Assembly: GCA_964566035.1 (NCBI GenBank)
Contig: CAZMHH010000007.1
Location: 4,803-68,802, forward strand
Direction of reading: 5' to 3'
Source of the DNA: an uncultured Thermodesulfobacteriota bacterium
Lineage (GTDB): Bacteria > Desulfobacterota > WTBG01 > CAIYCZ01 > CAIRTM01
Length of the DNA: 64,000 nt
Positions 1 to 64,000 of the stretch are shown piece after piece; the stretch's first letter is position 1, and each line of letters starts with the position of its first letter. The translations under genes were made by a program, and so were the position numbers. Under the pieces are notes generated by a model. That model saw nothing but the letters and a program-made list of their open reading frames with translations. It was not told where the DNA came from and ran no database searches.

Positions 1-440
1 TTAATTGATACAGATCCGAAGGCATTCGGTGAAATTGAATCAATTATTGATACGCTCGGATTCAGGGATTGACAGAAATAGAGGATGAAAACAGCAATTA
101 TCCTTCGAGGTTTTAGTTCGGTATGGTTGCAAAGAAAACAATGGCAGATATTGGGTCATTGCTTTATTGTGTATTAGGATTTGTTTTTTTATTTAATGGC
201 AAAAAAGGTTTTATGTTGTGAAACGTGTCAGTTACCAACTATGAACTACGGGTTAACCCGGAGGAGCCATCTTTCTGTGTCCGGCTTGTACGGGTCAGAT
301 CTTTTAATTTTGAGTTTTAACGTAAAGCATCAGTGCTGTGGTTGACTTAAACAGTTGTTTTGCTTATATTTTTATAATAGAGCATTGTTTATCTCGGAAT
401 AATCTTTAAGAAAATTATTCATTTATACGGAGGAATTGAC

Positions 441-1118
441 ATGCTTAAAGATTACTATATTGTTCTTGGAGTAAGCAGGGGTGCTGATTTAAAAAAAATA
501 AAAAAAGCATATCGGATGATATTAAAAAAGTATCATCCAGACACAGCTTCGGATATGCAGTCAACAGAGAAGCTGCTTGAAATAAAAGAGGCATATCATA
601 CGCTTGCAGATGAAGAAGCAAGACGTGATTATGATGAAAAACTTCAGAGGCAGGAATCAAATATTCAAATACAGTCACCCCCTGAATTTATCCGGCAAAA
701 AGCATCAATAAGGGATATGGATTTATTCAAGTCTGATACGGACGAGTTTTTTGAAGGTTTTATCGCTGGATTTTTTCCAAATTATTTCAGCAAACAGAGA
801 GAAAAAGATAAGGATTTGTATCTTGAAGTTATACTTACCCCTCTTGAAGCAGAAGAAGGCAGCCTGATTCCATTAAAAGTTCCTGTGCCCGAGCCCTGTC
901 CACGATGCCGGCAGGCTCAATATATGGATAATCTTTTTTGCCCTGTCTGTTATGGAAGCGGGAGCATTAAGACTGAGAGGGAGTTCCTGCTGAGTATACC
1001 ACAGGGTGTTGAACATGGCACAAAATTAAGGCTTCCAATGAGAGATATCGGGCTGCACAACGTTTATCTTAACATAGATGTCACTGTTGAACAGAGTTAT
1101 ATTAGTCATTTATGGTAA
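441..1118 (+). CDS. J-domain protein (DnaJ-like) with a single CxxCxGxG zinc finger
   Basis: N-terminal J-domain signature 'YYIVLGVSRGADLKKIKKAYRMILKKYHPD'. C-terminal 'CPRCRQAQ...CPVCYGSG' matches one DnaJ-type Zn-finger repeat. GGAGG ribosome-binding site lies 8 nt upstream. Confidence 0.8.
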   Translation: MLKDYYIVLGVSRGADLKKIKKAYRMILKKYHPDTASDMQSTEKLLEIKEAYHTLADEEARRDYDEKLQRQESNIQIQSPPEFIRQKASIRDMDLFKSDTDEFFEGFIAGFFPNYFSKQREKDKDLYLEVILTPLEAEEGSLIPLKVPVPEPCPRCRQAQYMDNLFCPVCYGSGSIKTEREFLLSIPQGVEHGTKLRLPMRDIGLHNVYLNIDVTVEQSYISHLW

Positions 1119-1275
1119 CAGGATAACTTATAAGAGTTTGGTAATTAAAAAGTGGAACTAAAATACAAAGTATACTTGACCTGCATCTTTGCAGGACGAG
1201 CGCAAGTCATCTATTATGCGGGTAAGTCATTACTGCAAAGGCTTTAATTAAATTAACTTATGTGCGGGAGAGAAA

Positions 1276-1743
1276 ATGGGTGAATATAAATTTGATCCTT
1301 CTATGCCTCGAAAGATGTATACCTCTGATATTGTCTGTCTTAAGTCATGTCCTGAATGCGGTTCGGAGCTGGAACCTGAAATGCATTCATATATCGTATT
1401 AACAAGGCAAGATGGCAATATCAACAATTATATGATTGAAAATGAAGGCGGTTTCTTCTGCGGTAAATGCCCTGTTGTAGTTCTTCATCGTGATTTGTTT
1501 GAAGAATATATTGGTATGATTCAGCCCGATGCTCAGGGGTTGGAGTTTAACGTAATGGGAATTGTTGACTGTAATGCCATTCCTGAAGAAAAAAAAGGTA
1601 TGCCCTTTGATGATGAAACCAATCCTGTACCGCTGGTTCAGTTTTCCGAAATTGTAAGGGAAAGGCCTGCTCCTTCCGTTGATAAAACCCGGGCTGCCAA
1701 ACAGAAAATTAAAAAATTGCTAAAGAAGAAAAAGAAAAAATGA
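1276..1743 (+). CDS. hypothetical Zn-ribbon protein with a poly-lysine C-terminal tail
   Basis: Two CxxC pairs (CPECG ... CGKCP) and a KKLLKKKKKK tail. No recognisable family. Confidence 0.45.
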   Translation: MGEYKFDPSMPRKMYTSDIVCLKSCPECGSELEPEMHSYIVLTRQDGNINNYMIENEGGFFCGKCPVVVLHRDLFEEYIGMIQPDAQGLEFNVMGIVDCNAIPEEKKGMPFDDETNPVPLVQFSEIVRERPAPSVDKTRAAKQKIKKLLKKKKKK

Positions 1744-1957
1744 AAATATTATTTTTAATAACATTTTAAAGCTTACCACCGTAATGTCAATTCTAATAGG
1801 TATTCTAATAACAGTATTGTCTCTTCTTTTAATAGCATTTATTCTTTTATTTATAGGGAAGTTTTTATGTGAAAACTTGTTATAAAAGTTGACTGATATT
1901 TTCCACAAAAGCAACCTTCTGATTTGGGTTAAATTAAAGGAGTTGTTAAAATTCATG

Positions 1958-2193
1958 GACCGGTAAAAAGTCCACAAAGCTCTCTCTCCCTGAAAAGAGC
2001 TGATAAGCTAATAAGCTGATGGCTGATAAGAGGAAAAACAAAAAAGGTTTTGCTTAATAGCTCAATAGCCAACAGCTTAACAGCTAAAACGGGTTGGGGT
2101 GAGGGTGATATAAGAGCAATTACAATATGTTACAAATATCGTTACCCGCAACCCCTTTAGGCAATTTAAGAAAAAATCGACTTTTTACCGGTT
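1958..2193. repeat. ~235 bp element bounded by 15-bp imperfect terminal inverted repeats (MITE-like); contains the GCTGATAAGC-type short repeats
   Basis: 'gaccggtaaaaagtc' at 1958-1972 and 'gactttttaccggtt' at 2179-2193 are reverse complements (14 of 15 positions). Interior is non-coding and repeat-rich. Confidence 0.35.
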
Positions 2194-2202
2194 CATCACT
2201 AT

Positions 2203-3066
2203 ATGAGCAAAATGAAATTTTTGATTGTAAATGCTGATGATATGGGTGCAGATGAAGGCAGAAATGACGGAATTCTTAAAGCTGTTTTATCAGGTTCTGT
2301 CACAAGCATAAGTCTTCTTGCAAACGGTCCTGCATTTAAACATGCTCTGACAGGTTTAAAGAAAATTGGACGGAGGAAAATTTCCTTTGGAGTTCATGTA
2401 AATCTTTCAGAGGGAAAACCACTGTCAAAGGGTTTAAAACTGCTCACAGGCAGCAAGGGTCTGTTTTTAGGAAAAGCTTCGGCTCAAAGTTTGCTGCTTC
2501 AGAGAAGCATTGAATTAGAGGAAGAGATTGCAAAAGAGGTTGAAGCGCAGATATCTTTTTTGAAAGATAATATTGAAATATCCCATATTGACGGACATCA
2601 GCATCTGCATGTTTTTCCGTCTGCTCTAAAACCTGTAGCAGAGGTCTGCCTGAAACAAGGGATAAGCTTTGTCCGGACTCCTTATGAACCTTTCTGGGTG
2701 GAAAAAAGTCTGAATATTGATAAGAATATTATAGCTGAGGCAAGGTTCTTCAGCAGCCAGGCAAAAGATGCAGATGTTTTTTTTAAAAAAAGAGGATTGC
2801 GATCAGCAGATAACTTCAGGGGCCTTTTTTTTAAAGGAAGACTAAGTTTACCCGTAATAAAAACAATGGCAGAGTTGCTGCCTGAAGGGACAACAGAATT
2901 AATGGTTCATCCGGGCTTGTTTTATGATGATGACCAGCGGTCTGAATTCTCAGGCTTTTCAACACCGGAAAGAGAGATTGAGCTTAAAGCTCTGCTCTCT
3001 CCTGATTTTAAAACAATACTTGCAAAAAACAGAATTAATCTCTGTTCATTTTTGACAGTTTCCTGA
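2203..3066 (+). CDS. YdjC/ChbG-family carbohydrate deacetylase (HpnK-like)
   Basis: 'FLIVNADDMGADEG...' and 'HIDGHQHLHV' are the conserved YdjC metal-binding motifs. Confidence 0.8.
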   Translation: MSKMKFLIVNADDMGADEGRNDGILKAVLSGSVTSISLLANGPAFKHALTGLKKIGRRKISFGVHVNLSEGKPLSKGLKLLTGSKGLFLGKASAQSLLLQRSIELEEEIAKEVEAQISFLKDNIEISHIDGHQHLHVFPSALKPVAEVCLKQGISFVRTPYEPFWVEKSLNIDKNIIAEARFFSSQAKDADVFFKKRGLRSADNFRGLFFKGRLSLPVIKTMAELLPEGTTELMVHPGLFYDDDQRSEFSGFSTPEREIELKALLSPDFKTILAKNRINLCSFLTVS

Positions 3067-3212
3067 AAAGTCAAAGAATAAACGGTATCTCATTTGAAAC
3101 CTGCTTTGGTGTTTGAGAAATATTTTTTATCAATATCGTTAAAGACCTCTTGTTTTGAGTTTATATTCAGGAGCTTTTTAGGGGGATTATTGTTTTTGGA
3201 GCTGCAAGAAAA

Positions 3213-4277
3213 ATGCGCATTATGATTTTAACCCCAACCGCTCTGCCTGCAATTACCGGCAATGCAATGACCGTTGAGCGCTGGCGGAGGTCTCTGGTGT
3301 CAAAAGAAGGGTGTCAGGTATCTGTTGTTGAGTCTACTGCTCTTAGTGGCAGTAAACTGAAAAATGAGATTGATAGCTTCAAACCGGATGTTATTCATGT
3401 ACATCATGTCGTTAGAAGCGGAGGGGTGCTTCGCGGTTTTTATTATGATGATGTGTATTGCAGGGTACCACTCGTTGTCTCCCCTTCGGGAACAGATATT
3501 TACATGGATTTTGATGATAATGAAAAAAGAGCTGTTGCTGAAGATGTTTTTAACATGGCTATGTGTGTGATTGTTCAAAACAATGATACATTGCAAAGGG
3601 TAATTGAAATTATGCCTGATTTAAAAAAACGTGTTAAGTATGTTCCAAAATCTTTTATGTGGCTTGGCAGCATGCCCTTTGATCTGCGTAAAAATGCCAG
3701 GCTTGAACCTGATAGTTTTGTTTTCTTTATGCCGGCGAATATAAGACCAGTAAAAGGAAACCTTGAATGTCTTCATATGCTTGCAGAAACCCATAAAAGA
3801 CGTCCTATGATACGTGCTGTTTTTTCTGGAGCTGTCCTTGATCCAGTTTATGGAGAAAGGTTTAAAAAAGAGTTGGTGAGGCATAAAGATTTTGCATGTC
3901 TGCTTCCCCCCATTGCTCCTGAAAAGATTTATTCGGCATACATGGGTGTTGATGTGGTTGTTAACGGGTCTTTTTCTGAAGGGCTTTCAAATGTTCTGAT
4001 AGAGGCAAAGGCGGCGGGCAAACCAGTTTTAGCTTCAAATATTTCAGCAAACATACTGCCTGTCACAGGGGATGATGGCAAAAGCATTTCAGGGTTGCTG
4101 TTTAACCATGGTAACTGTGAGGATTTTATAGAAAAAGCAATAGAGCTTTTTGATAACAAGGGCTTAAGGGATAGGCTTTCCAGAGCCGGCAAAAAAAATG
4201 TCTCTTTGTTACCTGCCCCTGAAGAAGAAGCCTCCCTGCTTGCAGGGGTTTACAGGAAAGCAAAAAGCAATAATTAG
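3213..4277 (+). CDS. glycosyltransferase family 4 (GT-B fold)
   Basis: 'PDVIHVHH' N-domain motif. 'EGLSNVLIEAKAAGKPVLAS' matches the GT4 E-x7-E donor-binding motif. Confidence 0.75.
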   Translation: MRIMILTPTALPAITGNAMTVERWRRSLVSKEGCQVSVVESTALSGSKLKNEIDSFKPDVIHVHHVVRSGGVLRGFYYDDVYCRVPLVVSPSGTDIYMDFDDNEKRAVAEDVFNMAMCVIVQNNDTLQRVIEIMPDLKKRVKYVPKSFMWLGSMPFDLRKNARLEPDSFVFFMPANIRPVKGNLECLHMLAETHKRRPMIRAVFSGAVLDPVYGERFKKELVRHKDFACLLPPIAPEKIYSAYMGVDVVVNGSFSEGLSNVLIEAKAAGKPVLASNISANILPVTGDDGKSISGLLFNHGNCEDFIEKAIELFDNKGLRDRLSRAGKKNVSLLPAPEEEASLLAGVYRKAKSNN

Positions 4278-4447
4278 AGCTTAATCAATCAGTCTTTTTT
4301 CCTATAAACCATAATGTGTTGATTGATTTCAGGAACAGCATTGCAAAAGACGGAGGTTTCGGGGAAACTGAAAACTGAAAAAAAAGTGTTTCAGAACTGT
4401 TGTCTTTTAAGGGAATTTCACCATGCAAAATTTTTGAATCAGGGTGT

Positions 4448-5902
4448 TTAATCGGTAAATGTATCAAAATTATCTGTAAAGGGAGCCCAGCCTCCCCCAA
4501 TTGTTTTGTAAATTTTAACCATATAGCCGGAGGTATTTCCCCGGCTTATGGCAAGATCCTCTTCAAAACGCAGCAGTGAGCGTTGAGCATCAAGAACAGT
4601 GTTGAAATCTGTCAAACCGCTGCTGTATCTGTTTTTTGCAATAAGAACCGCTTCTTCTGCAGCACTGACAGCATTCTTCAGAAATTCGACTCTCTGCTGT
4701 TCCTGAACATAGTCTGACAGTGAGTCTCTGACCTCGGCTATTGCGTTTAGGACTGCTTTTTCATATAGCGCCAGATACTGATCTTTGACAGCGGTCTGTG
4801 AGCGAACCCGGTTCATAAGGTCGCCAGCGCGAAAAATTGGCCAGACAACTCCAGGCACTATCGAGTGTGAGGCAGCTCCTGAAGAAAAAAGCGCTGCGGA
4901 ACTCATTGCCTGTGTTCCGAAAAAACCCTCAAGGGAAAACCTGGGATATAGCATGGCAACCGCCTCTCCGATCCTTGCTGATTCTGCTGCAAGAGAACGT
5001 TCAGCGCGACGGATATCGGGTCTTCGCCTTAGTGCATTGGCGTTTATACCGGGAATCTCCCCTGCAGGGGGAACCGGTATCGGGAGTATTTGTTCAAATA
5101 AGCAGTGCAGACTACCGGGTGGCTTTCCGACCAAAACTGCAAGTACATTCAACGCGTTTTCAAGTCCGGCATTCAAAAGCGGAATCAGGGAACGGGTGGA
5201 CTCCATATTGTAGCGTGCCTGGGAAACATCAAGCCCGTCGGTAAGCCCGGCTCTGTAACGGGAGGTAAGGATTTCAAGCGTCTGATGTTGTGCGTTGAGG
5301 TTCTTATAGGCAACATCAATGCGCTGTTGAAAGGTGCGAATCTCGATATAGCTTAAGGCTACCTCTGCAGCAAGACTGATCCAGACATCCTGAAGGTCAG
5401 CAATTCTGGATTCAATATGAGCCTGAGCAGCCTCAACTGCACGGCGGGTTCCGCCGAAAATATCAATTTCCCAAGAAGCGTCAAGACCTGCCCAATACAT
5501 GGAGGTGTACCCTGAGCCGCCGGCATCCTTACCGGTTTTTGTCCGGGAAAAATCAGCTGAACTGTTCAGCTTTGGGAAGAATGCGGCGCGGCTGATACCC
5601 AGTTCAGCCCTTGCCGCCTCCAACCTGGAAACCGCCGCATGCATATCAGGGGAACCATCCAATGCCTGGATGACAAACTTAACCAGCATCTCATCGCCGA
5701 AACCCTGCCACCATTCTGCAAGTCTTTCGATATCATCGGCATCCGTATCAGCTACAATCCTGCCCGGTACATTGAAACTGGGATCATAGAGTTCCGGGGG
5801 ACTGTAATCCGGACCAACGCTAACGCAACTGCTTAAAAACAAAATGATGAAGACCGAAAAACTGATTGATACTAATTTGGCAAGAAAAAGTTTATGTTTC
5901 AT
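4448..5902 (-). CDS. RND efflux outer-membrane factor lipoprotein (NodT/OprM family)
   Basis: Start trimmed to the internal ATG giving MKHKLF...LSSC, which carries a lipobox. Length and composition fit an outer-membrane factor; overlaps the RND pump stop by 11 nt. Confidence 0.85.
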
Positions 5903-8900
5903 CGGTATCTCTTCCGGGGTTATGTGGTGATGTTTTTTTTGTTTTTTCACGCAGGGTCTGAAAAAGCACATACAGACCCGGAATCAGGATAATTCCAAGC
6001 ACAACCGCAAAAATCATACCAGAAAAAACAGTTGTTCCGATTGCCCTTCGACTTGCTGCTCCCGCCCCTGAGGCAAGTGTCATGGGCAGCATACCGAAAA
6101 TAAAGGTAAAGGCTGTCATGAGTACAGCACGAAAGCGTTCGTATAATCCATTCTTTGCGGACTCAAGAATGGAAAAACCCAGTTCACGCTGTTTCTTGCA
6201 AAACTCAACAATAAGTATTGCATTTTTACCCGCCAAACCTACCATCAGAATGAGTCCTAACTGGGCATAGATACTCAGAGGAAGTCCGGTTAGCATCAAC
6301 CCGACAAGCGAACCAAGCATTGCTACAAAAATGGCAAGCATAACCGGAAGGGGAATAAACCAGCTTTCATACTGCGCAACCAGAAAAAGATAGCCGAATA
6401 TGAGCGCAAGCACAACAAGATAGATTACCTGCCCAGAGACCCTTTTTTCCTGGTAGCTTGTGCCGGACCATTCAATTGCATAACCTTCCGGCAGATGTTC
6501 GGCAGCAAGTTTCTCTGTAAGCTGCATAGCTATGCCGGTGCTTGCAAAAGGTGCTGCCAAAGCGTTTATAGATGCACTAGAGAACTGATTATAGCGTTCA
6601 ATCGCGCGCGGGGCTACCATATGTCTGATGGTAATGAAACTTGAGAGGGGAACCATTGTGCCATTACAATTCTGGACATACAGTCCGTTTATAGAATTAA
6701 TGTTTTTTCGGTGTTGCCAGTCTGCCTGCACATAGACACGGTTAACCTGGCTTCCGATGTTGATATCATTGACGTAGCGGGATCCAAGGTTATTCTGCAG
6801 AGTATTGAAAATATCCATTATCCTTACATTCAGTGCTTCCGCCTTTGCCCGGTCAATATCCAGAAACAGATGCGGGGTACGGGCGGAATAGGTGCTGAAA
6901 GCCATCGTGATTTCGTGCTGACGATTCAAATGTCCCACAAATCCTCCCAGTACTGCTTCAAGCTTTTGTGGGTCGGGATCACCGATAGCTTGAAGACGCA
7001 TATCCATTCCCCCTATCATGCCAAGACCCATAATGGCAGGAGGTGAGAAGAGGTTAATCATGGCACCGGGAATGGCTGCCATTTCCATATTCAGTCTATG
7101 GATAATATCATCAATATGTAGTCCTGGTTTGTCACGTTGGTTCCAGTCGTCAAGTCCTGAGATAATCATTCCCATGTTTTCTCCACCCCCAAAAAAACTC
7201 CATCCGCAAACTGCAATCACAAAATCAACCCCTGGTGTATCGATAAATTTTTCCGAGATCTGGCGCATTATTACCGCTGTGCGATCCAGTGTGGCACCTT
7301 CGGGTAATTGAACATTGCCGAAAATGGCGCCCTGGTCTTCGTCAGGGATAAAAGCCGTAGGTGTCGTTGAAAAAATAAATCCGACTGAAGCAATGGTTGC
7401 CAACAGAATTACAATTACCAGAAAACTTCGGCGGGCAAGTCTGTAGGACATGGAAACATAGGCATTGCGTGTTTGGTTCAGAAAGCGGTTAAACCATGCA
7501 AAAGGTCCTGTAGAAATGGTTTTTGGTGGGAGCAATATCGCAGCACAGAGGGCAGGAGAGAGGGTCAGGGCAGAGAGCGTAGAGAAAAGTACTGCTGAAC
7601 TGATGCTGACAGCAAACTGCTGATAAATCTTACCTGACATGCCCGGTACAAAAGCTATAGGAACAAATATAGCAAGTAGAACAAGAGTAGTTGCTATTAC
7701 AGGACCAGTAATCTGCTGCATAGCTTTAATAGTTGCGCTGCGTCTGTCAAGGCGTTCGTTCTGCATAAGAAATAGAGTTCGCTCTACCACAACAATTGCA
7801 TCATCAACCACCAATCCGACCGCAAGAGCCAGGGCAAACAGGGTCAGGATATTAATGCTGTAACCAAACACCATCAACACTGTAAATGTTGAAAAAAGAG
7901 AGACCGGAATTGTTAGCGCTGGTATAAGTGTTGCGCGGATATCCTGAAGAAAAACAAAACAGACCAGCACAACCAGCAAAAATGTCAGGCTGATCGTAAA
8001 CAGGATCTGGCTAATGGTTGCCCTAACAAAGTCCGTTGAATCAAAAGCAAGAAAACACTCGAAATCATCCGGAAAGTATGCCTCAAGACGATTAAGTTCT
8101 GATTGAATAGCCTTGATTGTTTCCAGAGCGTTTGAGTCAGCTGTTTGATTTAATCCTACTGCAACAGTTGGTGTGCCGTTATACAGGTCATATACATGAT
8201 AGTATTCAAGCCCTATCTCAACCTTAGCCACATCGCACAGACGTACCTGGGCTCCAGAGCCGGATGAGCGCACAATGATATTTTTGAAGTCTTGCGGGTT
8301 GTTTAACCTCCCTTTTGTTTGAAGGGTGTAGAGAATGGTTCTGCCTGGCGGACCTGGGGCAGCCCCTACTGAACCAATCGAAGCCTGAATATTCTGGGAT
8401 TCTATGGCATTAATTACCTCGTGTACACTAATACCAAGGGCGCTCAGACGGTCGGAATCCAGCCATACGCGCATGCTGTATTTGGAGGAGAATACCTCAG
8501 CTTTACCCACCCCGGCAATACGGCTTATCGGTTTTTTTATAAAATCATGGGTATAATTGCTCAAAAACTCTCTGGTGTGTGTGTCTTCCGGTGAACGGAC
8601 GATCAGAAGACCCAGAAAGTCAGAAAATTCTATTGAAACCGTAATTCCCTGGCGGGTAACTTCAGTGGGCAGACGCGGTGTTGCCAGTTGTACCCTGTTC
8701 TGAACCTTAACAAGGGCAATATCGGGATCAGTGCCAACTTCAAACGGTATGGTCAGACTGTAGGTTCCGTTGTTTTCACATCTAGACATCATGTAGAGCA
8801 TATTTTCAACCCCGTTGACTTCATCCTCAAGAGGTGCAGCCACAGTTGTTGCCAGCACCTCTGCACTGGCGCCGGGATAAATGGCTGATACAACGATCTG

Positions 8901-9026
8901 GGGCGGGGCAATTCGTGGATATCTCTCAACAGGCAGTGCAAAAACGGATAATAGACCGGCAAGCGTTAAGACTGTTGCTATAACCATTGCAAGGCGGGGA
9001 CGGTTGATAAAAACAGTTGAAATCAT
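5892..9026 (-). CDS. RND multidrug efflux permease (AcrB/HAE1 family)
   Basis: 1044 aa with 12 TM-type hydrophobic blocks and two large periplasmic loops. Conserved AcrB stretches include '[15 protein letters not shown]' and 'GAASRRAIG'. Confidence 0.9.
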
Positions 9027-10216
9027 TAGCGGGTGCTTTCGGATGTTTTGGTGGAGATTCTGACGGCATTGACAGTTATGCCGGGCCTGACTTTTTGGAT
9101 ACCGTCTACTATTATTGATTCCCCTGCAGAAAGACCTGACTCTACAATTACCTTTCCATTTATCTCATCCCCGGAAATGATCTGTTTTTGCTCGACTTGG
9201 GAATCACTGTTAACAACAAAAACATAATCGCCGGATGCATCAGTTAGAACAGCAACACGTGGGACAGCCAACGCTTTGGGTTGGTCCTGTTTATCCAGAA
9301 TTAGCTTGACATAAGTGCCTGGTATCAACAGCCCGTCCGGGTTGTTAAAGCGCATCCAGACTTTAATTGTTCCTGTTTCAGGATCCATTTCATTGTTGAC
9401 AAAGTCCATTGTGCCTGTGGTTTCCAGTTCAATCCCCCCAGGCAGGATAACCTTGGAGCTCATTTGTGGCCGGGCTCCTGCATGGATCTGTTGTAGCAGT
9501 TTGAGATAGATACTATCTGCGGGGGAGAAGGCGATACGGACGGGATTTACCTGAATAATACGAGCGAGCCGCTGGGTGGCTGAGCTGACATAGTTGCCGG
9601 CTTTAACTGCAGCCTGTCCGATACGACCTCCGATTGGTGCAGTAATCCGGGTGTATCCCAGATTAATTTCCGCCAGTTCAAGGGATGCATGTGCCATCTC
9701 AAGAGCTGCCTTTGCACTCAGCAGATCGCTGAATGCAGTGTCGAGGTCTGCCTGTGAAATGCTGCGAGATTCAGCTGATTTAAGGCGGTTAAGGTATTTT
9801 TCAGCCCGAACCAGTTTTGCCTCAGCCTTAGCAAGTTCGGCGGTTTTCAGGTGAACGGATGCCTCGTATTCTCTCGGGTCTATTGTGACTAAAAGCTGTC
9901 CCTTTTCCACCAGACTGCCCTCCTCAAAATGGATTTCAGCGATATAGCCCTCAATCCGAGGACGCAGGTCAACTTCCTGAATGGGCATCACATGGGCAAT
10001 ATACTCTGTTTGCTTATCAATAAAGTGTTTCTTAACCTCCTGCACAGTGACTGCAGGCAGCGGTGGATTTTCTGTCATAGCATGGGAGGGATTCCCGGCA
10101 GTACCGTAAAGGCAGGTTGACACAAACCAGCCTGCAGCAAAAGCTCCTAAAGTTATAATGAAAATAAGTGCCTGTGAGAAAAACTGCCCCATTTTTTTCG
10201 TATTCGGAATAGTCAT
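9026..10216 (-). CDS. RND efflux periplasmic adaptor (membrane fusion protein, AcrA-like)
   Basis: N-terminal TM anchor, coiled-coil hairpin region and beta-barrel domain. Translationally coupled to the RND permease gene. Confidence 0.85.
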
Positions 10217-10251
10217 GGTATGCCTTTCACGGCTAAAAGATTATAGGTGTT

Positions 10252-10809
10252 TCAGAGCACTCGGTCGAGATTTGAAAAGCCGTTTAAAAAAGTGTCAACA
10301 AGCATTTGAGCTGCCGTATTAATAGCAACATCACCGTTGTGAACGCATTCGCCCATACCCCAGACCTGTAAATCAAGTGACTTCGATGCCCAATTGATAT
10401 TGATATGTCGGCTGATAACATCTTCCTGCTGAAGACGTTCAATCAGCCTTTGCAAAAGCTTCAATGCATTATTGATTACAGATTGATTTATCGGGTCCTG
10501 CTGGACAAAAGGCTCATAGAGCAGAAAATTAAACTGGACATTTCTCCGGATCATTATTTCAATAATCCTGTTGAGCATCTCAATGGCTGGGATATTTTCA
10601 TCCAGTATGGGCATGATAAGGGTTTGTATCTGTTTATCAAATTCCAGGATTACTTTTTGAATGAGTTTTTCCCGGGAGGGGAAATAGCGGAACAGGGTGG
10701 TGCGGCTAATGCCTGCATGCAACGCTATATCTTCAAGCAATCCCCCAGGGTTTCTGGACAGGTAGGAAATCGTTGCCTCGATAATCTGATCTTCTTTTTT
10801 AGGTAACAC
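10252..10809 (-). CDS. TetR/AcrR family transcriptional regulator
   Basis: Helix-turn-helix 'ISRTTLFRYFPSREKL' near the N-terminus. First gene of the efflux operon. Confidence 0.85.
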   Translation of the reverse strand: MLPKKEDQIIEATISYLSRNPGGLLEDIALHAGISRTTLFRYFPSREKLIQKVILEFDKQIQTLIMPILDENIPAIEMLNRIIEIMIRRNVQFNFLLYEPFVQQDPINQSVINNALKLLQRLIERLQQEDVISRHININWASKSLDLQVWGMGECVHNGDVAINTAAQMLVDTFLNGFSNLDRVL

Positions 10810-11309
10810 GTCTGCGTGGCTTTTCTGACATTAAAACACAATTTGAAACATTTAGGTACCATATGAAACGAATAGTGTCAAGCATAATTTCTTTACTTTG
10901 TAATAATGAAGTTATTATATGACATACTCATTGTCCTGGTCCAAATAGATATATAATTCTTGAATCCTAAGCGGACATATCTGACAATGGAGTCGAGTTT
11001 AAATGTTCACAAGGTTGAGCCCTTTTTGGAAAAATGTGCCGTGACTTGGCATAAATCATCTATTTTATATAACGATACAGAACTCGGACAAACACTAAGA
11101 TAGAGGTGTGTTTTTTTAACATAAAAAGATGAATTTTGTTTCCCAATTTTATTTAATTCACATGAAGATATTTCAAAAACCGGATAATTTTCTTTTTGAG
11201 TTTAATCACCTGAGATGATATGTAGCTCTTCAAACATTATGTTTGACATGTAGCAGAATTTATCCTATACCTGCGCATAAAAAAACTTTTTTTGTAAAAA
11301 GGAGAATTT

Positions 11310-11585
11310 ATGAAAAAATTTATTTTGGCATCTTTTTTACTTTGTTTTGCGTGTATGTTTATAAGCGGTTGCGGGCAAGATGAGTCGGAAGAATTATTTG
11401 AAGAAGTACCCCCTGCAGCACCGCTGCCAACATGCCCTGTTATTAGTCCAGAACCATTACCCCCTGTTGTTCCCGGACCAGTTGAACCAGAAGAAGAGGA
11501 AGAAATTGAACCCGAGGATTCTGAATCAGTAGAAACAGAGGAGCAAGCGGAGATAGAAACTATTGAAGATCAAGAGTCAAAATAA
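11310..11585 (+). CDS. small acidic Pro/Glu-rich lipoprotein
   Basis: Signal peptide and lipobox 'FISGC'. Low-complexity acidic C-terminus. Confidence 0.45.
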   Translation: MKKFILASFLLCFACMFISGCGQDESEELFEEVPPAAPLPTCPVISPEPLPPVVPGPVEPEEEEEIEPEDSESVETEEQAEIETIEDQESK

Positions 11586-11678
11586 ACTGTTGATCCATGA
11601 CCATTTATATATAATTAAAGAAGGGCACTTAACCAGCATTAAAAGGTTAGCTGTTCAGATAATATATAATCAATGCTG

Positions 11679-12683
11679 CTAAGTTCCGGGTGGAAAGGCA
11701 ATAACAGTTCCTGCTATATAGATGATGTAGAGCAGCAGCAGAATGATTCCCTTTTTTCTTGTCAGATTATATCCGAGTCTTAACATTATCAGCATTGCAC
11801 CCACAATTATAAACATTGAAGGAAACATGAAATAGGTTTCCTTTGGACTTAACGGCAGGTCGTTTGCTATTGCAGAGGCTCCGGCAACCCAGCAGATATT
11901 CATGATATCTGCTCCAAGTATATTGCCAACAGCTATTTCACCTCTTCCTTTTCGTGCAGCGGTGATGCAGGTTGCTATTTCTGGTACTGATGTTCCGAAT
12001 GCAACAAGTGTTAATGCTATTATAGCTTCAGGTATATTAAAAAAAAGAGCAATTGCGGTGGCTGAAGTTATGGCAAAACTGCTTGAGATAATTATACATA
12101 CAAGTGAAATAAAAAAAACTGCAAGGATTTTCAAGGTTGAGCCCGTAATATTTGAATTTTTTTCAGGTTGGCTCAATCCTGGTGAATCAGAAAGCGGTTT
12201 TTTTTGTTTAAAAAGAAAAATCATGTAGGCGGCAAAAGCAAGAACCAGGAAAATTCCTTCCCCTCTTGTCAGGCTATGGTCAAAGGCTACAAAAAGAAAT
12301 GTTATAAGTTGAATTATTATAAGAAACAACCCGGCGCTTTTTAATATTGAAGGGTTTATAAGAATGGGGGAGGCTGCAAACAGCCCTGCAAGTCCAAGAG
12401 CAAGCCCGTCATCGCATATTACTGAGCCTATGGCATTTCCAAGCGCCATTTCAGGACTGCCTTTCAGGGCAGCGGTAAGAGATACTGAAAGCTCAGGGGC
12501 AGTTGTTGCGAGCGAGACAAGTACAATGCCTATAACAATTTGAGGTATTTTCAGTTTATATGCAAGTCCTACAGCACTCTCTACAAAAATATCCGCAGAC
12601 TTGAAAAGGACAATAAAAGAGAATATTATTACAACAATGCTGACAGTCAGGCTTGAATGAATAAAAGGTTCTAAAAAATCCAT
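11679..12683 (-). CDS. Na+/Ca2+ exchanger, CaCA family (YrbG-like)
   Basis: Two alpha-repeat motifs, 'GNAIGSVICD' and 'GNILGADIMN', in a ~10-TM membrane protein. Confidence 0.8.
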   Translation of the reverse strand: MDFLEPFIHSSLTVSIVVIIFSFIVLFKSADIFVESAVGLAYKLKIPQIVIGIVLVSLATTAPELSVSLTAALKGSPEMALGNAIGSVICDDGLALGLAGLFAASPILINPSILKSAGLFLIIIQLITFLFVAFDHSLTRGEGIFLVLAFAAYMIFLFKQKKPLSDSPGLSQPEKNSNITGSTLKILAVFFISLVCIIISSSFAITSATAIALFFNIPEAIIALTLVAFGTSVPEIATCITAARKGRGEIAVGNILGADIMNICWVAGASAIANDLPLSPKETYFMFPSMFIIVGAMLIMLRLGYNLTRKKGIILLLLYIIYIAGTVIAFPPGT

Positions 12684-12862
12684 TTTTTATGAAGGGATGA
12701 TTAAATTAATATTTGAACTTGCTTTCTTCACTAATCAATCCTTTTAATTTTACAGATTATCTCAGAAGCAATTAAAAAATTCAATTTTTAGTTTGAAATA
12801 AGCCTGGTGTTTATGTTATTAATTTAAATTTATTATCTTTTTTCAAGGACTTTTTGTTTTTG

Positions 12863-14191
12863 ATGGAAAACATATTTATTTTTACTGTATCTGAACTTAA
12901 CAGGGCTGTCAAAAGCGATATTGAGCCTCTGTATAAAAATATATGGGTTGAGGGTGAAATTTCGAATGTGAGGATTCCTGTATCAGGGCACTGTTATTTC
13001 ACCCTTAAGGATGAGACAAGCCAGATTCGGGCTGTAATGTTCAGATTTAAGAACAGGCTGGTACAGTTCAGGCTTTCAGACGGTATGAAAATTATCTGCA
13101 AAGCTGACATAAACGTATATGAACCAAGGGGTGAATACCAGCTTCTGGTTGAGAAAATTGAGCCCAAAGGCGCAGGAGAGTTGCAGCTTGCATTTGAACA
13201 GCTTAAAAACAGACTCAGAGAAGAAGGTATTTTTGATGATAAACATAAAAAATCTCTGCCAATGCTTCCAAGAAGGGTTGCTGTTATAACATCGGCAACA
13301 GGAGCAGCTGTAAGAGATGTTATTCGGGTTATTAAAAACAGGTTCATTAATATGGATATACTGGTGGTACCCGTAAAGGTTCAGGGGGGAGGATCTGCTG
13401 AAGAAATAAGAAATGCAATTGAAACAATAAACAGAAAACAACTCTCAGATGTCATAATGCTTGCAAGAGGGGGAGGTTCTATTGAAGACCTATGGGCATT
13501 TAATGAAGAAATTGTTGCAAGAGCCGTTTATGGATCGCAGATTCCTGTGATAACAGGGATAGGTCATGAGGTTGATTTTACCATTGCAGATTTTGCAGCA
13601 GATGTCAGGGCAGCGACTCCTTCAGCAGCCGCTGAAACAGTGGTAAGGGAAAAAAGAGAGTTTTTAGAAATGTTAAAATACCTCTGTTTGAGAAGCAGGA
13701 AAAGTCTTGAAAACAGGCTGAGTTTTTATTCGCAAAAGTTACAAAATCTTTCTGCTCACATAAGCTCACCTGAAAAAATTATTATAACCCACAGGCTTAG
13801 ATGTGATGAGCTTAATATGAGGATTTGCCGGCTTATAGACAGAATAATGAGTATGAGGAAAAAAGAGGTTGCTTCATTAAAATCCCTGCTTTTTTCAAGA
13901 TCTCCTGTTGCAAAATTACAAAATGCAGCTGAAAGGCTTTCATATAACTTGAAGAACCTGAAAATTTTTACAGAGTCGGTTAAAAACAAGAAACAGTCTC
14001 ACTTTGCAAGTCTTGCGGGAAAGTTAAATGCCCTTAGTCCTTTGAATGTTCTTGAAAGGGGATACTCGATAACCAGAATGCTTCCTGATTTTAAGGTTGT
14101 AAGAGATGCATCAAATCTTAATAAGGGCGATATGGTTAATGTCAGACTCAGCCGGGGTGAGATTGAATGTTGTGTAGAGAAGGTAAAATAG
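12863..14191 (+). CDS. xseA: exodeoxyribonuclease VII large subunit
   Basis: 'FTVSELNRAVK...WVEGEISN...SGHCYFTLKD' matches the XseA OB-fold N-terminus. Start set to the in-frame ATG. Confidence 0.9.
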   Translation: MENIFIFTVSELNRAVKSDIEPLYKNIWVEGEISNVRIPVSGHCYFTLKDETSQIRAVMFRFKNRLVQFRLSDGMKIICKADINVYEPRGEYQLLVEKIEPKGAGELQLAFEQLKNRLREEGIFDDKHKKSLPMLPRRVAVITSATGAAVRDVIRVIKNRFINMDILVVPVKVQGGGSAEEIRNAIETINRKQLSDVIMLARGGGSIEDLWAFNEEIVARAVYGSQIPVITGIGHEVDFTIADFAADVRAATPSAAAETVVREKREFLEMLKYLCLRSRKSLENRLSFYSQKLQNLSAHISSPEKIIITHRLRCDELNMRICRLIDRIMSMRKKEVASLKSLLFSRSPVAKLQNAAERLSYNLKNLKIFTESVKNKKQSHFASLAGKLNALSPLNVLERGYSITRMLPDFKVVRDASNLNKGDMVNVRLSRGEIECCVEKVK

Positions 14192-14444
14192 CGTATATAC
14201 TTAAGGCTGTCAGGGAAAAAGGCTATGGGTGATGCCTATAAAACCCCTTCCGGGAATTCTTTCAGAATTATTTCACAGGATAAACAGGCTACAGGAAAAC
14301 ATTAAAGAGCAAATGGGCAGATGAGTGCACCGGGAAGTTGTGAGAGATAAATGCTGACTGGTTAAATTAATATACACATTATTGTATCAAGACTTTTTAT
14401 CGGTTTTGAACTAAAAATGACTTTAAAAGAGGTCTCTATTTATT

Positions 14445-14687
14445 ATGGCAAAAAAAACATTTGAAAAGGCTCTTTCAGAGCTTGAAAAAATAGTTGAGAA
14501 ACTTGAAAACCCTGATGTTGCCCTTGATGAGGCGCTGGTTTTTTTTGAGGAAGGTATCAAGCTGTCAAGATTCTGTGCGGAAAAACTTGAAGAGGCTGAA
14601 AGCAGGGTAAACATACTGCTCAAAGACAGTAAGGGGGAGTTTTATGAAAAACCCTTTGAAGAAGAGGAAGGACAGGATGGACTTTAA
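14445..14687 (+). CDS. xseB: exodeoxyribonuclease VII small subunit
   Basis: 80 aa; 'FEKALSELEKIVEKLENPDVALDEAL..FEEG' is the XseB signature. Confidence 0.85.
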   Translation: MAKKTFEKALSELEKIVEKLENPDVALDEALVFFEEGIKLSRFCAEKLEEAESRVNILLKDSKGEFYEKPFEEEEGQDGL

Positions 14688-15573
14688 CATCAATAAATAT
14701 ATTGAGCAGAATAAAAAGCTTGTGGATGACACTCTTGAAAGAATTATACCCCCTGAAACAGAATATCCTTTTAGTCTTCACAGGGCTATGAGATATTCGC
14801 TGTTTGCTGGCGGAAAAAGAATAAGACCCATTCTTGCCATTGCTGCATGTGAAGCTGTAGGGGGAGACCCCTTAAAAGTAGTCAGAGAGGCATGTGCGTT
14901 GGAGTTTATTCATACATATACACTGATACATGATGATCTTCCCTGTATGGATGATGATGATTATAGAAGAGGGAGGTTGACCCCGCATAAGGTTTTCGGA
15001 GAGGCAACTGCTGTTCTTGCAGGGGATGCTCTTCAGACAGCGGCTTTTAAGGTTCTTGCCGAAGGTTCTGCGATATCCGGTCATAGCCCTGAAAAAGTTA
15101 TCTCTGCAATAGATTTACTGGCCTTTTCAGCAGGATCACAAGGTGTTATAGGGGGGCAGGTTGTGGATCTTGAATCAGAAGGAAAAACAATTGACGAGAA
15201 AACCCTTGAGTATATTCATATGCATAAAACAGGAAAACTTATCTGTGCATCGGTTCTTTTAGGGGCGTTGTTTGGAAATGCTTTAGAGTCAGAGATTATA
15301 AATCTCAGGAAATACGGTGAAGCCATAGGGCTTGCATTTCAGATAACAGATGATATTCTTGATGTGGTTGGAAACACTGAGGATCTTGGCAAAACAACCG
15401 GCAGTGATGAGAAGAAAGGCAAGGCAACCTATCCGTCTATTGTCGGGTTAGAGGTTGCAAAAGGGTTGCAGGTAAAGTATTATAGAGAATCTATTGAGGC
15501 TCTAAAATGTTTTGAGGAAAAAGCCTCTGCTCTTAGGGAAATAGCAAGAATAGTTGTGAAAAGGACAAATTGA
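14677..15573 (+). CDS. ispA: farnesyl diphosphate synthase / geranyltranstransferase
   Basis: First aspartate-rich motif 'LIHDDLPCMDDDDYRRG' and second 'ITDDILD'. The ATG overlaps the xseB stop by 11 nt. Confidence 0.85.
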   Translation: MDFNINKYIEQNKKLVDDTLERIIPPETEYPFSLHRAMRYSLFAGGKRIRPILAIAACEAVGGDPLKVVREACALEFIHTYTLIHDDLPCMDDDDYRRGRLTPHKVFGEATAVLAGDALQTAAFKVLAEGSAISGHSPEKVISAIDLLAFSAGSQGVIGGQVVDLESEGKTIDEKTLEYIHMHKTGKLICASVLLGALFGNALESEIINLRKYGEAIGLAFQITDDILDVVGNTEDLGKTTGSDEKKGKATYPSIVGLEVAKGLQVKYYRESIEALKCFEEKASALREIARIVVKRTN

Positions 15574-15599
15574 AAAATACTTCCAGAAGAGGTAATTGA

Positions 15600-17486
15600 A
15601 TGTTAGAAAAAATAAATTCACCGGATGATTTAAAAAAATTCAAAATTAATGAACTTCCAGATATTGCCCAGGAAATTCGTGATTTGATAATTGATACCGT
15701 TTCAAAAACAGGAGGGCATCTTGCTGCCAGTCTTGGTGTTGTTGAGCTTACACTTGCCATTCATTATGTTTTTAATTCTCCAGAGGATAAAATTATATGG
15801 GATGTGGGGCATCAGGCTTATGCCCATAAAATAATTACAGGCAGGAAGGATGCTTTCCATACGCTTAGACAGTATGGTGGATTGAGCGGTTTTCCCAAGA
15901 GAGAGGAAAGTTGCTATGATACTTTCAATGTGGGACACAGCAGCACTTCAATATCTGCGGCAATAGGCATGGCACAGGCAAGATGTTTAAAGGGTGATAA
16001 AAATAAAGTCGTTGCTGTAATAGGAGACGGTTCTCTAATGGCAGGTATGGCTCTGGAAGGTTTAAACTACGCAGGTCATGTTAACAAGGATGTTATTATT
16101 ATCCTCAATGACAATGAAATGTCAATTTCTCCCAATGTGGGCGCTCTTTCTTCCGTGCTTTCCCGTATAATTTCAGGGCAGGCATATAATAAGTTCAGGG
16201 ATGAGGTTAGAGTTCTTCTTGAAAAAATACCAGGGATTGGAGAACCTGTCTATAAAGTGCTGCGCCAGTCAGAAGGATTTTTTAAAAGTCTTTTTGTTCC
16301 GGGTATGATATTTGAGGAACTTGGCTTTGTGTATATAGGTCCTGTTCTCGGGCATAAGATAGAACTGCTTGTTGAAAACCTCAAAAATATAAAAAATCTA
16401 AGCGGTCCCATACTCTTGCATGTTATAACAAAAAAAGGTAAAGGCTATAAATATGCGGAAAACAACCCGACATTTTTTCATGGAGTTGGTCCCTTTGATA
16501 AGGATACCGGTGAAACCAGGTCTTCAAGCAAAGCGATAAGCTATACTTCTGTTTTTGGAGAAACACTTACAAAAATAGCCTCTAAGGATCCACGTGTTGT
16601 AGCAATCACAGCAGGAATGACAAGCGGAACAGGGCTTGACAAATTCAGGCAGGAATACCCCGAACGTTTTATTGATGTGGGAATCGCTGAGCAGCATGCA
16701 ATAACATTTGCAGCAGGTATGGCAACGGAAGGATACAGACCTGTTGCAGCCATTTATTCAACTTTTCTGCAAAGAGCCTTTGACCAGGTTCTACATGATG
16801 TGTGCATGCAAAATCTGCCAGTTACATTTGTTCTTGACAGAGCAGGTATTGTGGGTGATGACGGGTCTACACATCACGGGCTTTTTGATATTTCATACCT
16901 GAGTCCTCTGCCCAATCTTGTTTTTATGTCACCCAAGGATGAGAATGAACTCCGTCATATGATTTTTACATCATTAACAATAGAGCAACCTGTTGCCATA
17001 AGGTATCCAAGAGGCGCCGGTGAGGGGGTATCCCTTGATCCTGAGTTTTACAAGATGCCGGTTGGCAAGGCAGAGGTTTTAAGAGATGGAAAAGATATTG
17101 CAATATTTGCTGTTGGCTCAACTGTCTATCCTGCATTTACTGCTGCAGAACGTCTTCTATCTCAAGGAATAGACTGTGCAGTCATTAACGCCAGGTTTAT
17201 CAAACCACTGGATGAGGATATTCTTTTTAAATATGCTGCAAGTGTGAAAAAGATGATTACTGTTGAGGAAAATGTTCTGCACGGGGGGTATGGATCTGCT
17301 TTACTTGAAAAACTTCACAGCAGGGGGTTACTGCTTGATGTGGTATGTCTTGGTATACCGGATCTTTTTGTTGAACACGGAACACAGCAGAAACTCAGGG
17401 CAAAGTATGGGATAGACTCTGATGGAATTTATTCAGCAGCAATGAAGATTATGAAAAATGATAAGAAAAGCAAAGCTGCCTCTTGA
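15600..17486 (+). CDS. dxs: 1-deoxy-D-xylulose-5-phosphate synthase
   Basis: TPP-binding 'GDGSLMAGMALEGLN' and the transketolase-like pyrimidine-binding and C-terminal domains. Canonical xseB-ispA-dxs synteny. Confidence 0.95.
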   Translation: MLEKINSPDDLKKFKINELPDIAQEIRDLIIDTVSKTGGHLAASLGVVELTLAIHYVFNSPEDKIIWDVGHQAYAHKIITGRKDAFHTLRQYGGLSGFPKREESCYDTFNVGHSSTSISAAIGMAQARCLKGDKNKVVAVIGDGSLMAGMALEGLNYAGHVNKDVIIILNDNEMSISPNVGALSSVLSRIISGQAYNKFRDEVRVLLEKIPGIGEPVYKVLRQSEGFFKSLFVPGMIFEELGFVYIGPVLGHKIELLVENLKNIKNLSGPILLHVITKKGKGYKYAENNPTFFHGVGPFDKDTGETRSSSKAISYTSVFGETLTKIASKDPRVVAITAGMTSGTGLDKFRQEYPERFIDVGIAEQHAITFAAGMATEGYRPVAAIYSTFLQRAFDQVLHDVCMQNLPVTFVLDRAGIVGDDGSTHHGLFDISYLSPLPNLVFMSPKDENELRHMIFTSLTIEQPVAIRYPRGAGEGVSLDPEFYKMPVGKAEVLRDGKDIAIFAVGSTVYPAFTAAERLLSQGIDCAVINARFIKPLDEDILFKYAASVKKMITVEENVLHGGYGSALLEKLHSRGLLLDVVCLGIPDLFVEHGTQQKLRAKYGIDSDGIYSAAMKIMKNDKKSKAAS

Positions 17487-18204
17487 CAAACTTCTTACTG
17501 AAAAAAAACTTGCTCCCGACCTGAAGTCTGCAAGGGCGCTTATAATGGCAGGCAGGGTGGTTGTTGATGATAAAAGAGCTGACAAAGCAGGTTCTCTTTT
17601 CTCCTCTAAGTCAAATATCCGTATAAAAAAGAGTTTTTCAGGAGAATTTGCAGGCAGAGGCGGGATTAAACTTGCGACTCCTCTGGATCTTTTTAAAATA
17701 GATGTTGCCGGTAAAACAGTTATTGATGTTGGAGCTTCAACAGGGGGGTTTACAGACTGTCTTCTTCAAAGAGGAGCTTCAATGGTATTTGCAGTAGATG
17801 TAGGTTACGGTCAGCTTGCATGGAAACTACGGATAGACAAAAGAGTTACAGTTCTTGATCGGACAAACATCAAAGCGTTAAAAACCTGCGATTTAAATCC
17901 AGTGCCACAGTTTGCCGTTATCGATGCATCTTTCATATCCCTTAAAAACATATTTTCTCATACCCTTTCTCTTATATCTGACAAAGGTGAACTGCTTGCC
18001 CTTCTAAAACCGCAGTTCGAAGCCGGAAGGGCAGAGGTGGAAAAAGGCGGTATTGTCAAAGACGAAATGATATACCAGCGGCTTATGCAGGAGATTGTAG
18101 CCCTTTGTTTTGAACTTGGACTAATGGTTTGCGGAATAACAGAATCACCTGTCAAGGGAAGAAAGGGAAACAGGGAGTTTTTTATTTATCTAAAAAAACA
18201 GTAA
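17458..18204 (+). CDS. tlyA: TlyA family rRNA 2'-O-methyltransferase
   Basis: S4-like N-terminus and SAM motif 'VIDVGASTGGFTDCLLQRGA'. Overlaps the dxs 3' end. Confidence 0.85.
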   Translation: MIRKAKLPLDKLLTEKKLAPDLKSARALIMAGRVVVDDKRADKAGSLFSSKSNIRIKKSFSGEFAGRGGIKLATPLDLFKIDVAGKTVIDVGASTGGFTDCLLQRGASMVFAVDVGYGQLAWKLRIDKRVTVLDRTNIKALKTCDLNPVPQFAVIDASFISLKNIFSHTLSLISDKGELLALLKPQFEAGRAEVEKGGIVKDEMIYQRLMQEIVALCFELGLMVCGITESPVKGRKGNREFFIYLKKQ

Positions 18205-18282
18205 AGCAATATAGCATATTTTGCCCACGCTGTTCAACAGGTGGCCTTTCTAATATGGTTTGCTATAGGAACCGTTTTTTAG

Positions 18283-19470
18283 TTATTGTTTTTGAATTTG
18301 TTTAAAAGCTAAACTCCTTTTATCCATCATTTCCTCATAAAGTCCAGCAATTCTTTTAATCATATCAGTAACAGAGAACTCTTTTATTGCTGTATCAACA
18401 CCATGCTCTGCTATCTGTTTTCTAAGAGCAGGATTTTTCAGAAGCAGCACAACCTTTTCAGCCATCATCTCAACATTGCCTGCCGGAATCAGAAAACCGT
18501 TTTTACCGTCTTCTATTACTTCAGTAACACCGTCAACAGCATTTGCAGCGACAGGAAGTCCTGATGCCATTGCCTGAGGAATAACACGGGGAAGTCCTTC
18601 CCACAGGGAGGTTAGAATAAATACGTCAAAGCACTTGAGCAGAGCAGCAACATCAGACCGAATACCAGGCAGGAAAATACTGCTTTCAAGCTGCATCTGA
18701 CTTATCATATTTTCAGTTTCATTTCGTAAGGGTCCGTCACCTATAAAAACAAACTGGGTTTCAGGAATACTCTTTTTAATAAGATGAGCTGTTTTGACAA
18801 AACCAGAAGGATTTTTCTGTGCTGATAACCTTCCCACTGTTCCCACAACTGGTCTTTTCGGGTGTAATCCAAGCTCTTTTTTTAAGGTTGCGGTATCATA
18901 ATCATTCTTTAAAAAAGGCTTGAGTTCTATTGAACTGTGGATGGTAGTATATTTTTTTTCAGAGCCAATACCGTCGTGCAGCCCTTTTTCTGAATTTAAC
19001 CTTGAAACCACAATAAGCTTATCGGTCAGCTTTTCACAAAACCTTTCAAGTAAATAAAAGGTTTGTTTCATAAAAAAGCTTTGATGGTCATGGTAACCCC
19101 AACCGTGGACGGTATGAATTATTACTGGCACCATGGCTGCTTTTGCTGCGAGTCTTCCAATTATTCCTGCCTTTGAACTGTGAGTATGCACTACATGGGG
19201 TTTTTCGGATTTAAATATGCGGTACATTTTCATTAAAGCGGTAAAATCCTTAAAAGGGCTTGGCTGTCTGACAAGTTCGGGAATGGTTGCAAGAAGTATG
19301 TTTTTTTCTTGAGCCTCAGGTATCAGGCTGCCCTCAGGCCCCGTCTGCTGACCTGTAATAATTTTAGCATCAAATCTTTTTTTATCAAGCAGGGTGCAGG
19401 TGTCTATTGTGTTCTGCTGTGCACCTCCAACAATAAGTCGAGTAATAGGATGAATTACCTTTATTTTCAT
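18283..19470 (-). CDS. glycosyltransferase family 4
   Basis: GT-B fold. 'EGLPRVIPQAMASGLPV' matches the E-x7-E motif. Confidence 0.8.
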   Translation of the reverse strand: MKIKVIHPITRLIVGGAQQNTIDTCTLLDKKRFDAKIITGQQTGPEGSLIPEAQEKNILLATIPELVRQPSPFKDFTALMKMYRIFKSEKPHVVHTHSSKAGIIGRLAAKAAMVPVIIHTVHGWGYHDHQSFFMKQTFYLLERFCEKLTDKLIVVSRLNSEKGLHDGIGSEKKYTTIHSSIELKPFLKNDYDTATLKKELGLHPKRPVVGTVGRLSAQKNPSGFVKTAHLIKKSIPETQFVFIGDGPLRNETENMISQMQLESSIFLPGIRSDVAALLKCFDVFILTSLWEGLPRVIPQAMASGLPVAANAVDGVTEVIEDGKNGFLIPAGNVEMMAEKVVLLLKNPALRKQIAEHGVDTAIKEFSVTDMIKRIAGLYEEMMDKRSLAFKQIQKQ

Positions 19471-19733
19471 ATTATTTTAACAGTTATATAAATGAAAAAC
19501 TTTTAACCTTGTTACTTGCGATCTTTAAGTGATATAACGACCATGGCCACAGCCACTGAGCAAGCCAGGGGCTCTGCTTATGAGCCAAGGATTTAACAAC
19601 AACAAATTATCCTTTATTGTTTTTATAATGTCAAAAGGTTTAATCCATGCATTGTTTTTAATTATTGACATAAAGGACATTTTATAATTATAGTAAGTAT
19701 TTAACTCGATTGAATTTTTTCAGGAAGAGGAAG

Positions 19734-21041
19734 ATGAACATTAATAAAAACGATCTGTTGAAAAAAATTGATAATAAAAGCTTTGTTACAGGTGTTATAG
19801 GGCTTGGTTATGTCGGTCTGCCCCTTCTTAACTGTTTTGTCGAAAAAGGTTTCACGTCAATAGGGTTTGATGTCGATAAAAAGAAAATCGATATCCTGAA
19901 CAGAGGAGAGTCATATATAAAACATATTCCGCCTGAACGGATTAAACAAGTTATTAGGACAGGAAATTTTAAGGCAACTGCTGATTTTTCATATCTTTCT
20001 GATTGTGATGCAGTACTTATTGCAGTTCCAACACCATTGAACAAGAACAGAGAGCCGGATATGACGTTTGTTGAATTAACCTGCAACACAATAGCCCGTT
20101 TTTTAAGAAAAGGGCAACTTGTCGTTCTTGAATCAACAACATATCCCGGTACGACAGATGAGCTTATGATACCTATACTTGAAAAAAGCGGTTTAAAAGT
20201 AAATTCTGATTTTTATGCTGCCTTTTCTCCGGAAAGAGAAGACCCAAACAACACTGATTACAGCACGGAAACAATACCAAAAGTTGTAGGTGGTTCGTCG
20301 GAAGATGCGCTGGAGGTGGCTGTAAGGCTTTATGAAAACATAGTTGTTAAGACTGTTGCTGTCTCCTCGACAAAAGTTGCTGAGGCAACAAAACTCATGG
20401 AAAATATATTCCGATCTGTAAACATTGCGCTTGTAAATGAGCTTAAAGTCACCTTCATGAAGATGGGAATAGATATATGGGAAGTTATTAATGCTGCAAA
20501 AACAAAACCTTTTGGTTATATGCCTTTTTATCCCGGGCCGGGGCTTGGAGGCCATTGCATTCCGATAGATCCCTTTTATCTCACATGGAAGGCAAGGGAG
20601 TATGGAATTGCAACAAGGTTCATAGAGCTTGCAGGAGAAATAAATGTATCAATGCCATATTTTGTTGTAGAAAGGGCAATGGATGTTTTAAATGAACAGG
20701 GGAGAGCTTTAAAGGGCGCTAAAGTACTTCTTATGGGACTTGCATATAAAACTGATGTTGATGATGACAGAGAGTCTCCTTCATACCGTATAATGGAACT
20801 TCTTGAGGAAAAAGGGGCGGTCGTCAGTTATAACGATCCCTATATTCCTGTAATAAAACCTTCAAGGGAGTATGCCAGATATGCTGGAAGAAGATCTGTT
20901 TCAATAGATGAAAGTTATGATCTTATAATAATCTGCACGGGGCACAGTCAATACAGGGAAATTGATTTCAAAAGTCTCAAAAAACCTGTTCTTGATACAA
21001 GAAACATTATAAATGAGAACAGCCTTATATTTAAAGCATAA
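19734..21041 (+). CDS. nucleotide-sugar dehydrogenase (UDP-N-acetyl-D-mannosamine/glucosamine 6-dehydrogenase family, WecC/WbpA-like)
   Basis: N-terminal Rossmann 'VIGLGYVGLP' and catalytic 'GGHCIPID'. Start moved to the ATG preceded by AGGAAGAGGAAG. Confidence 0.8.
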   Translation: MNINKNDLLKKIDNKSFVTGVIGLGYVGLPLLNCFVEKGFTSIGFDVDKKKIDILNRGESYIKHIPPERIKQVIRTGNFKATADFSYLSDCDAVLIAVPTPLNKNREPDMTFVELTCNTIARFLRKGQLVVLESTTYPGTTDELMIPILEKSGLKVNSDFYAAFSPEREDPNNTDYSTETIPKVVGGSSEDALEVAVRLYENIVVKTVAVSSTKVAEATKLMENIFRSVNIALVNELKVTFMKMGIDIWEVINAAKTKPFGYMPFYPGPGLGGHCIPIDPFYLTWKAREYGIATRFIELAGEINVSMPYFVVERAMDVLNEQGRALKGAKVLLMGLAYKTDVDDDRESPSYRIMELLEEKGAVVSYNDPYIPVIKPSREYARYAGRRSVSIDESYDLIIICTGHSQYREIDFKSLKKPVLDTRNIINENSLIFKA

Positions 21042-21321
21042 CCAGAAGAATAAGTTGGCAGGTTTTGTTGCGCAAACGATAAAATTGTTATTGTAAACCG
21101 CGTTTTACGGAAAATATATACACCGCTCCTTGTAAATCATGGATTTAACCTTTAATGAAATCTACTCAGAGCTTTCAAGCAAAATCAGAGACCTTTTAAA
21201 AGTTCTTTGATGTGTACTTTTACCTTGACACTCGCAATTGAATGGTAGTATTCTTTAGAAATGTATTATTTTGTTGAAATGTATTTAAAACAGGAAATAA
21301 TATAAAGAAAAGGAGTAAGAA

Positions 21322-21858
21322 ATGTCAAGCCTTACACAGAAACAGCTCTACGACGAAATTGTTGAATATCTTGAAACAACAAATATATGTACCCTTGCCT
21401 TTGCATACAACAATATTCCAAGGGCGACACCGGTTGAATACCGCAATGACGGCGCTAATCTTTATGTCGTGACAGAAGGCAGAAGTCATCAAATGTATGA
21501 TGCAGGGGAGAAGGATAAGGTGGTTGAGTGGAAGAAAATGTTTATTGAACGAAATCCACGTTGTTGTGTGGGTATTATATCACCATATTTTGGCTTCAAG
21601 TCAACCCGCGGATTGAGAATGTGGGGAAATGCAGAGGTTTTTCATAAAGGTGAGCCTGAATGGGAAAAAGGTTGTGAACTGCTTCATGTTGAGAGACAGT
21701 TGGCAGATTTTGACCAGACAGAAATTCCTGATTTTCTTGTTATCATTAAAATTGTTCCCGAGATGATCCAGTACTATAATATAGTAAAGGGAATAAAGCG
21801 CGGTTTATGGATATCTCCCAATGTAAATCCTGATTCATGGAACTGTCCTTGGGAATAA
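21322..21858 (+). CDS. hypothetical protein, possibly PNPOx-like FMN-binding split-barrel
   Basis: N-terminal '...TLAF..N.IPRATPVEY..DG.NLYVVT' resembles the pyridoxamine-5'-phosphate-oxidase-like fold. Weak. Confidence 0.35.
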   Translation: MSSLTQKQLYDEIVEYLETTNICTLAFAYNNIPRATPVEYRNDGANLYVVTEGRSHQMYDAGEKDKVVEWKKMFIERNPRCCVGIISPYFGFKSTRGLRMWGNAEVFHKGEPEWEKGCELLHVERQLADFDQTEIPDFLVIIKIVPEMIQYYNIVKGIKRGLWISPNVNPDSWNCPWE

Positions 21859-21911
21859 AGAAAAGTATCTTTAATAAGGGCAGAGATGGTAATTGCTTGA
21901 AAGATTTTTTG

Positions 21912-22529
21912 TTAAGAATTATTTGGTCTGTTTTCTGATCCTGTTTCAGGAAGATTAAAAATAGAAAGTTTTTGGGAGATGTTTTTTGCTATTGTGTTTA
22001 TCTTTGTAATATCTTCTATTGTTTTTTCTCTGTTAGCAAATGAAATATTTCTTGCTGCGGAGGAAAGTTCTGCATGTTCTTTTTTTACTGAATAGATAAT
22101 TTGTGAAAGATTATCAATCATTTTATTTATTTCATCAGCATCTGACTTAAAAAAATCCTTTTCTCTCAGCTTTATCTTTCTTGTGAAATCACCGCAGGCG
22201 ATTTTACGAAATGTGTTTCTGAAATTTACAAGAGGACCGCATATTCTATGGGATAGAAATATGTGGTTTATTGCAAAGAGTATTACAACAGCAATTATGG
22301 CAAGGGGAAGTTTGGCTGTAATATTGAGATAAATCATTGTTGCATAATATTGAGCCTCGCTTGAACCTGGTTTGAACATTATTCCAATAACAGGAAGTAT
22401 TATTACAGCCACTGTAATAATAACAACAAGAAAAATATAGAAGAGATTTGCTGCAAAAAGTTTTAACTGAACTTCTTTGTTAATAAGATAATTAACCAGT
22501 TTTCTGTTCTTGTTTTTACTAAAAAGCAT
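21912..22529 (-). CDS. membrane protein with two TM helices and a HAMP domain, no output domain
   Basis: Hydrophobic segments, then 'HRICGPLVNFRNTFRKIACGDFTRKI...DEINKMIDNL', which is a HAMP-like amphipathic motif. Its start overlaps the upstream pilin-like gene stop. Confidence 0.5.
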   Translation of the reverse strand: MLFSKNKNRKLVNYLINKEVQLKLFAANLFYIFLVVIITVAVIILPVIGIMFKPGSSEAQYYATMIYLNITAKLPLAIIAVVILFAINHIFLSHRICGPLVNFRNTFRKIACGDFTRKIKLREKDFFKSDADEINKMIDNLSQIIYSVKKEHAELSSAARNISFANREKTIEDITKINTIAKNISQKLSIFNLPETGSENRPNNS

Positions 22530-22993
22530 TAGTATGGCTCCAATTCAATTAATTCAAAATCATTTATTGTCCTGTTAAATTCAAATAAAAGGCTGACGGT
22601 TTTCAGCCTGATTTGGACTGTAAATGGTTCATCTTTGGTTTCTACAGAAATTATTTCCAGTATAACATTGCCTGATGGTTGAAAATTTGGTATGGTAATT
22701 GTTGATGCAACTGCAGGATTTCCGCTAATGATGTCACCTTCAGTTCCAAAGAAAACGTCATGTTCGTAATAGTATTCTTTCTGTGCTTCTAAAAATCTGC
22801 GGGCATCATATCTTGCAACCGTTGTATATGCCTTCTGGTTTATTACAATAAAACCGTAGGTTGCTACAGCAGACAGTATTCCAACAATAGCTACAGCACA
22901 TATAACTTCCAGAAGAGATAAACCTTTTTGTGAAGACAGACAGGTAAGCAGGAGCTTATTTTTATTATTTTTCTTAAGGTAAAATGCACGCAT
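22529..22993 (-). CDS. prepilin-type N-terminal cleavage/methylation domain protein (type IV pilin / pseudopilin-like)
   Basis: Class III signal '...QKG|LSLLEVICAVAIVGILSAVA', with Gly at -1 and Glu at +5 followed by a hydrophobic helix. Start is uncertain: the track ORF begins at a TTG at 23089, and the internal ATG was chosen. Confidence 0.6.
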   Translation of the reverse strand: MRAFYLKKNNKNKLLLTCLSSQKGLSLLEVICAVAIVGILSAVATYGFIVINQKAYTTVARYDARRFLEAQKEYYYEHDVFFGTEGDIISGNPAVASTITIPNFQPSGNVILEIISVETKDEPFTVQIRLKTVSLLFEFNRTINDFELIELEPY

Positions 22994-23509
22994 TTTTTGA
23001 GCCCCATTCTTTTTAATGTTATCATAAAAGTATTTATACTTTATGTCAACACTGTAAATTTCCAAGAAAAGCTTATTAGTGCTTGACAAAAAAAGAGAAA
23101 TAAAATATACTATAATCCAATAACTGATTTATTATATTAATCTTATCCCAAATGCTTTTATTCTTTTAGGGTTTGTATTAAATCCTGACCAATTACTGTA
23201 AAACATACTTTAATACTGACGAGGGTTGTAGTATATGGTATTATGCTATAAAATTTTTAGCATATGGGTTAATAAGGAGGTAGAGGATGAATTTACATGA
23301 ACCATGTAAGCGTTTAATATCACAACTTTTAAATTGTAATAAAAAAAGGGTTAAATTCCACATAATCCCCCACAATTTTCCATAAATATTTCCCTGTAAA
23401 ATATTCAAAGTCATAGATTAGTGCTTGGCGTTCATTTAAATGAAATAGTTGCGTCTTGCGCATGGTTTAAGGTGTTTATAAATTTAACAGAAAAATTACA
23501 GGGACAGCT

Positions 23510-24208
23510 ATGCTTGTTACACTAAAAAAACAAATACCAGAAAAAGATAGAATTTACAGTCATTTAGGCAACTCAAGAGCCAGATCCAGGTCAAAATCAA
23601 TAAGGGTGAAAATAAAAAAAATAACTGAAACCCTGCCCGATTATATCGAACCTCGTCTGGTCTACAGTAAATGGCGTGTTGATACAGGAACAGACTGCAT
23701 TAAGTTTGAAAACGGATTGGAGCTAAGAAGCCGAAAATTTGCAATGATTATGAGGCATGCAACTGAAGCGTACTGTTTTGTTGCAACCATAGGCAGTCGT
23801 ATTGACAGGAAAATCAAAAAACTTATGAAAGACAATAAGCTTTCAGATGCTTATTTGCTTGATACGGCAGGATCCTTTGCAATAGAAGATGCTGTTGAGC
23901 AGTTCTGTAATGAAATTCATAAAGAAGCTGAGCAAAAAGCAATGACAACCACAATTCGTTTCAGCCCTGGTTACTGCGACTGTTCTGTAAGTGAACAGCG
24001 CAAGCTTTTTCGTCTTGTAACAGCTGAAAAGATTGGTGTAAGTCTTACCGATGCTTGTCTTATGCAGCCCAGGAAAACAATATCAGGGATTTTTGGCATT
24101 GTTCCTCCCCAAAACATTAAACATTACTCTGCCTATATTCCGTGCAGGGATTGTTCAAGGCAAAAGTGTATGAGCAGAAGAGAAGAATATCAATCAAAAT
24201 CAATATAA
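23510..24208 (+). CDS. stand-alone methionine-synthase (MetH) activation-domain-like protein (AdoMet-binding reactivation module)
   Basis: 'RFSPGYCDC...' and 'IGVSLTDACLMQPRKTISGIFGI' match the Met_synt_B12 activation-domain motifs (RxSPGY and IGx.LTES.mM.P..SVSG). C-terminus carries an extra Cys cluster, CRDCSRQKC. CAGGGACAG ribosome-binding site before the ATG. Confidence 0.55.
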   Translation: MLVTLKKQIPEKDRIYSHLGNSRARSRSKSIRVKIKKITETLPDYIEPRLVYSKWRVDTGTDCIKFENGLELRSRKFAMIMRHATEAYCFVATIGSRIDRKIKKLMKDNKLSDAYLLDTAGSFAIEDAVEQFCNEIHKEAEQKAMTTTIRFSPGYCDCSVSEQRKLFRLVTAEKIGVSLTDACLMQPRKTISGIFGIVPPQNIKHYSAYIPCRDCSRQKCMSRREEYQSKSI

Positions 24209-24252
24209 CAAACCTGCTTGCAGACTCTAAAAAAAACAGGAGATAGATCAGA

Positions 24253-25716
24253 ATGAATATTAGAAAAGGACTCGATGGGGGTCAATATTGCCCATTAAAT
24301 GATGAGGATATAAAAAAAATACATGAAGCCACACTCAGAGTGTTTAGTGAAGTGGGTGTTGAGATAAACCATACTGAAGCCATTGAACTTTTTAAGGGTG
24401 CCGGTGCTGAAGTTGACGGTGATTCCGGAATTGTCCGAATCCCTTCTCACCTGGTTGAAAAATTAGTAGGTATGGCTCCTTCTGAAATTGTGCTGTGCGG
24501 ACGTGATGATGATCAAAGTCTTGACTGCAGGATAGGCGGAACACGTGTCTATATGGGGACCGGCGGAACAGCGCTTCAGGTGCAGGAGTCTGGAAGCAAT
24601 TCAGCCAGGCAGTCAAAGCTTGATGACATTGTTAACATGGCACGTCTTGTTGACAAACTTGAAAATATTCATTTCTATATGTTAAATGTCTATCCAAATG
24701 ACCTTGAAAACAGAAATGTTGATGTCAACCGTTTTGGAGCTGCTCTGAATAACACACAGAAACATATAATGGGAGGAGTCTATAGTGTTGAAGGAATACG
24801 CAATGTTGTCAGAATGGCTGAAATTATAGCAGGGTCTCCTGAAAAGCTGAGGGAACGCCCATTTATTTCAATGGTGGCATGTATTATAAGCCCTTTCAAG
24901 GTTGATGAGAGTTATGGAGAGCTGGCCATAGAGGTAGCCAGGCAGGGCATCCCGCTGGTGGTTCCTGCTGAGCCGTTGTGCGGAGCTACTGCCCCGATTA
25001 CACTTGCCGGAAATCTGTTGGTGCAGAATGTTGATACTCTTACAGGGGTTATGCTCAGCCAGTTGGTCAACCCCGGCACACCTATTTTATACGGTTGTAT
25101 TTCATCAATTACAGATCTGAGAGACATGAAATATCTTGCAGGAGCTGTTGAAATGGGTCTTTTGAATGCTGCATCTTCACAGATGGCAAGATTTTACGGT
25201 ATCCCGATTTATGCCACAGCAGGCATGTCTGATTCCAAGGTAAATGATGCTCAGGTTGGTTATGAGTCTGCAATGACAAACCTTATGGTTGCTCTTGCCG
25301 GAGCAAATTTTATTCACGATGCAGCGGGTTTTTTAGAGTTCTGTAAAACTGCCTCATATGATAAGCTTGTGATAGACAATGAAATTATTGGTATGGTTAT
25401 GCGTGCTGTTGAAGGAATTAAGGTTAGTGATGAGACACTTGCCTTTGATGAGATTAAAAAGGCAGGACCGGGGGGTAATTTCATCTCCTCGCGATTAACA
25501 AGGAAACTCATGCGTTCAGAACAATATAAACCCTGTTTCAGCGACAGGGAGAACAGAGATGTTTGGATGGAAGGCGGGTCAAAGGATGCTGCAACCAGGG
25601 CAACTGAGCATGTCGGCAGGGTTTTGGGTAAGGCTCGAGAAGCTGTTTTGCCCGCAGAGATCAGAAAATCTATTTTAGCTGAAATACAGGGGATTTGTCC
25701 CGAGATAATGCAATAA
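24253..25716 (+). CDS. MttB-superfamily (trimethylamine methyltransferase family) corrinoid-dependent methyltransferase, non-pyrrolysine type (MtgB-like)
   Basis: Full-length, 487 aa, with no internal stop codon, so no in-frame UAG. MttB-family TIM-barrel motifs are spread through the protein. Confidence 0.8.
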   Translation: MNIRKGLDGGQYCPLNDEDIKKIHEATLRVFSEVGVEINHTEAIELFKGAGAEVDGDSGIVRIPSHLVEKLVGMAPSEIVLCGRDDDQSLDCRIGGTRVYMGTGGTALQVQESGSNSARQSKLDDIVNMARLVDKLENIHFYMLNVYPNDLENRNVDVNRFGAALNNTQKHIMGGVYSVEGIRNVVRMAEIIAGSPEKLRERPFISMVACIISPFKVDESYGELAIEVARQGIPLVVPAEPLCGATAPITLAGNLLVQNVDTLTGVMLSQLVNPGTPILYGCISSITDLRDMKYLAGAVEMGLLNAASSQMARFYGIPIYATAGMSDSKVNDAQVGYESAMTNLMVALAGANFIHDAAGFLEFCKTASYDKLVIDNEIIGMVMRAVEGIKVSDETLAFDEIKKAGPGGNFISSRLTRKLMRSEQYKPCFSDRENRDVWMEGGSKDAATRATEHVGRVLGKAREAVLPAEIRKSILAEIQGICPEIMQ

Positions 25717-25743
25717 AAGAAGGGAAGGAGGAACAGATTAATC

Positions 25744-26535
25744 ATGATTATGATAGGTGAGAAGATAAATGCAACAATTAAGCGTGTTAAAAGCATTGTT
25801 GAGAATAGAGATAATGACGGGCTTGTTCAGCTTGCCAAAGCTCAGTCAGAGGCAGGAGCTGATATAATTGATGTAAATGTTGGAACAGGAACAGGAACTC
25901 AAGCAGATGAAATTGATGCAATACAGTGGGCAGTTGAATTGATTCAGCAGCATGTGGATAAACCGCTTTGTATTGACAGTGCCGACAAGGCTGTTCTTGA
26001 AGCTGGCTTGAAAAAAATAGACGGAAGACAGAGCATGATCAATTCCGTAAAGGCAGAAGAAAACAATATGGATGATATTATTCCTTTGGCAAAAGAGTTC
26101 AATTCCATGCTGGTAGCTCTTCCAATGGATGAAAAAGGTATTCCTGCTACTACTGCTGAAAGGGTTGATGTTTGCAGACAACTAATAAACCACTGTAAAA
26201 AATACGGGTTTTCTGTTGATAAACTATTCTTTGATCCGCTGGTGCTGCCGATATCATCTGATATTACTCAAGGGGCTATCACCCTGGACACACTTGCTGC
26301 TATCAAAAAAACATTTCCAGAGTCTAAAACAGTTATGGGGCTCTCAAATGTTTCCTATGGGCTTCCGGAGAGAAAGAAGCTCAACGCCGGTTTTATGTAT
26401 ATGGCAATTTATGCAGGTCTGGATGCTGTTATTGCAAATCCTATGGACGATGAGATTCAAATGGCTATAAAAGTGGCAGAAGCTTTAACCGGTAAAGATC
26501 CCCGTTGCAGGAGATATACAAGGGCTTTGAGATAA
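25744..26535 (+). CDS. pterin-binding methyltransferase (methylcorrinoid:tetrahydrofolate methyltransferase, MtgA/MtrH/AcsE-like)
   Basis: 'IMIGEKINATI' pterin-binding-domain start motif and DHPS-like TIM barrel. Positioned between the two mttB paralogs. Confidence 0.7.
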   Translation: MIMIGEKINATIKRVKSIVENRDNDGLVQLAKAQSEAGADIIDVNVGTGTGTQADEIDAIQWAVELIQQHVDKPLCIDSADKAVLEAGLKKIDGRQSMINSVKAEENNMDDIIPLAKEFNSMLVALPMDEKGIPATTAERVDVCRQLINHCKKYGFSVDKLFFDPLVLPISSDITQGAITLDTLAAIKKTFPESKTVMGLSNVSYGLPERKKLNAGFMYMAIYAGLDAVIANPMDDEIQMAIKVAEALTGKDPRCRRYTRALR

Positions 26536-26724
26536 TTTATAAGCCGATAAGCAAAAAAGCTCGCAGCTGGTAGCTCATAGAAAAACAAAAAGTTGGAGTC
26601 AAAAAAACGCCTGAAAACACTGGTAATAAGGCTATTTCTCTGCACTGAAATATTTTTTGTCAGTAAGTGCAAAAAAAATGAAATCTAAGACATTAAATAA
26701 TCTGTGCAATAGGAAGGATTTTTT

Positions 26725-28266
26725 ATGATTGATAATGAAGAATTTAGAAAGGGTATAGTTGTAAAGCCCTACAATAGACTTACCGAGCAGCAGGTTGGGC
26801 TTCTTGACAGAACCTCTCTTGATATACTGAAGGATCCTGGAATATGGTGTTATAATAAAAGAGCTGCAGATCTTTTTCATGAAAACGGAGCAGTGGTAAG
26901 GGAAGATTCTGATCAAAAGGGACATTTGTGGAGGATAAGCATTCCATCAGAACTTGTAAAAAAATCAGTTAAAAAAGCTCCTTCACGGTTTGTACTTGGA
27001 GCGCGCAATCCTGCAAACAGACTTTTGCTGGATGCCCAGGTACCAAGAGTATATTTTGGCTCAGGGTCTGAAACAAATGTCTGGATTGAGACCGAACTGG
27101 AAGACTTTGTAAGTCGCAGAGAACCGGGTATTAAGGTAAGGCTTCCGCGCTACAGGCAACTGCGAGGCAGCGCAGCTTTGCTGTGCAGGGCTGCAAAAAT
27201 ATGTGACAAGCTTGATAATCTTGATTTTTTTATAAGACCTGTAAATATTCAGGATGAAGGAATAACAGAAGATAATCATGATGTGAACAAGTTTTTTGCA
27301 AGTTTGAACAATATAACCAAACATGTTCAGGCAGGGTTGACAAAACTTGAAAAACTTGACGATGTTGTCCGTATGGCTGAGCTTATAGCAGGTGGAGCGG
27401 ACAATCTCAGAAAAAATCCTTTGATATCCTTTATTGCATGTGTGTTTAAAAGCCCCCTGCAAATGGTTGAAGATACAACCGATAAGGTTTTTGCAATAGT
27501 AGAGGCGGGTCTTCCGCTTGTGATATCATCATCACCGCAGGGGGGTTCCACAGCACCCATTCAGGAGACAGGAATGGTTGCCCAGATAAATGCAGAGATA
27601 CTTGCCGGTATAACTTTCACTCAGCTTATAAAACCCGGAGCACCTGTATTATATGGCAGTGTTCCAGTGCGTGCCCGCATGGATGACCTGCACGATTTAT
27701 ATGGCTGCCCTGAATTTAATCAGTATAATCATGACTGTGTTCAGTTGGCACGTCATTATCAGGTGCCGTGTTATTCCACAGCAGGAGTGGCTGATGCAAA
27801 AGTTCCCGGTATGCAGGCTTCATTTGAAAAGCTTCTTACTCATCTATATATGACAATGACCGGAGCCCAATATATTCATTATGCATTTGGGCTTTTGAAC
27901 AGGACTAATTCATTTTGTCCTGTTCAGGCTGTTATAGACAATGAACATATAGATAAGATTAAACAGAGTCTTAGAAATCCGGATGTCAGTGAACAGACCT
28001 ACGAAGAAACACTTAAGATGGTTCGCAAGGTTATGAATTCTCCCAATCGTCTTTATGCGCGTCATGCCCGCAAAGCAATTCATTCAGGACTTGTATCAGA
28101 GCCATATAAGTTTTCTGGCAGCGGCGCCGAGGACAAGGTTATTGAATATGCACTTAAGGAACTGTCCACCATAGAAGCAGAACCGGCAAGCCATATTCCT
28201 CATGAGATTCAGGACAGGATATTTGCTCAGATTTCCGGTCTTCTGCCGATACTGAAGAGCTGTTAA
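26725..28266 (+). CDS. second MttB-superfamily corrinoid-dependent methyltransferase (non-pyrrolysine)
   Basis: 513 aa, no internal stop. Collinear with the first paralog in the conserved blocks but highly diverged from it. Confidence 0.8.
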   Translation: MIDNEEFRKGIVVKPYNRLTEQQVGLLDRTSLDILKDPGIWCYNKRAADLFHENGAVVREDSDQKGHLWRISIPSELVKKSVKKAPSRFVLGARNPANRLLLDAQVPRVYFGSGSETNVWIETELEDFVSRREPGIKVRLPRYRQLRGSAALLCRAAKICDKLDNLDFFIRPVNIQDEGITEDNHDVNKFFASLNNITKHVQAGLTKLEKLDDVVRMAELIAGGADNLRKNPLISFIACVFKSPLQMVEDTTDKVFAIVEAGLPLVISSSPQGGSTAPIQETGMVAQINAEILAGITFTQLIKPGAPVLYGSVPVRARMDDLHDLYGCPEFNQYNHDCVQLARHYQVPCYSTAGVADAKVPGMQASFEKLLTHLYMTMTGAQYIHYAFGLLNRTNSFCPVQAVIDNEHIDKIKQSLRNPDVSEQTYEETLKMVRKVMNSPNRLYARHARKAIHSGLVSEPYKFSGSGAEDKVIEYALKELSTIEAEPASHIPHEIQDRIFAQISGLLPILKSC

Positions 28267-28381
28267 TAAAAAGGCGATTGTTTTATTCTTCTTTGTTGCC
28301 TTTATTGACTATATGGCAAATATGCAGATTATGATTATTGGGTTAATATTTTAAATACATAACTTTTTAAACAAGGAGCAA

Positions 28382-29083
28382 ATGATGGAAAACGATCTTA
28401 TAGAACAGATAAAATTTAATATTCTTCAGGGACGTATTGAAGCCGAAGATGAAGGGTTTGATGAAGGACTTGAGGGAAAGCCTGCTGTGACAGAATTGAT
28501 TTCCGAGGCATTGAAACAAAAGATTGACACTAAGGAAATAGTAACCGGAGCGCTTAATTCAGCAATGGAAATTGTTGGAGAAAAATTTGAAAAAGGGGAG
28601 TATCTTATTCCTGATATGCTTGCATCTGCTGAGTGTGTGGGGGCTGCCATGGATTTGATTGCTCCTCAGATGGTTGATGATGGCATTGAAAACAAGGGAA
28701 CTTTTGTTATTGCAACCGTCAAGGGAGACTTGCATGATATTGGTAAAAACATAGTGTCTATTATGGTCAAGGGTGCTGGTTATGATGTTGTGGATCTGGG
28801 AACAGATGTTGCTTCAGATCGAATTGCAAAGGAAGTAAAGGACAGAAAGGCTGCATTTCTTGGTTTATCAGCGCTTCTAACAACAACGATGAGGGAGATG
28901 GAAACAGTTATAGGCATGCTGGAAGATACAGGTATTCGAAAAAGTGTAAAGGTGCTGATAGGCGGAGCCCCTACATCAAAAGACTTTGCAAGCCAGATTG
29001 GTGCTGATGCTCACTGCAATGATGCATTTGAGGCGATAGCTGTTTTAAAGTCACTGGCTAATATAAAATCAGTTGCAGCCTAA
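28382..29083 (+). CDS. cobalamin-binding corrinoid protein (MtgC/MttC-like)
   Basis: B12-binding N-terminal cap domain plus Rossmann domain with 'DLHDIGKNIV' (DxHxxG) and 'GGAP' motifs. Confidence 0.9.
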   Translation: MMENDLIEQIKFNILQGRIEAEDEGFDEGLEGKPAVTELISEALKQKIDTKEIVTGALNSAMEIVGEKFEKGEYLIPDMLASAECVGAAMDLIAPQMVDDGIENKGTFVIATVKGDLHDIGKNIVSIMVKGAGYDVVDLGTDVASDRIAKEVKDRKAAFLGLSALLTTTMREMETVIGMLEDTGIRKSVKVLIGGAPTSKDFASQIGADAHCNDAFEAIAVLKSLANIKSVAA

Positions 29084-29101
29084 AAAGGGAAATAAAAACT
29101 T

Positions 29102-30361
29102 ATGGTAGAAAAGAAAGCATATTCAGAAGCAGTAGATACAGGCAAATATAACAAGACTACCGGGCTGCTGGGAAAGTACGATAATGTCAGACGATTCTGG
29201 GAGGATCAGTTGAGCGGTATTTTTTTAAGGCCTGCTCTAAATGAACTTGTTAAAAACAAAACTGACAGGCTCGAAAGGATACGGATTCTTGATCTTGGAT
29301 GCGGAAGCGGAGATGCCTACGATCTGATTATGAATATATATACAAAAGACCCGGGGATTTATGATTATATAACCGGTGCAATTACACACGAAAATTTGCA
29401 GGAATATGTCGGTCTTGATGTGAATGAAGATCTGTTGGAGCAGGCTAGACAGTATTGGGCAGGCAACGCGAAGCTCCGTTTTGTTACAGGAGATCTGAGT
29501 CAGGGTTTGCCGGAATCATCGGTTGGAAATGAAGCTTTTGATATGTATTATACATCCTATGGAACACTGGCTCATTTTACCGATGAGGTTAATACCCGTC
29601 TTATTGCCGATATTTTTAAACATGCATCAAATGGGGCCTTGTTTGTAGGAGATTGGCTTGGCAGATATTCCTATGAATGGCAGGATCTGTGGCACCATTC
29701 TGCAAATGAGGAATATTTTATGGATTACCGCATATCTTATATTTATGAAAAAGATGAGCGGAATAATGCTGATATTGCCTCTTTTCCACTGCGACTGATG
29801 ACACGTGATGAAATAATGAAAATAATAAATAAAGCTTCAGATAGGTCAGGGGTTAAGGTTGTTCCGGTCTGTTTTTATGACCGTTCAATATTTGTCGGAC
29901 GTCATCTTGAAACAGGAGATTATAACCGCTATTGCCCGCCAATGCGAAGCAGGGTAAACTCTCTGTTTGAATCTTATATGCGGACAGATCTTTCATCAAT
30001 CAAATTTGATTATGTTCCGAGACAAGGGTTTGACCACCTTAATAATTTTTTTGAAATGTATTTCATGTCCTGCAATGCCCTTGTTGATTATACAATTTCA
30101 CTGCTTAGCCAATATGAAAGTGAATCAGGTCTTATTAAGTCTGAACCGGAAATAAAGTCTTATTTCCCCGAACCCTTGAAGGAGGTTATGCGCACAATGC
30201 GCAAGGTTGTTGAAGGGGTCGGATCTCTGAAATACGGTGAGGTTCGTGCAAATTTTATAGAACCTCAACTGGGTTATGCATTGCGGGAGCTTGAGATAAA
30301 ACTGCAACCTGGAACCGGAGTTGGACATAGTCTGGCCGGTATATTCAGAATAGAAAAATAG
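29102..30361 (+). CDS. class I SAM-dependent methyltransferase with ~200-aa C-terminal extension
   Basis: Motif I 'ILDLGCGSGDAYD' and post-I acidic residue 'VGLDVNEDLL'. Lies 18 bp after the corrinoid protein gene. Confidence 0.65.
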   Translation: MVEKKAYSEAVDTGKYNKTTGLLGKYDNVRRFWEDQLSGIFLRPALNELVKNKTDRLERIRILDLGCGSGDAYDLIMNIYTKDPGIYDYITGAITHENLQEYVGLDVNEDLLEQARQYWAGNAKLRFVTGDLSQGLPESSVGNEAFDMYYTSYGTLAHFTDEVNTRLIADIFKHASNGALFVGDWLGRYSYEWQDLWHHSANEEYFMDYRISYIYEKDERNNADIASFPLRLMTRDEIMKIINKASDRSGVKVVPVCFYDRSIFVGRHLETGDYNRYCPPMRSRVNSLFESYMRTDLSSIKFDYVPRQGFDHLNNFFEMYFMSCNALVDYTISLLSQYESESGLIKSEPEIKSYFPEPLKEVMRTMRKVVEGVGSLKYGEVRANFIEPQLGYALRELEIKLQPGTGVGHSLAGIFRIEK

Positions 30362-30578
30362 GTTAGCATTTTAGTTCCTATTTCAGAGAAGTTTTTCGTG
30401 ATCGTTATCTGAAGAGCTGTTTTCAGGTGCAAGGAAATTCTTAAAACCAAGTATCATTTATAAGCAAAACCTTTTGTTATCGTCATGATAAAAAAGCCTT
30501 TTATCAGGGCGGAAATATTTTTTCTACGCTAAAAACAGAAAACAGTTTATAAAATACCAAAAGAGGTAATTAAAGGGT

Positions 30579-31838
30579 ATGGAAATCTCAGAGATAGTCA
30601 GTGGCTTAACCTCAAGATCAAAAAAAGGCGCAGCGGAAATAGGAGCAGCACCTTCGATGGTTAAGAACATAATTCTTAACAAAATGGCTGATTTGCTGGA
30701 AAAATACTCTAATGATGTTATTGCCGCAAATAAATCAGACCTTAACTCTGCACTGGATAAAGGTGTTGAGGGATCTCTCTATGAAAGACTCAAATTTGAT
30801 GAGGCAAAGATAAAAGGCAGGGTAAATTCACTGAAAAAAATTACCCAACTACCGGACCCTGTAGGACAGGTGATAGAGGAAAAACAGCTTGAAAACGGGT
30901 TGACCGCTTCAAGGATAAGGGTGCCAATAGGTGTACTGCTTATGATATATGAAGCACGACCCCATGTAACAGTTAATGCAGGAGCTTTTTGCATAAAATC
31001 AGGAAATGCAATTATCTGTAAAGGTGGCAGTGAAGCGTTGCTGTGCAACAGGTTATTGGGCAAGTTGTGGTCAGATGCGCTTATGCATGCAGGTGTCTCC
31101 TCTGATGTTGTGCAGGTGGCAGAACTCAATCACGAGGAAGTTGCACAGTTGCTGACCATGAAAGATGATATTAATCTTGTAATCCCGCGCGGTGGAAAGC
31201 AGCTAATCAGAACAGTGGCTGAAAAATCATCTGTTCCGGTTATAAAACATTTTGAGGGAATTTGTCATATCTATATAGGAGACAGGGCAGACTACAGTAA
31301 GGCATTGAAAATTGTACTTGATTCAAAAATTCTTATGCCGGCAGTGTGTAATGCAGCTGAAACAGTACTGGTAGACTATAGCATGAAGGGGATTTTGCCT
31401 GATATGATTGCAAGCCTTCAGAAAAATGGTGTAGAGGTTCGTGGATGTCCGGAGGTTTGCAGCATTTTTGACGGAATAAAAGAGGCAACAGAGGATGACT
31501 GGTATACCGAATATCTTGACAGTATCTATTCTGTAAGGGTTGTTGATGGGATTCATGAGGCAATTGCCCATATTACCAAATATGGCAGTGGACATACTGA
31601 TGTAATTGTTACAGAAAATTATTCAGAGTCAAGACGTTTTGTTCGGGAAGTGGATTCATCGGTTGTTATTGTTAATGCTTCTACCATGTTTTGTGACGGT
31701 GAGACTCTTGGTATGGGGGCTGAGATAGGTATTTCAACTGACAGACTTCACGCCAGAGGTCCGATGGGTTTAAACGAGCTTACAACTTATAAGCACATTA
31801 TCATGGGAGATGGTCAGACAATGGGGCAGGGTTTTTAA
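30579..31838 (+). CDS. proA: glutamate-5-semialdehyde dehydrogenase (gamma-glutamyl phosphate reductase)
   Basis: 'IRVPIGVLLMIYEARPHVTVNAGAFCIKSGNAIICKGGSEA' and a catalytic Cys region typical of ProA. Confidence 0.9.
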   Translation: MEISEIVSGLTSRSKKGAAEIGAAPSMVKNIILNKMADLLEKYSNDVIAANKSDLNSALDKGVEGSLYERLKFDEAKIKGRVNSLKKITQLPDPVGQVIEEKQLENGLTASRIRVPIGVLLMIYEARPHVTVNAGAFCIKSGNAIICKGGSEALLCNRLLGKLWSDALMHAGVSSDVVQVAELNHEEVAQLLTMKDDINLVIPRGGKQLIRTVAEKSSVPVIKHFEGICHIYIGDRADYSKALKIVLDSKILMPAVCNAAETVLVDYSMKGILPDMIASLQKNGVEVRGCPEVCSIFDGIKEATEDDWYTEYLDSIYSVRVVDGIHEAIAHITKYGSGHTDVIVTENYSESRRFVREVDSSVVIVNASTMFCDGETLGMGAEIGISTDRLHARGPMGLNELTTYKHIIMGDGQTMGQGF

Positions 31839-31972
31839 ATGCAGATATGAGTTATTGAAAAAATGGCCATCCCTGTAAAACCTGTTTTGGAGAATTATTT
31901 CAGATTATAAAAAGGCTTTTGCCAGGTAGTTAAAAGGGTAATTGAAAATATTTAAAAATTAAATGAGGTTTT

Positions 31973-33367
31973 TTGTTTTGCTTAAGAGCCAATAGCAGAA
32001 CAGCTATTATGTCAAAGATATATGATTATTACATGAAAAGATTTAATGCCTCTCAGGTTGGAGTGGATGCAGCTCAGAGACGCATAGGATCAGAACTTAA
32101 ATTTCCGCTTGTATGTGAAGATGGGTCAGCTGTAAGTCGTGATGTGGTAGATGTTTTATGGTCATATCTGCAGGGGCTTGGATGGAAACCGGTTGTTGAT
32201 GGAATGACTAAAAAAATAGTAGGAGCTCAGCGGCCCGGTGAGAAAAATGATACCATTGCATCATGTGAAACCGGTTATTGTAAAACAGAATTTTCACTTT
32301 CCCATGTTGCTGACCTTAACCAGTTGAATAAAGATATAGAAGATCTTAAACACATTCTTCAGAATTTTTCAGAACAACACCGTGTCAGATTTCTTGGATA
32401 TGGAATACATCCGGTTTCACACCCAGGCAAAAAGTTATTGATGAAAAAAAGCCGTTCAGGTGTATGGGACAAATTGTTTGGAGCCAATCGACATATCGCT
32501 CATGAGGATGGTGATGATGTGCATCTTTTCACTGTTAACGCTGCAAGCCATACTCATATAAGTGTAGCCCCAGATGAGGCCGTAAAAACCGTAAATGTGC
32601 TTAATGGTTTTGCAGGAGCCCAGATTGCACTCAATGCCAATTCAAGTATCTGGAAAGGTGATATTGATCCCCGATATAAATGTGTTGCTGAAAAATTCTG
32701 GGATTGGTGGATGTCTGACAGAAAAAGGATTGGTGTTCCTGAAGTTCCGTTTCGGGATATGCGCCATTATATTGATACCGTATCAGAGTTCAGGCCAGTG
32801 TTTATTCTGAGAGAAGGGAAACCATTGCTCCTTAGCAGGTATGATTCCTTTGCAGGATATTTTGACGAAACCGATGCCATAGCTGTTGATACTGATAATA
32901 AAGAAGTTAATGTTGTCCCGGAGCATGGAGATTTTGATCTGCACTGCACCTGTTACTGGTATAATGCAAGGATATCGCGCTATTTTACAGTTGAAAACAG
33001 AATTAATGATCAGCAGCCTCCCGCAGAATTGATGACTGTTCCTGCAATAACCCTTGGTCTTGTATCAGCACTTGATGAAGCATGGGAAGAGGTTAGAGTC
33101 TGGGACTGGATTGAGATTCGAAAAAGCAGGGAGACAGCCTGTGAAAAAGCTATGGATGGTGCTATTGGAAAGGTTTCACTTGTTGAGTATATCCAACGAA
33201 TGCTGTCTGTTGCAAGGCTTGGTTTAGAACGAAGGGGCAGAGGAGAAGAGATGTTTCTTGCACCTCTTTTTGAACGTCTTCAAAACAGGAAGTGCCCTGC
33301 AGAAGAATCCGAAAGAGTGTTTAGAAAAGAGGGTATGGCAGGATTTCTTAATTCGGTAACAATATAA
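31973..33367 (+). CDS. glutamate--cysteine ligase family 2 (GCS2/YbdK/EgtA-like carboxylate-amine ligase), putative
   Basis: N-terminal 'IGSELKFPLV' resembles the GCS2 'GxExEFxLVD' motif. The ORF starts at a TTG, since the track uses alternative start codons. The true start could instead be the ATG at 32009. Confidence 0.45.
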   Translation: MFCLRANSRTAIMSKIYDYYMKRFNASQVGVDAAQRRIGSELKFPLVCEDGSAVSRDVVDVLWSYLQGLGWKPVVDGMTKKIVGAQRPGEKNDTIASCETGYCKTEFSLSHVADLNQLNKDIEDLKHILQNFSEQHRVRFLGYGIHPVSHPGKKLLMKKSRSGVWDKLFGANRHIAHEDGDDVHLFTVNAASHTHISVAPDEAVKTVNVLNGFAGAQIALNANSSIWKGDIDPRYKCVAEKFWDWWMSDRKRIGVPEVPFRDMRHYIDTVSEFRPVFILREGKPLLLSRYDSFAGYFDETDAIAVDTDNKEVNVVPEHGDFDLHCTCYWYNARISRYFTVENRINDQQPPAELMTVPAITLGLVSALDEAWEEVRVWDWIEIRKSRETACEKAMDGAIGKVSLVEYIQRMLSVARLGLERRGRGEEMFLAPLFERLQNRKCPAEESERVFRKEGMAGFLNSVTI

Positions 33368-33385
33368 CATGACTATTATTAGAAA

Positions 33386-34627
33386 ATGAACAATACAAAT
33401 ACATCTCAGCCTACCTTGGCGCTTGATTTGCCGCCAGGCATGACAATAGAAGATTTGATATATCCTGTTTACTATCTTGATACAACTCAAATCAACCTTA
33501 ATGATTCTGACAGTAAAGCAATAGTAAACAATGCGTTATATGATTTATTCTGTCTTGCCCATGATGGTGCTGTTAAGGGACAAACTCTCATTAAACTGCA
33601 TATTGGCGAACCACGTTGCAAGACAAGGTTGCGTCCGGAATATACTGCTTCTATTAAGCGTTTCCTTGAACATCAGGGAGCAGACAGTGTTGTTGCCGGT
33701 GATTCAACGGTTGCATATACAGGAATGCGCGGGCATAAACAGAACCCCATAGATGATGTTTCCAGTTATATGAACCTTGCCGAAAAGCATGGCTGGTCTG
33801 TGAATGGAACTGCGGGGGTTCCGTTCGTTGTGCTTGATAGACCTTGTTCTGCAATACAAGGTGTATATGAGTTCGGTGAGGAACAGCAATGCAGAAAGGT
33901 GGACGGGGTAGCAAGATATACAGACTTTTTCTTATCCGGTGGATTTGCTGAAGCGGATTTTATTGTTAACAGTGCACACCTGACACTGCATGGTTTGGCA
34001 GGACTGGCAGGTTGTGTTAAGAACATTGCAATGGGGTGCGCCGGTTTGACAGGAAAATTGAGAATGCATCAGTTTCTTCTTCCCGGATTTGATGGGGATT
34101 TATGCACGCGTTGCGGGATATGTGTTGCAAACTGTCCGGAAGATGCTCTATCATTAACTGATACTGATCTATTTCCCTGGGTTGCTGAAGGGGTATGTAT
34201 CGGGTGCGGGGAGTGTGTTTCATTATGTCCAAGTAAGGCTGTAAAGCTGTCCGGAAAAGATATCAATGACTGGTCAAGGGGAGAGGAGACACTTCCCGTA
34301 CGTATGGCAGATTATACCATAGGGCTCATGAACGGATTCTGGGATAAATCCCTGCATGTGCTGCATATGTATAGCATAACGGAACTTTGTGACTGTGTGG
34401 ATAAGTTTCAAAAACCATTTGTGGATGATTTAGGCTTTGTTGTCAGTAAAAATCCCTTTGCGGTTGATCTTGTAAGTGCCGACCTGCTCAGCAGAAAACA
34501 TTCAGAAAGCGTTTCAGTAAATATTGATAAGAAAATTAAATCTGCGGAGTTAATAGCTGATTATGTAAAAGAAAAATATGGTATTTTCAGTAAAGTTCCT
34601 GTGCATAAAGTTGTAATAAAAAAATGA
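33386..34627 (+). CDS. DUF362-family protein with inserted 2x[4Fe-4S] ferredoxin domain
   Basis: Two 'CxxCxxCxxxCP' motifs (CTRCGICVANCP and CIGCGECVSLCP). DUF362-like N- and C-terminal blocks. Confidence 0.55.
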   Translation: MNNTNTSQPTLALDLPPGMTIEDLIYPVYYLDTTQINLNDSDSKAIVNNALYDLFCLAHDGAVKGQTLIKLHIGEPRCKTRLRPEYTASIKRFLEHQGADSVVAGDSTVAYTGMRGHKQNPIDDVSSYMNLAEKHGWSVNGTAGVPFVVLDRPCSAIQGVYEFGEEQQCRKVDGVARYTDFFLSGGFAEADFIVNSAHLTLHGLAGLAGCVKNIAMGCAGLTGKLRMHQFLLPGFDGDLCTRCGICVANCPEDALSLTDTDLFPWVAEGVCIGCGECVSLCPSKAVKLSGKDINDWSRGEETLPVRMADYTIGLMNGFWDKSLHVLHMYSITELCDCVDKFQKPFVDDLGFVVSKNPFAVDLVSADLLSRKHSESVSVNIDKKIKSAELIADYVKEKYGIFSKVPVHKVVIKK

Positions 34628-34805
34628 AGCTGTTTGAAGCAATCTGCTAAGTGCAGTTTTTTAAGTGAAAGCACCTCTTCCTTGAGCAAAGACTTACAAT
34701 CAGAAAATTGATACCTGACAACAGATCATCTGCAAATATCTATGTGCTGTAATTTAAAGGCAAAGCCCAAGCAGTTTATCTACACTATTTTTTGCAGGAT
34801 ATTCA

Positions 34806-35780
34806 ATGATACGGTTTGAAGAGATATCCAAGGTATATCCGGGAAAAGTAAAGGCGGTTTCCGGTATATCACTTGATGTTTCAGCCGGAGAAACGCTTGT
34901 ATTGCTTGGAACAAGCGGAAGCGGAAAGACTACCCTTTTAAAGATGGTGAACAGATTGATAGAACCATCAGGAGGGCGTATCCTGATTGAGCAACAGGAT
35001 ATTATGGATTATAATCCTGTAGAGCTAAGGCGAAGGATTGGATATGCTATTCAGCATATAGGGCTGTTTCCCCATATGACTGTCGCAGAGAATATTGCTG
35101 TTGTTCCTCAACTGTTGAAATGGTCTCGTAAAAACATACTTCAACAAACTGAAAAGTTATTATCCATGACAGGTCTCGCACCGGATGAATTTAAGGACAG
35201 ATATCCGTTCCAGTTGAGCGGGGGCCAAAGGCAGAGGGTTGGGGTAGCAAGGGCATTGGCTGCCGATCCTGTAATTGTGCTTATGGATGAACCTTTTGGT
35301 GCATTAGATCCTCTCACCCGAGAAAGCCTGCAGGATGAGTTTATAGAGCTTGAAGCTGATATTAAAAAAACTATTCTTTTTGTCACCCATGATGTGTTTG
35401 AGGCTGTAAAAATGGGAGACAGGGTTGCGCTTATAGACAACGGCATTCTGCAACAGCTTTCTACCCCTTCAGAACTTATAGAAAATCCTGCCAACGAATT
35501 TGTTTCATCTTTCCTGGGCCAGCATCGGTTTCAGTTATTACTTCTTACAAAAAAACTTAAAGATGTAATTAAAGCCGGTGAAACAGAGTGGATTGAACAA
35601 ACAAAGCCGGAAGTCTATCTTGATGCAGAACAGTCAATTATTAAGGCGCTTGACACATTCGGGAAAACCAAAACAAAAACCTTGCCCGTGTTTGAGGGGG
35701 AATCAAATAATATAGGAACTCTTGCAAAAAAGGAGTTGCTTGCTATTATTTCAGATATTCTGGGGGATATCAGTCAATAG
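34806..35780 (+). CDS. ABC transporter ATP-binding protein, osmoprotectant (glycine betaine/choline/carnitine) uptake type (OpuCA/OpuBA-like)
   Basis: Walker A 'GTSGSGKTT', signature 'LSGGQRQRV' and Walker B 'LMDEPFGALD'. C-terminal regulatory extension. Confidence 0.85.
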   Translation: MIRFEEISKVYPGKVKAVSGISLDVSAGETLVLLGTSGSGKTTLLKMVNRLIEPSGGRILIEQQDIMDYNPVELRRRIGYAIQHIGLFPHMTVAENIAVVPQLLKWSRKNILQQTEKLLSMTGLAPDEFKDRYPFQLSGGQRQRVGVARALAADPVIVLMDEPFGALDPLTRESLQDEFIELEADIKKTILFVTHDVFEAVKMGDRVALIDNGILQQLSTPSELIENPANEFVSSFLGQHRFQLLLLTKKLKDVIKAGETEWIEQTKPEVYLDAEQSIIKALDTFGKTKTKTLPVFEGESNNIGTLAKKELLAIISDILGDISQ

Positions 35781-35845
35781 TTATAATACAGCGTGGACTG
35801 TATTTTCCGGAAGAACACTTAAAACCTAATACAGGTTGATAAAAA

Positions 35846-36514
35846 ATGGATTTGGCAACCTTCTGGCAGAGAATGGGGCAGGATATAATACATGCAACGA
35901 TAGAACATATTTATCTTACCTTTATCGCTCTTATTTTGGCCTTGTTTATCGCTATCCCTCTGGGTATATATCTCACGAGAACCAGATATCAAAAACTTGC
36001 AGATATTGTTCTCAATATTTTTGGTGTGGTTCAGACAATTCCAAGTCTTGCTCTTATTGCCCTCATAGTTGTCATTTTTGCTTTAGCAGGTTTGCCAACT
36101 ATAGGTACGTTGCCGGGTATAGTAGCCCTTGTTATGTATGCCCTGCTTCCGTTATTGCGCAATACTTATACCGGCATTAAGCAGGTTGATCCAGCTCTTA
36201 TAGAAGTAGCCAGGGGAATGGGGATGAGAGACTATCAAATGCTTTTTACTGTCGAACTGCCTTTGGCTCTGCCTGTAATTACAGCAGGTATAAGGATTTC
36301 AACGGTCTGGACGATAGGTGTGGCAACACTTGTGGGGCTTATCGGGGCAGGAGGGTTGGGTGATCTTATTATCAGGGGACTGAGAACAATACAGATTGAT
36401 TATCTTTTAGCCGGCACTGTACCTGCTGCTATTCTTGCGCTCTTGGCGGATTTTATAATAAGCAGGCTTGAGCGCTGGCTAGTGCCTGAAGGGCTTTCCA
36501 AAAACAGTCAGTAG
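35846..36514 (+). CDS. ABC transporter permease (OpuCB/OpuBB-like)
   Basis: Five or six TM segments. 'EVARGMGMRDYQMLFTVELPLA' is the EAA loop. Confidence 0.85.
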   Translation: MDLATFWQRMGQDIIHATIEHIYLTFIALILALFIAIPLGIYLTRTRYQKLADIVLNIFGVVQTIPSLALIALIVVIFALAGLPTIGTLPGIVALVMYALLPLLRNTYTGIKQVDPALIEVARGMGMRDYQMLFTVELPLALPVITAGIRISTVWTIGVATLVGLIGAGGLGDLIIRGLRTIQIDYLLAGTVPAAILALLADFIISRLERWLVPEGLSKNSQ

Positions 36515-36569
36515 AGAAAAACGGGGATCACAAAACTGACAAACAGATCGGATATGCGAGACGATTTTT

Positions 36570-37511
36570 ATGACATTAAAAACAAAACTTTTAACTATTG
36601 TCGGAGTCAGTATCCTTATCGGAGCATTGCTTTTCGCAACTCAGAAGGATAAGGTAACCGGTTTCAGACCAGCTTTTGATGCGGAATTCTTAGCCAGACC
36701 CGACGGATACAGGGGGCTTAAAAAAATATATAAACTTGAATTTCCTGTGCGGCCATTGCAAATGGAACCGGGACTTATGTATAGAGCATTAAAGGATAAA
36801 GCTGTTAATGTAATTAACGCATTTGCAACTGACGGCAGAATTCCTGCCTACAACCTTATTACCCTTGAAGATGACAGAGGTTTTTTCCCCCCTTATTATG
36901 CAGCGCCAGTTATCAGGCGTGATACACTTGATAAATATCCTGAACTTGAATCCGTACTCAATGTATTGGCAGGGAGGATAACACAAAAAAAGATGCAACA
37001 ACTCAACTATAAGGTGGATGAAAAGCGCATGAGAGCAGCAGATGTAGCTGCTGATTTTCTGGTTTCAGAAGGGCTGATACAGACAGGAAATATCTCTTCG
37101 CAGCCGACGGCAGGGAGAGTTGCAGTTGGGGCGAAACACTTTACCGAGCAGGAAATATTGGGTGAAATGCTGTCGTTGCTCATAGAACAAAATACCAGCC
37201 TACAGGTAAAACGTTATTTGAATCTTGGAGGAACACTAATATGTTTTAACGCTTTAAGAACAGGGGGTATAGACATATATGCGGAATATACAGGTACAGG
37301 CCTTATCAACATTTTAAATGAAGATATGGTTTCTGACCCTGAACAAGCCTATCAAAAAGTAAAAGAAGAGTTTAAGGAGCAGTTTGATATTTTATGGCTT
37401 AAACCCTTTGGTTTCAATAATACCTATACACTTACCATGCGCAAAGATGAGGCTGAAAAACTTGCAATAGAGTCCATTTCAGACCTTTCTGAATTTCTTC
37501 AAAATCAATAA
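36570..37511 (+). CDS. glycine betaine/quaternary amine ABC substrate-binding protein (OpuAC-fold, OpuCC-like)
   Basis: Signal/TM anchor. 'NAFATDGRIPAYNLITLEDDRGFFPPYYAAPVIR' is typical of OpuCC/OpuBC-type binding proteins. Confidence 0.8.
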   Translation: MTLKTKLLTIVGVSILIGALLFATQKDKVTGFRPAFDAEFLARPDGYRGLKKIYKLEFPVRPLQMEPGLMYRALKDKAVNVINAFATDGRIPAYNLITLEDDRGFFPPYYAAPVIRRDTLDKYPELESVLNVLAGRITQKKMQQLNYKVDEKRMRAADVAADFLVSEGLIQTGNISSQPTAGRVAVGAKHFTEQEILGEMLSLLIEQNTSLQVKRYLNLGGTLICFNALRTGGIDIYAEYTGTGLINILNEDMVSDPEQAYQKVKEEFKEQFDILWLKPFGFNNTYTLTMRKDEAEKLAIESISDLSEFLQNQ

Positions 37512-37904
37512 CCCTGAATTTTCTGATACCGGAAAGCCAGTTCCAGATAACAGATAACCCATGACTCCATTTATATACTTCTGCCAGCTATGAACCAAAT
37601 ATTTAACCAGTATTATAGAGTTGAAATAATACAAGTATCCTGATATTATAGCCTGAATATTATTGAAAAATATGTAATATAAACTGACCAATAAGCAGTA
37701 TTTACAGAGTGAGCATCCCCGACTGTCATTTCAAAGGATCATAGCGACTGAGAAATATAAGTTTATAGTACATATCTTTCCGATTTTTTTTACCTTCGAA
37801 TTGAGGATTTAAATGACAGGAGCAGGATAGTAATTATATATTGCATTTTATACTGTTAAGAGTATTTGAGACTGATAATATTTTTTGTGTATGGAGAGTT
37901 TCAG

Positions 37905-39464
37905 GTGAATAAAAGAGTTAATAAACAGGGAAAAGTTGTGGTAGTAGGGGCAGGGGCAGGAGGGTTAAGCTCTGCTGTTCACCTTGCTGCACAAGGCTGG
38001 GAAGTGGTGATATTTGAAAAAGAGGAGACCCCGGGAGGAAGGTTAGGAGCCATTGAATCTGATGGATACCGTATTGATGTCGGAGCGACCATCCTTATGA
38101 TGTATGATGTGTTTGAGCAGTTTTTTTCTGGCTTGGGAAGGGACATTAAAGATTATCTGGAATTGACCCGCTTAAACCCATGTTACCATCTAAATTTTAC
38201 TGACGGAACCATGATGACTCCTTCAAATGATCTTAAACATAACCTTGATGAAATAAGAGCCATAAATCCCGATGACGTAGAAGGCTATCTCAAGTATCTT
38301 GCCCAGATTCACAGGCGCTATATGGTTGCCCGGTATAATTTCATTGAAAAGCCAATGACAAGGCTCAGAGACTTTCTTAATATAAAAACACTTACAAGCA
38401 TGTTGAAGCTTAAAACATTAAACAACATGTATGCTGATATCAGCCGTTTTGTAAAAGATGAACGGGTTCGCATATCGCTTACCTTTCAGTCAATTTATCT
38501 TGGTATTTCACCATATCAGGCGCCTTCAATCTATACATTAATTCCCTATGTTGAGCACGGACTTAGCGGAATATGGTATCCAAAAGGCGGTATGAACTCT
38601 ATTACAAGAGCTCTTGTTTGTCTGCTGGAAGAGTTCGGAGGAGAGATTCATCTAAAAAGCTCTGTAGAGAGCATAACAGTTGAAAATGGGCAGGTTAAGG
38701 GGGTGACTCTCAGCACCGGCAAAACAGTGTCTGCAGATGTTGTGATTTCAAATGTTGATTTTCCAACAACCATGCAGAAACTGGTACCGAAACAGCACAG
38801 GGGAGGCTATACACTTCCTAAGTTTGAAAGTATGACAAACTCCTGCGGCTGCATGATGTTTTATCTTGGTTCAAAGCAGCGGTATAACAGTCTGGGTGTT
38901 CACAATATTTATTTTACTGAAAATTACAAGAAGAGCCTTGATCAGATTTTTATTGAAAAGGTTCTGCCTGATGACCCTGCAATATATATATACTCGCCAA
39001 CACGCATTGATCCCTGTCTCGCCCCTGAAGGAGAAGAGATAATCTATGTTTTAGTTCCTGTTCCCAATATGGGAAGCAATGTAAACTGGGAGACAGAGGG
39101 CAAAGACTATCGCAGGCTGGTTTTTGAAAAACTTGAAAAATGCGGTCTGGAGGGTTTAAGAAAGAATATTGTTTTTGAAAAATATGCTGATCCAGGAACA
39201 TTCAGTGAACGGTTCAACACCTATCAGGGTGCAGGGTTTGGGCTTGCGCCGACCCTCTTTCAGTCGGGTTATTTCAGACCTTCTATTAAATCAAAAAAAG
39301 TTTCAGGGCTCTATTATGCCGGTGCAAGTGTTCACCCAGGCGGAGGGGTGCCTGTGGTGCTGGTCTGCGGCAGGCTTGTTGCACAGCAGATTCATTCAGA
39401 TAATAAATTAAACTGGGCGGTTCATACAAAGAAAAGCCATTATCTTCTTGAAAGACAAAATTGA
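37905..39464 (+). CDS. phytoene desaturase-family FAD-dependent oxidoreductase (CrtI/CrtD-like)
   Basis: Dinucleotide fold 'KVVVVGAGAGGLSSAVHLAAQGWEVVIFEKEETPGGR' and C-terminal 'GLYYAGASVHPGGGVP'. Start set to the GTG preceded by GGAGAG. Confidence 0.8.
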   Translation: MNKRVNKQGKVVVVGAGAGGLSSAVHLAAQGWEVVIFEKEETPGGRLGAIESDGYRIDVGATILMMYDVFEQFFSGLGRDIKDYLELTRLNPCYHLNFTDGTMMTPSNDLKHNLDEIRAINPDDVEGYLKYLAQIHRRYMVARYNFIEKPMTRLRDFLNIKTLTSMLKLKTLNNMYADISRFVKDERVRISLTFQSIYLGISPYQAPSIYTLIPYVEHGLSGIWYPKGGMNSITRALVCLLEEFGGEIHLKSSVESITVENGQVKGVTLSTGKTVSADVVISNVDFPTTMQKLVPKQHRGGYTLPKFESMTNSCGCMMFYLGSKQRYNSLGVHNIYFTENYKKSLDQIFIEKVLPDDPAIYIYSPTRIDPCLAPEGEEIIYVLVPVPNMGSNVNWETEGKDYRRLVFEKLEKCGLEGLRKNIVFEKYADPGTFSERFNTYQGAGFGLAPTLFQSGYFRPSIKSKKVSGLYYAGASVHPGGGVPVVLVCGRLVAQQIHSDNKLNWAVHTKKSHYLLERQN

Positions 39465-39560
39465 TGGAATACCTGCTTTTATTGCAATAATCTTGATTAT
39501 CATCATCTTTTGAAATCTATATCCAGAAGCAAATAAAATTGTTCTTGCATAAAAAAAAGC

Positions 39561-40367
39561 CTAAAGCACCCCCCTTTTTTTAGCAATAATTCTGACAGTT
39601 GAATTTATAATTATAACAAGACAGATCGCAGTTGATACAACTACCAAAATGTCAACAGGATCATCCCTCAGCCTGGCTACAATTATCGCCAGAAAAGCCC
39701 AGACTGCCACCAGTCCGTAAAGCCAGTCACGGTATTTAAAGATTACGGAAAGAACAATTGCAGTGGCAATAATCAAGACCATGACCATCCAGAAAGCCTC
39801 AGACAGCCCTAATCTTCCCCATCCAATTGAAATCAGAAAAGCACTTACATTTGCAACCGTAGCAATAGTTATCCAGCCCAGATAAATGCTGAAAGCACAT
39901 CGGACAAGAGAGCCTAACCTTTCTTCTTTTACTGCCGGATCCTGAAGTTTTTTATATATTAAAATTAAATTAATTAAAAGAGCTATCATTACAATAAGTG
40001 ACAGTCCGATTCTCAGATATAGCCATGCGAAAATCCAGCCTGAATTGAGAAGACAGGAGATAAAGAATAAATATGATATTTTTTCTACATATAACAGCTT
40101 TTTCCCATCCTTTTTGACAAGACCTTTTGCCTGATAAACTGCAAAAATACCCAGCAACAGGTAAATTAACCCCCATATAGAAAAAGCATAACCGGCAGGC
40201 ACAAAAATGTTGGAAAACTTGCCTGAAACCTCTCCTACCGTCATATTGTTAATCGGCAGGGCATTTGCCAGATAATTTACGGTCAACATTGCCATAAAAC
40301 CCAGTAAATTAAAAATTTGCATCTGTTTGTATTTGTAGTTTTTTGAATTTTTAGCAATTTTAATCAT
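39561..40367 (-). CDS. TspO/MBR-related integral membrane protein (extended form)
   Basis: 'IFVPAGYAFSIWGLIYLLLGIFAVY' resembles the TspO TM1-TM2 signature, but the protein is longer than canonical TspO. Confidence 0.45.
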   Translation of the reverse strand: MIKIAKNSKNYKYKQMQIFNLLGFMAMLTVNYLANALPINNMTVGEVSGKFSNIFVPAGYAFSIWGLIYLLLGIFAVYQAKGLVKKDGKKLLYVEKISYLFFISCLLNSGWIFAWLYLRIGLSLIVMIALLINLILIYKKLQDPAVKEERLGSLVRCAFSIYLGWITIATVANVSAFLISIGWGRLGLSEAFWMVMVLIIATAIVLSVIFKYRDWLYGLVAVWAFLAIIVARLRDDPVDILVVVSTAICLVIIINSTVRIIAKKRGVL

Positions 40368-40415
40368 GATATGCCTTATTATTGTTTGTTTAATGTTTTG
40401 TTTGGACCCTGAACA

Positions 40416-40853
40416 TTATTTATCTGTGTTGCAATGTTTCTGAATTAATTCTTCGGCAAAATATCCCAGTTCTCCCGCTTTATGCAGATCTGAACAAGCC
40501 CCGTCTTTGTCACCGAGTTTAATTTTCACTAAACCTCTGTCATAATAAGCCCATGCATTCTTAGGGTCAACTTCTACTGCTTTGTTGAAATATGTTAATG
40601 CCTCTTCATAATTTCCGAGTCTGGCTTGTAATGAACCCTTAATATAAAGATCAGATCCATCATCTGGTTTAATATTCTTTTGCCCGCCCTCTTCAGAAGA
40701 TTCGATAGATTTATTGTTATCAAAAACCTTGCTGCCATGAACAATTTTTTCAATTTCATGTTGCACGTAATCAGTAAGTTTCTCTATCTCGTCTTGTCCA
40801 AAAAGAATAGCAATACAAAGTACAGCCATTAAAACAAGTAACACTTTTTGCAT
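40416..40853 (-). CDS. secreted TPR-repeat protein
   Basis: Signal peptide followed by TPR-like 'YEEALTYFNKAVEVDPKNAWAYYDRGLVKIKLGD'. Confidence 0.7.
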   Translation of the reverse strand: MQKVLLVLMAVLCIAILFGQDEIEKLTDYVQHEIEKIVHGSKVFDNNKSIESSEEGGQKNIKPDDGSDLYIKGSLQARLGNYEEALTYFNKAVEVDPKNAWAYYDRGLVKIKLGDKDGACSDLHKAGELGYFAEELIQKHCNTDK

Positions 40854-41475
40854 GCTTATTACCTTCTATGTAAATTTTTCCAGAAAACCAATAGGGGTTG
40901 AAGTGTTAAAAGTCTGTCATAAAAGTCATTTTATCAAAGGGCAGTGTTTGAACTATATCAATACATCTGCTGAAAGTTGTATCTATCTACAATAATATAT
41001 CAGTTTGATAAAAATATCAATTTTATAAGTTTAAATAGTGCCGCCCTATATTGTTGTTTTCAGGAAAACCATGCATTGGGTCATGGTTTCCAGAAAAGTG
41101 CAACTAAAACAGAAAGTGTTTTATTAACATTCTTAATGATGTTAATTTTATCGCTTGACTTAGCCCGATAGCATTTAAATTGAACAGGTCTTGAAAAACT
41201 CAGTTTTTGTTTTGTCTCATCATTGTCTTGCTAACGGCCGTATAATGAATTCAATGATACCAGGCAATTTCGTTCATCCTGTATCCGTAGTTTAAATGGC
41301 CTGTCATAGCCGTATCTCCAATTATATTTACGGGTATAAACTCTGTCTAACTGCCTCATTCTTTTTGTTCAAGTCTTTTCTTATCACATTATACTATATA
41401 TTGTAATAATGACCGCTAACTTGTACCGTTATTTGTTGAACAGGCAAGTTCGCATGCCCTATGATAACTTTTTTA

Positions 41476-41504
41476 TTGACATAAAAGACTGGTTTTTCTA
41501 TACT
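41476..41504 (+). promoter_or_regulatory. sigma70-type promoter (TTGACA-17-TATACT) upstream of the cNMP/FHA gene
   Basis: TTGACA at 41476-41481, a 17-nt spacer, and TATACT at 41499-41504. Confidence 0.4.
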
Positions 41505-41542
41505 TCATATAAAATAAGCAGATTAAAAATGACGTAATTTCT

Positions 41543-42352
41543 ATGATACCGTTAATAAAATTCGATGCCGGAGAGATCATTCTTAAAGAGAATGAGATTG
41601 GTGAAGCAGCCTATATAATAGTTGAAGGCGAAGTAGGTATATTTAAAGACTGGTCCGGGAAAAAGATTCGTATTGGAAAGCTGGGTTCAGGAGAGACCGT
41701 GGGCGAAATGAGCATGGTTGATGAAAAGCCCATAAGCGCAACAGTTGTAGCTTCAATGCCTACAACAGTTCAGAAGATACATCGGGATGAATTTTTAGGG
41801 GCGCTTAAAACAGATCCAAACCTCACTATTAAAATCCTGAAAAACTTATTTGAAAGGCTTAGAGAGGCTAATGCTACCATAGCAAGGCTCCAGACAGTTG
41901 AAAAGAAAAGTCAGGATACTGTGGATGCCTTGCCTGTAAGGACAGAGGCAATACCCGAACACAGAAAAGATAAACCCCATTCATATATTGCACTTGAAGG
42001 TATAACCTCAAGCAGTCAGAATTCACTGCCTGTCAGTCCTTTCGTTATAAAAACATTTCCTTTTCTTATCGGACGTGAGAATCCGGATCCTCTTTCAAAT
42101 AATGATATGATGATTCCTGATTCTCCCCCCTATCAGGTATCAAGACATCACGTTAAAATTATTTTACAGAATGGTCAAATCGGAATATGCGACCGGGGCA
42201 GCACTCTGGGTTCAATTGTTGATGGCATACATGTAGGAGGGAGCAGCAACAACCCTGGACCGGTGTTTTTTCAGGAGAAGGGAAGTCTGCTGATTCTGGG
42301 AAATCAGAGATCTCCTTATAAATACAGAGTTTCCGTATTTACTTCTGTATAA
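41543..42352 (+). CDS. cyclic-nucleotide-binding domain + FHA domain fusion protein
   Basis: cNMP-binding 'GEAAYIIVEGEVGIF...GETVGEMSMVDEKPISATVVA' in the N-terminal half. FHA-like 'FLIGRENPD...SRHHVKIILQNGQIGICDRGSTLGSIVDG' in the C-terminal half. Confidence 0.65.
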   Translation: MIPLIKFDAGEIILKENEIGEAAYIIVEGEVGIFKDWSGKKIRIGKLGSGETVGEMSMVDEKPISATVVASMPTTVQKIHRDEFLGALKTDPNLTIKILKNLFERLREANATIARLQTVEKKSQDTVDALPVRTEAIPEHRKDKPHSYIALEGITSSSQNSLPVSPFVIKTFPFLIGRENPDPLSNNDMMIPDSPPYQVSRHHVKIILQNGQIGICDRGSTLGSIVDGIHVGGSSNNPGPVFFQEKGSLLILGNQRSPYKYRVSVFTSV

Positions 42353-42518
42353 GCTCTGGATACTGTTTAATAAGTTTTACATTGATGACCGGGGCTCCTT
42401 TTTAAGGAGATCCTTTCCTCGCTGGCACCGGCCAATTCAAAAGACCCGTTTTTGTAAAAACATAATTAAAAAATTGATTGATAGCTTTTTTACACATAAA
42501 TAAAGGCGGTTTAAAATC

Positions 42519-43322
42519 ATGAAGCATAATTTTGACAGATTTAATGGAAAAACTGCTGTTATCACAGGATCCGGAAGCGGTATAGGAAGAGAAATAGCCG
42601 TAAGGTTAGCAGAAGAAGGGTGTAATGTGGTTATAAGCGATATCAGTAAACATGACAGCCTTCAAACCGAGAAGATGATAAAGCAGAATGGAAAACAGTG
42701 CGTCACATTTTATGGAGATGTTGGGGATGAAAAATATCTGCATGAACTTTTTGAAAAGTCTATCAATCATTTCAAATCGATAGAAATACTTGTGAACAAT
42801 GCAGGTATAGGAGACACGGGTAAAAGCTTTGATGAAATTGACGCTCAACTTTGGGACAGAATTTATAATGTAAATGTTAAGGCTGCTTTTATTCTTTCAA
42901 AACTCATTGCAAAACAGATGATAGATGGAAATTTAAAAGGGCGAATAATAAATATAGCTTCAACAGAAGGCAAAACAAACAGAAGCGGTACTATTGCATA
43001 TTCCTCATCAAAAAGTGCCTTAATAAGCCTTTCACAAGGGCTGGCATTTCAGCTTGCCCCTTATGAGATAACAGTAAATGCAGTTTGCCCGGGGCTTATT
43101 GATACACCAATATGGCACAGATCAGACAGAGATTTAAACCTTGCAGAGGGAAGCACTGTTAAAATGGTGGCAGATGCAGCAATAGAGTCAAGGCAGTTAA
43201 AGATAATGAGAATAGGTCTGCCTGAAGAGATAGCTTCAACAGTTGCATTTCTTGCATCAGAAGAGGCTTGTTACATTACAGCGCAGGCAATAAATGTTTG
43301 CGGAGGACTGGAAGTCCATTAA
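42519..43322 (+). CDS. short-chain dehydrogenase/reductase (SDR) family oxidoreductase
   Basis: 'AVITGSGSGIGREIA' (TGxxxGxG), 'NNAG' and catalytic 'YSSSKSAL'. Confidence 0.85.
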   Translation: MKHNFDRFNGKTAVITGSGSGIGREIAVRLAEEGCNVVISDISKHDSLQTEKMIKQNGKQCVTFYGDVGDEKYLHELFEKSINHFKSIEILVNNAGIGDTGKSFDEIDAQLWDRIYNVNVKAAFILSKLIAKQMIDGNLKGRIINIASTEGKTNRSGTIAYSSSKSALISLSQGLAFQLAPYEITVNAVCPGLIDTPIWHRSDRDLNLAEGSTVKMVADAAIESRQLKIMRIGLPEEIASTVAFLASEEACYITAQAINVCGGLEVH

Positions 43323-43436
43323 AATTGATGCTATCGAGTCTGAATTTATTATTGACATGCAGCAGAACCAAATGCTATAGTTGCCTCATATGACAATAGG
43401 GAACAGGTTTTTGTAAATAAACAAAAGGAGTCCTAA

Positions 43437-44063
43437 ATGAAAGTCACTATATTTGGTTCAACCGGTGCTACGGGGATTGAAATTGTCAGGCAGGCTCTCG
43501 AACGAGAACATTCGGTGGTAGCCTTTGCCCGTAATCCTGAAAAGATAGATATAAAACATGATAATCTCAGGCTTCATCAGGGTGATATACTGGATTATTC
43601 ATCGGTAGAAAACGCTTTAAAAGGACAAGAGGGTGTAGTGTCTGCCATTGGTGCAGGAGCAAAGCGTACAACTCTGCGAACAGACGGGACTCGTAATATA
43701 GTTAAGGCAATGGAGAATACCGGGGTGAGGCGTCTGGTTAACCAGTCTACAGTCGGTATCGGGGAAAGTCGTAACAATCTGCCTTTTTTATCAAAATATA
43801 TCTTTCTTCCTCTTTTGTTGCAGAACGCAATAACAGATCATGAGGGGCAGGAACAATGTATAATGCAGAGTGGTTTGGACTGGGTTATTGTTCGACCTGC
43901 AGGTCTTACAAAGGGGCCGCGTACCGGCACTTATCAGCATGGAGATTTATCTACTGTAAAAGGATTAAAGTTCAGGATATCACGTGCTGATGTTGCTGAC
44001 TTCATGTTGAATCAACTTCAAAGTGATACTTATTTACACAAAACACCCAGCATATCTTATTGA
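43437..44063 (+). CDS. NAD(P)H-binding atypical SDR (NmrA/BVR-B-like)
   Basis: 'MKVTIFGSTGATGIEIVRQAL...VVAFARNPEK' Rossmann motif without the SDR catalytic tetrad. Confidence 0.75.
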   Translation: MKVTIFGSTGATGIEIVRQALEREHSVVAFARNPEKIDIKHDNLRLHQGDILDYSSVENALKGQEGVVSAIGAGAKRTTLRTDGTRNIVKAMENTGVRRLVNQSTVGIGESRNNLPFLSKYIFLPLLLQNAITDHEGQEQCIMQSGLDWVIVRPAGLTKGPRTGTYQHGDLSTVKGLKFRISRADVADFMLNQLQSDTYLHKTPSISY

Positions 44064-44484
44064 AAAATGACCGGGAGTAAATTGACGTATCGGCGGCCTT
44101 TGACAGCTTATGTCATATTATTATACCTAAATTGAGCGATTTTAAAGTTTTGTAGGCATTCGCAACGGTTTTTAGCTCATTCACGGGCAGGCATCCATGC
44201 CTGTTCTGCCGAGGCATGTCGCACGTTTCACCATCCAGGTGAAACCTTTGTGTGACATGAATCCGCTACAAACCATTGTGAATGCCTTGTTTGACACAAC
44301 ACGTCTGCTCATAATCGCTCAGATTAGGTTATAGTTATATCCAGTTATTCTCAAAACCGTTCCTTTGAAGATATTTTTTTGCAAGTAAGTCCTAAAATCT
44401 TTTCTCTTGAAGATAACAATCCCATTTTTGCTTATGTTCTTGCTGATCCATGATGACTGACTGCTGATTCTCTATAATTTTTTC

Positions 44485-44499
44485 TTGACAACATATTTT

Positions 44500-44512
<13 letters not shown>
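44485..44512 (+). promoter_or_regulatory. consensus sigma70 promoter (TTGACA-16-TATAAT), duplicate of the rrf2 promoter, oriented toward metY
   Basis: TTGACA at 44485-44490 and TATAAT at 44507-44512, followed by an ATCTCTAT...ATAGAGAT inverted repeat. Paralogous to 49599-49650. Confidence 0.4.
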
Positions 44513-46168
<1,656 letters not shown>

Positions 46169-46330
46169 CTGCTGGCTGTTAAGCTGTTGAGCAAGGAGCA
46201 GCTATCAGGTGTCGGCAGTCGGCTGTCAGCAAAAAATAAAAGCTGATAAGCTGATAAGCCGTACAGAAAAGATTATTTACCATTAAATGCAGAAAATAAA
46301 GCTGAAGTTATTAAATAAGAGGATTCATCT

Positions 46331-46792
46331 ATGAATATTGATGAAAAATATCTTGGATTTGTTAAAGCAGTCTGTTTGAGCGATAAAAAAGGGTGCAGAA
46401 AAAAACAGGCTGAATCAGGAACTCTTGTGGAGAATGCAGGGTTTGCAGGTGATGCACACGCTGACGGTTCTACCCACAGGCAGGTAAGCCTTCTTGCAAT
46501 AGAGAGCATAGATAAAATGAGGAAAATGGGGCTTGATGTCAATCCAGGTGATTTTGCTGAAAACTTAACAACAGAAGGCATTGATCTGCTCTCTCTTGCA
46601 ATAGGTGAAAGGATTGGTATTGGCAGCAGTGCAGTTATTGAGGTTACCCAGCACGGAAAAGAATGTCATGCGCCTTGTGCCATTTACAGGCAGGCAGGAA
46701 CCTGCATTATGCCAAGTGAAGGAATATTTGCCCGTGTTGTAAGGGGAGGCAGTGTTAAAAACGGTGATGTAATTGAAAAATACTCCAGATAG
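46331..46792 (+). CDS. MOSC domain-containing protein
   Basis: 153 aa beta-barrel MOSC-like sequence with a conserved Cys near the C-terminus ('GKECHAPC'). Confidence 0.6.
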   Translation: MNIDEKYLGFVKAVCLSDKKGCRKKQAESGTLVENAGFAGDAHADGSTHRQVSLLAIESIDKMRKMGLDVNPGDFAENLTTEGIDLLSLAIGERIGIGSSAVIEVTQHGKECHAPCAIYRQAGTCIMPSEGIFARVVRGGSVKNGDVIEKYSR

Positions 46793-46922
46793 TTAATCCG
46801 GAAAGAGTACTGGAGAAAAATCTTTGAAAACGCTGAAGTCTGTCCCTGTGGTGCAGACAGGTGAATGTCTGGTGTAACACCTTACTGCCAGCATTATTAA
46901 ATGATAAAAGGATTAAGGATAT

Positions 46923-48071
46923 ATGAACAAAAATGTACTTGATATTTCAACAAGACTGGTTCACGGCAGTAAGGGGGGTGACAGTCATACCGGGGCTCTC
47001 AGTTTTCCTATTTATCAGAGCGCCACGTTCAGACATCCCGGACTTAACCAATCCACGGGTTATGATTATACCAGAACCTTAAACCCGACCAGGCAGGAAG
47101 TTGAAGAAACAATTGCTATACTTGAAAATGCAAAAGAGGGGTTTGCTTTTTCAAGCGGAATGGCGGCGGTTTCTGCTCTGCTGGATCTGTTTGCCGCAGG
47201 AGATCATCTCATTGTGTCGGAAGATATCTATGGCGGAACATACCGCTTGTTTGATAAAATATGCAGAAAAAGGGGGGTTGAATTTTCCTATATTGATACC
47301 TGCAGGGTCCGGGATGTCAGGGATGGTATCAGAAAAAATACCAAGGCAATATTTGTTGAAACGCCTTCCAATCCAATGATGAAGGTGACAGATATTTCCG
47401 CTATGGCGCAGATTGCAAAGAACTCCAAAGCGCTTTTGATTGTTGATAATACATTTCTGACCCCCTATTTTCAAAGACCCCTTGAACTTGGGGCGGATAT
47501 TGTTCTGCACAGCGGAACAAAGTTTCTCGGCGGGCATAATGATACCTTAGCGGGTTTTATCGCTGTAAAGGATAGGCAGGCTGCAGAAAAGATAAAATTT
47601 ATTCAGAATTCCGCTGGGGCAGTGCTTGCCCCTTTTGACAGTTGGCTAATTTTGCGGGGGATAAAGACGCTTGGGGTGCGGCTTGAAAAACAGCAGAAAA
47701 ATGCCATGAAAATTGCCCGCTGGCTCAAACGCAGCAAAAGTGTGGAAAAGGTTTATTACACAGGGCTTGAAGAACACAGCGGGTATGAAATTTCAAAAAA
47801 ACAGGCATCAGGGTTCGGATCGATGATATCCTTTACGGTGAAGGATCCAGCCGTAATTGAAAAGCTGCTTGGCAGGGTAAGGGTTTTTTCATTTGCTGAA
47901 AGTCTTGGCGGGGTTGAGAGTCTGATCACCTATCCGGTAAAGCAGACCCATGCAGATATTCCATGGGACCTCAGAAACAAACTGGGTATCAATGAAAAAC
48001 TGATGAGACTTTCTGTCGGGATAGAAGCAGCAGATGATCTTATAGCTGATTTAAAACAGGCGTTGAGGTAA
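46923..48071 (+). CDS. Cys/Met-metabolism PLP-dependent enzyme (cystathionine gamma-synthase/beta-lyase family)
   Basis: 'TRLVHGS...SFPIYQSATF' and 'FAFSSGMAAVSA' fold-type I gamma-family motifs. Confidence 0.85.
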   Translation: MNKNVLDISTRLVHGSKGGDSHTGALSFPIYQSATFRHPGLNQSTGYDYTRTLNPTRQEVEETIAILENAKEGFAFSSGMAAVSALLDLFAAGDHLIVSEDIYGGTYRLFDKICRKRGVEFSYIDTCRVRDVRDGIRKNTKAIFVETPSNPMMKVTDISAMAQIAKNSKALLIVDNTFLTPYFQRPLELGADIVLHSGTKFLGGHNDTLAGFIAVKDRQAAEKIKFIQNSAGAVLAPFDSWLILRGIKTLGVRLEKQQKNAMKIARWLKRSKSVEKVYYTGLEEHSGYEISKKQASGFGSMISFTVKDPAVIEKLLGRVRVFSFAESLGGVESLITYPVKQTHADIPWDLRNKLGINEKLMRLSVGIEAADDLIADLKQALR

Positions 48072-48077
48072 ATATAT

Positions 48078-49220
48078 ATGAAGTTCGGTACAAAACTTAT
48101 TCATGGCAGATATCTGACAGACCCCGGGACAGGGGCGTTAAGCGTGCCTATTTATCAAGTGTCAACCTACCATCAGGATGATGTTGAAAAAAGACAGCCC
48201 TATGATTATTCAAGATCAGGCAATCCCACAAGGAGCGCTCTTGAAGAAGCCATAGCGGCGCTTGAGTCAGGGAAAAGAGGGTTTGCGTTTTCCTCAGGCA
48301 TGGCGGCAACATCATCGGTGCTGTCCATTTTTTCATCAGGAGACCATTTTGTGGTCCGCAGGGATGTCTATGGCGGAACATACAGGGTTCTGACAACCCT
48401 GTTTAACAGGCTGGGCATAGAAACAACCTTTGTGGATACCACAAAGCTGGAAAATATAGCCGGGGCAGTCCGGAAAAATACCCGGGCTGTTTTTCTTGAA
48501 ACCCCGTCAAACCCCCTGCTGAAAATCACCGATCTAAAAGGGGCAATAGCGCTGGCAAAAGATAACGGGGCTCTTGTGATTATTGATAACACCTTTATGA
48601 CGCCCTACCTGCAAAGACCCCTTGAACTCGGGGCAGACATTGTTATCCACAGCGCCACTAAATTTATCGGGGGGCACAGTGATGTGGTCGGCGGGCTTGC
48701 AGCTGTAAAGGATGAAGAGATTGCTGAAAGAATTTATTCGGTGCAGAACGGATTTGGCGCTGTTTTGGGACCGCAGGACTGCTGGCTTTTGCTGAGAGGT
48801 TTGAAAACACTTAAAGTGAGAATGGACTGTCAGCAGAAAAATGCTTTAAAAATCTCTCAATGGCTCGCCACCCTGCCACAGATCAAAGAGGTCTTCTATC
48901 CGGGACTGTTAAACCATCCCGGGCATCAACTTCATGTGTCTCAGGCTGAAGGACCAGGCGCTGTTCTCTCATTTAGAACAGAAGATGCCCCTACAGCCAA
49001 AAGTTTTATGAAAAAGCTTAGTTTTGCAGCAGTGGCAGTAAGCCTCGGCGGGGTTGAAACTATAGTTTCCTATCCTGCAAAAATGTCGCATGCGTCCATA
49101 CCAAAGCCGGAAAGAGAAAAACTCGGTATTACCGATAACCTGATACGGGTGTCTCCGGGGCTTGAAGATGTAGATGATTTAATCAGCGATTTTGAGAAAG
49201 CATTAAACAGCAGTAAATAA
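48078..49220 (+). CDS. second Cys/Met-metabolism PLP-dependent enzyme (cystathionine beta-lyase/gamma-synthase family)
   Basis: Paralogous to the preceding gene: 'TKLIHGR...SVPIYQVSTY', 'FAFSSGMAATSS'. Separated from it by 6 bp. Confidence 0.85.
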   Translation: MKFGTKLIHGRYLTDPGTGALSVPIYQVSTYHQDDVEKRQPYDYSRSGNPTRSALEEAIAALESGKRGFAFSSGMAATSSVLSIFSSGDHFVVRRDVYGGTYRVLTTLFNRLGIETTFVDTTKLENIAGAVRKNTRAVFLETPSNPLLKITDLKGAIALAKDNGALVIIDNTFMTPYLQRPLELGADIVIHSATKFIGGHSDVVGGLAAVKDEEIAERIYSVQNGFGAVLGPQDCWLLLRGLKTLKVRMDCQQKNALKISQWLATLPQIKEVFYPGLLNHPGHQLHVSQAEGPGAVLSFRTEDAPTAKSFMKKLSFAAVAVSLGGVETIVSYPAKMSHASIPKPEREKLGITDNLIRVSPGLEDVDDLISDFEKALNSSK

Positions 49221-49598
49221 AAAGGCAACTTTTGTTTTTGATGGGTTTCAGGATTAGTAACTTAGAAGTTATTTTTTGCATTTACTGGCAAAAAATATTT
49301 CAGTGTAGAGAAATAGCCTTGAAAACAGAAGTCAGAATAAAAAGTGAAAAGCTGCAAGTTACAAGTTTAAGAGTTTAAAAGTTTACCCGCTTTTGCTGAG
49401 AGCTACGATAACGACCACGAAGGGTTTGCTGATAGCTGACAACTGATACCTGACAGCTGCTTTTTGCTATGAGCTACCAGCTACGAGCTAACCCGGACAT
49501 CTTTTTGGTTCCGGCTTGTCCGGGTTAGGGGTCACTCATTAAAGGCTCTCTGTCAAGGCAATAATAGTTTCCCTGAGACAGAAGAATCTTTTTTCTGC

Positions 49599-49626
49599 TT
49601 GACAATGCTGATTTATGAGCTATAAT
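49599..49626 (+). promoter_or_regulatory. consensus sigma70 promoter (TTGACA-16-TATAAT) of the rrf2 gene with a downstream inverted-repeat operator candidate
   Basis: TTGACA at 49599-49604 and TATAAT at 49621-49626. Imperfect palindrome 'ATGTCTAT-N18-ATAGAGAT' lies between the promoter and the start codon. Confidence 0.45.
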
Positions 49627-49669
49627 GTCTATAAAGATAGTAGATTTAATAGAGATGCAGGGAGAAAAG

Positions 49670-50110
49670 ATGAAATTATCAACCAAGGGCAGATACGGGT
49701 TAAGGCTTATGATCGATATTGCCAGACATGGCGGCAGTGAGCCTGTTATCCTGGCAGATATTGCTCAAAGGGAGGAGATGTCTGTAAAATACCTGTGGCA
49801 TCTCATAAACCCCTTAAAAACCGCCGGACTTATACGTTCGGTAAGGGGAGCTCATGGCGGGTATTATATTGCAAAGCCTCTTAATGATATAACGCTTAAA
49901 GATATTGTCTGCGCTCTTGAAGGGTCGATGAGTGTAACCGAATGCGTGGATATGCCTGCAATATGTGATCGTTCCGATGGCTGTATTTCAAGAGAAATAT
50001 GGAAGGATATATCTGATAAAATATCAGGCACACTTGAATCAATCACCCTGCAGAATATTGTTGAAAAAAAGAACAATAAAAAGGGAAAACAGTTTGATTA
50101 TGTGATATAG
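49670..50110 (+). CDS. Rrf2 family transcriptional regulator with Fe-S-type Cys triad (IscR/CymR-like)
   Basis: 'MKLSTKGRYGLRLMIDIARHGG' N-terminal HTH and 'C-x6-C-x5-C' cluster-ligand spacing. GGGAGAAAAG ribosome-binding site before the ATG. Confidence 0.85.
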   Translation: MKLSTKGRYGLRLMIDIARHGGSEPVILADIAQREEMSVKYLWHLINPLKTAGLIRSVRGAHGGYYIAKPLNDITLKDIVCALEGSMSVTECVDMPAICDRSDGCISREIWKDISDKISGTLESITLQNIVEKKNNKKGKQFDYVI

Positions 50111-50198
50111 CAGGGCAGCCGGTAAATATAAAAAAAGTTTCAAGCTGCAAGGGTCAGAAAACAAGGATGATTAATTATAATATATGGGAGTTATGATT

Positions 50199-51122
50199 AT
50201 GGCAAATATTTATAAAGATATTACTGAAACAATAGGCAATACCCCGCTTGTCAGACTTAACCGTATGGGAAAGGATTTGCCGGGGGAAATCGCAGTAAAG
50301 CTGGAGTCTTTCAATCCGCTGTCAAGCGTAAAAGACAGAATCGGGGTTGCAATGATACAGGATGCTGAACAGAAAGGGCTTTTAAAGAAAGATTCGGTTA
50401 TTGTAGAGCCCACCAGCGGAAACACCGGCATTGCGCTTGCTTTTGTAGCTGCAGCAAGGGGATACAAACTGATTCTGACTATGCCCGATACCATGAGCAT
50501 GGAGAGAAGGCAGTTGCTTAAAATATTCGGAGCAGAGCTTGTGCTTACTCCCGGAGCTGAAGGGATGAAGGGCGCTGTGAGGAAGGCGGAAGAGATTACA
50601 GCCGCCACCCCCAACGCCTATATGCCGCAGCAGTTTAAAAATCCGGCAAACCCGGATATTCACAGAAAAACAACAGCTCTGGAAATCTGGAAGGATACAG
50701 ACGGAAGGGTGGATTTCTTTGTATCAGGCGTCGGTACAGGGGGAACAGTAACAGGGGTTGCAGAAATTATAAAGAAGAAAAAAAAAGGTTTTAAGGCAGT
50801 GGCGGTTGAGCCTGAAGCATCACCTGTCCTGTCCGGCGGGCAGCCCGGACCTCACAAAATTCAGGGAATCGGAGCCGGGTTTATCCCCGAAATTGTGAAC
50901 ACGAATATCATTGATGAGATAATAAAAGTATCCAATGACAATTCAGGGGAAACAGCAAGAAGACTTGCAAAAGAAGAGGGTATTCTTGCAGGTATTTCAA
51001 GCGGCGCAGCGCTTTGGGCAGGGCTACAGGTTGCCGCAAGACCTGAGAACAAGGGGAAACTGATTGTAGTACTTCTTCCGGACACGGGAGAACGGTATTT
51101 GTCAACATGGCTGTATAGTTGA
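50199..51122 (+). CDS. cysK: cysteine synthase A (O-acetylserine sulfhydrylase)
   Basis: '[11 protein letters not shown]', PLP-lysine 'SSVKDR', 'GTGGT' and 'SSG' motifs. Confidence 0.9.
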
Positions 51123-51201
51123 AAAAAGCTCTCAGTCATCAGCCTTCAGAGGTCAGTAAAACCCGAACCTTAAAACCTTCATATGATCACAGGAGAAAAC
51201 A

Positions 51202-52338
51202 ATGAACGTACTTCAAACCGAATTTGCTCCGGCAGAAAGAGCTGAGATGTCTGTGATCCAGAGACAGGCTGCTGTATTTACCAACCTGGATCCATTGGTT
51301 TTTCTGGCGGATGCAGCAATTGAGTACATACTTGTTTTGAATAATTTTCGGCAGATTGTGTTTGCTAACCTGTCATTTACTGATTTTATTAAAATAGAAA
51401 ACCGGCAGGCTGTTTATGGAAAGAGACCAGGTGAAGCTGTGAACTGTATCAATGCCTGTCTATCTGAAGAGGGATGCGGCACAACCGGTTTCTGCAGGGA
51501 GTGCGGTGCGGCAAACACGATTCTGCAGGCGCTTACCGGCAAACCCGCTATTATGGAATGTCATATCCTGAGAAGACCTGATAAAAATATTGAAGCCATC
51601 GACTGCCTTGCCCATACCACCCCATTCAATTACCGGGGAGAGGATTTCGCGGTTCTCACCTGGACAAATATTAGCGATCAGAACAGAAGAAAGATTCTTG
51701 AAAGGACATTTTTTCATGACATTATGAACATTGCCGGTCCGCTTAAAGGATTTGCTGATCTGCTTATTTCGTCGGAAACGGAGAAAAAAGAAAAATATGC
51801 GGGTTTTATTAAAAACATTTCAGAGCGGCTTTTCGATGAAATTGAAGCACAGCGCAGTCTGCTTGCAGCAGAGAACAATGAACTTGCCATAAATGCGGTA
51901 CAGATCAACTCAAAGGAACTTGCTGCAAGTGTGATTTCCCTGTTTCATGACCATACACTGGCAGGCAACAAATATATTGTGACCCGCGCAGATTTTGAGG
52001 AAATTCAATTCAAATCCGACCGGGCGTTGATACATCGGGTTCTGGTTAATATGTTGAAAAATGCGCTTGAAGCAACAGTAAGTAGCGATACTGTTACCAT
52101 TGGTTGTATAAATAAGCAGGGTAAGGTGCTTTTCAGTGTTCACAATCCGGGAGTTATCCCGAAACACGTTCAAATGCAGATATTCAAACGCTCATTTTCC
52201 ACAAAAGGCAATGGAAGAGGAATCGGCACCTACAGCATGAAATTGCTTTGTGAAAATTATCTGGGGGGAACGGTTTATTTTACCTCTTGCCCTGAAACAG
52301 GAACAACGTTTACCGCTGAGTTTCCTCTTAACTTATAA
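51202..52338 (+). CDS. soluble sensor histidine kinase with Cys-rich N-terminal sensor domain; no cognate response regulator adjacent
   Basis: H-box 'FFHDIMNIAGPLKGFADLL'. HATPase_c N, G1 and G2 boxes: 'VNMLKNALEA', 'GNGRGIGT', 'GGTVYF'. No TM segment. Sensor has 'CINACLSEEGCGTTGFCRECG'. Confidence 0.7.
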   Translation: MNVLQTEFAPAERAEMSVIQRQAAVFTNLDPLVFLADAAIEYILVLNNFRQIVFANLSFTDFIKIENRQAVYGKRPGEAVNCINACLSEEGCGTTGFCRECGAANTILQALTGKPAIMECHILRRPDKNIEAIDCLAHTTPFNYRGEDFAVLTWTNISDQNRRKILERTFFHDIMNIAGPLKGFADLLISSETEKKEKYAGFIKNISERLFDEIEAQRSLLAAENNELAINAVQINSKELAASVISLFHDHTLAGNKYIVTRADFEEIQFKSDRALIHRVLVNMLKNALEATVSSDTVTIGCINKQGKVLFSVHNPGVIPKHVQMQIFKRSFSTKGNGRGIGTYSMKLLCENYLGGTVYFTSCPETGTTFTAEFPLNL

Positions 52339-52349
52339 ACTTTGAAGTC

Positions 52350-53486
52350 ATGAATGTACAGAACACGTTATTTAAACAACAAAGCATCGGAATTGTAAAA
52401 ACAGACTATGCTGATTTTGATGAACTTCTGCTTGAGAGCGGGGAGATGATTGCACCGTTCAAGATCGCTTATGAGATGTACGGCAAACTGAACCCTTCAA
52501 AATCAAATGCAGTGCTGGTCTGCCATGCACTTTCCGGGGATGCCCATGCAGCGGGTTTTCATGAATCACAGAACAAACCCGGCTGGTGGGACAGTATGAT
52601 CGGACAGGGCAGAGCCTTTGACACGGACAGATATTTTGTTATCTGCTCAAATGTACTTGGAGGCTGTTCCGGAAGCACGGGTCCGTCTTCGACTAACCCT
52701 GCAACCGGTCTTGCTTATGGCATTGATTTTCCTGTTATAACAATTGGAGATATGGTTTCAGCACAAAAAAAACTGACCGAATACCTTGGTATTGAAAAGC
52801 TTCTGGCGGTTGCCGGCGGGTCAATGGGCGGGATGCAGGCGCTTGAGTGGCTGATTAAATATCCTGACAATACCGGCGGGGCGGTTCTGATTTCAACTTC
52901 ATCAAAACATTCCCCTCAGCAGATTGCCTTTAATGAGGTGGGAAGACAGGCAATAATGGCAGACCCTTCCTGGCAAAACGGAAGCTATTATGGCAGTGAT
53001 TATCCGGGAAGAGGGCTTGCTGTGGCGAGAATGATAGGACATATTACATTTATGAGCGATGCGTCGATGATGAAAAAATTCGGCAGACAGAAGAAGCTTG
53101 AAAAAGAGCCATTTAAATTCAATCCGGACTTTGAGGTGGAGGGCTATCTGCAGTACCGGGGAAACAGCTTTGTTAAACGGTTTGATGCCAACAGCTATCT
53201 CTATATCACAAAGGCGATGGACTACTATGACGCTTCAAGAGGAAAACAGCTTTTTGAGGTCTTGATGGGCATTCAATCCCAGGCGCTTGTGATTGCTTTT
53301 AAGTCGGACTGGCTATATCCTGAATACCAGTCTCAGGAGATTATAAAAGCCTGCAAGCTTGCAGGGGTTGCTTCATCCTACTGTGTAATTGAATCAAATT
53401 ACGGACACGATGCATTCCTTCTGGAGACTGTTGAACAGTCGCATCTGATCCGCCATTTTTTGAAGAGAGTGGGGAGTAGCTGTTAA
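52350..53486 (+). CDS. metX: homoserine O-acetyltransferase
   Basis: alpha/beta-hydrolase fold with 'LVCHALSGDAHAAG' and nucleophile 'GGSMGGMQA', typical of MetX. Confidence 0.9.
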   Translation: MNVQNTLFKQQSIGIVKTDYADFDELLLESGEMIAPFKIAYEMYGKLNPSKSNAVLVCHALSGDAHAAGFHESQNKPGWWDSMIGQGRAFDTDRYFVICSNVLGGCSGSTGPSSTNPATGLAYGIDFPVITIGDMVSAQKKLTEYLGIEKLLAVAGGSMGGMQALEWLIKYPDNTGGAVLISTSSKHSPQQIAFNEVGRQAIMADPSWQNGSYYGSDYPGRGLAVARMIGHITFMSDASMMKKFGRQKKLEKEPFKFNPDFEVEGYLQYRGNSFVKRFDANSYLYITKAMDYYDASRGKQLFEVLMGIQSQALVIAFKSDWLYPEYQSQEIIKACKLAGVASSYCVIESNYGHDAFLLETVEQSHLIRHFLKRVGSSC

Positions 53487-53720
53487 GCTGATAAGCAAAG
53501 GTATAAAAGCTACGAGCTGAATTGCTTTTACTTGCTTGCCCTGTGAAATATACGAAGTATGAGCGAAGCGAATTTCACTGGGGTATCTTGCAACTTGAAG
53601 CTTGTATCTGTATATTCGTGTTCGTAGGCGTTATCGTAATCGTAATCGAAAGAGCCGATTTCAGGTTTCAGGAAAAACATAAAAGCAGGTGTTGGCTTTC
53701 AGGTTTCAGGAAAAGGGATG

Positions 53721-53846
53721 ACGATTACGAGCACGAAAAACGGGTGGCAAAACAGTTTCAAGATTCAAGCTGCAGGTGGAAAGCAAAAGGATATTCTGAC
53801 TTCTGTGTTTTGTCCGGGAGCGCCGCACCCCAGTGCGGCAAGTTAT
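53721..53846. repeat. ~125 bp intergenic repeat, copy A, with terminal GC hairpin (gccgcac-N4-gtgcggc)
   Basis: Near-identical to 56504-56631. Sits inside a 380-bp insertion-like spacer between metX and metW. Confidence 0.7.
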
Positions 53847-53868
53847 TTACTCATTTACCCTTTAACTT

Positions 53869-54456
53869 ATGCAACGAATTGATCACAAAATAATATTTGA
53901 TATCGTGGTGCCGGGTGCTTCGGTGCTGGATCTGGGATGCGGAGACGGAGAATTGCTCTACTCTCTTACAAAAGATAAAAATGTAAAAGCCCAGGGTATT
54001 GAGATAGACAGCAGGGCTGTTTTAAAGTGTTCAGAAAAAGGAATCGGTGTATATCACAGCAATATTGATGAAGGTCTTTCTGATTATACAGACAGCCGTT
54101 TTGACTATGTCATACTGAATCAGTCCATGCAGCAGGTGATAAAGCCTGAGTATGTGCTGAGCGAGGCGCTCAGGGTCGGGGTCAGGGTAATAGTGGGGTT
54201 TCCAAATTTTGCTTTTTATAGGGCAAGATTTCAGTTGGGTATTATGGGCAGAACGCCTGTCACGCCATCTCTTCCGTTTCACTGGTATGATACCCCGAAC
54301 CTTCATTTTCTGACCATTGCCGATTTTGTCTGGTACTGTAAGGAAAAGAATATTAGAATTGAAAAGGCTTTCGCAACAGGCAAAAAAAGGATAATTAAAA
54401 TTCTGCCCAATCTATTCGGGCGAAGCGCAATATTTATGATTAGAAGGAAGTTATGA
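53869..54456 (+). CDS. metW: methionine biosynthesis protein MetW
   Basis: 'VLDLGCGDGELL' SAM-MTase-like motif and overall MetW collinearity. Normal partner of metX. Confidence 0.8.
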   Translation: MQRIDHKIIFDIVVPGASVLDLGCGDGELLYSLTKDKNVKAQGIEIDSRAVLKCSEKGIGVYHSNIDEGLSDYTDSRFDYVILNQSMQQVIKPEYVLSEALRVGVRVIVGFPNFAFYRARFQLGIMGRTPVTPSLPFHWYDTPNLHFLTIADFVWYCKEKNIRIEKAFATGKKRIIKILPNLFGRSAIFMIRRKL

Positions 54457-55520
54457 CACAAAAGGTACTGGCTGCAATGAGCGGAGGGGTTGACTCCTCT
54501 GTCAGCGCACTTCTTCTAAAAGAGAAAGGGTTTAATGTCGAGGGGGTTACCATGTGCTTTGGTCTGAAAGACCAAAACCTGGATGGTAAAAAATGCTGTG
54601 ATGCCTCTTCAATTACAGATGCACAAAAGTGCTGCAAGGTTCTTGGTATAAGACATTTTGTGCTTGATTTTGCAGATGAGCTTGAGAACCATGTCATCAG
54701 AAACTTTATCTCTGAATATGAAAGGGGCAGAACCCCCAACCCTTGTGTTGAGTGCAACAGAGCAATAAAATTCGGGGCTCTTCTGAAAAAAGCCTCTTCT
54801 TTGGGTTTTGATTATCTTGCAACAGGACATTATGCTCAGCTTGAACTCTACAATAACTCTTTAACCTTAAAAAAACATAAAGATGCAAAAAAGGATCAGG
54901 TATATTTTTTATATGCGGTAGATAAAGACTGTTTCAGAAAAACTCTCTTCCCCCTTGCCGGATATACCAAGACGCAGGTCAGGCAGCTTGCAAAAGAGGC
55001 AAATCTGCCGGTTCAGAAAAAACCGGAAAGTCAGGATATCTGTTTTATAAAGGGCAGAGATTACGGGCAGTTTCTATCCTCACGCATTGGAGGCAGAATC
55101 AAACCGGGAGAGATTATTGACCTGAAAGGAAAGGTGCTTGGAAGACACAACGGTGTCTGTTTTTATACAATTGGCCAGAGGTACGGGCTTGGAATCAGTT
55201 CACCGCACCCTCTTTATGTTATACGTATTGATGACCAAAATAACAGACTTATTGTAGGCGGCAGAAAGCATTTAAAGTCCGGCGGATTAAAGGCTGACAG
55301 TATTAATATATTTGTTGACAAACTTCCTGAAAGCGTTTATGCAAAGATAAGATATGCCCACAGACCGCAGCCTTGCAGGGCTTTTGTTTCTGATGATATG
55401 TTGAATGTATGTTTTGATGAACCCCAGGAGGCGGTAACTCCGGGACAGTCTGTTGTGTTGTATGATGGTGATTATCTGCTTGGCGGTGGGGTTATAAAGG
55501 AGGTTTTGCCTTATGAGTAA
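54453..55520 (+). CDS. mnmA: tRNA 2-thiouridine(34) synthase
   Basis: PP-loop 'AAMSGGVDSSV', catalytic Cys region and C-terminal barrel typical of MnmA. Confidence 0.9.
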   Translation: MTQKVLAAMSGGVDSSVSALLLKEKGFNVEGVTMCFGLKDQNLDGKKCCDASSITDAQKCCKVLGIRHFVLDFADELENHVIRNFISEYERGRTPNPCVECNRAIKFGALLKKASSLGFDYLATGHYAQLELYNNSLTLKKHKDAKKDQVYFLYAVDKDCFRKTLFPLAGYTKTQVRQLAKEANLPVQKKPESQDICFIKGRDYGQFLSSRIGGRIKPGEIIDLKGKVLGRHNGVCFYTIGQRYGLGISSPHPLYVIRIDDQNNRLIVGGRKHLKSGGLKADSINIFVDKLPESVYAKIRYAHRPQPCRAFVSDDMLNVCFDEPQEAVTPGQSVVLYDGDYLLGGGVIKEVLPYE

Positions 55521-56442
55521 TAAAATGTATAAAGAGATTGCAGCTTTCATGAAAATGCCGCTTTTAGAGCTTGTTCAAAAGGCGGATACCGTTCGTCGTG
55601 ACAGGGGTTTTGAGAAGATGGATATCTGCACAATCTTCAACGCAAAATCGGGAAAATGCACCGAGGACTGCAAATTCTGCGCTCAGTCTTCCTACCACAA
55701 AACAGATATTTCACGCTATCCTTTGAAAAGTGTGGAAGAGATATTTAAAGCAGCTTTTGAAGCATATCAAAACGGCGCTCAGAGTTTCGGTATTGTCTGC
55801 AGCGGCAACAAACCGACGGAGAAAGAGTTCGGCGTGATTTGTGATGCAACAGAAAAAATCAGCCGAGAGATCGGAATTAAGGTCTGTGCCTCACTTGGTG
55901 CAATATCACGGGAAGAACTTAAACAGTTAAAGCAGTCAGGACTTTCAAAATATCATCACAACATTGAAACCTCCCCAAGGTTTTATCCGGAGATAGTCAC
56001 CACCCACAGCTTTGATGAAAGACTGCGCACAATCAATGCAGCTAGTAAAGCAGGGCTTGATGTGTGCTGCGGTGTTTTAATCGGAATGGGTGAGACAATG
56101 GATGACAGGATTGAGATGGCTCTCATCCTGAAAGAACTGCCTGTTGTTTCGGTTCCTGTAAACATCCTTGTCCCGATAAAGGGCACTCCGCTTGAGAATA
56201 AAGAGGCGCCTTCCTGTGATGAGATCATCAGAACAATTGCCATTTTCAGGATTCTGATTCAGGATAAAAGCATAAAGATTGCAGCAGGAAGAGAGACCGT
56301 ACTGAAGGACTTTCAGTCGCTGGGGTTTATGGCGGGAGCAACAGGAATGCTGATCGGAGGATATCTCACGGTAAAGGGAAGGCAAATTGAAGAAGACAGA
56401 AGGCTGATAAAGGAGATAGAGAGTGTATGGGATAGCTCGTAG
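55513..56442 (+). CDS. bioB: biotin synthase-like radical SAM enzyme
   Basis: 'KSGKCTEDCKFCAQS' CxxxCxxC radical-SAM motif in a BioB-like context. No other bio genes are nearby. Confidence 0.65.
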   Translation: MSNKMYKEIAAFMKMPLLELVQKADTVRRDRGFEKMDICTIFNAKSGKCTEDCKFCAQSSYHKTDISRYPLKSVEEIFKAAFEAYQNGAQSFGIVCSGNKPTEKEFGVICDATEKISREIGIKVCASLGAISREELKQLKQSGLSKYHHNIETSPRFYPEIVTTHSFDERLRTINAASKAGLDVCCGVLIGMGETMDDRIEMALILKELPVVSVPVNILVPIKGTPLENKEAPSCDEIIRTIAIFRILIQDKSIKIAAGRETVLKDFQSLGFMAGATGMLIGGYLTVKGRQIEEDRRLIKEIESVWDSS

Positions 56443-56503
56443 TAAAACATAAAAGCCGTTGAGCTGTTAAGCTGATAAGCAAAAGCGATAATGACAACGA
56501 TAG

Positions 56504-56631
56504 CGATTACGAGCACGACCACGGGTGGCAAAAACAGTTTCAAGATTCAAGCTGCAAGTGGAAAGCAAAAGGATATTCTGACTTCTGTTTTTCTGTCAGG
56601 GAGCGCCGCACCCACAGTGCGGCAAGTTATT
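56504..56631. repeat. ~125 bp intergenic repeat, copy B
   Basis: 'cgattacgagcacga..acgggtggcaaaaacagtttcaagattcaagctgcaagtggaaagcaaaaggatattctgacttctg...gagcgccgcaccc.cagtgcggcaagttatt' matches copy A with only a few substitutions and short indels. Confidence 0.7.
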
Positions 56632-56671
56632 AACACATATACACTCATACACATATACACATTTTGAAAAC

Positions 56672-57490
56672 ATGGGATCAATTGAAAAGAAATACAGTAA
56701 ATTAAAAAGCATACTGTCTGAAATGGAAAGTGTGCTTGTGGCATATTCCGGCGGAACGGACAGCACCTTTTTACTGAAAACAGCCCAGGATGTTCTTGGT
56801 GACAGGGTGATTGCTGCTATAGCAGAATCTCCGACTTTTCCTGCTTCTGAAAAAGACCGTGCCCTTTCAGAAGCAAAAAAGATGAATGTAGAGGTAATTG
56901 TTTTTAAAAGCACCGAGATAAGGAACAAACGGTACCTCCAAAACAAGCCCGACAGATGTTACTGGTGCAAAAAAGAGCTCTTTACAGGGTTTAAAAAGGA
57001 AGCTCATAAAAAAGGCATATCCTGTATTGTTGAAGGCAGCAACTTTGACGACCGGAAAGATTACAGACCTGGCTTTAAAGCTGTTACTGAGCTTGGTATA
57101 AAAAGCCCTCTTTATGAAGCAAAACTTATAAAGGCTGATATCCGTGAGTTGTCGAGAAAAGCAGGGCTTGATACATGGAACCGTCCGGCATCTGCCTGTC
57201 TTGCATCACGCATACCTTACGGTAAGCCGATTAATGAAAAAACACTTAAACAGATTGACCGTGCTGAACAGTATCTGAAAAAACTTGGGATAAATCAGGT
57301 CAGGGTGCGTCATCATGGCGATACAGCAAGGATTGAGACCTTAAATGAGTTTTTCACATTGCTGTTCAGAGATGATGTAAGAAAAAAAACAATCAGAGCT
57401 TTCAAAAGAATTGGCTATTTATACATCACCGTTGATCTGGAAGGTTATTCTATGGGCAGTCTTAATAAAGTATTGTCAGTTAAGGTGTGA
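56672..57490 (+). CDS. PP-loop ATP pyrophosphatase of the LarE/TIGR00268 family (putative sacrificial sulfur transferase)
   Basis: PP-loop 'VAYSGGTDSTFLL' and 'RPASACLASRIPYG', which matches the LarE reactive-Cys motif. Confidence 0.65.
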   Translation: MGSIEKKYSKLKSILSEMESVLVAYSGGTDSTFLLKTAQDVLGDRVIAAIAESPTFPASEKDRALSEAKKMNVEVIVFKSTEIRNKRYLQNKPDRCYWCKKELFTGFKKEAHKKGISCIVEGSNFDDRKDYRPGFKAVTELGIKSPLYEAKLIKADIRELSRKAGLDTWNRPASACLASRIPYGKPINEKTLKQIDRAEQYLKKLGINQVRVRHHGDTARIETLNEFFTLLFRDDVRKKTIRAFKRIGYLYITVDLEGYSMGSLNKVLSVKV

Positions 57491-57495
57491 ACTGT

Positions 57496-58713
57496 ATGAG
57501 ACCAATTTATCTTGACTATGCAGCCACAACACCAGTACTGCCGGAGGTGCTGGAAGTTGCAAACAGATACTGTCTTGAACAATTCGGTAACCCCTCCTCC
57601 CTGCATGAATTTGGTTTTGAAGCAAAAAAGGCGATAGAACATACACGAAGCACAGTTGCGCGGTTTATTGGAGCATCAGCTTCTGAATCAATAATTTTTA
57701 CCTCATCTGCTACAGAGTCAAACAACCTTGCCATACAGGGACTTGTCTTAAACATTGCAGAAAAACCCGTTCATATCATCACCTCTGAAACAGAGCATAG
57801 TTCAGTCTATAATGTATGCACATTTTTACAGGGTTTGGGGCATGATGTTACTTTTCTGCCGGTTGATTCATACGGCAGGGTAAGTCCAAAAGCACTTAAT
57901 AAAAACATAAAGCCTGACACAGCGCTAATCTCCATTCATTATGCAAACAGCGAGACAGGTGTAATCCAGGACATTGAAACTATCGGTGAAATTGCTCTCA
58001 AAAGCAGTATGGTTTTTCATACAGATGCGGTTCAGCCAATCGGCAGGATACAAATAGATGTTTTAAAGAGCAGCATCTCTATGCTGTCATGCTCTGCGCA
58101 CAAACTCTACAGTATCAAAGGAGCAGGGTTTCTGCTTGCTGATATGGCTGATATCAGACTCAGACTTGTTCAAAGAAATATCAGGCTTGAAGCAGATGAT
58201 TCTCTGTTAAAACCCCTGATGTATGGCGGAAGTCAGGAAGAAGGTCTGAGACCCTCAACCGAAAATGTTCCGGCAATTACAGCAATGAGTAAAGCCATTG
58301 AGATTGCAGCGGCAGATATGACGGCTGAAAGCCAGAGACAGAAAGAGCTGCGGGAGTATTTTATCGGTTCTGTCTTAGAGAGGATCCCGGGAACAGACCT
58401 TAACGGTTCAAGGCAGAAGCGTCTTCCAAACAACTGTAATTTATGTTTCAGGGGGGTGAATGCTTATGAGCTGATGCTTCTGCTTGACAGAAGGGGGATT
58501 GCCTGCTCAATCGGTTCAGCCTGCACATCCCATTCAGAGAAACCGTCAAGAGTGTTAACAGCAACGGTACTGACCAGTGAGGAAGCAGCAGGTTCTCTCA
58601 GGTTTATACTTGGAAGGTACACTACACTACAAGATCTGGACTATGCAGTAGAGGAAATTAGAAGATGTGTTGGTAAGCTGAACAAGGTTAGCAGCGTAGC
58701 TCGTAGCTGGTAG
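57496..58713 (+). CDS. cysteine desulfurase (NifS/IscS family)
   Basis: 'IYLDYAATTP' N-terminus, PLP-lysine region 'SCSAHKLYSIKG', catalytic Cys near the C-terminus. Confidence 0.85.
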   Translation: MRPIYLDYAATTPVLPEVLEVANRYCLEQFGNPSSLHEFGFEAKKAIEHTRSTVARFIGASASESIIFTSSATESNNLAIQGLVLNIAEKPVHIITSETEHSSVYNVCTFLQGLGHDVTFLPVDSYGRVSPKALNKNIKPDTALISIHYANSETGVIQDIETIGEIALKSSMVFHTDAVQPIGRIQIDVLKSSISMLSCSAHKLYSIKGAGFLLADMADIRLRLVQRNIRLEADDSLLKPLMYGGSQEEGLRPSTENVPAITAMSKAIEIAAADMTAESQRQKELREYFIGSVLERIPGTDLNGSRQKRLPNNCNLCFRGVNAYELMLLLDRRGIACSIGSACTSHSEKPSRVLTATVLTSEEAAGSLRFILGRYTTLQDLDYAVEEIRRCVGKLNKVSSVARSW

Positions 58714-58859
58714 CAATAAGCAGCTATCAGGTATCAGGTATCGGCTGTCAGCAAAGAGCAGGTATCGGGTATTAGGTGTCAGTTATCAGCAAAACCTTTT
58801 CGTGGTCGTAATCGTAATCGCTTTTGCTTTATAGCACATTGAAAAAAGGATGGAGTATT

Positions 58860-59693
58860 ATGAAGAAATATTCATCATTGACGGAAGAGCAGATAGAGAG
58901 ATATTCAAGACAGATTACCTTAAAAGAGATCGGCGGAAAGGGGATGAAAAAACTGCTCTCCTCAAAGGTTGTGATTGTAGGGGCAGGGGGACTTGGCTGC
59001 CCTGCTGCTCAGATACTTGGCGCAGCAGGAGTTGGCAGGATAAGAATTATTGACGGTGACAGAATCGAAACATCCAATCTCCCCAGACAGTTTCTCCACC
59101 ACTATGATGATATCGGAAAATTTAAAGCAGAAAGTATTAAGGCAAAAATTAATGCCATGAATCCTGATGTGGAGGCAGAGGCAGCAGTTGAGTTTGTCAC
59201 TGTTTCAAATGCGGAAAGGCTTCTTAAAGGGTTTGACTATGTGATTGAAGCAAGCGATAATCAGGCGACCAAGTTTCTGATAAACGATGCCTGCATTCAT
59301 TTTGATATTCCGTTTTCTGTTGCCGGAGTTGTTCAGTTCTATGGACAGGTGCTGTCGGTTAGACCAGGAGAGACCAGGTGCCTGAGATGTCTTTTCAAGG
59401 AGCCTTTTCATGAAGGTGAAGGGATGAACTGTGCAGGAGCAGGTGTCATAGGAACAGTCCCGGCATTTGCTGCCACAATGCAGGCAAATGAGGCAATAAA
59501 GTCAATTCTCGAATTGAAAAGAGGATTTCTTGACCGGTTGTTTGTTTTCTCTCTTCTTGAAAATTCCTATGATTTTCTTGATATTAAAAATTTGCCACTT
59601 TGTCCAGCCTGTTTAAAAAAAAATGAGCCTTTTTATTGCAACTATGACTATGATGCATATATGAATAAAAGATGTGATGTTAAGGGGATTTAG
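58860..59693 (+). CDS. thiF: ThiF/MoeB-family E1-like sulfur-carrier adenylyltransferase
   Basis: 'RYSRQI' start and 'VVIVGAGGLGCPAAQILGAAGVG' nucleotide-binding loop. Two CxxC pairs near the C-terminus. Confidence 0.8.
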   Translation: MKKYSSLTEEQIERYSRQITLKEIGGKGMKKLLSSKVVIVGAGGLGCPAAQILGAAGVGRIRIIDGDRIETSNLPRQFLHHYDDIGKFKAESIKAKINAMNPDVEAEAAVEFVTVSNAERLLKGFDYVIEASDNQATKFLINDACIHFDIPFSVAGVVQFYGQVLSVRPGETRCLRCLFKEPFHEGEGMNCAGAGVIGTVPAFAATMQANEAIKSILELKRGFLDRLFVFSLLENSYDFLDIKNLPLCPACLKKNEPFYCNYDYDAYMNKRCDVKGI

Positions 59694-59714
59694 GTATTTA
59701 TGAAAAGTTCAAAA

Positions 59715-59962
59715 TATGATAATATTAATAATACTGATCTTAATTTCATTGACTTGAAAGGAAAAAATGTCCCCTGAATTTTGTTTATACAAAACTTGCA
59801 TTAGAAGATTTAAAGCAGGGACAGATACTAAAGGTAGCCCTTGATTACCCTCCGGCATTTACAAATGTTCCCAGATCGGTTAAACTTCAGGAACTTGGAG
59901 AGGTGCTGGATGAATCTGAGTCTGAGACCGGTGAAAAAATTATCTGGATAAAGAAAATATAA
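59715..59962 (+). pseudogene. TusA-family sulfurtransferase gene interrupted by a +1/-1 frameshift in an A6 homopolymer (59762-59767)
   Basis: Frame 0 reads 'MINI NNTDLNFIDLKGKNVP*'. The next frame continues '(KK)CPLNFVYTKLALEDLKQGQILKVALDYPPAFTNVPRSVKLQELGEVLDESESETGEKIIWIKKI*'. Inserting one A gives an intact 82-aa TusA with the 'DLKGKKCPLNF' active-site motif. Confidence 0.6.
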
Positions 59963-59976
59963 AGGAATTATATAAC

Positions 59977-60888
59977 ATGCAAAGAAATGACATTATTAAA
60001 GAGATAGAACATTTGAAAAAGAAACACAATGCTGTGATTCTGGCTCATAATTATCAGAGGGACGAGGTTCAGGAACTCGCTGATTTCAGTGGAGATTCAT
60101 TTGCTTTGAGTGTACAGGCAAGCAAAACTAAGGCAGATATGATAGTATTCTGCGGAGTTCATTTTATGGCTGAAACAGCAGCAATTCTGTCTCCGCAGAA
60201 AACAGTTCTTATACCTGACCCTGGAGCAGGATGTCCAATGGCTGATATGATAACAGCGGCGCAACTTAAAGATTTAAAAGCAGAACATCCGGGTGCGAAA
60301 GTTATTGCCTATGTAAACACCTCAGCAGAGGTAAAGGCTGAAACAGATATCTGCTGTACCTCTTCAAATGCTCTTAAGGTGGTGCAGAGTGTGGAGAAGG
60401 AAAGTGAGATTATTTTTGTCCCTGATAAATATCTCGGAACATATATAAGCTCCATAACAGACAGAGAGTTTATACTGTGGAACGGTTTCTGTCCCACTCA
60501 TATTAAAATAACAGAGGATGATATCCTTCTGCTGAAAGAAAAACTGCCGGGCGCAAAAGTTCTTGTCCATCCCGAATGTACACCTGAGGTTACAGGGGTT
60601 GCCGATGAGGTCCTCTCAACAGAGGGTATCTGCCGTTATGCCCGGAGCTCAAACGCTCAAAAATTTATAATAGGAACAGAGATCGGAATTATGTACAGGC
60701 TGAGGAAAGAAAATCCGGGTAAGGAGTTTTTCCCTGCTTCTGAAAAGGCAGTATGCCCGAACATGAAGAAAACAACCCTTGAAAAAGTTCTGTCCTGTTT
60801 AGAGGGTTTGCAAAACCCGGTAAGGGTGCCTGAGGCGATTTCCAGCAAAGCAAGAGAAGCTCTGACGAGGATGATAAGCATTTCCTGA
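59977..60888 (+). CDS. nadA: quinolinate synthase
   Basis: 'AVILAHNYQRDEVQELADFSGDS' and the three-domain NadA architecture with conserved Cys ligands. Confidence 0.9.
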   Translation: MQRNDIIKEIEHLKKKHNAVILAHNYQRDEVQELADFSGDSFALSVQASKTKADMIVFCGVHFMAETAAILSPQKTVLIPDPGAGCPMADMITAAQLKDLKAEHPGAKVIAYVNTSAEVKAETDICCTSSNALKVVQSVEKESEIIFVPDKYLGTYISSITDREFILWNGFCPTHIKITEDDILLLKEKLPGAKVLVHPECTPEVTGVADEVLSTEGICRYARSSNAQKFIIGTEIGIMYRLRKENPGKEFFPASEKAVCPNMKKTTLEKVLSCLEGLQNPVRVPEAISSKAREALTRMISIS

Positions 60889-60900
60889 ACCTCAAAACTT

Positions 60901-61461
60901 ATGAAATATTTTGCAATAACCCCTGATGATTGTTCCATTGACTATTTAGCATCCAAAATTCCTCATCTCAAAGAGAAAGGGGTTTGGGGACTTTATCTGC
61001 GCTCCGGTGACCTTAAAAACCGTGTTGCAGGCGCTGCTAAGATTACAGCAGAAGCAGGTATTATACCTATTGTTTATAATGCTGATTACAGTTGCTGCAG
61101 AGCAGAGCTTGAGAGGTTTAAGGCGGGAGTTCATTTCAAAAGCAGTGAATACAGCAGAAGTCTAAGAGATAGATTCACAGGTTCCTGTATATGCACAGTA
61201 TCTGCCCACAGCACTCAAGAGGCAGAAAGGCTTTTAACAGAAAAGGTGGATTATGTCTTTCTGTCTCCTGTATTTAAACCGTTTTCAAAGAATCAGGCAA
61301 GCCCGAGACTTCTGCCTCTTAATGACATAAAAATGCTGGTAGCTGTTTATTCAGAGAAAGTGGTGCTGCTTGGCGGAATGACCATTCAGAGGATAGGGAT
61401 GATAAGGAAAGATATCAAGGATGATTTTTCAGTTGCAGGTATAACCATGTTTTTTGAATGA
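60901..61461 (+). CDS. thiamine-phosphate synthase-like protein (ThiE/TenI family, divergent)
   Basis: 'VDYVFLSPVFKPFSK' against the ThiE 'DY.g.gP.F.T.TK' motif. C-terminal 'VVLLGGM' against 'VAIGGI'. Confidence 0.55.
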   Translation: MKYFAITPDDCSIDYLASKIPHLKEKGVWGLYLRSGDLKNRVAGAAKITAEAGIIPIVYNADYSCCRAELERFKAGVHFKSSEYSRSLRDRFTGSCICTVSAHSTQEAERLLTEKVDYVFLSPVFKPFSKNQASPRLLPLNDIKMLVAVYSEKVVLLGGMTIQRIGMIRKDIKDDFSVAGITMFFE

Positions 61462-61473
61462 TTGTGAGGAAGT

Positions 61474-61677
61474 ATGTTTTTAAAAGTAAATGGAGAAAAA
61501 AAGGAAGTAGGCAGCAGCGTGAAAAACCTTGCTCAGCTTATTGCAGAGCTGGGGATAAAGAATCGTTTTGTTGCTGTTGAGCTTAACGGTGAAATAGTCC
61601 AGTCTGATAAATTTGAAACAACACCTGTGGCAGAAAATGACAGGGTGGAGGTTGTAACTTTTGTAGGAGGAGGATGA
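61474..61677 (+). CDS. thiS: sulfur carrier protein ThiS
   Basis: 67 aa ubiquitin-like protein ending in GG, immediately upstream of thiG. Confidence 0.75.
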
Positions 61678-61678
61678 T

Positions 61679-62455
61679 ATGAAAAAACTAACCATTGCAG
61701 GCGTTGAATTTAAGTCAAGACTTTTTATAGGAACAGGCAAATACCCTTCTCCTTCAGTTCTTGCCAAGTCTCTTGAGGCATCAGGCTCAGAGCTTGTTAC
61801 AGTTGCCTTGAGACGAGTGGATCTGCAAGACAGGGAAGACCCTACACTTTCTGCAATAGATTTCAACATGTATCATGTTGTGCCAAACACATCAGGCGCA
61901 AAGGACGCTGATGAGGCTGTAAGGCTCGCCATGCTTGCAAGGGCTGCTTCAGGGTTAAACTGGATAAAACTTGAAGTAACCCCGGATCCGGTTTACCTTA
62001 TGCCTGATCCCTATGAGACATTAAAGGCAGCAGAAAGGCTTGTCAGGGAGGGTTTTGTTGTTCTTCCCTATATTCACGCAGACCCTGTTCTTGCCAAGCG
62101 TCTTGAGGATGCAGGATGTGCCGCTGTGATGCCGCTTGGTTCTCCTATCGGCTCTGCGCGGGGTATTAAGACAGTTGATTTTATCGATATTATTATTCAA
62201 CAGGCAAAAGTTCCTGTTGTTGTTGATGCGGGCATAGGACTTCCTTCCCATGCAGCCCAGGCAATAGAGCTTGGGGCTGATGCAGTTCTTGTCAATACTG
62301 CCATTGCTGTTGCAGGCGACCCGGTAAAAATGGCATATTCCTTCAAGCTGGCTGTGGATGCAGCAGTAGCGGCAGTAGAGGCTGAACCTGTTGACATGAA
62401 GATAACCGCATCTGCATCAAGTCCATTAACCGGTTTTCTTGACAAGGATGTATAA
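61679..62455 (+). CDS. thiG: thiazole synthase
   Basis: '[12 protein letters not shown]' and a TIM-barrel lysine region. Canonical ThiG length. Confidence 0.9.
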
Positions 62456-63600
62456 TGAGTTTTGCAGATGAACTTAAAAGTATTGACCTTACCAAAATCA
62501 GGGCATTAACAGAAAGCTTTACTGATTATGATGTAAAAAAGGTTCTGTCTAAAAAGAGCTATACGGTGAAAGATCTCCCTGCTCTGATCTCACCTGCTGC
62601 CTCAGGATATATCGAAGAGATGGCACAGCATTCAAAAAAAAACACGCTGCTTCGGTTCGGGCGGATTGTAAAACTCTATGCTCCGCTTTATATCTCAAAT
62701 GAATGTATTAACAGATGTGCTTATTGCGGTTTTAATGCTGACAACAAACTGGAGAGAAAAACACTTGAAAAACAGGAGGTGCTTAAGGAAGCTGAAATGC
62801 TGAGCCTGCAGGGGTTCAGGCATATACTTCTTGTATCAGGGGAAAGCCCAAAGCATGTCCCGCTTGAATATCTTGAGGAAATATCACTGGAACTTCAGAA
62901 GATGTTTTCAGCTGTGTCCATTGAGGTCTATCCGCTGGATGAACCCGCATACAGAAGACTTCTTAAAAGCGGGGTTACAGGCATTGCAATCTATCAGGAA
63001 ACATACAGCAAAGAGATGTATAAAAAATTTCATAGCGGGCCAAAAGCTGATTTTGACTTCCGTTTAATAACACCTGAAAATGCTGGAAAAGCCGGGTTCA
63101 GGGAGATTGGCATCGGAGCGCTTATGGGGCTTAATGATTTCAGAACAGAGGTTGTCTGTATAGGGCTGCATGCTGAATATTTAATGAAAAATTTCTGGAA
63201 AGCTCAAATTGCCATATCCTTTCCAAGAATCAGGGCATCGGCTGGAAATTTTGTTCCGGATTCAGTTGTATCAGATTCAAATCTTGCGCAGGCTATGTTT
63301 GCCCTGCGCATGGTATTGCCGGATGCTGATCTGGTGTTGTCAACAAGAGAAAATCCCCGTTTCAGGGATGCAATGGCTGGAATTGCCATAACACGGATGA
63401 GCGCTGGGTCTAAAACAAATCCTGGAGGCTACTGTTTTGATGAAGGATCGCTGAAACAGTTTGAGATTGCAGACGAAAGATCCCCTGAAGAGATAGCCCG
63501 CATGCTTTGTAATAAAGGGCTTGAGCCGGTCTGGAAAGATTTTGATACAGCGTTTATATCTTGTGCCGGGTCGGTAAACGGCGGACAGAATTCTGCTTAA
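62455..63600 (+). CDS. thiH: 2-iminoacetate synthase (tyrosine lyase), radical SAM
   Basis: '[10 protein letters not shown]' radical-SAM motif and ThiH-like N-terminus. Overlaps the thiG stop. Confidence 0.85.
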
Positions 63601-63636
63601 AAAAAGATTATGGGTCCAAAGACTGAGTTAATAAAA

Positions 63637-63672
63637 ACAGGCTCTCCATCTAAAAAGGAGAGCCTGTTTCAT
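63637..63672 (+). terminator. intrinsic terminator candidate after thiH
   Basis: Perfect 11-bp stem 'acaggctctcc' / 'ggagagcctgt' with a 9-nt loop, followed by 'ttcat'. The T-tract is weak. Confidence 0.5.
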
Positions 63673-64000
63673 ATCCCATTAGAAAATAAAAAAATATTAT
63701 TGTCAAAATGTATCATAATTTCTGTGCTGAAAAGTATTCATCCGGTATGCAGTTCATGTAATAACTGAACCCCATAATTGTATCCGGTGGGGCAGGGGCA
63801 AGACTTCATACCTAAGCGAAAGGGATCGTCATTAAAAACAATTATGTTCATCTGACAGTGACGGAAGGGACTCTGAGGAGTCAGGAATATTTTTTGTAGC
63901 TTAGATATTTGAAAACCCTGTTTTCTGACTCCTGAACACCATTTTTTCTCTTTTATTCCTCAGTCTCTTCTTCATCAGCACAGTTCTCTGCATCAGAGAG

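Follow-up and report, generated by a model that had tools for sequence, protein, structure and literature searches.

Members of the TusA/SirA/YeeD/YedF family are single-domain proteins of about 80 amino acids, with the element order beta-alpha-beta-alpha-beta-beta and a Cys-Pro pair at the N-terminus of helix 1 (canonical motif CPxP), and their genes stand beside that of a cysteine desulfurase. The partners of E. coli-type TusA are TusBCD/TusE. A-rich tracts inside genes are known from programmed -1 frameshifting and slippage sites, among them the dnaX heptamer A_AAA_AAG, the A9/T9 run of Thermus dnaX, IS3/IS911 and the poly(A) tracts of endosymbionts. In E. coli, a slippery heptamer that lacks a stimulator raises frameshifting 2- to 10-fold over a background of 0.055%, with about 0.3% reached by the best A_AAG motifs (PMC4066793), and the runs for which efficient slippage of bacterial RNA polymerase has been described consist of 9 A or T (PMC5009743). 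The third class for comparison is formed by homopolymer indels, either as pseudogenes or as assembly errors. The locus presented here, a tusA-like gene split at a run of six A, lies in the window (the whole 64-kb stretch of DNA that was analysed) and touches all of these systems.

Anatomy and family of the split tusA-like locus

The locus reads ATG AAA AGT TCA AAA TAT GAT AAT ATT AAT AAT ACT GAT CTT… from position 59700 onward, and its 5' part continues as …AAT TTC ATT GAC TTG AAA GGA AAA AAT GTC CCC TGA. Frame 0 translates to MKSSKYDNINNTDLNFIDLKGKNVP and ends at this TGA, i.e., the reading frame as given is not intact (Table 1). Frame -1 is open from 59753 to a TAA at 59960-59962, with the translation LERKKCPLNFVYTKLALEDLKQGQILKVALDYPPAFTNVPRSVKLQELGEVLDESESETGEKIIWIKKI (alternative excerpt …KKCPLNFVYTKLALEDLKQGQILKVALDYPPAFTNVPRSVKLQELGEVLDESESETGEKIIWIKKI). 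The two frames join within the A6 run, where the insertion of one A produces an 87-aa protein starting at ATG 59700; this start codon and the N-terminal MKSS are also kept in the closest relative found (L001, see below). The preliminary description of this DNA had already recognised a TusA-family gene that is split at the A6 run of 59762-59767 and that one additional A restores, including the active-site Cys of a 'CP' pair, and all of this is borne out here by the frames meeting in that very run, by a profile match across the junction and by Cys24-Pro25 just after it. Its N-terminal details have to be corrected: the gene starts at 59700 and not at 59715, the restored length is 87 and not 82 aa, and the proposed 'MINI' N-terminus does not exist, as ATG 59716 belongs to the third frame and gives the product MIILIILILISLT. 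In frame -1, no ATG, GTG or TTG occurs from the stop at 59750-59752 to a GTG at about 59903, and thus none ahead of the Cys codon, which rules out an internal restart for the Cys-containing part.

Table 1. Coordinates of the split tusA-like gene and of the surrounding gene cluster in the window
Feature	Position	Strand	Remarks
mnmA	54453-55520	+	tightly packed with the tusA cluster
bioB	55513-56442	+	tightly packed with the tusA cluster
larE	56672-57490	+	TIGR00268, 318.9 bits (cut-off 150)
NifS/IscS-type class-V cysteine desulfurase	57487-58713	+	profile matches
ThiF/MoeB/HesA-family E1-like adenylyltransferase	58860-59693	+	Pfam ThiF, 246.5 bits
SD-like AAGGGG of the tusA-like gene	59683-59688	+	
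tusA-like 5' part, frame 0	59700-59777	+	ATG through beta-strand 1 (…LNFIDLKGK)
A6 homopolymer, frameshift point	59762-59767	+	orthologous sites: A7 in L001, GGT AAA CAA TGT in L163/L164
tusA-like 3' part, frame -1	59768-59962	+	Cys24-Pro25 (TGT CCC), helix 1, remaining domain, TAA
Out-of-frame tail N-V-P and premature TGA	59775-59777 (TGA)	+	end of the tusA-like 5' part
nadA	59977-60888	+	own SD AAAGGAA at 59961-59967
thiE, thiS, thiG, thiH	after nadA	+	same tightly packed cluster; thiS at 61474-61677

Two further features of the 5' region were seen. Compared with L001 and L163, the window gene carries an 18-nt AT-rich in-frame insertion at 59721-59738, which corresponds to six extra residues (alignment columns INNTDL) in the unstructured N-terminus. 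The thiF stop codon TAG is followed by exactly 6 nt and then by the in-frame tusA ATG, and this arrangement is the same in the window (59691-59702), L001 (148-159) and L163 (902-913). Read-through of the TAG would fuse ThiF to TusA, but the spacing may simply be a conserved operon spacing.

The restored protein matched the Pfam TusA profile PF01206 with 59.6 bits (E 2.7e-16, cut-off 28.6) over residues 16-86, covering profile positions 2-70 of 70. Because the match crosses the junction, the juxtaposition of the two frames is not due to chance, and the locus is a TusA-family gene. Its scores against the NCBIfam equivalog models for TusA (NF001423, 16.0 bits, cut-off 78) and YedF (NF008242, 38.5 bits, cut-off 79) both fall far below the cut-offs, so that the protein is an orthologue of neither E. 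coli TusA nor YedF. The best sequence matches in the PDB were Thermotoga TM0983 (1jdq, E 6e-9) and Spirochaeta YeeD (8k1r, E 8e-7).

An AlphaFold2 model of the restored protein, built with 18 homologues, had a mean pLDDT of 84.2 and the order beta-alpha-beta-alpha-beta-beta, with strands at residues 14-18, 43-48, 67-74 and 80-86 and helices at residues 26-36 and 51-63. Foldseek comparison with the PDB returned YeeD/TsuB (8k1r_B, rmsd 1.1 over 73 columns), the E. coli TusA of the IscS-TusA complex (3lvj_C, TMt 0.85, rmsd 1.9) and the SirA-like protein 3hz7; the TMq of the fold matches was 0.71-0.79 (TMt and TMq are the target- and query-normalised TM-scores, respectively). Strand 1 (residues 14-18) is coded 5' of the shift and Cys24-Pro25 is coded 3' of it; the two pieces therefore belong to one domain, and neither would be functional alone. 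The Cys-Pro pair was unchanged in 18 of 18 homologues. In comparison, the second Pro of the canonical motif is replaced, giving CPLN in the window protein and CPMT or CPYT in most of its relatives, while L096 and L097 have CPLP. The motif of the subfamily is thus CP[MLY][TN]F as opposed to CPxP, and the window gene is a new member of the known TusA family, where it belongs to a subfamily linked to ThiF and marked by a non-canonical CPxN/T motif.

The iscS-thiF-tusA module

The cluster around the split gene (Table 1) contains the thiF, nadA, cysteine desulfurase and LarE-like genes named in the preliminary description, all confirmed by profile matches. For the E1-like product of 58860-59693, the scores against the NCBIfam MoeB and ThiF models were all under their equivalog cut-offs. 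Module synteny was analysed by local tblastn, with the window cluster proteins as queries and all retrieved loci as targets. Of about 160 relatives, the large majority have thiF and tusA as direct neighbours, and the loci with this pair range from Desulfobacterota-like MAGs to Asgard (Promethearchaeota) MAGs. The cysteine desulfurase, larE and mnmA genes are often found upstream of thiF-tusA in the relatives (L002-L162). The order iscS-thiF-tusA was present in L002, L083, L085, L087-L092 and L094, extended to mnmA-larE-iscS-thiF-tusA in L002, L085 and L094 and to bioB-iscS-thiF-tusA in L083 and L087-L092, and the window order thiF-tusA-nadA-thiE recurs in L163. The sulfur-relay context of tusA is, therefore, real and conserved, and more strongly so than had been claimed at first. 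The E1-like protein is the conserved upstream partner of the CP[MLY][TN]F TusA subfamily.

As for the function of the module, the cysteine desulfurase of the cluster is probably the source of sulfur. By analogy with the known E. coli TusA and from the gene neighbourhood, sulfur might flow from IscS to TusA and further to the E1 and its carrier, or to MnmA. The thiF-tusA pair also occurs without thiamine genes nearby, so that the substrate of the E1 may be ThiS, MoaD or a different carrier. The CP[MLY][TN]F TusA may act as the persulfide donor for ThiS/MoaD-type thiocarboxylation in organisms without a ThiI rhodanese domain.

Several other observations concern the same region. Searches for a TPP riboswitch or another RNA near the operon gave no match at the gathering threshold, nor at E <=1 over 56300-60100, and a search for terminators and promoters around the frameshift site yielded nothing informative. 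The intergenic region between the desulfurase and thiF (58713-58823) holds degenerate GGTATCAG-like octamer repeats (…cagctatcaggtatcaggtatcggctgtcagc…aggtatcgggtattaggtgtcagttatcagc) without an Rfam match. In the metagenome contigs L136 (180-856) and L160 (459-1237), the thiF tblastn match came in two segments, which suggests frameshifts there, either real or assembly-derived. Elsewhere in the window, the Rfam model PYLIS_3 (pyrrolysine insertion sequence of mttB) matched at 25225-25324 on the forward strand with 62.9 bits (gathering score 38). This match lies within an uninterrupted 487-aa MttB-family ORF (24253-25716; Pfam MTTB, 345 bits), next to a pterin-binding gene (25744-26535) and a second MttB homologue (26725-28266). 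Since the ORF is without an in-frame stop, it looks like a non-pyrrolysine MttB, and the RNA match may be plain nucleotide homology.

State of the site in relatives and age of the lesion

The closest relative found was protein P0001 on L001 (NCBI JAXDEL010480632.1), with 84-90% amino acid and about 88% nucleotide identity. At the site of the frameshift, it has A7 (GGA AAA AAA TGC; GAGAGGAAAAAAATGC) within an intact 85-aa gene directly after thiF. The next relatives, L163 and L164, are two Logan assemblies whose ThiF is 75% identical to that of the window; they carry an intact 84-aa tusA in the window order thiF-tusA-nadA-thiE and read GGT AAA CAA TGT at the site. The wider set came from two scans. 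In the scan of genome contigs, the peptide pattern spanned the frameshift site and was blind to shifted genes; here, D[LI]xGxx was in frame with CP in 80 of 80 loci. In the scan of metagenome contigs, the query alignment was trimmed to begin at the Cys and was, as such, unbiased against frameshifts; of its 80 loci, 79 were evaluable, and D[LI]xGxx was in frame with CP in all 79. No frameshifted tusA was found among the roughly 160 evaluable related loci (L002-L162), nearly all of which interrupt the A run with AAG, GTN, ATH or CAA codons. A long A run at the site occurs only in L001, where it is A7 and in frame.

As judged from these alignments, the frameshift is not conserved among relatives. 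The relatives carry an intact in-frame gene, which makes the intact tusA the ancestral state, and the simplest account of the window A6 is the loss of one base from an A7 tract coding for Gly-Lys-Lys, with A7 in the ancestor inferred from the relatives. A comparison of the orthologous locus had been proposed in the preliminary description; L001, L163/L164 and the approximately 160 further loci all have the gene intact.

The substitution pattern bears on the age of the lesion. The 64 codons past the frameshift site show 12 synonymous and 3 nonsynonymous changes between the window and L001, and 5 synonymous and 2 nonsynonymous changes fall on the window branch when L163 is used as the outgroup. 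With about 3/4 of changes expected to be nonsynonymous under neutrality, so few nonsynonymous changes have a binomial P of about 0.015, albeit with small counts. Moreover, the window tusA retains its start codon, SD and stop codon as well as every residue that is invariant in the family. It could be imagined that the locus is an old, decaying pseudogene, TusA having long been dispensable in the lineage and the frameshift being one of several lesions; the gene is indeed interrupted, and no second tusA copy was found in the 64-kb window. There is, however, one lesion only, synonymous changes greatly outnumber nonsynonymous ones even on the window's own branch, and the N-terminal indel is in frame. 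The absence of decay, the in-frame 18-nt insertion and the retained start, SD, stop and invariant residues together exclude an old pseudogene, and we give this explanation hardly any credence. The lesion is either very recent or absent from the organism altogether.

Origin of the lesion and comparison with known systems

The conclusion in which we have high confidence is that the window shows a very recent A7 to A6 contraction in a conserved tusA-like gene and not a conserved recoding device. As we read it, the locus is orthologous to a tusA-like sulfur-carrier gene that is conserved, normally intact and placed after the genes of a ThiF/MoeB-type E1 and a cysteine desulfurase. The ancestral A7 (GGA AAA AAA, Gly-Lys-Lys, just before the active-site Cys) would have shrunk by one base to A6; translation from ATG 59700 thus meets TGA 59775 once 25 residues have been made, and everything from Cys24 to the end of the domain is missing from the product. 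The intact protein would take persulfide from the desulfurase and hand it to a ThiF-dependent (ThiS/MoaD-type) or MnmA pathway.

The preliminary description had offered three explanations: an indel error, a recent pseudogenisation and a slippage-prone site that tunes TusA levels. The last of these has lost most of its support, and the other two both remain. If the A6 allele were maintained for recoding or as a contingency locus, TusA would be made at a low, tuned level, by RNA-polymerase slippage adding an A or by a -1 ribosomal frameshift on A_AAA_AAU (59762-59768), or else the tract would toggle between A6 and A7 and act as a phase-variable on/off switch of the gene within the population. 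The sequence has some of the expected appearance. A_AAA_AAT at 59762-59768 is formally an X_XXY_YYZ heptamer in frame 0 (codons GGA AAA AAT), a 0-frame stop lies two codons past it, and the product of a -1 shift would read GKNCP…, which retains the catalytic Cys. Furthermore, the RNA of 59769-59830 folds at -12.7 kcal/mol (z = -2.07), and low-level 'compensatory' frameshifting at homopolymer indels is known (review PMC5009743).

The evidence on the other side is heavier. None of the approximately 160 relatives is shifted, most of them interrupting the A run with AAG, GTN or CAA, and the heptamer is absent from all of them but L001, where the gene is in frame. A stimulator of -1 frameshifting was defined either as a structure that lies 5-9 nt past the heptamer or as an SD-like element some 10 nt before it; at 59762-59768, the predicted helix starts with zero spacer after the heptamer, and there is no upstream SD at the usual distance. 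The helix itself beats shuffled sequences only marginally (10 of 200 fold as well), an 89-nt fold does not stand out from shuffles at all (z = 0.06), and a similar helix in the in-frame L001 gene indicates that it probably reflects the coding sequence. Without a stimulator, even the best A_AAG-type heptamers of E. coli reach at most about 0.3% frameshifting (PMC4066793). The run of 6 A is also shorter than the homopolymer of about 9 or more A or T that was taken as the threshold for efficient transcriptional slippage (PMC5009743), and for a housekeeping sulfur carrier, there is no obvious reason for phase variation. We, therefore, consider a functional recoding or contingency role improbable. 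The same holds for a real A6 allele that is tolerated through a rare slippage trickle of full-length TusA or through A6/A7 toggling, which we regard as a long shot; if true, a homopolymer would set a housekeeping sulfur-relay protein to a very low or switchable level.

The remaining question is whether the contraction is carried by the organism or only by its assembly. Our preferred reading is a genuine replication-slippage deletion in the strain or population, i.e., a nascent pseudogene or a polymorphic null allele, to which we give roughly an even chance. The other, that the organism has A7 and an intact 87-aa TusA and that basecalling, consensus or polishing dropped one A at the homopolymer, is a distinct possibility but a tentative one. 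In its favor, what is missing is exactly one base, in a homopolymer that is A7 in the orthologue, the gene has no other lesion and is under purifying selection, the neighbouring operon genes are all intact, and the gene is intact in every relative examined as part of a tightly conserved module; a flawless conserved gene one homopolymer base short has the classic look of an indel error. Its loss in the window genome alone would also be surprising, as about 160 relatives have kept it intact.

The quality of the surrounding sequence argues against such an error. The 58 intact long ORFs of the window hold 167 homopolymers of at least 6, including 61 of at least 7, and none of the 167 breaks a frame, whereas several broken frames would be expected of an error-prone long-read assembly. 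No other gene split at a homopolymer was found among the 58 long ORFs, and no gene fragments were recognisable in window gaps of more than 250 nt. Overlapping or abutting same-strand ORF pairs were considered as further frameshifts and rejected, being separate full-length genes (XseB/IspA, AcrB/OEP, DXS/FtsJ-type, MetW). An independent contig of the same organism (L082, Logan, SRR15425353) was reached via ThiG and ThiS. It begins inside nadA at window position 60147, short of tusA, and is 100% identical to the window over 60147-63695 (3549 nt), across 8 homopolymers including A9 and three A7; the identical stretch begins 380 nt downstream of the frameshift site. The 71-kb source contig itself looks like a short-read MAG, and A6/A7 miscalls are rare in short-read assemblies. 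The identity with L082 and the unbroken homopolymers favour an accurate assembly.

Exact-product look-ups of NadA, ThiF (in two forms), IscS and LarE gave no independent sequence over 59762-59767, nor did an exact look-up of a spurious 49-aa antisense ORF that is present only with A6. When the N-terminal 71 aa of NadA were used as a protein query for an upstream contig fragment, no match exceeded 77% identity. Between real mutation and assembly error, genuine mutation is only slightly favoured.

The main importance of the locus is for annotation: rather than staying blank, it should be entered as a frameshifted tusA-family gene, and a read check of the site is needed before the organism is scored as lacking a TusA sulfur carrier. 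If the deletion is real, the strain would lack the TusA of an iscS-thiF-tusA module that is intact everywhere else, and would represent a natural knockout of a module with putative sulfur delivery to ThiS/MoaD-type carriers or MnmA.

Compared with the described programmed -1 and slippage sites, the window locus has an A-rich slippery heptamer and needs a shift in the same -1 direction, equal to adding one A. It differs in that the shift is not conserved and the run is only 6 long, that a spaced downstream stimulator and an upstream SD at the usual distance are absent, and that the 0-frame product is a useless 25-mer; moreover, its heptamer ends in U and not in G as in dnaX A_AAA_AAG. With homopolymer indel pseudogenes and assembly errors, it shares the single -1 in an A tract, the early stop and the otherwise perfect ORF, and nothing distinguishes the window case from them: the frameshift itself is an ordinary homopolymer indel event. 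With the TusA/SirA/YeeD/YedF family, it shares the size, the single domain with its order of elements, the position of the Cys-Pro pair and the cysteine desulfurase gene beside it. Neither the TusA membership nor the lesion would surprise a specialist. The more interesting by-product is the conserved iscS-thiF-tusA module. That a CP[MLY][TN]F TusA subfamily is fixed beside a ThiF/MoeB-type E1, in organisms as far apart as Desulfobacterota-like bacteria and Asgard archaea, is more likely to be true than slippage or toggling at the A6 run. Within the TusA family, the window protein thus differs by its CPLN in place of the canonical CPxP and by the frameshift in its gene, and from the E. coli-type TusA by a ThiF/MoeB-type E1 as the partner instead of TusBCD/TusE.
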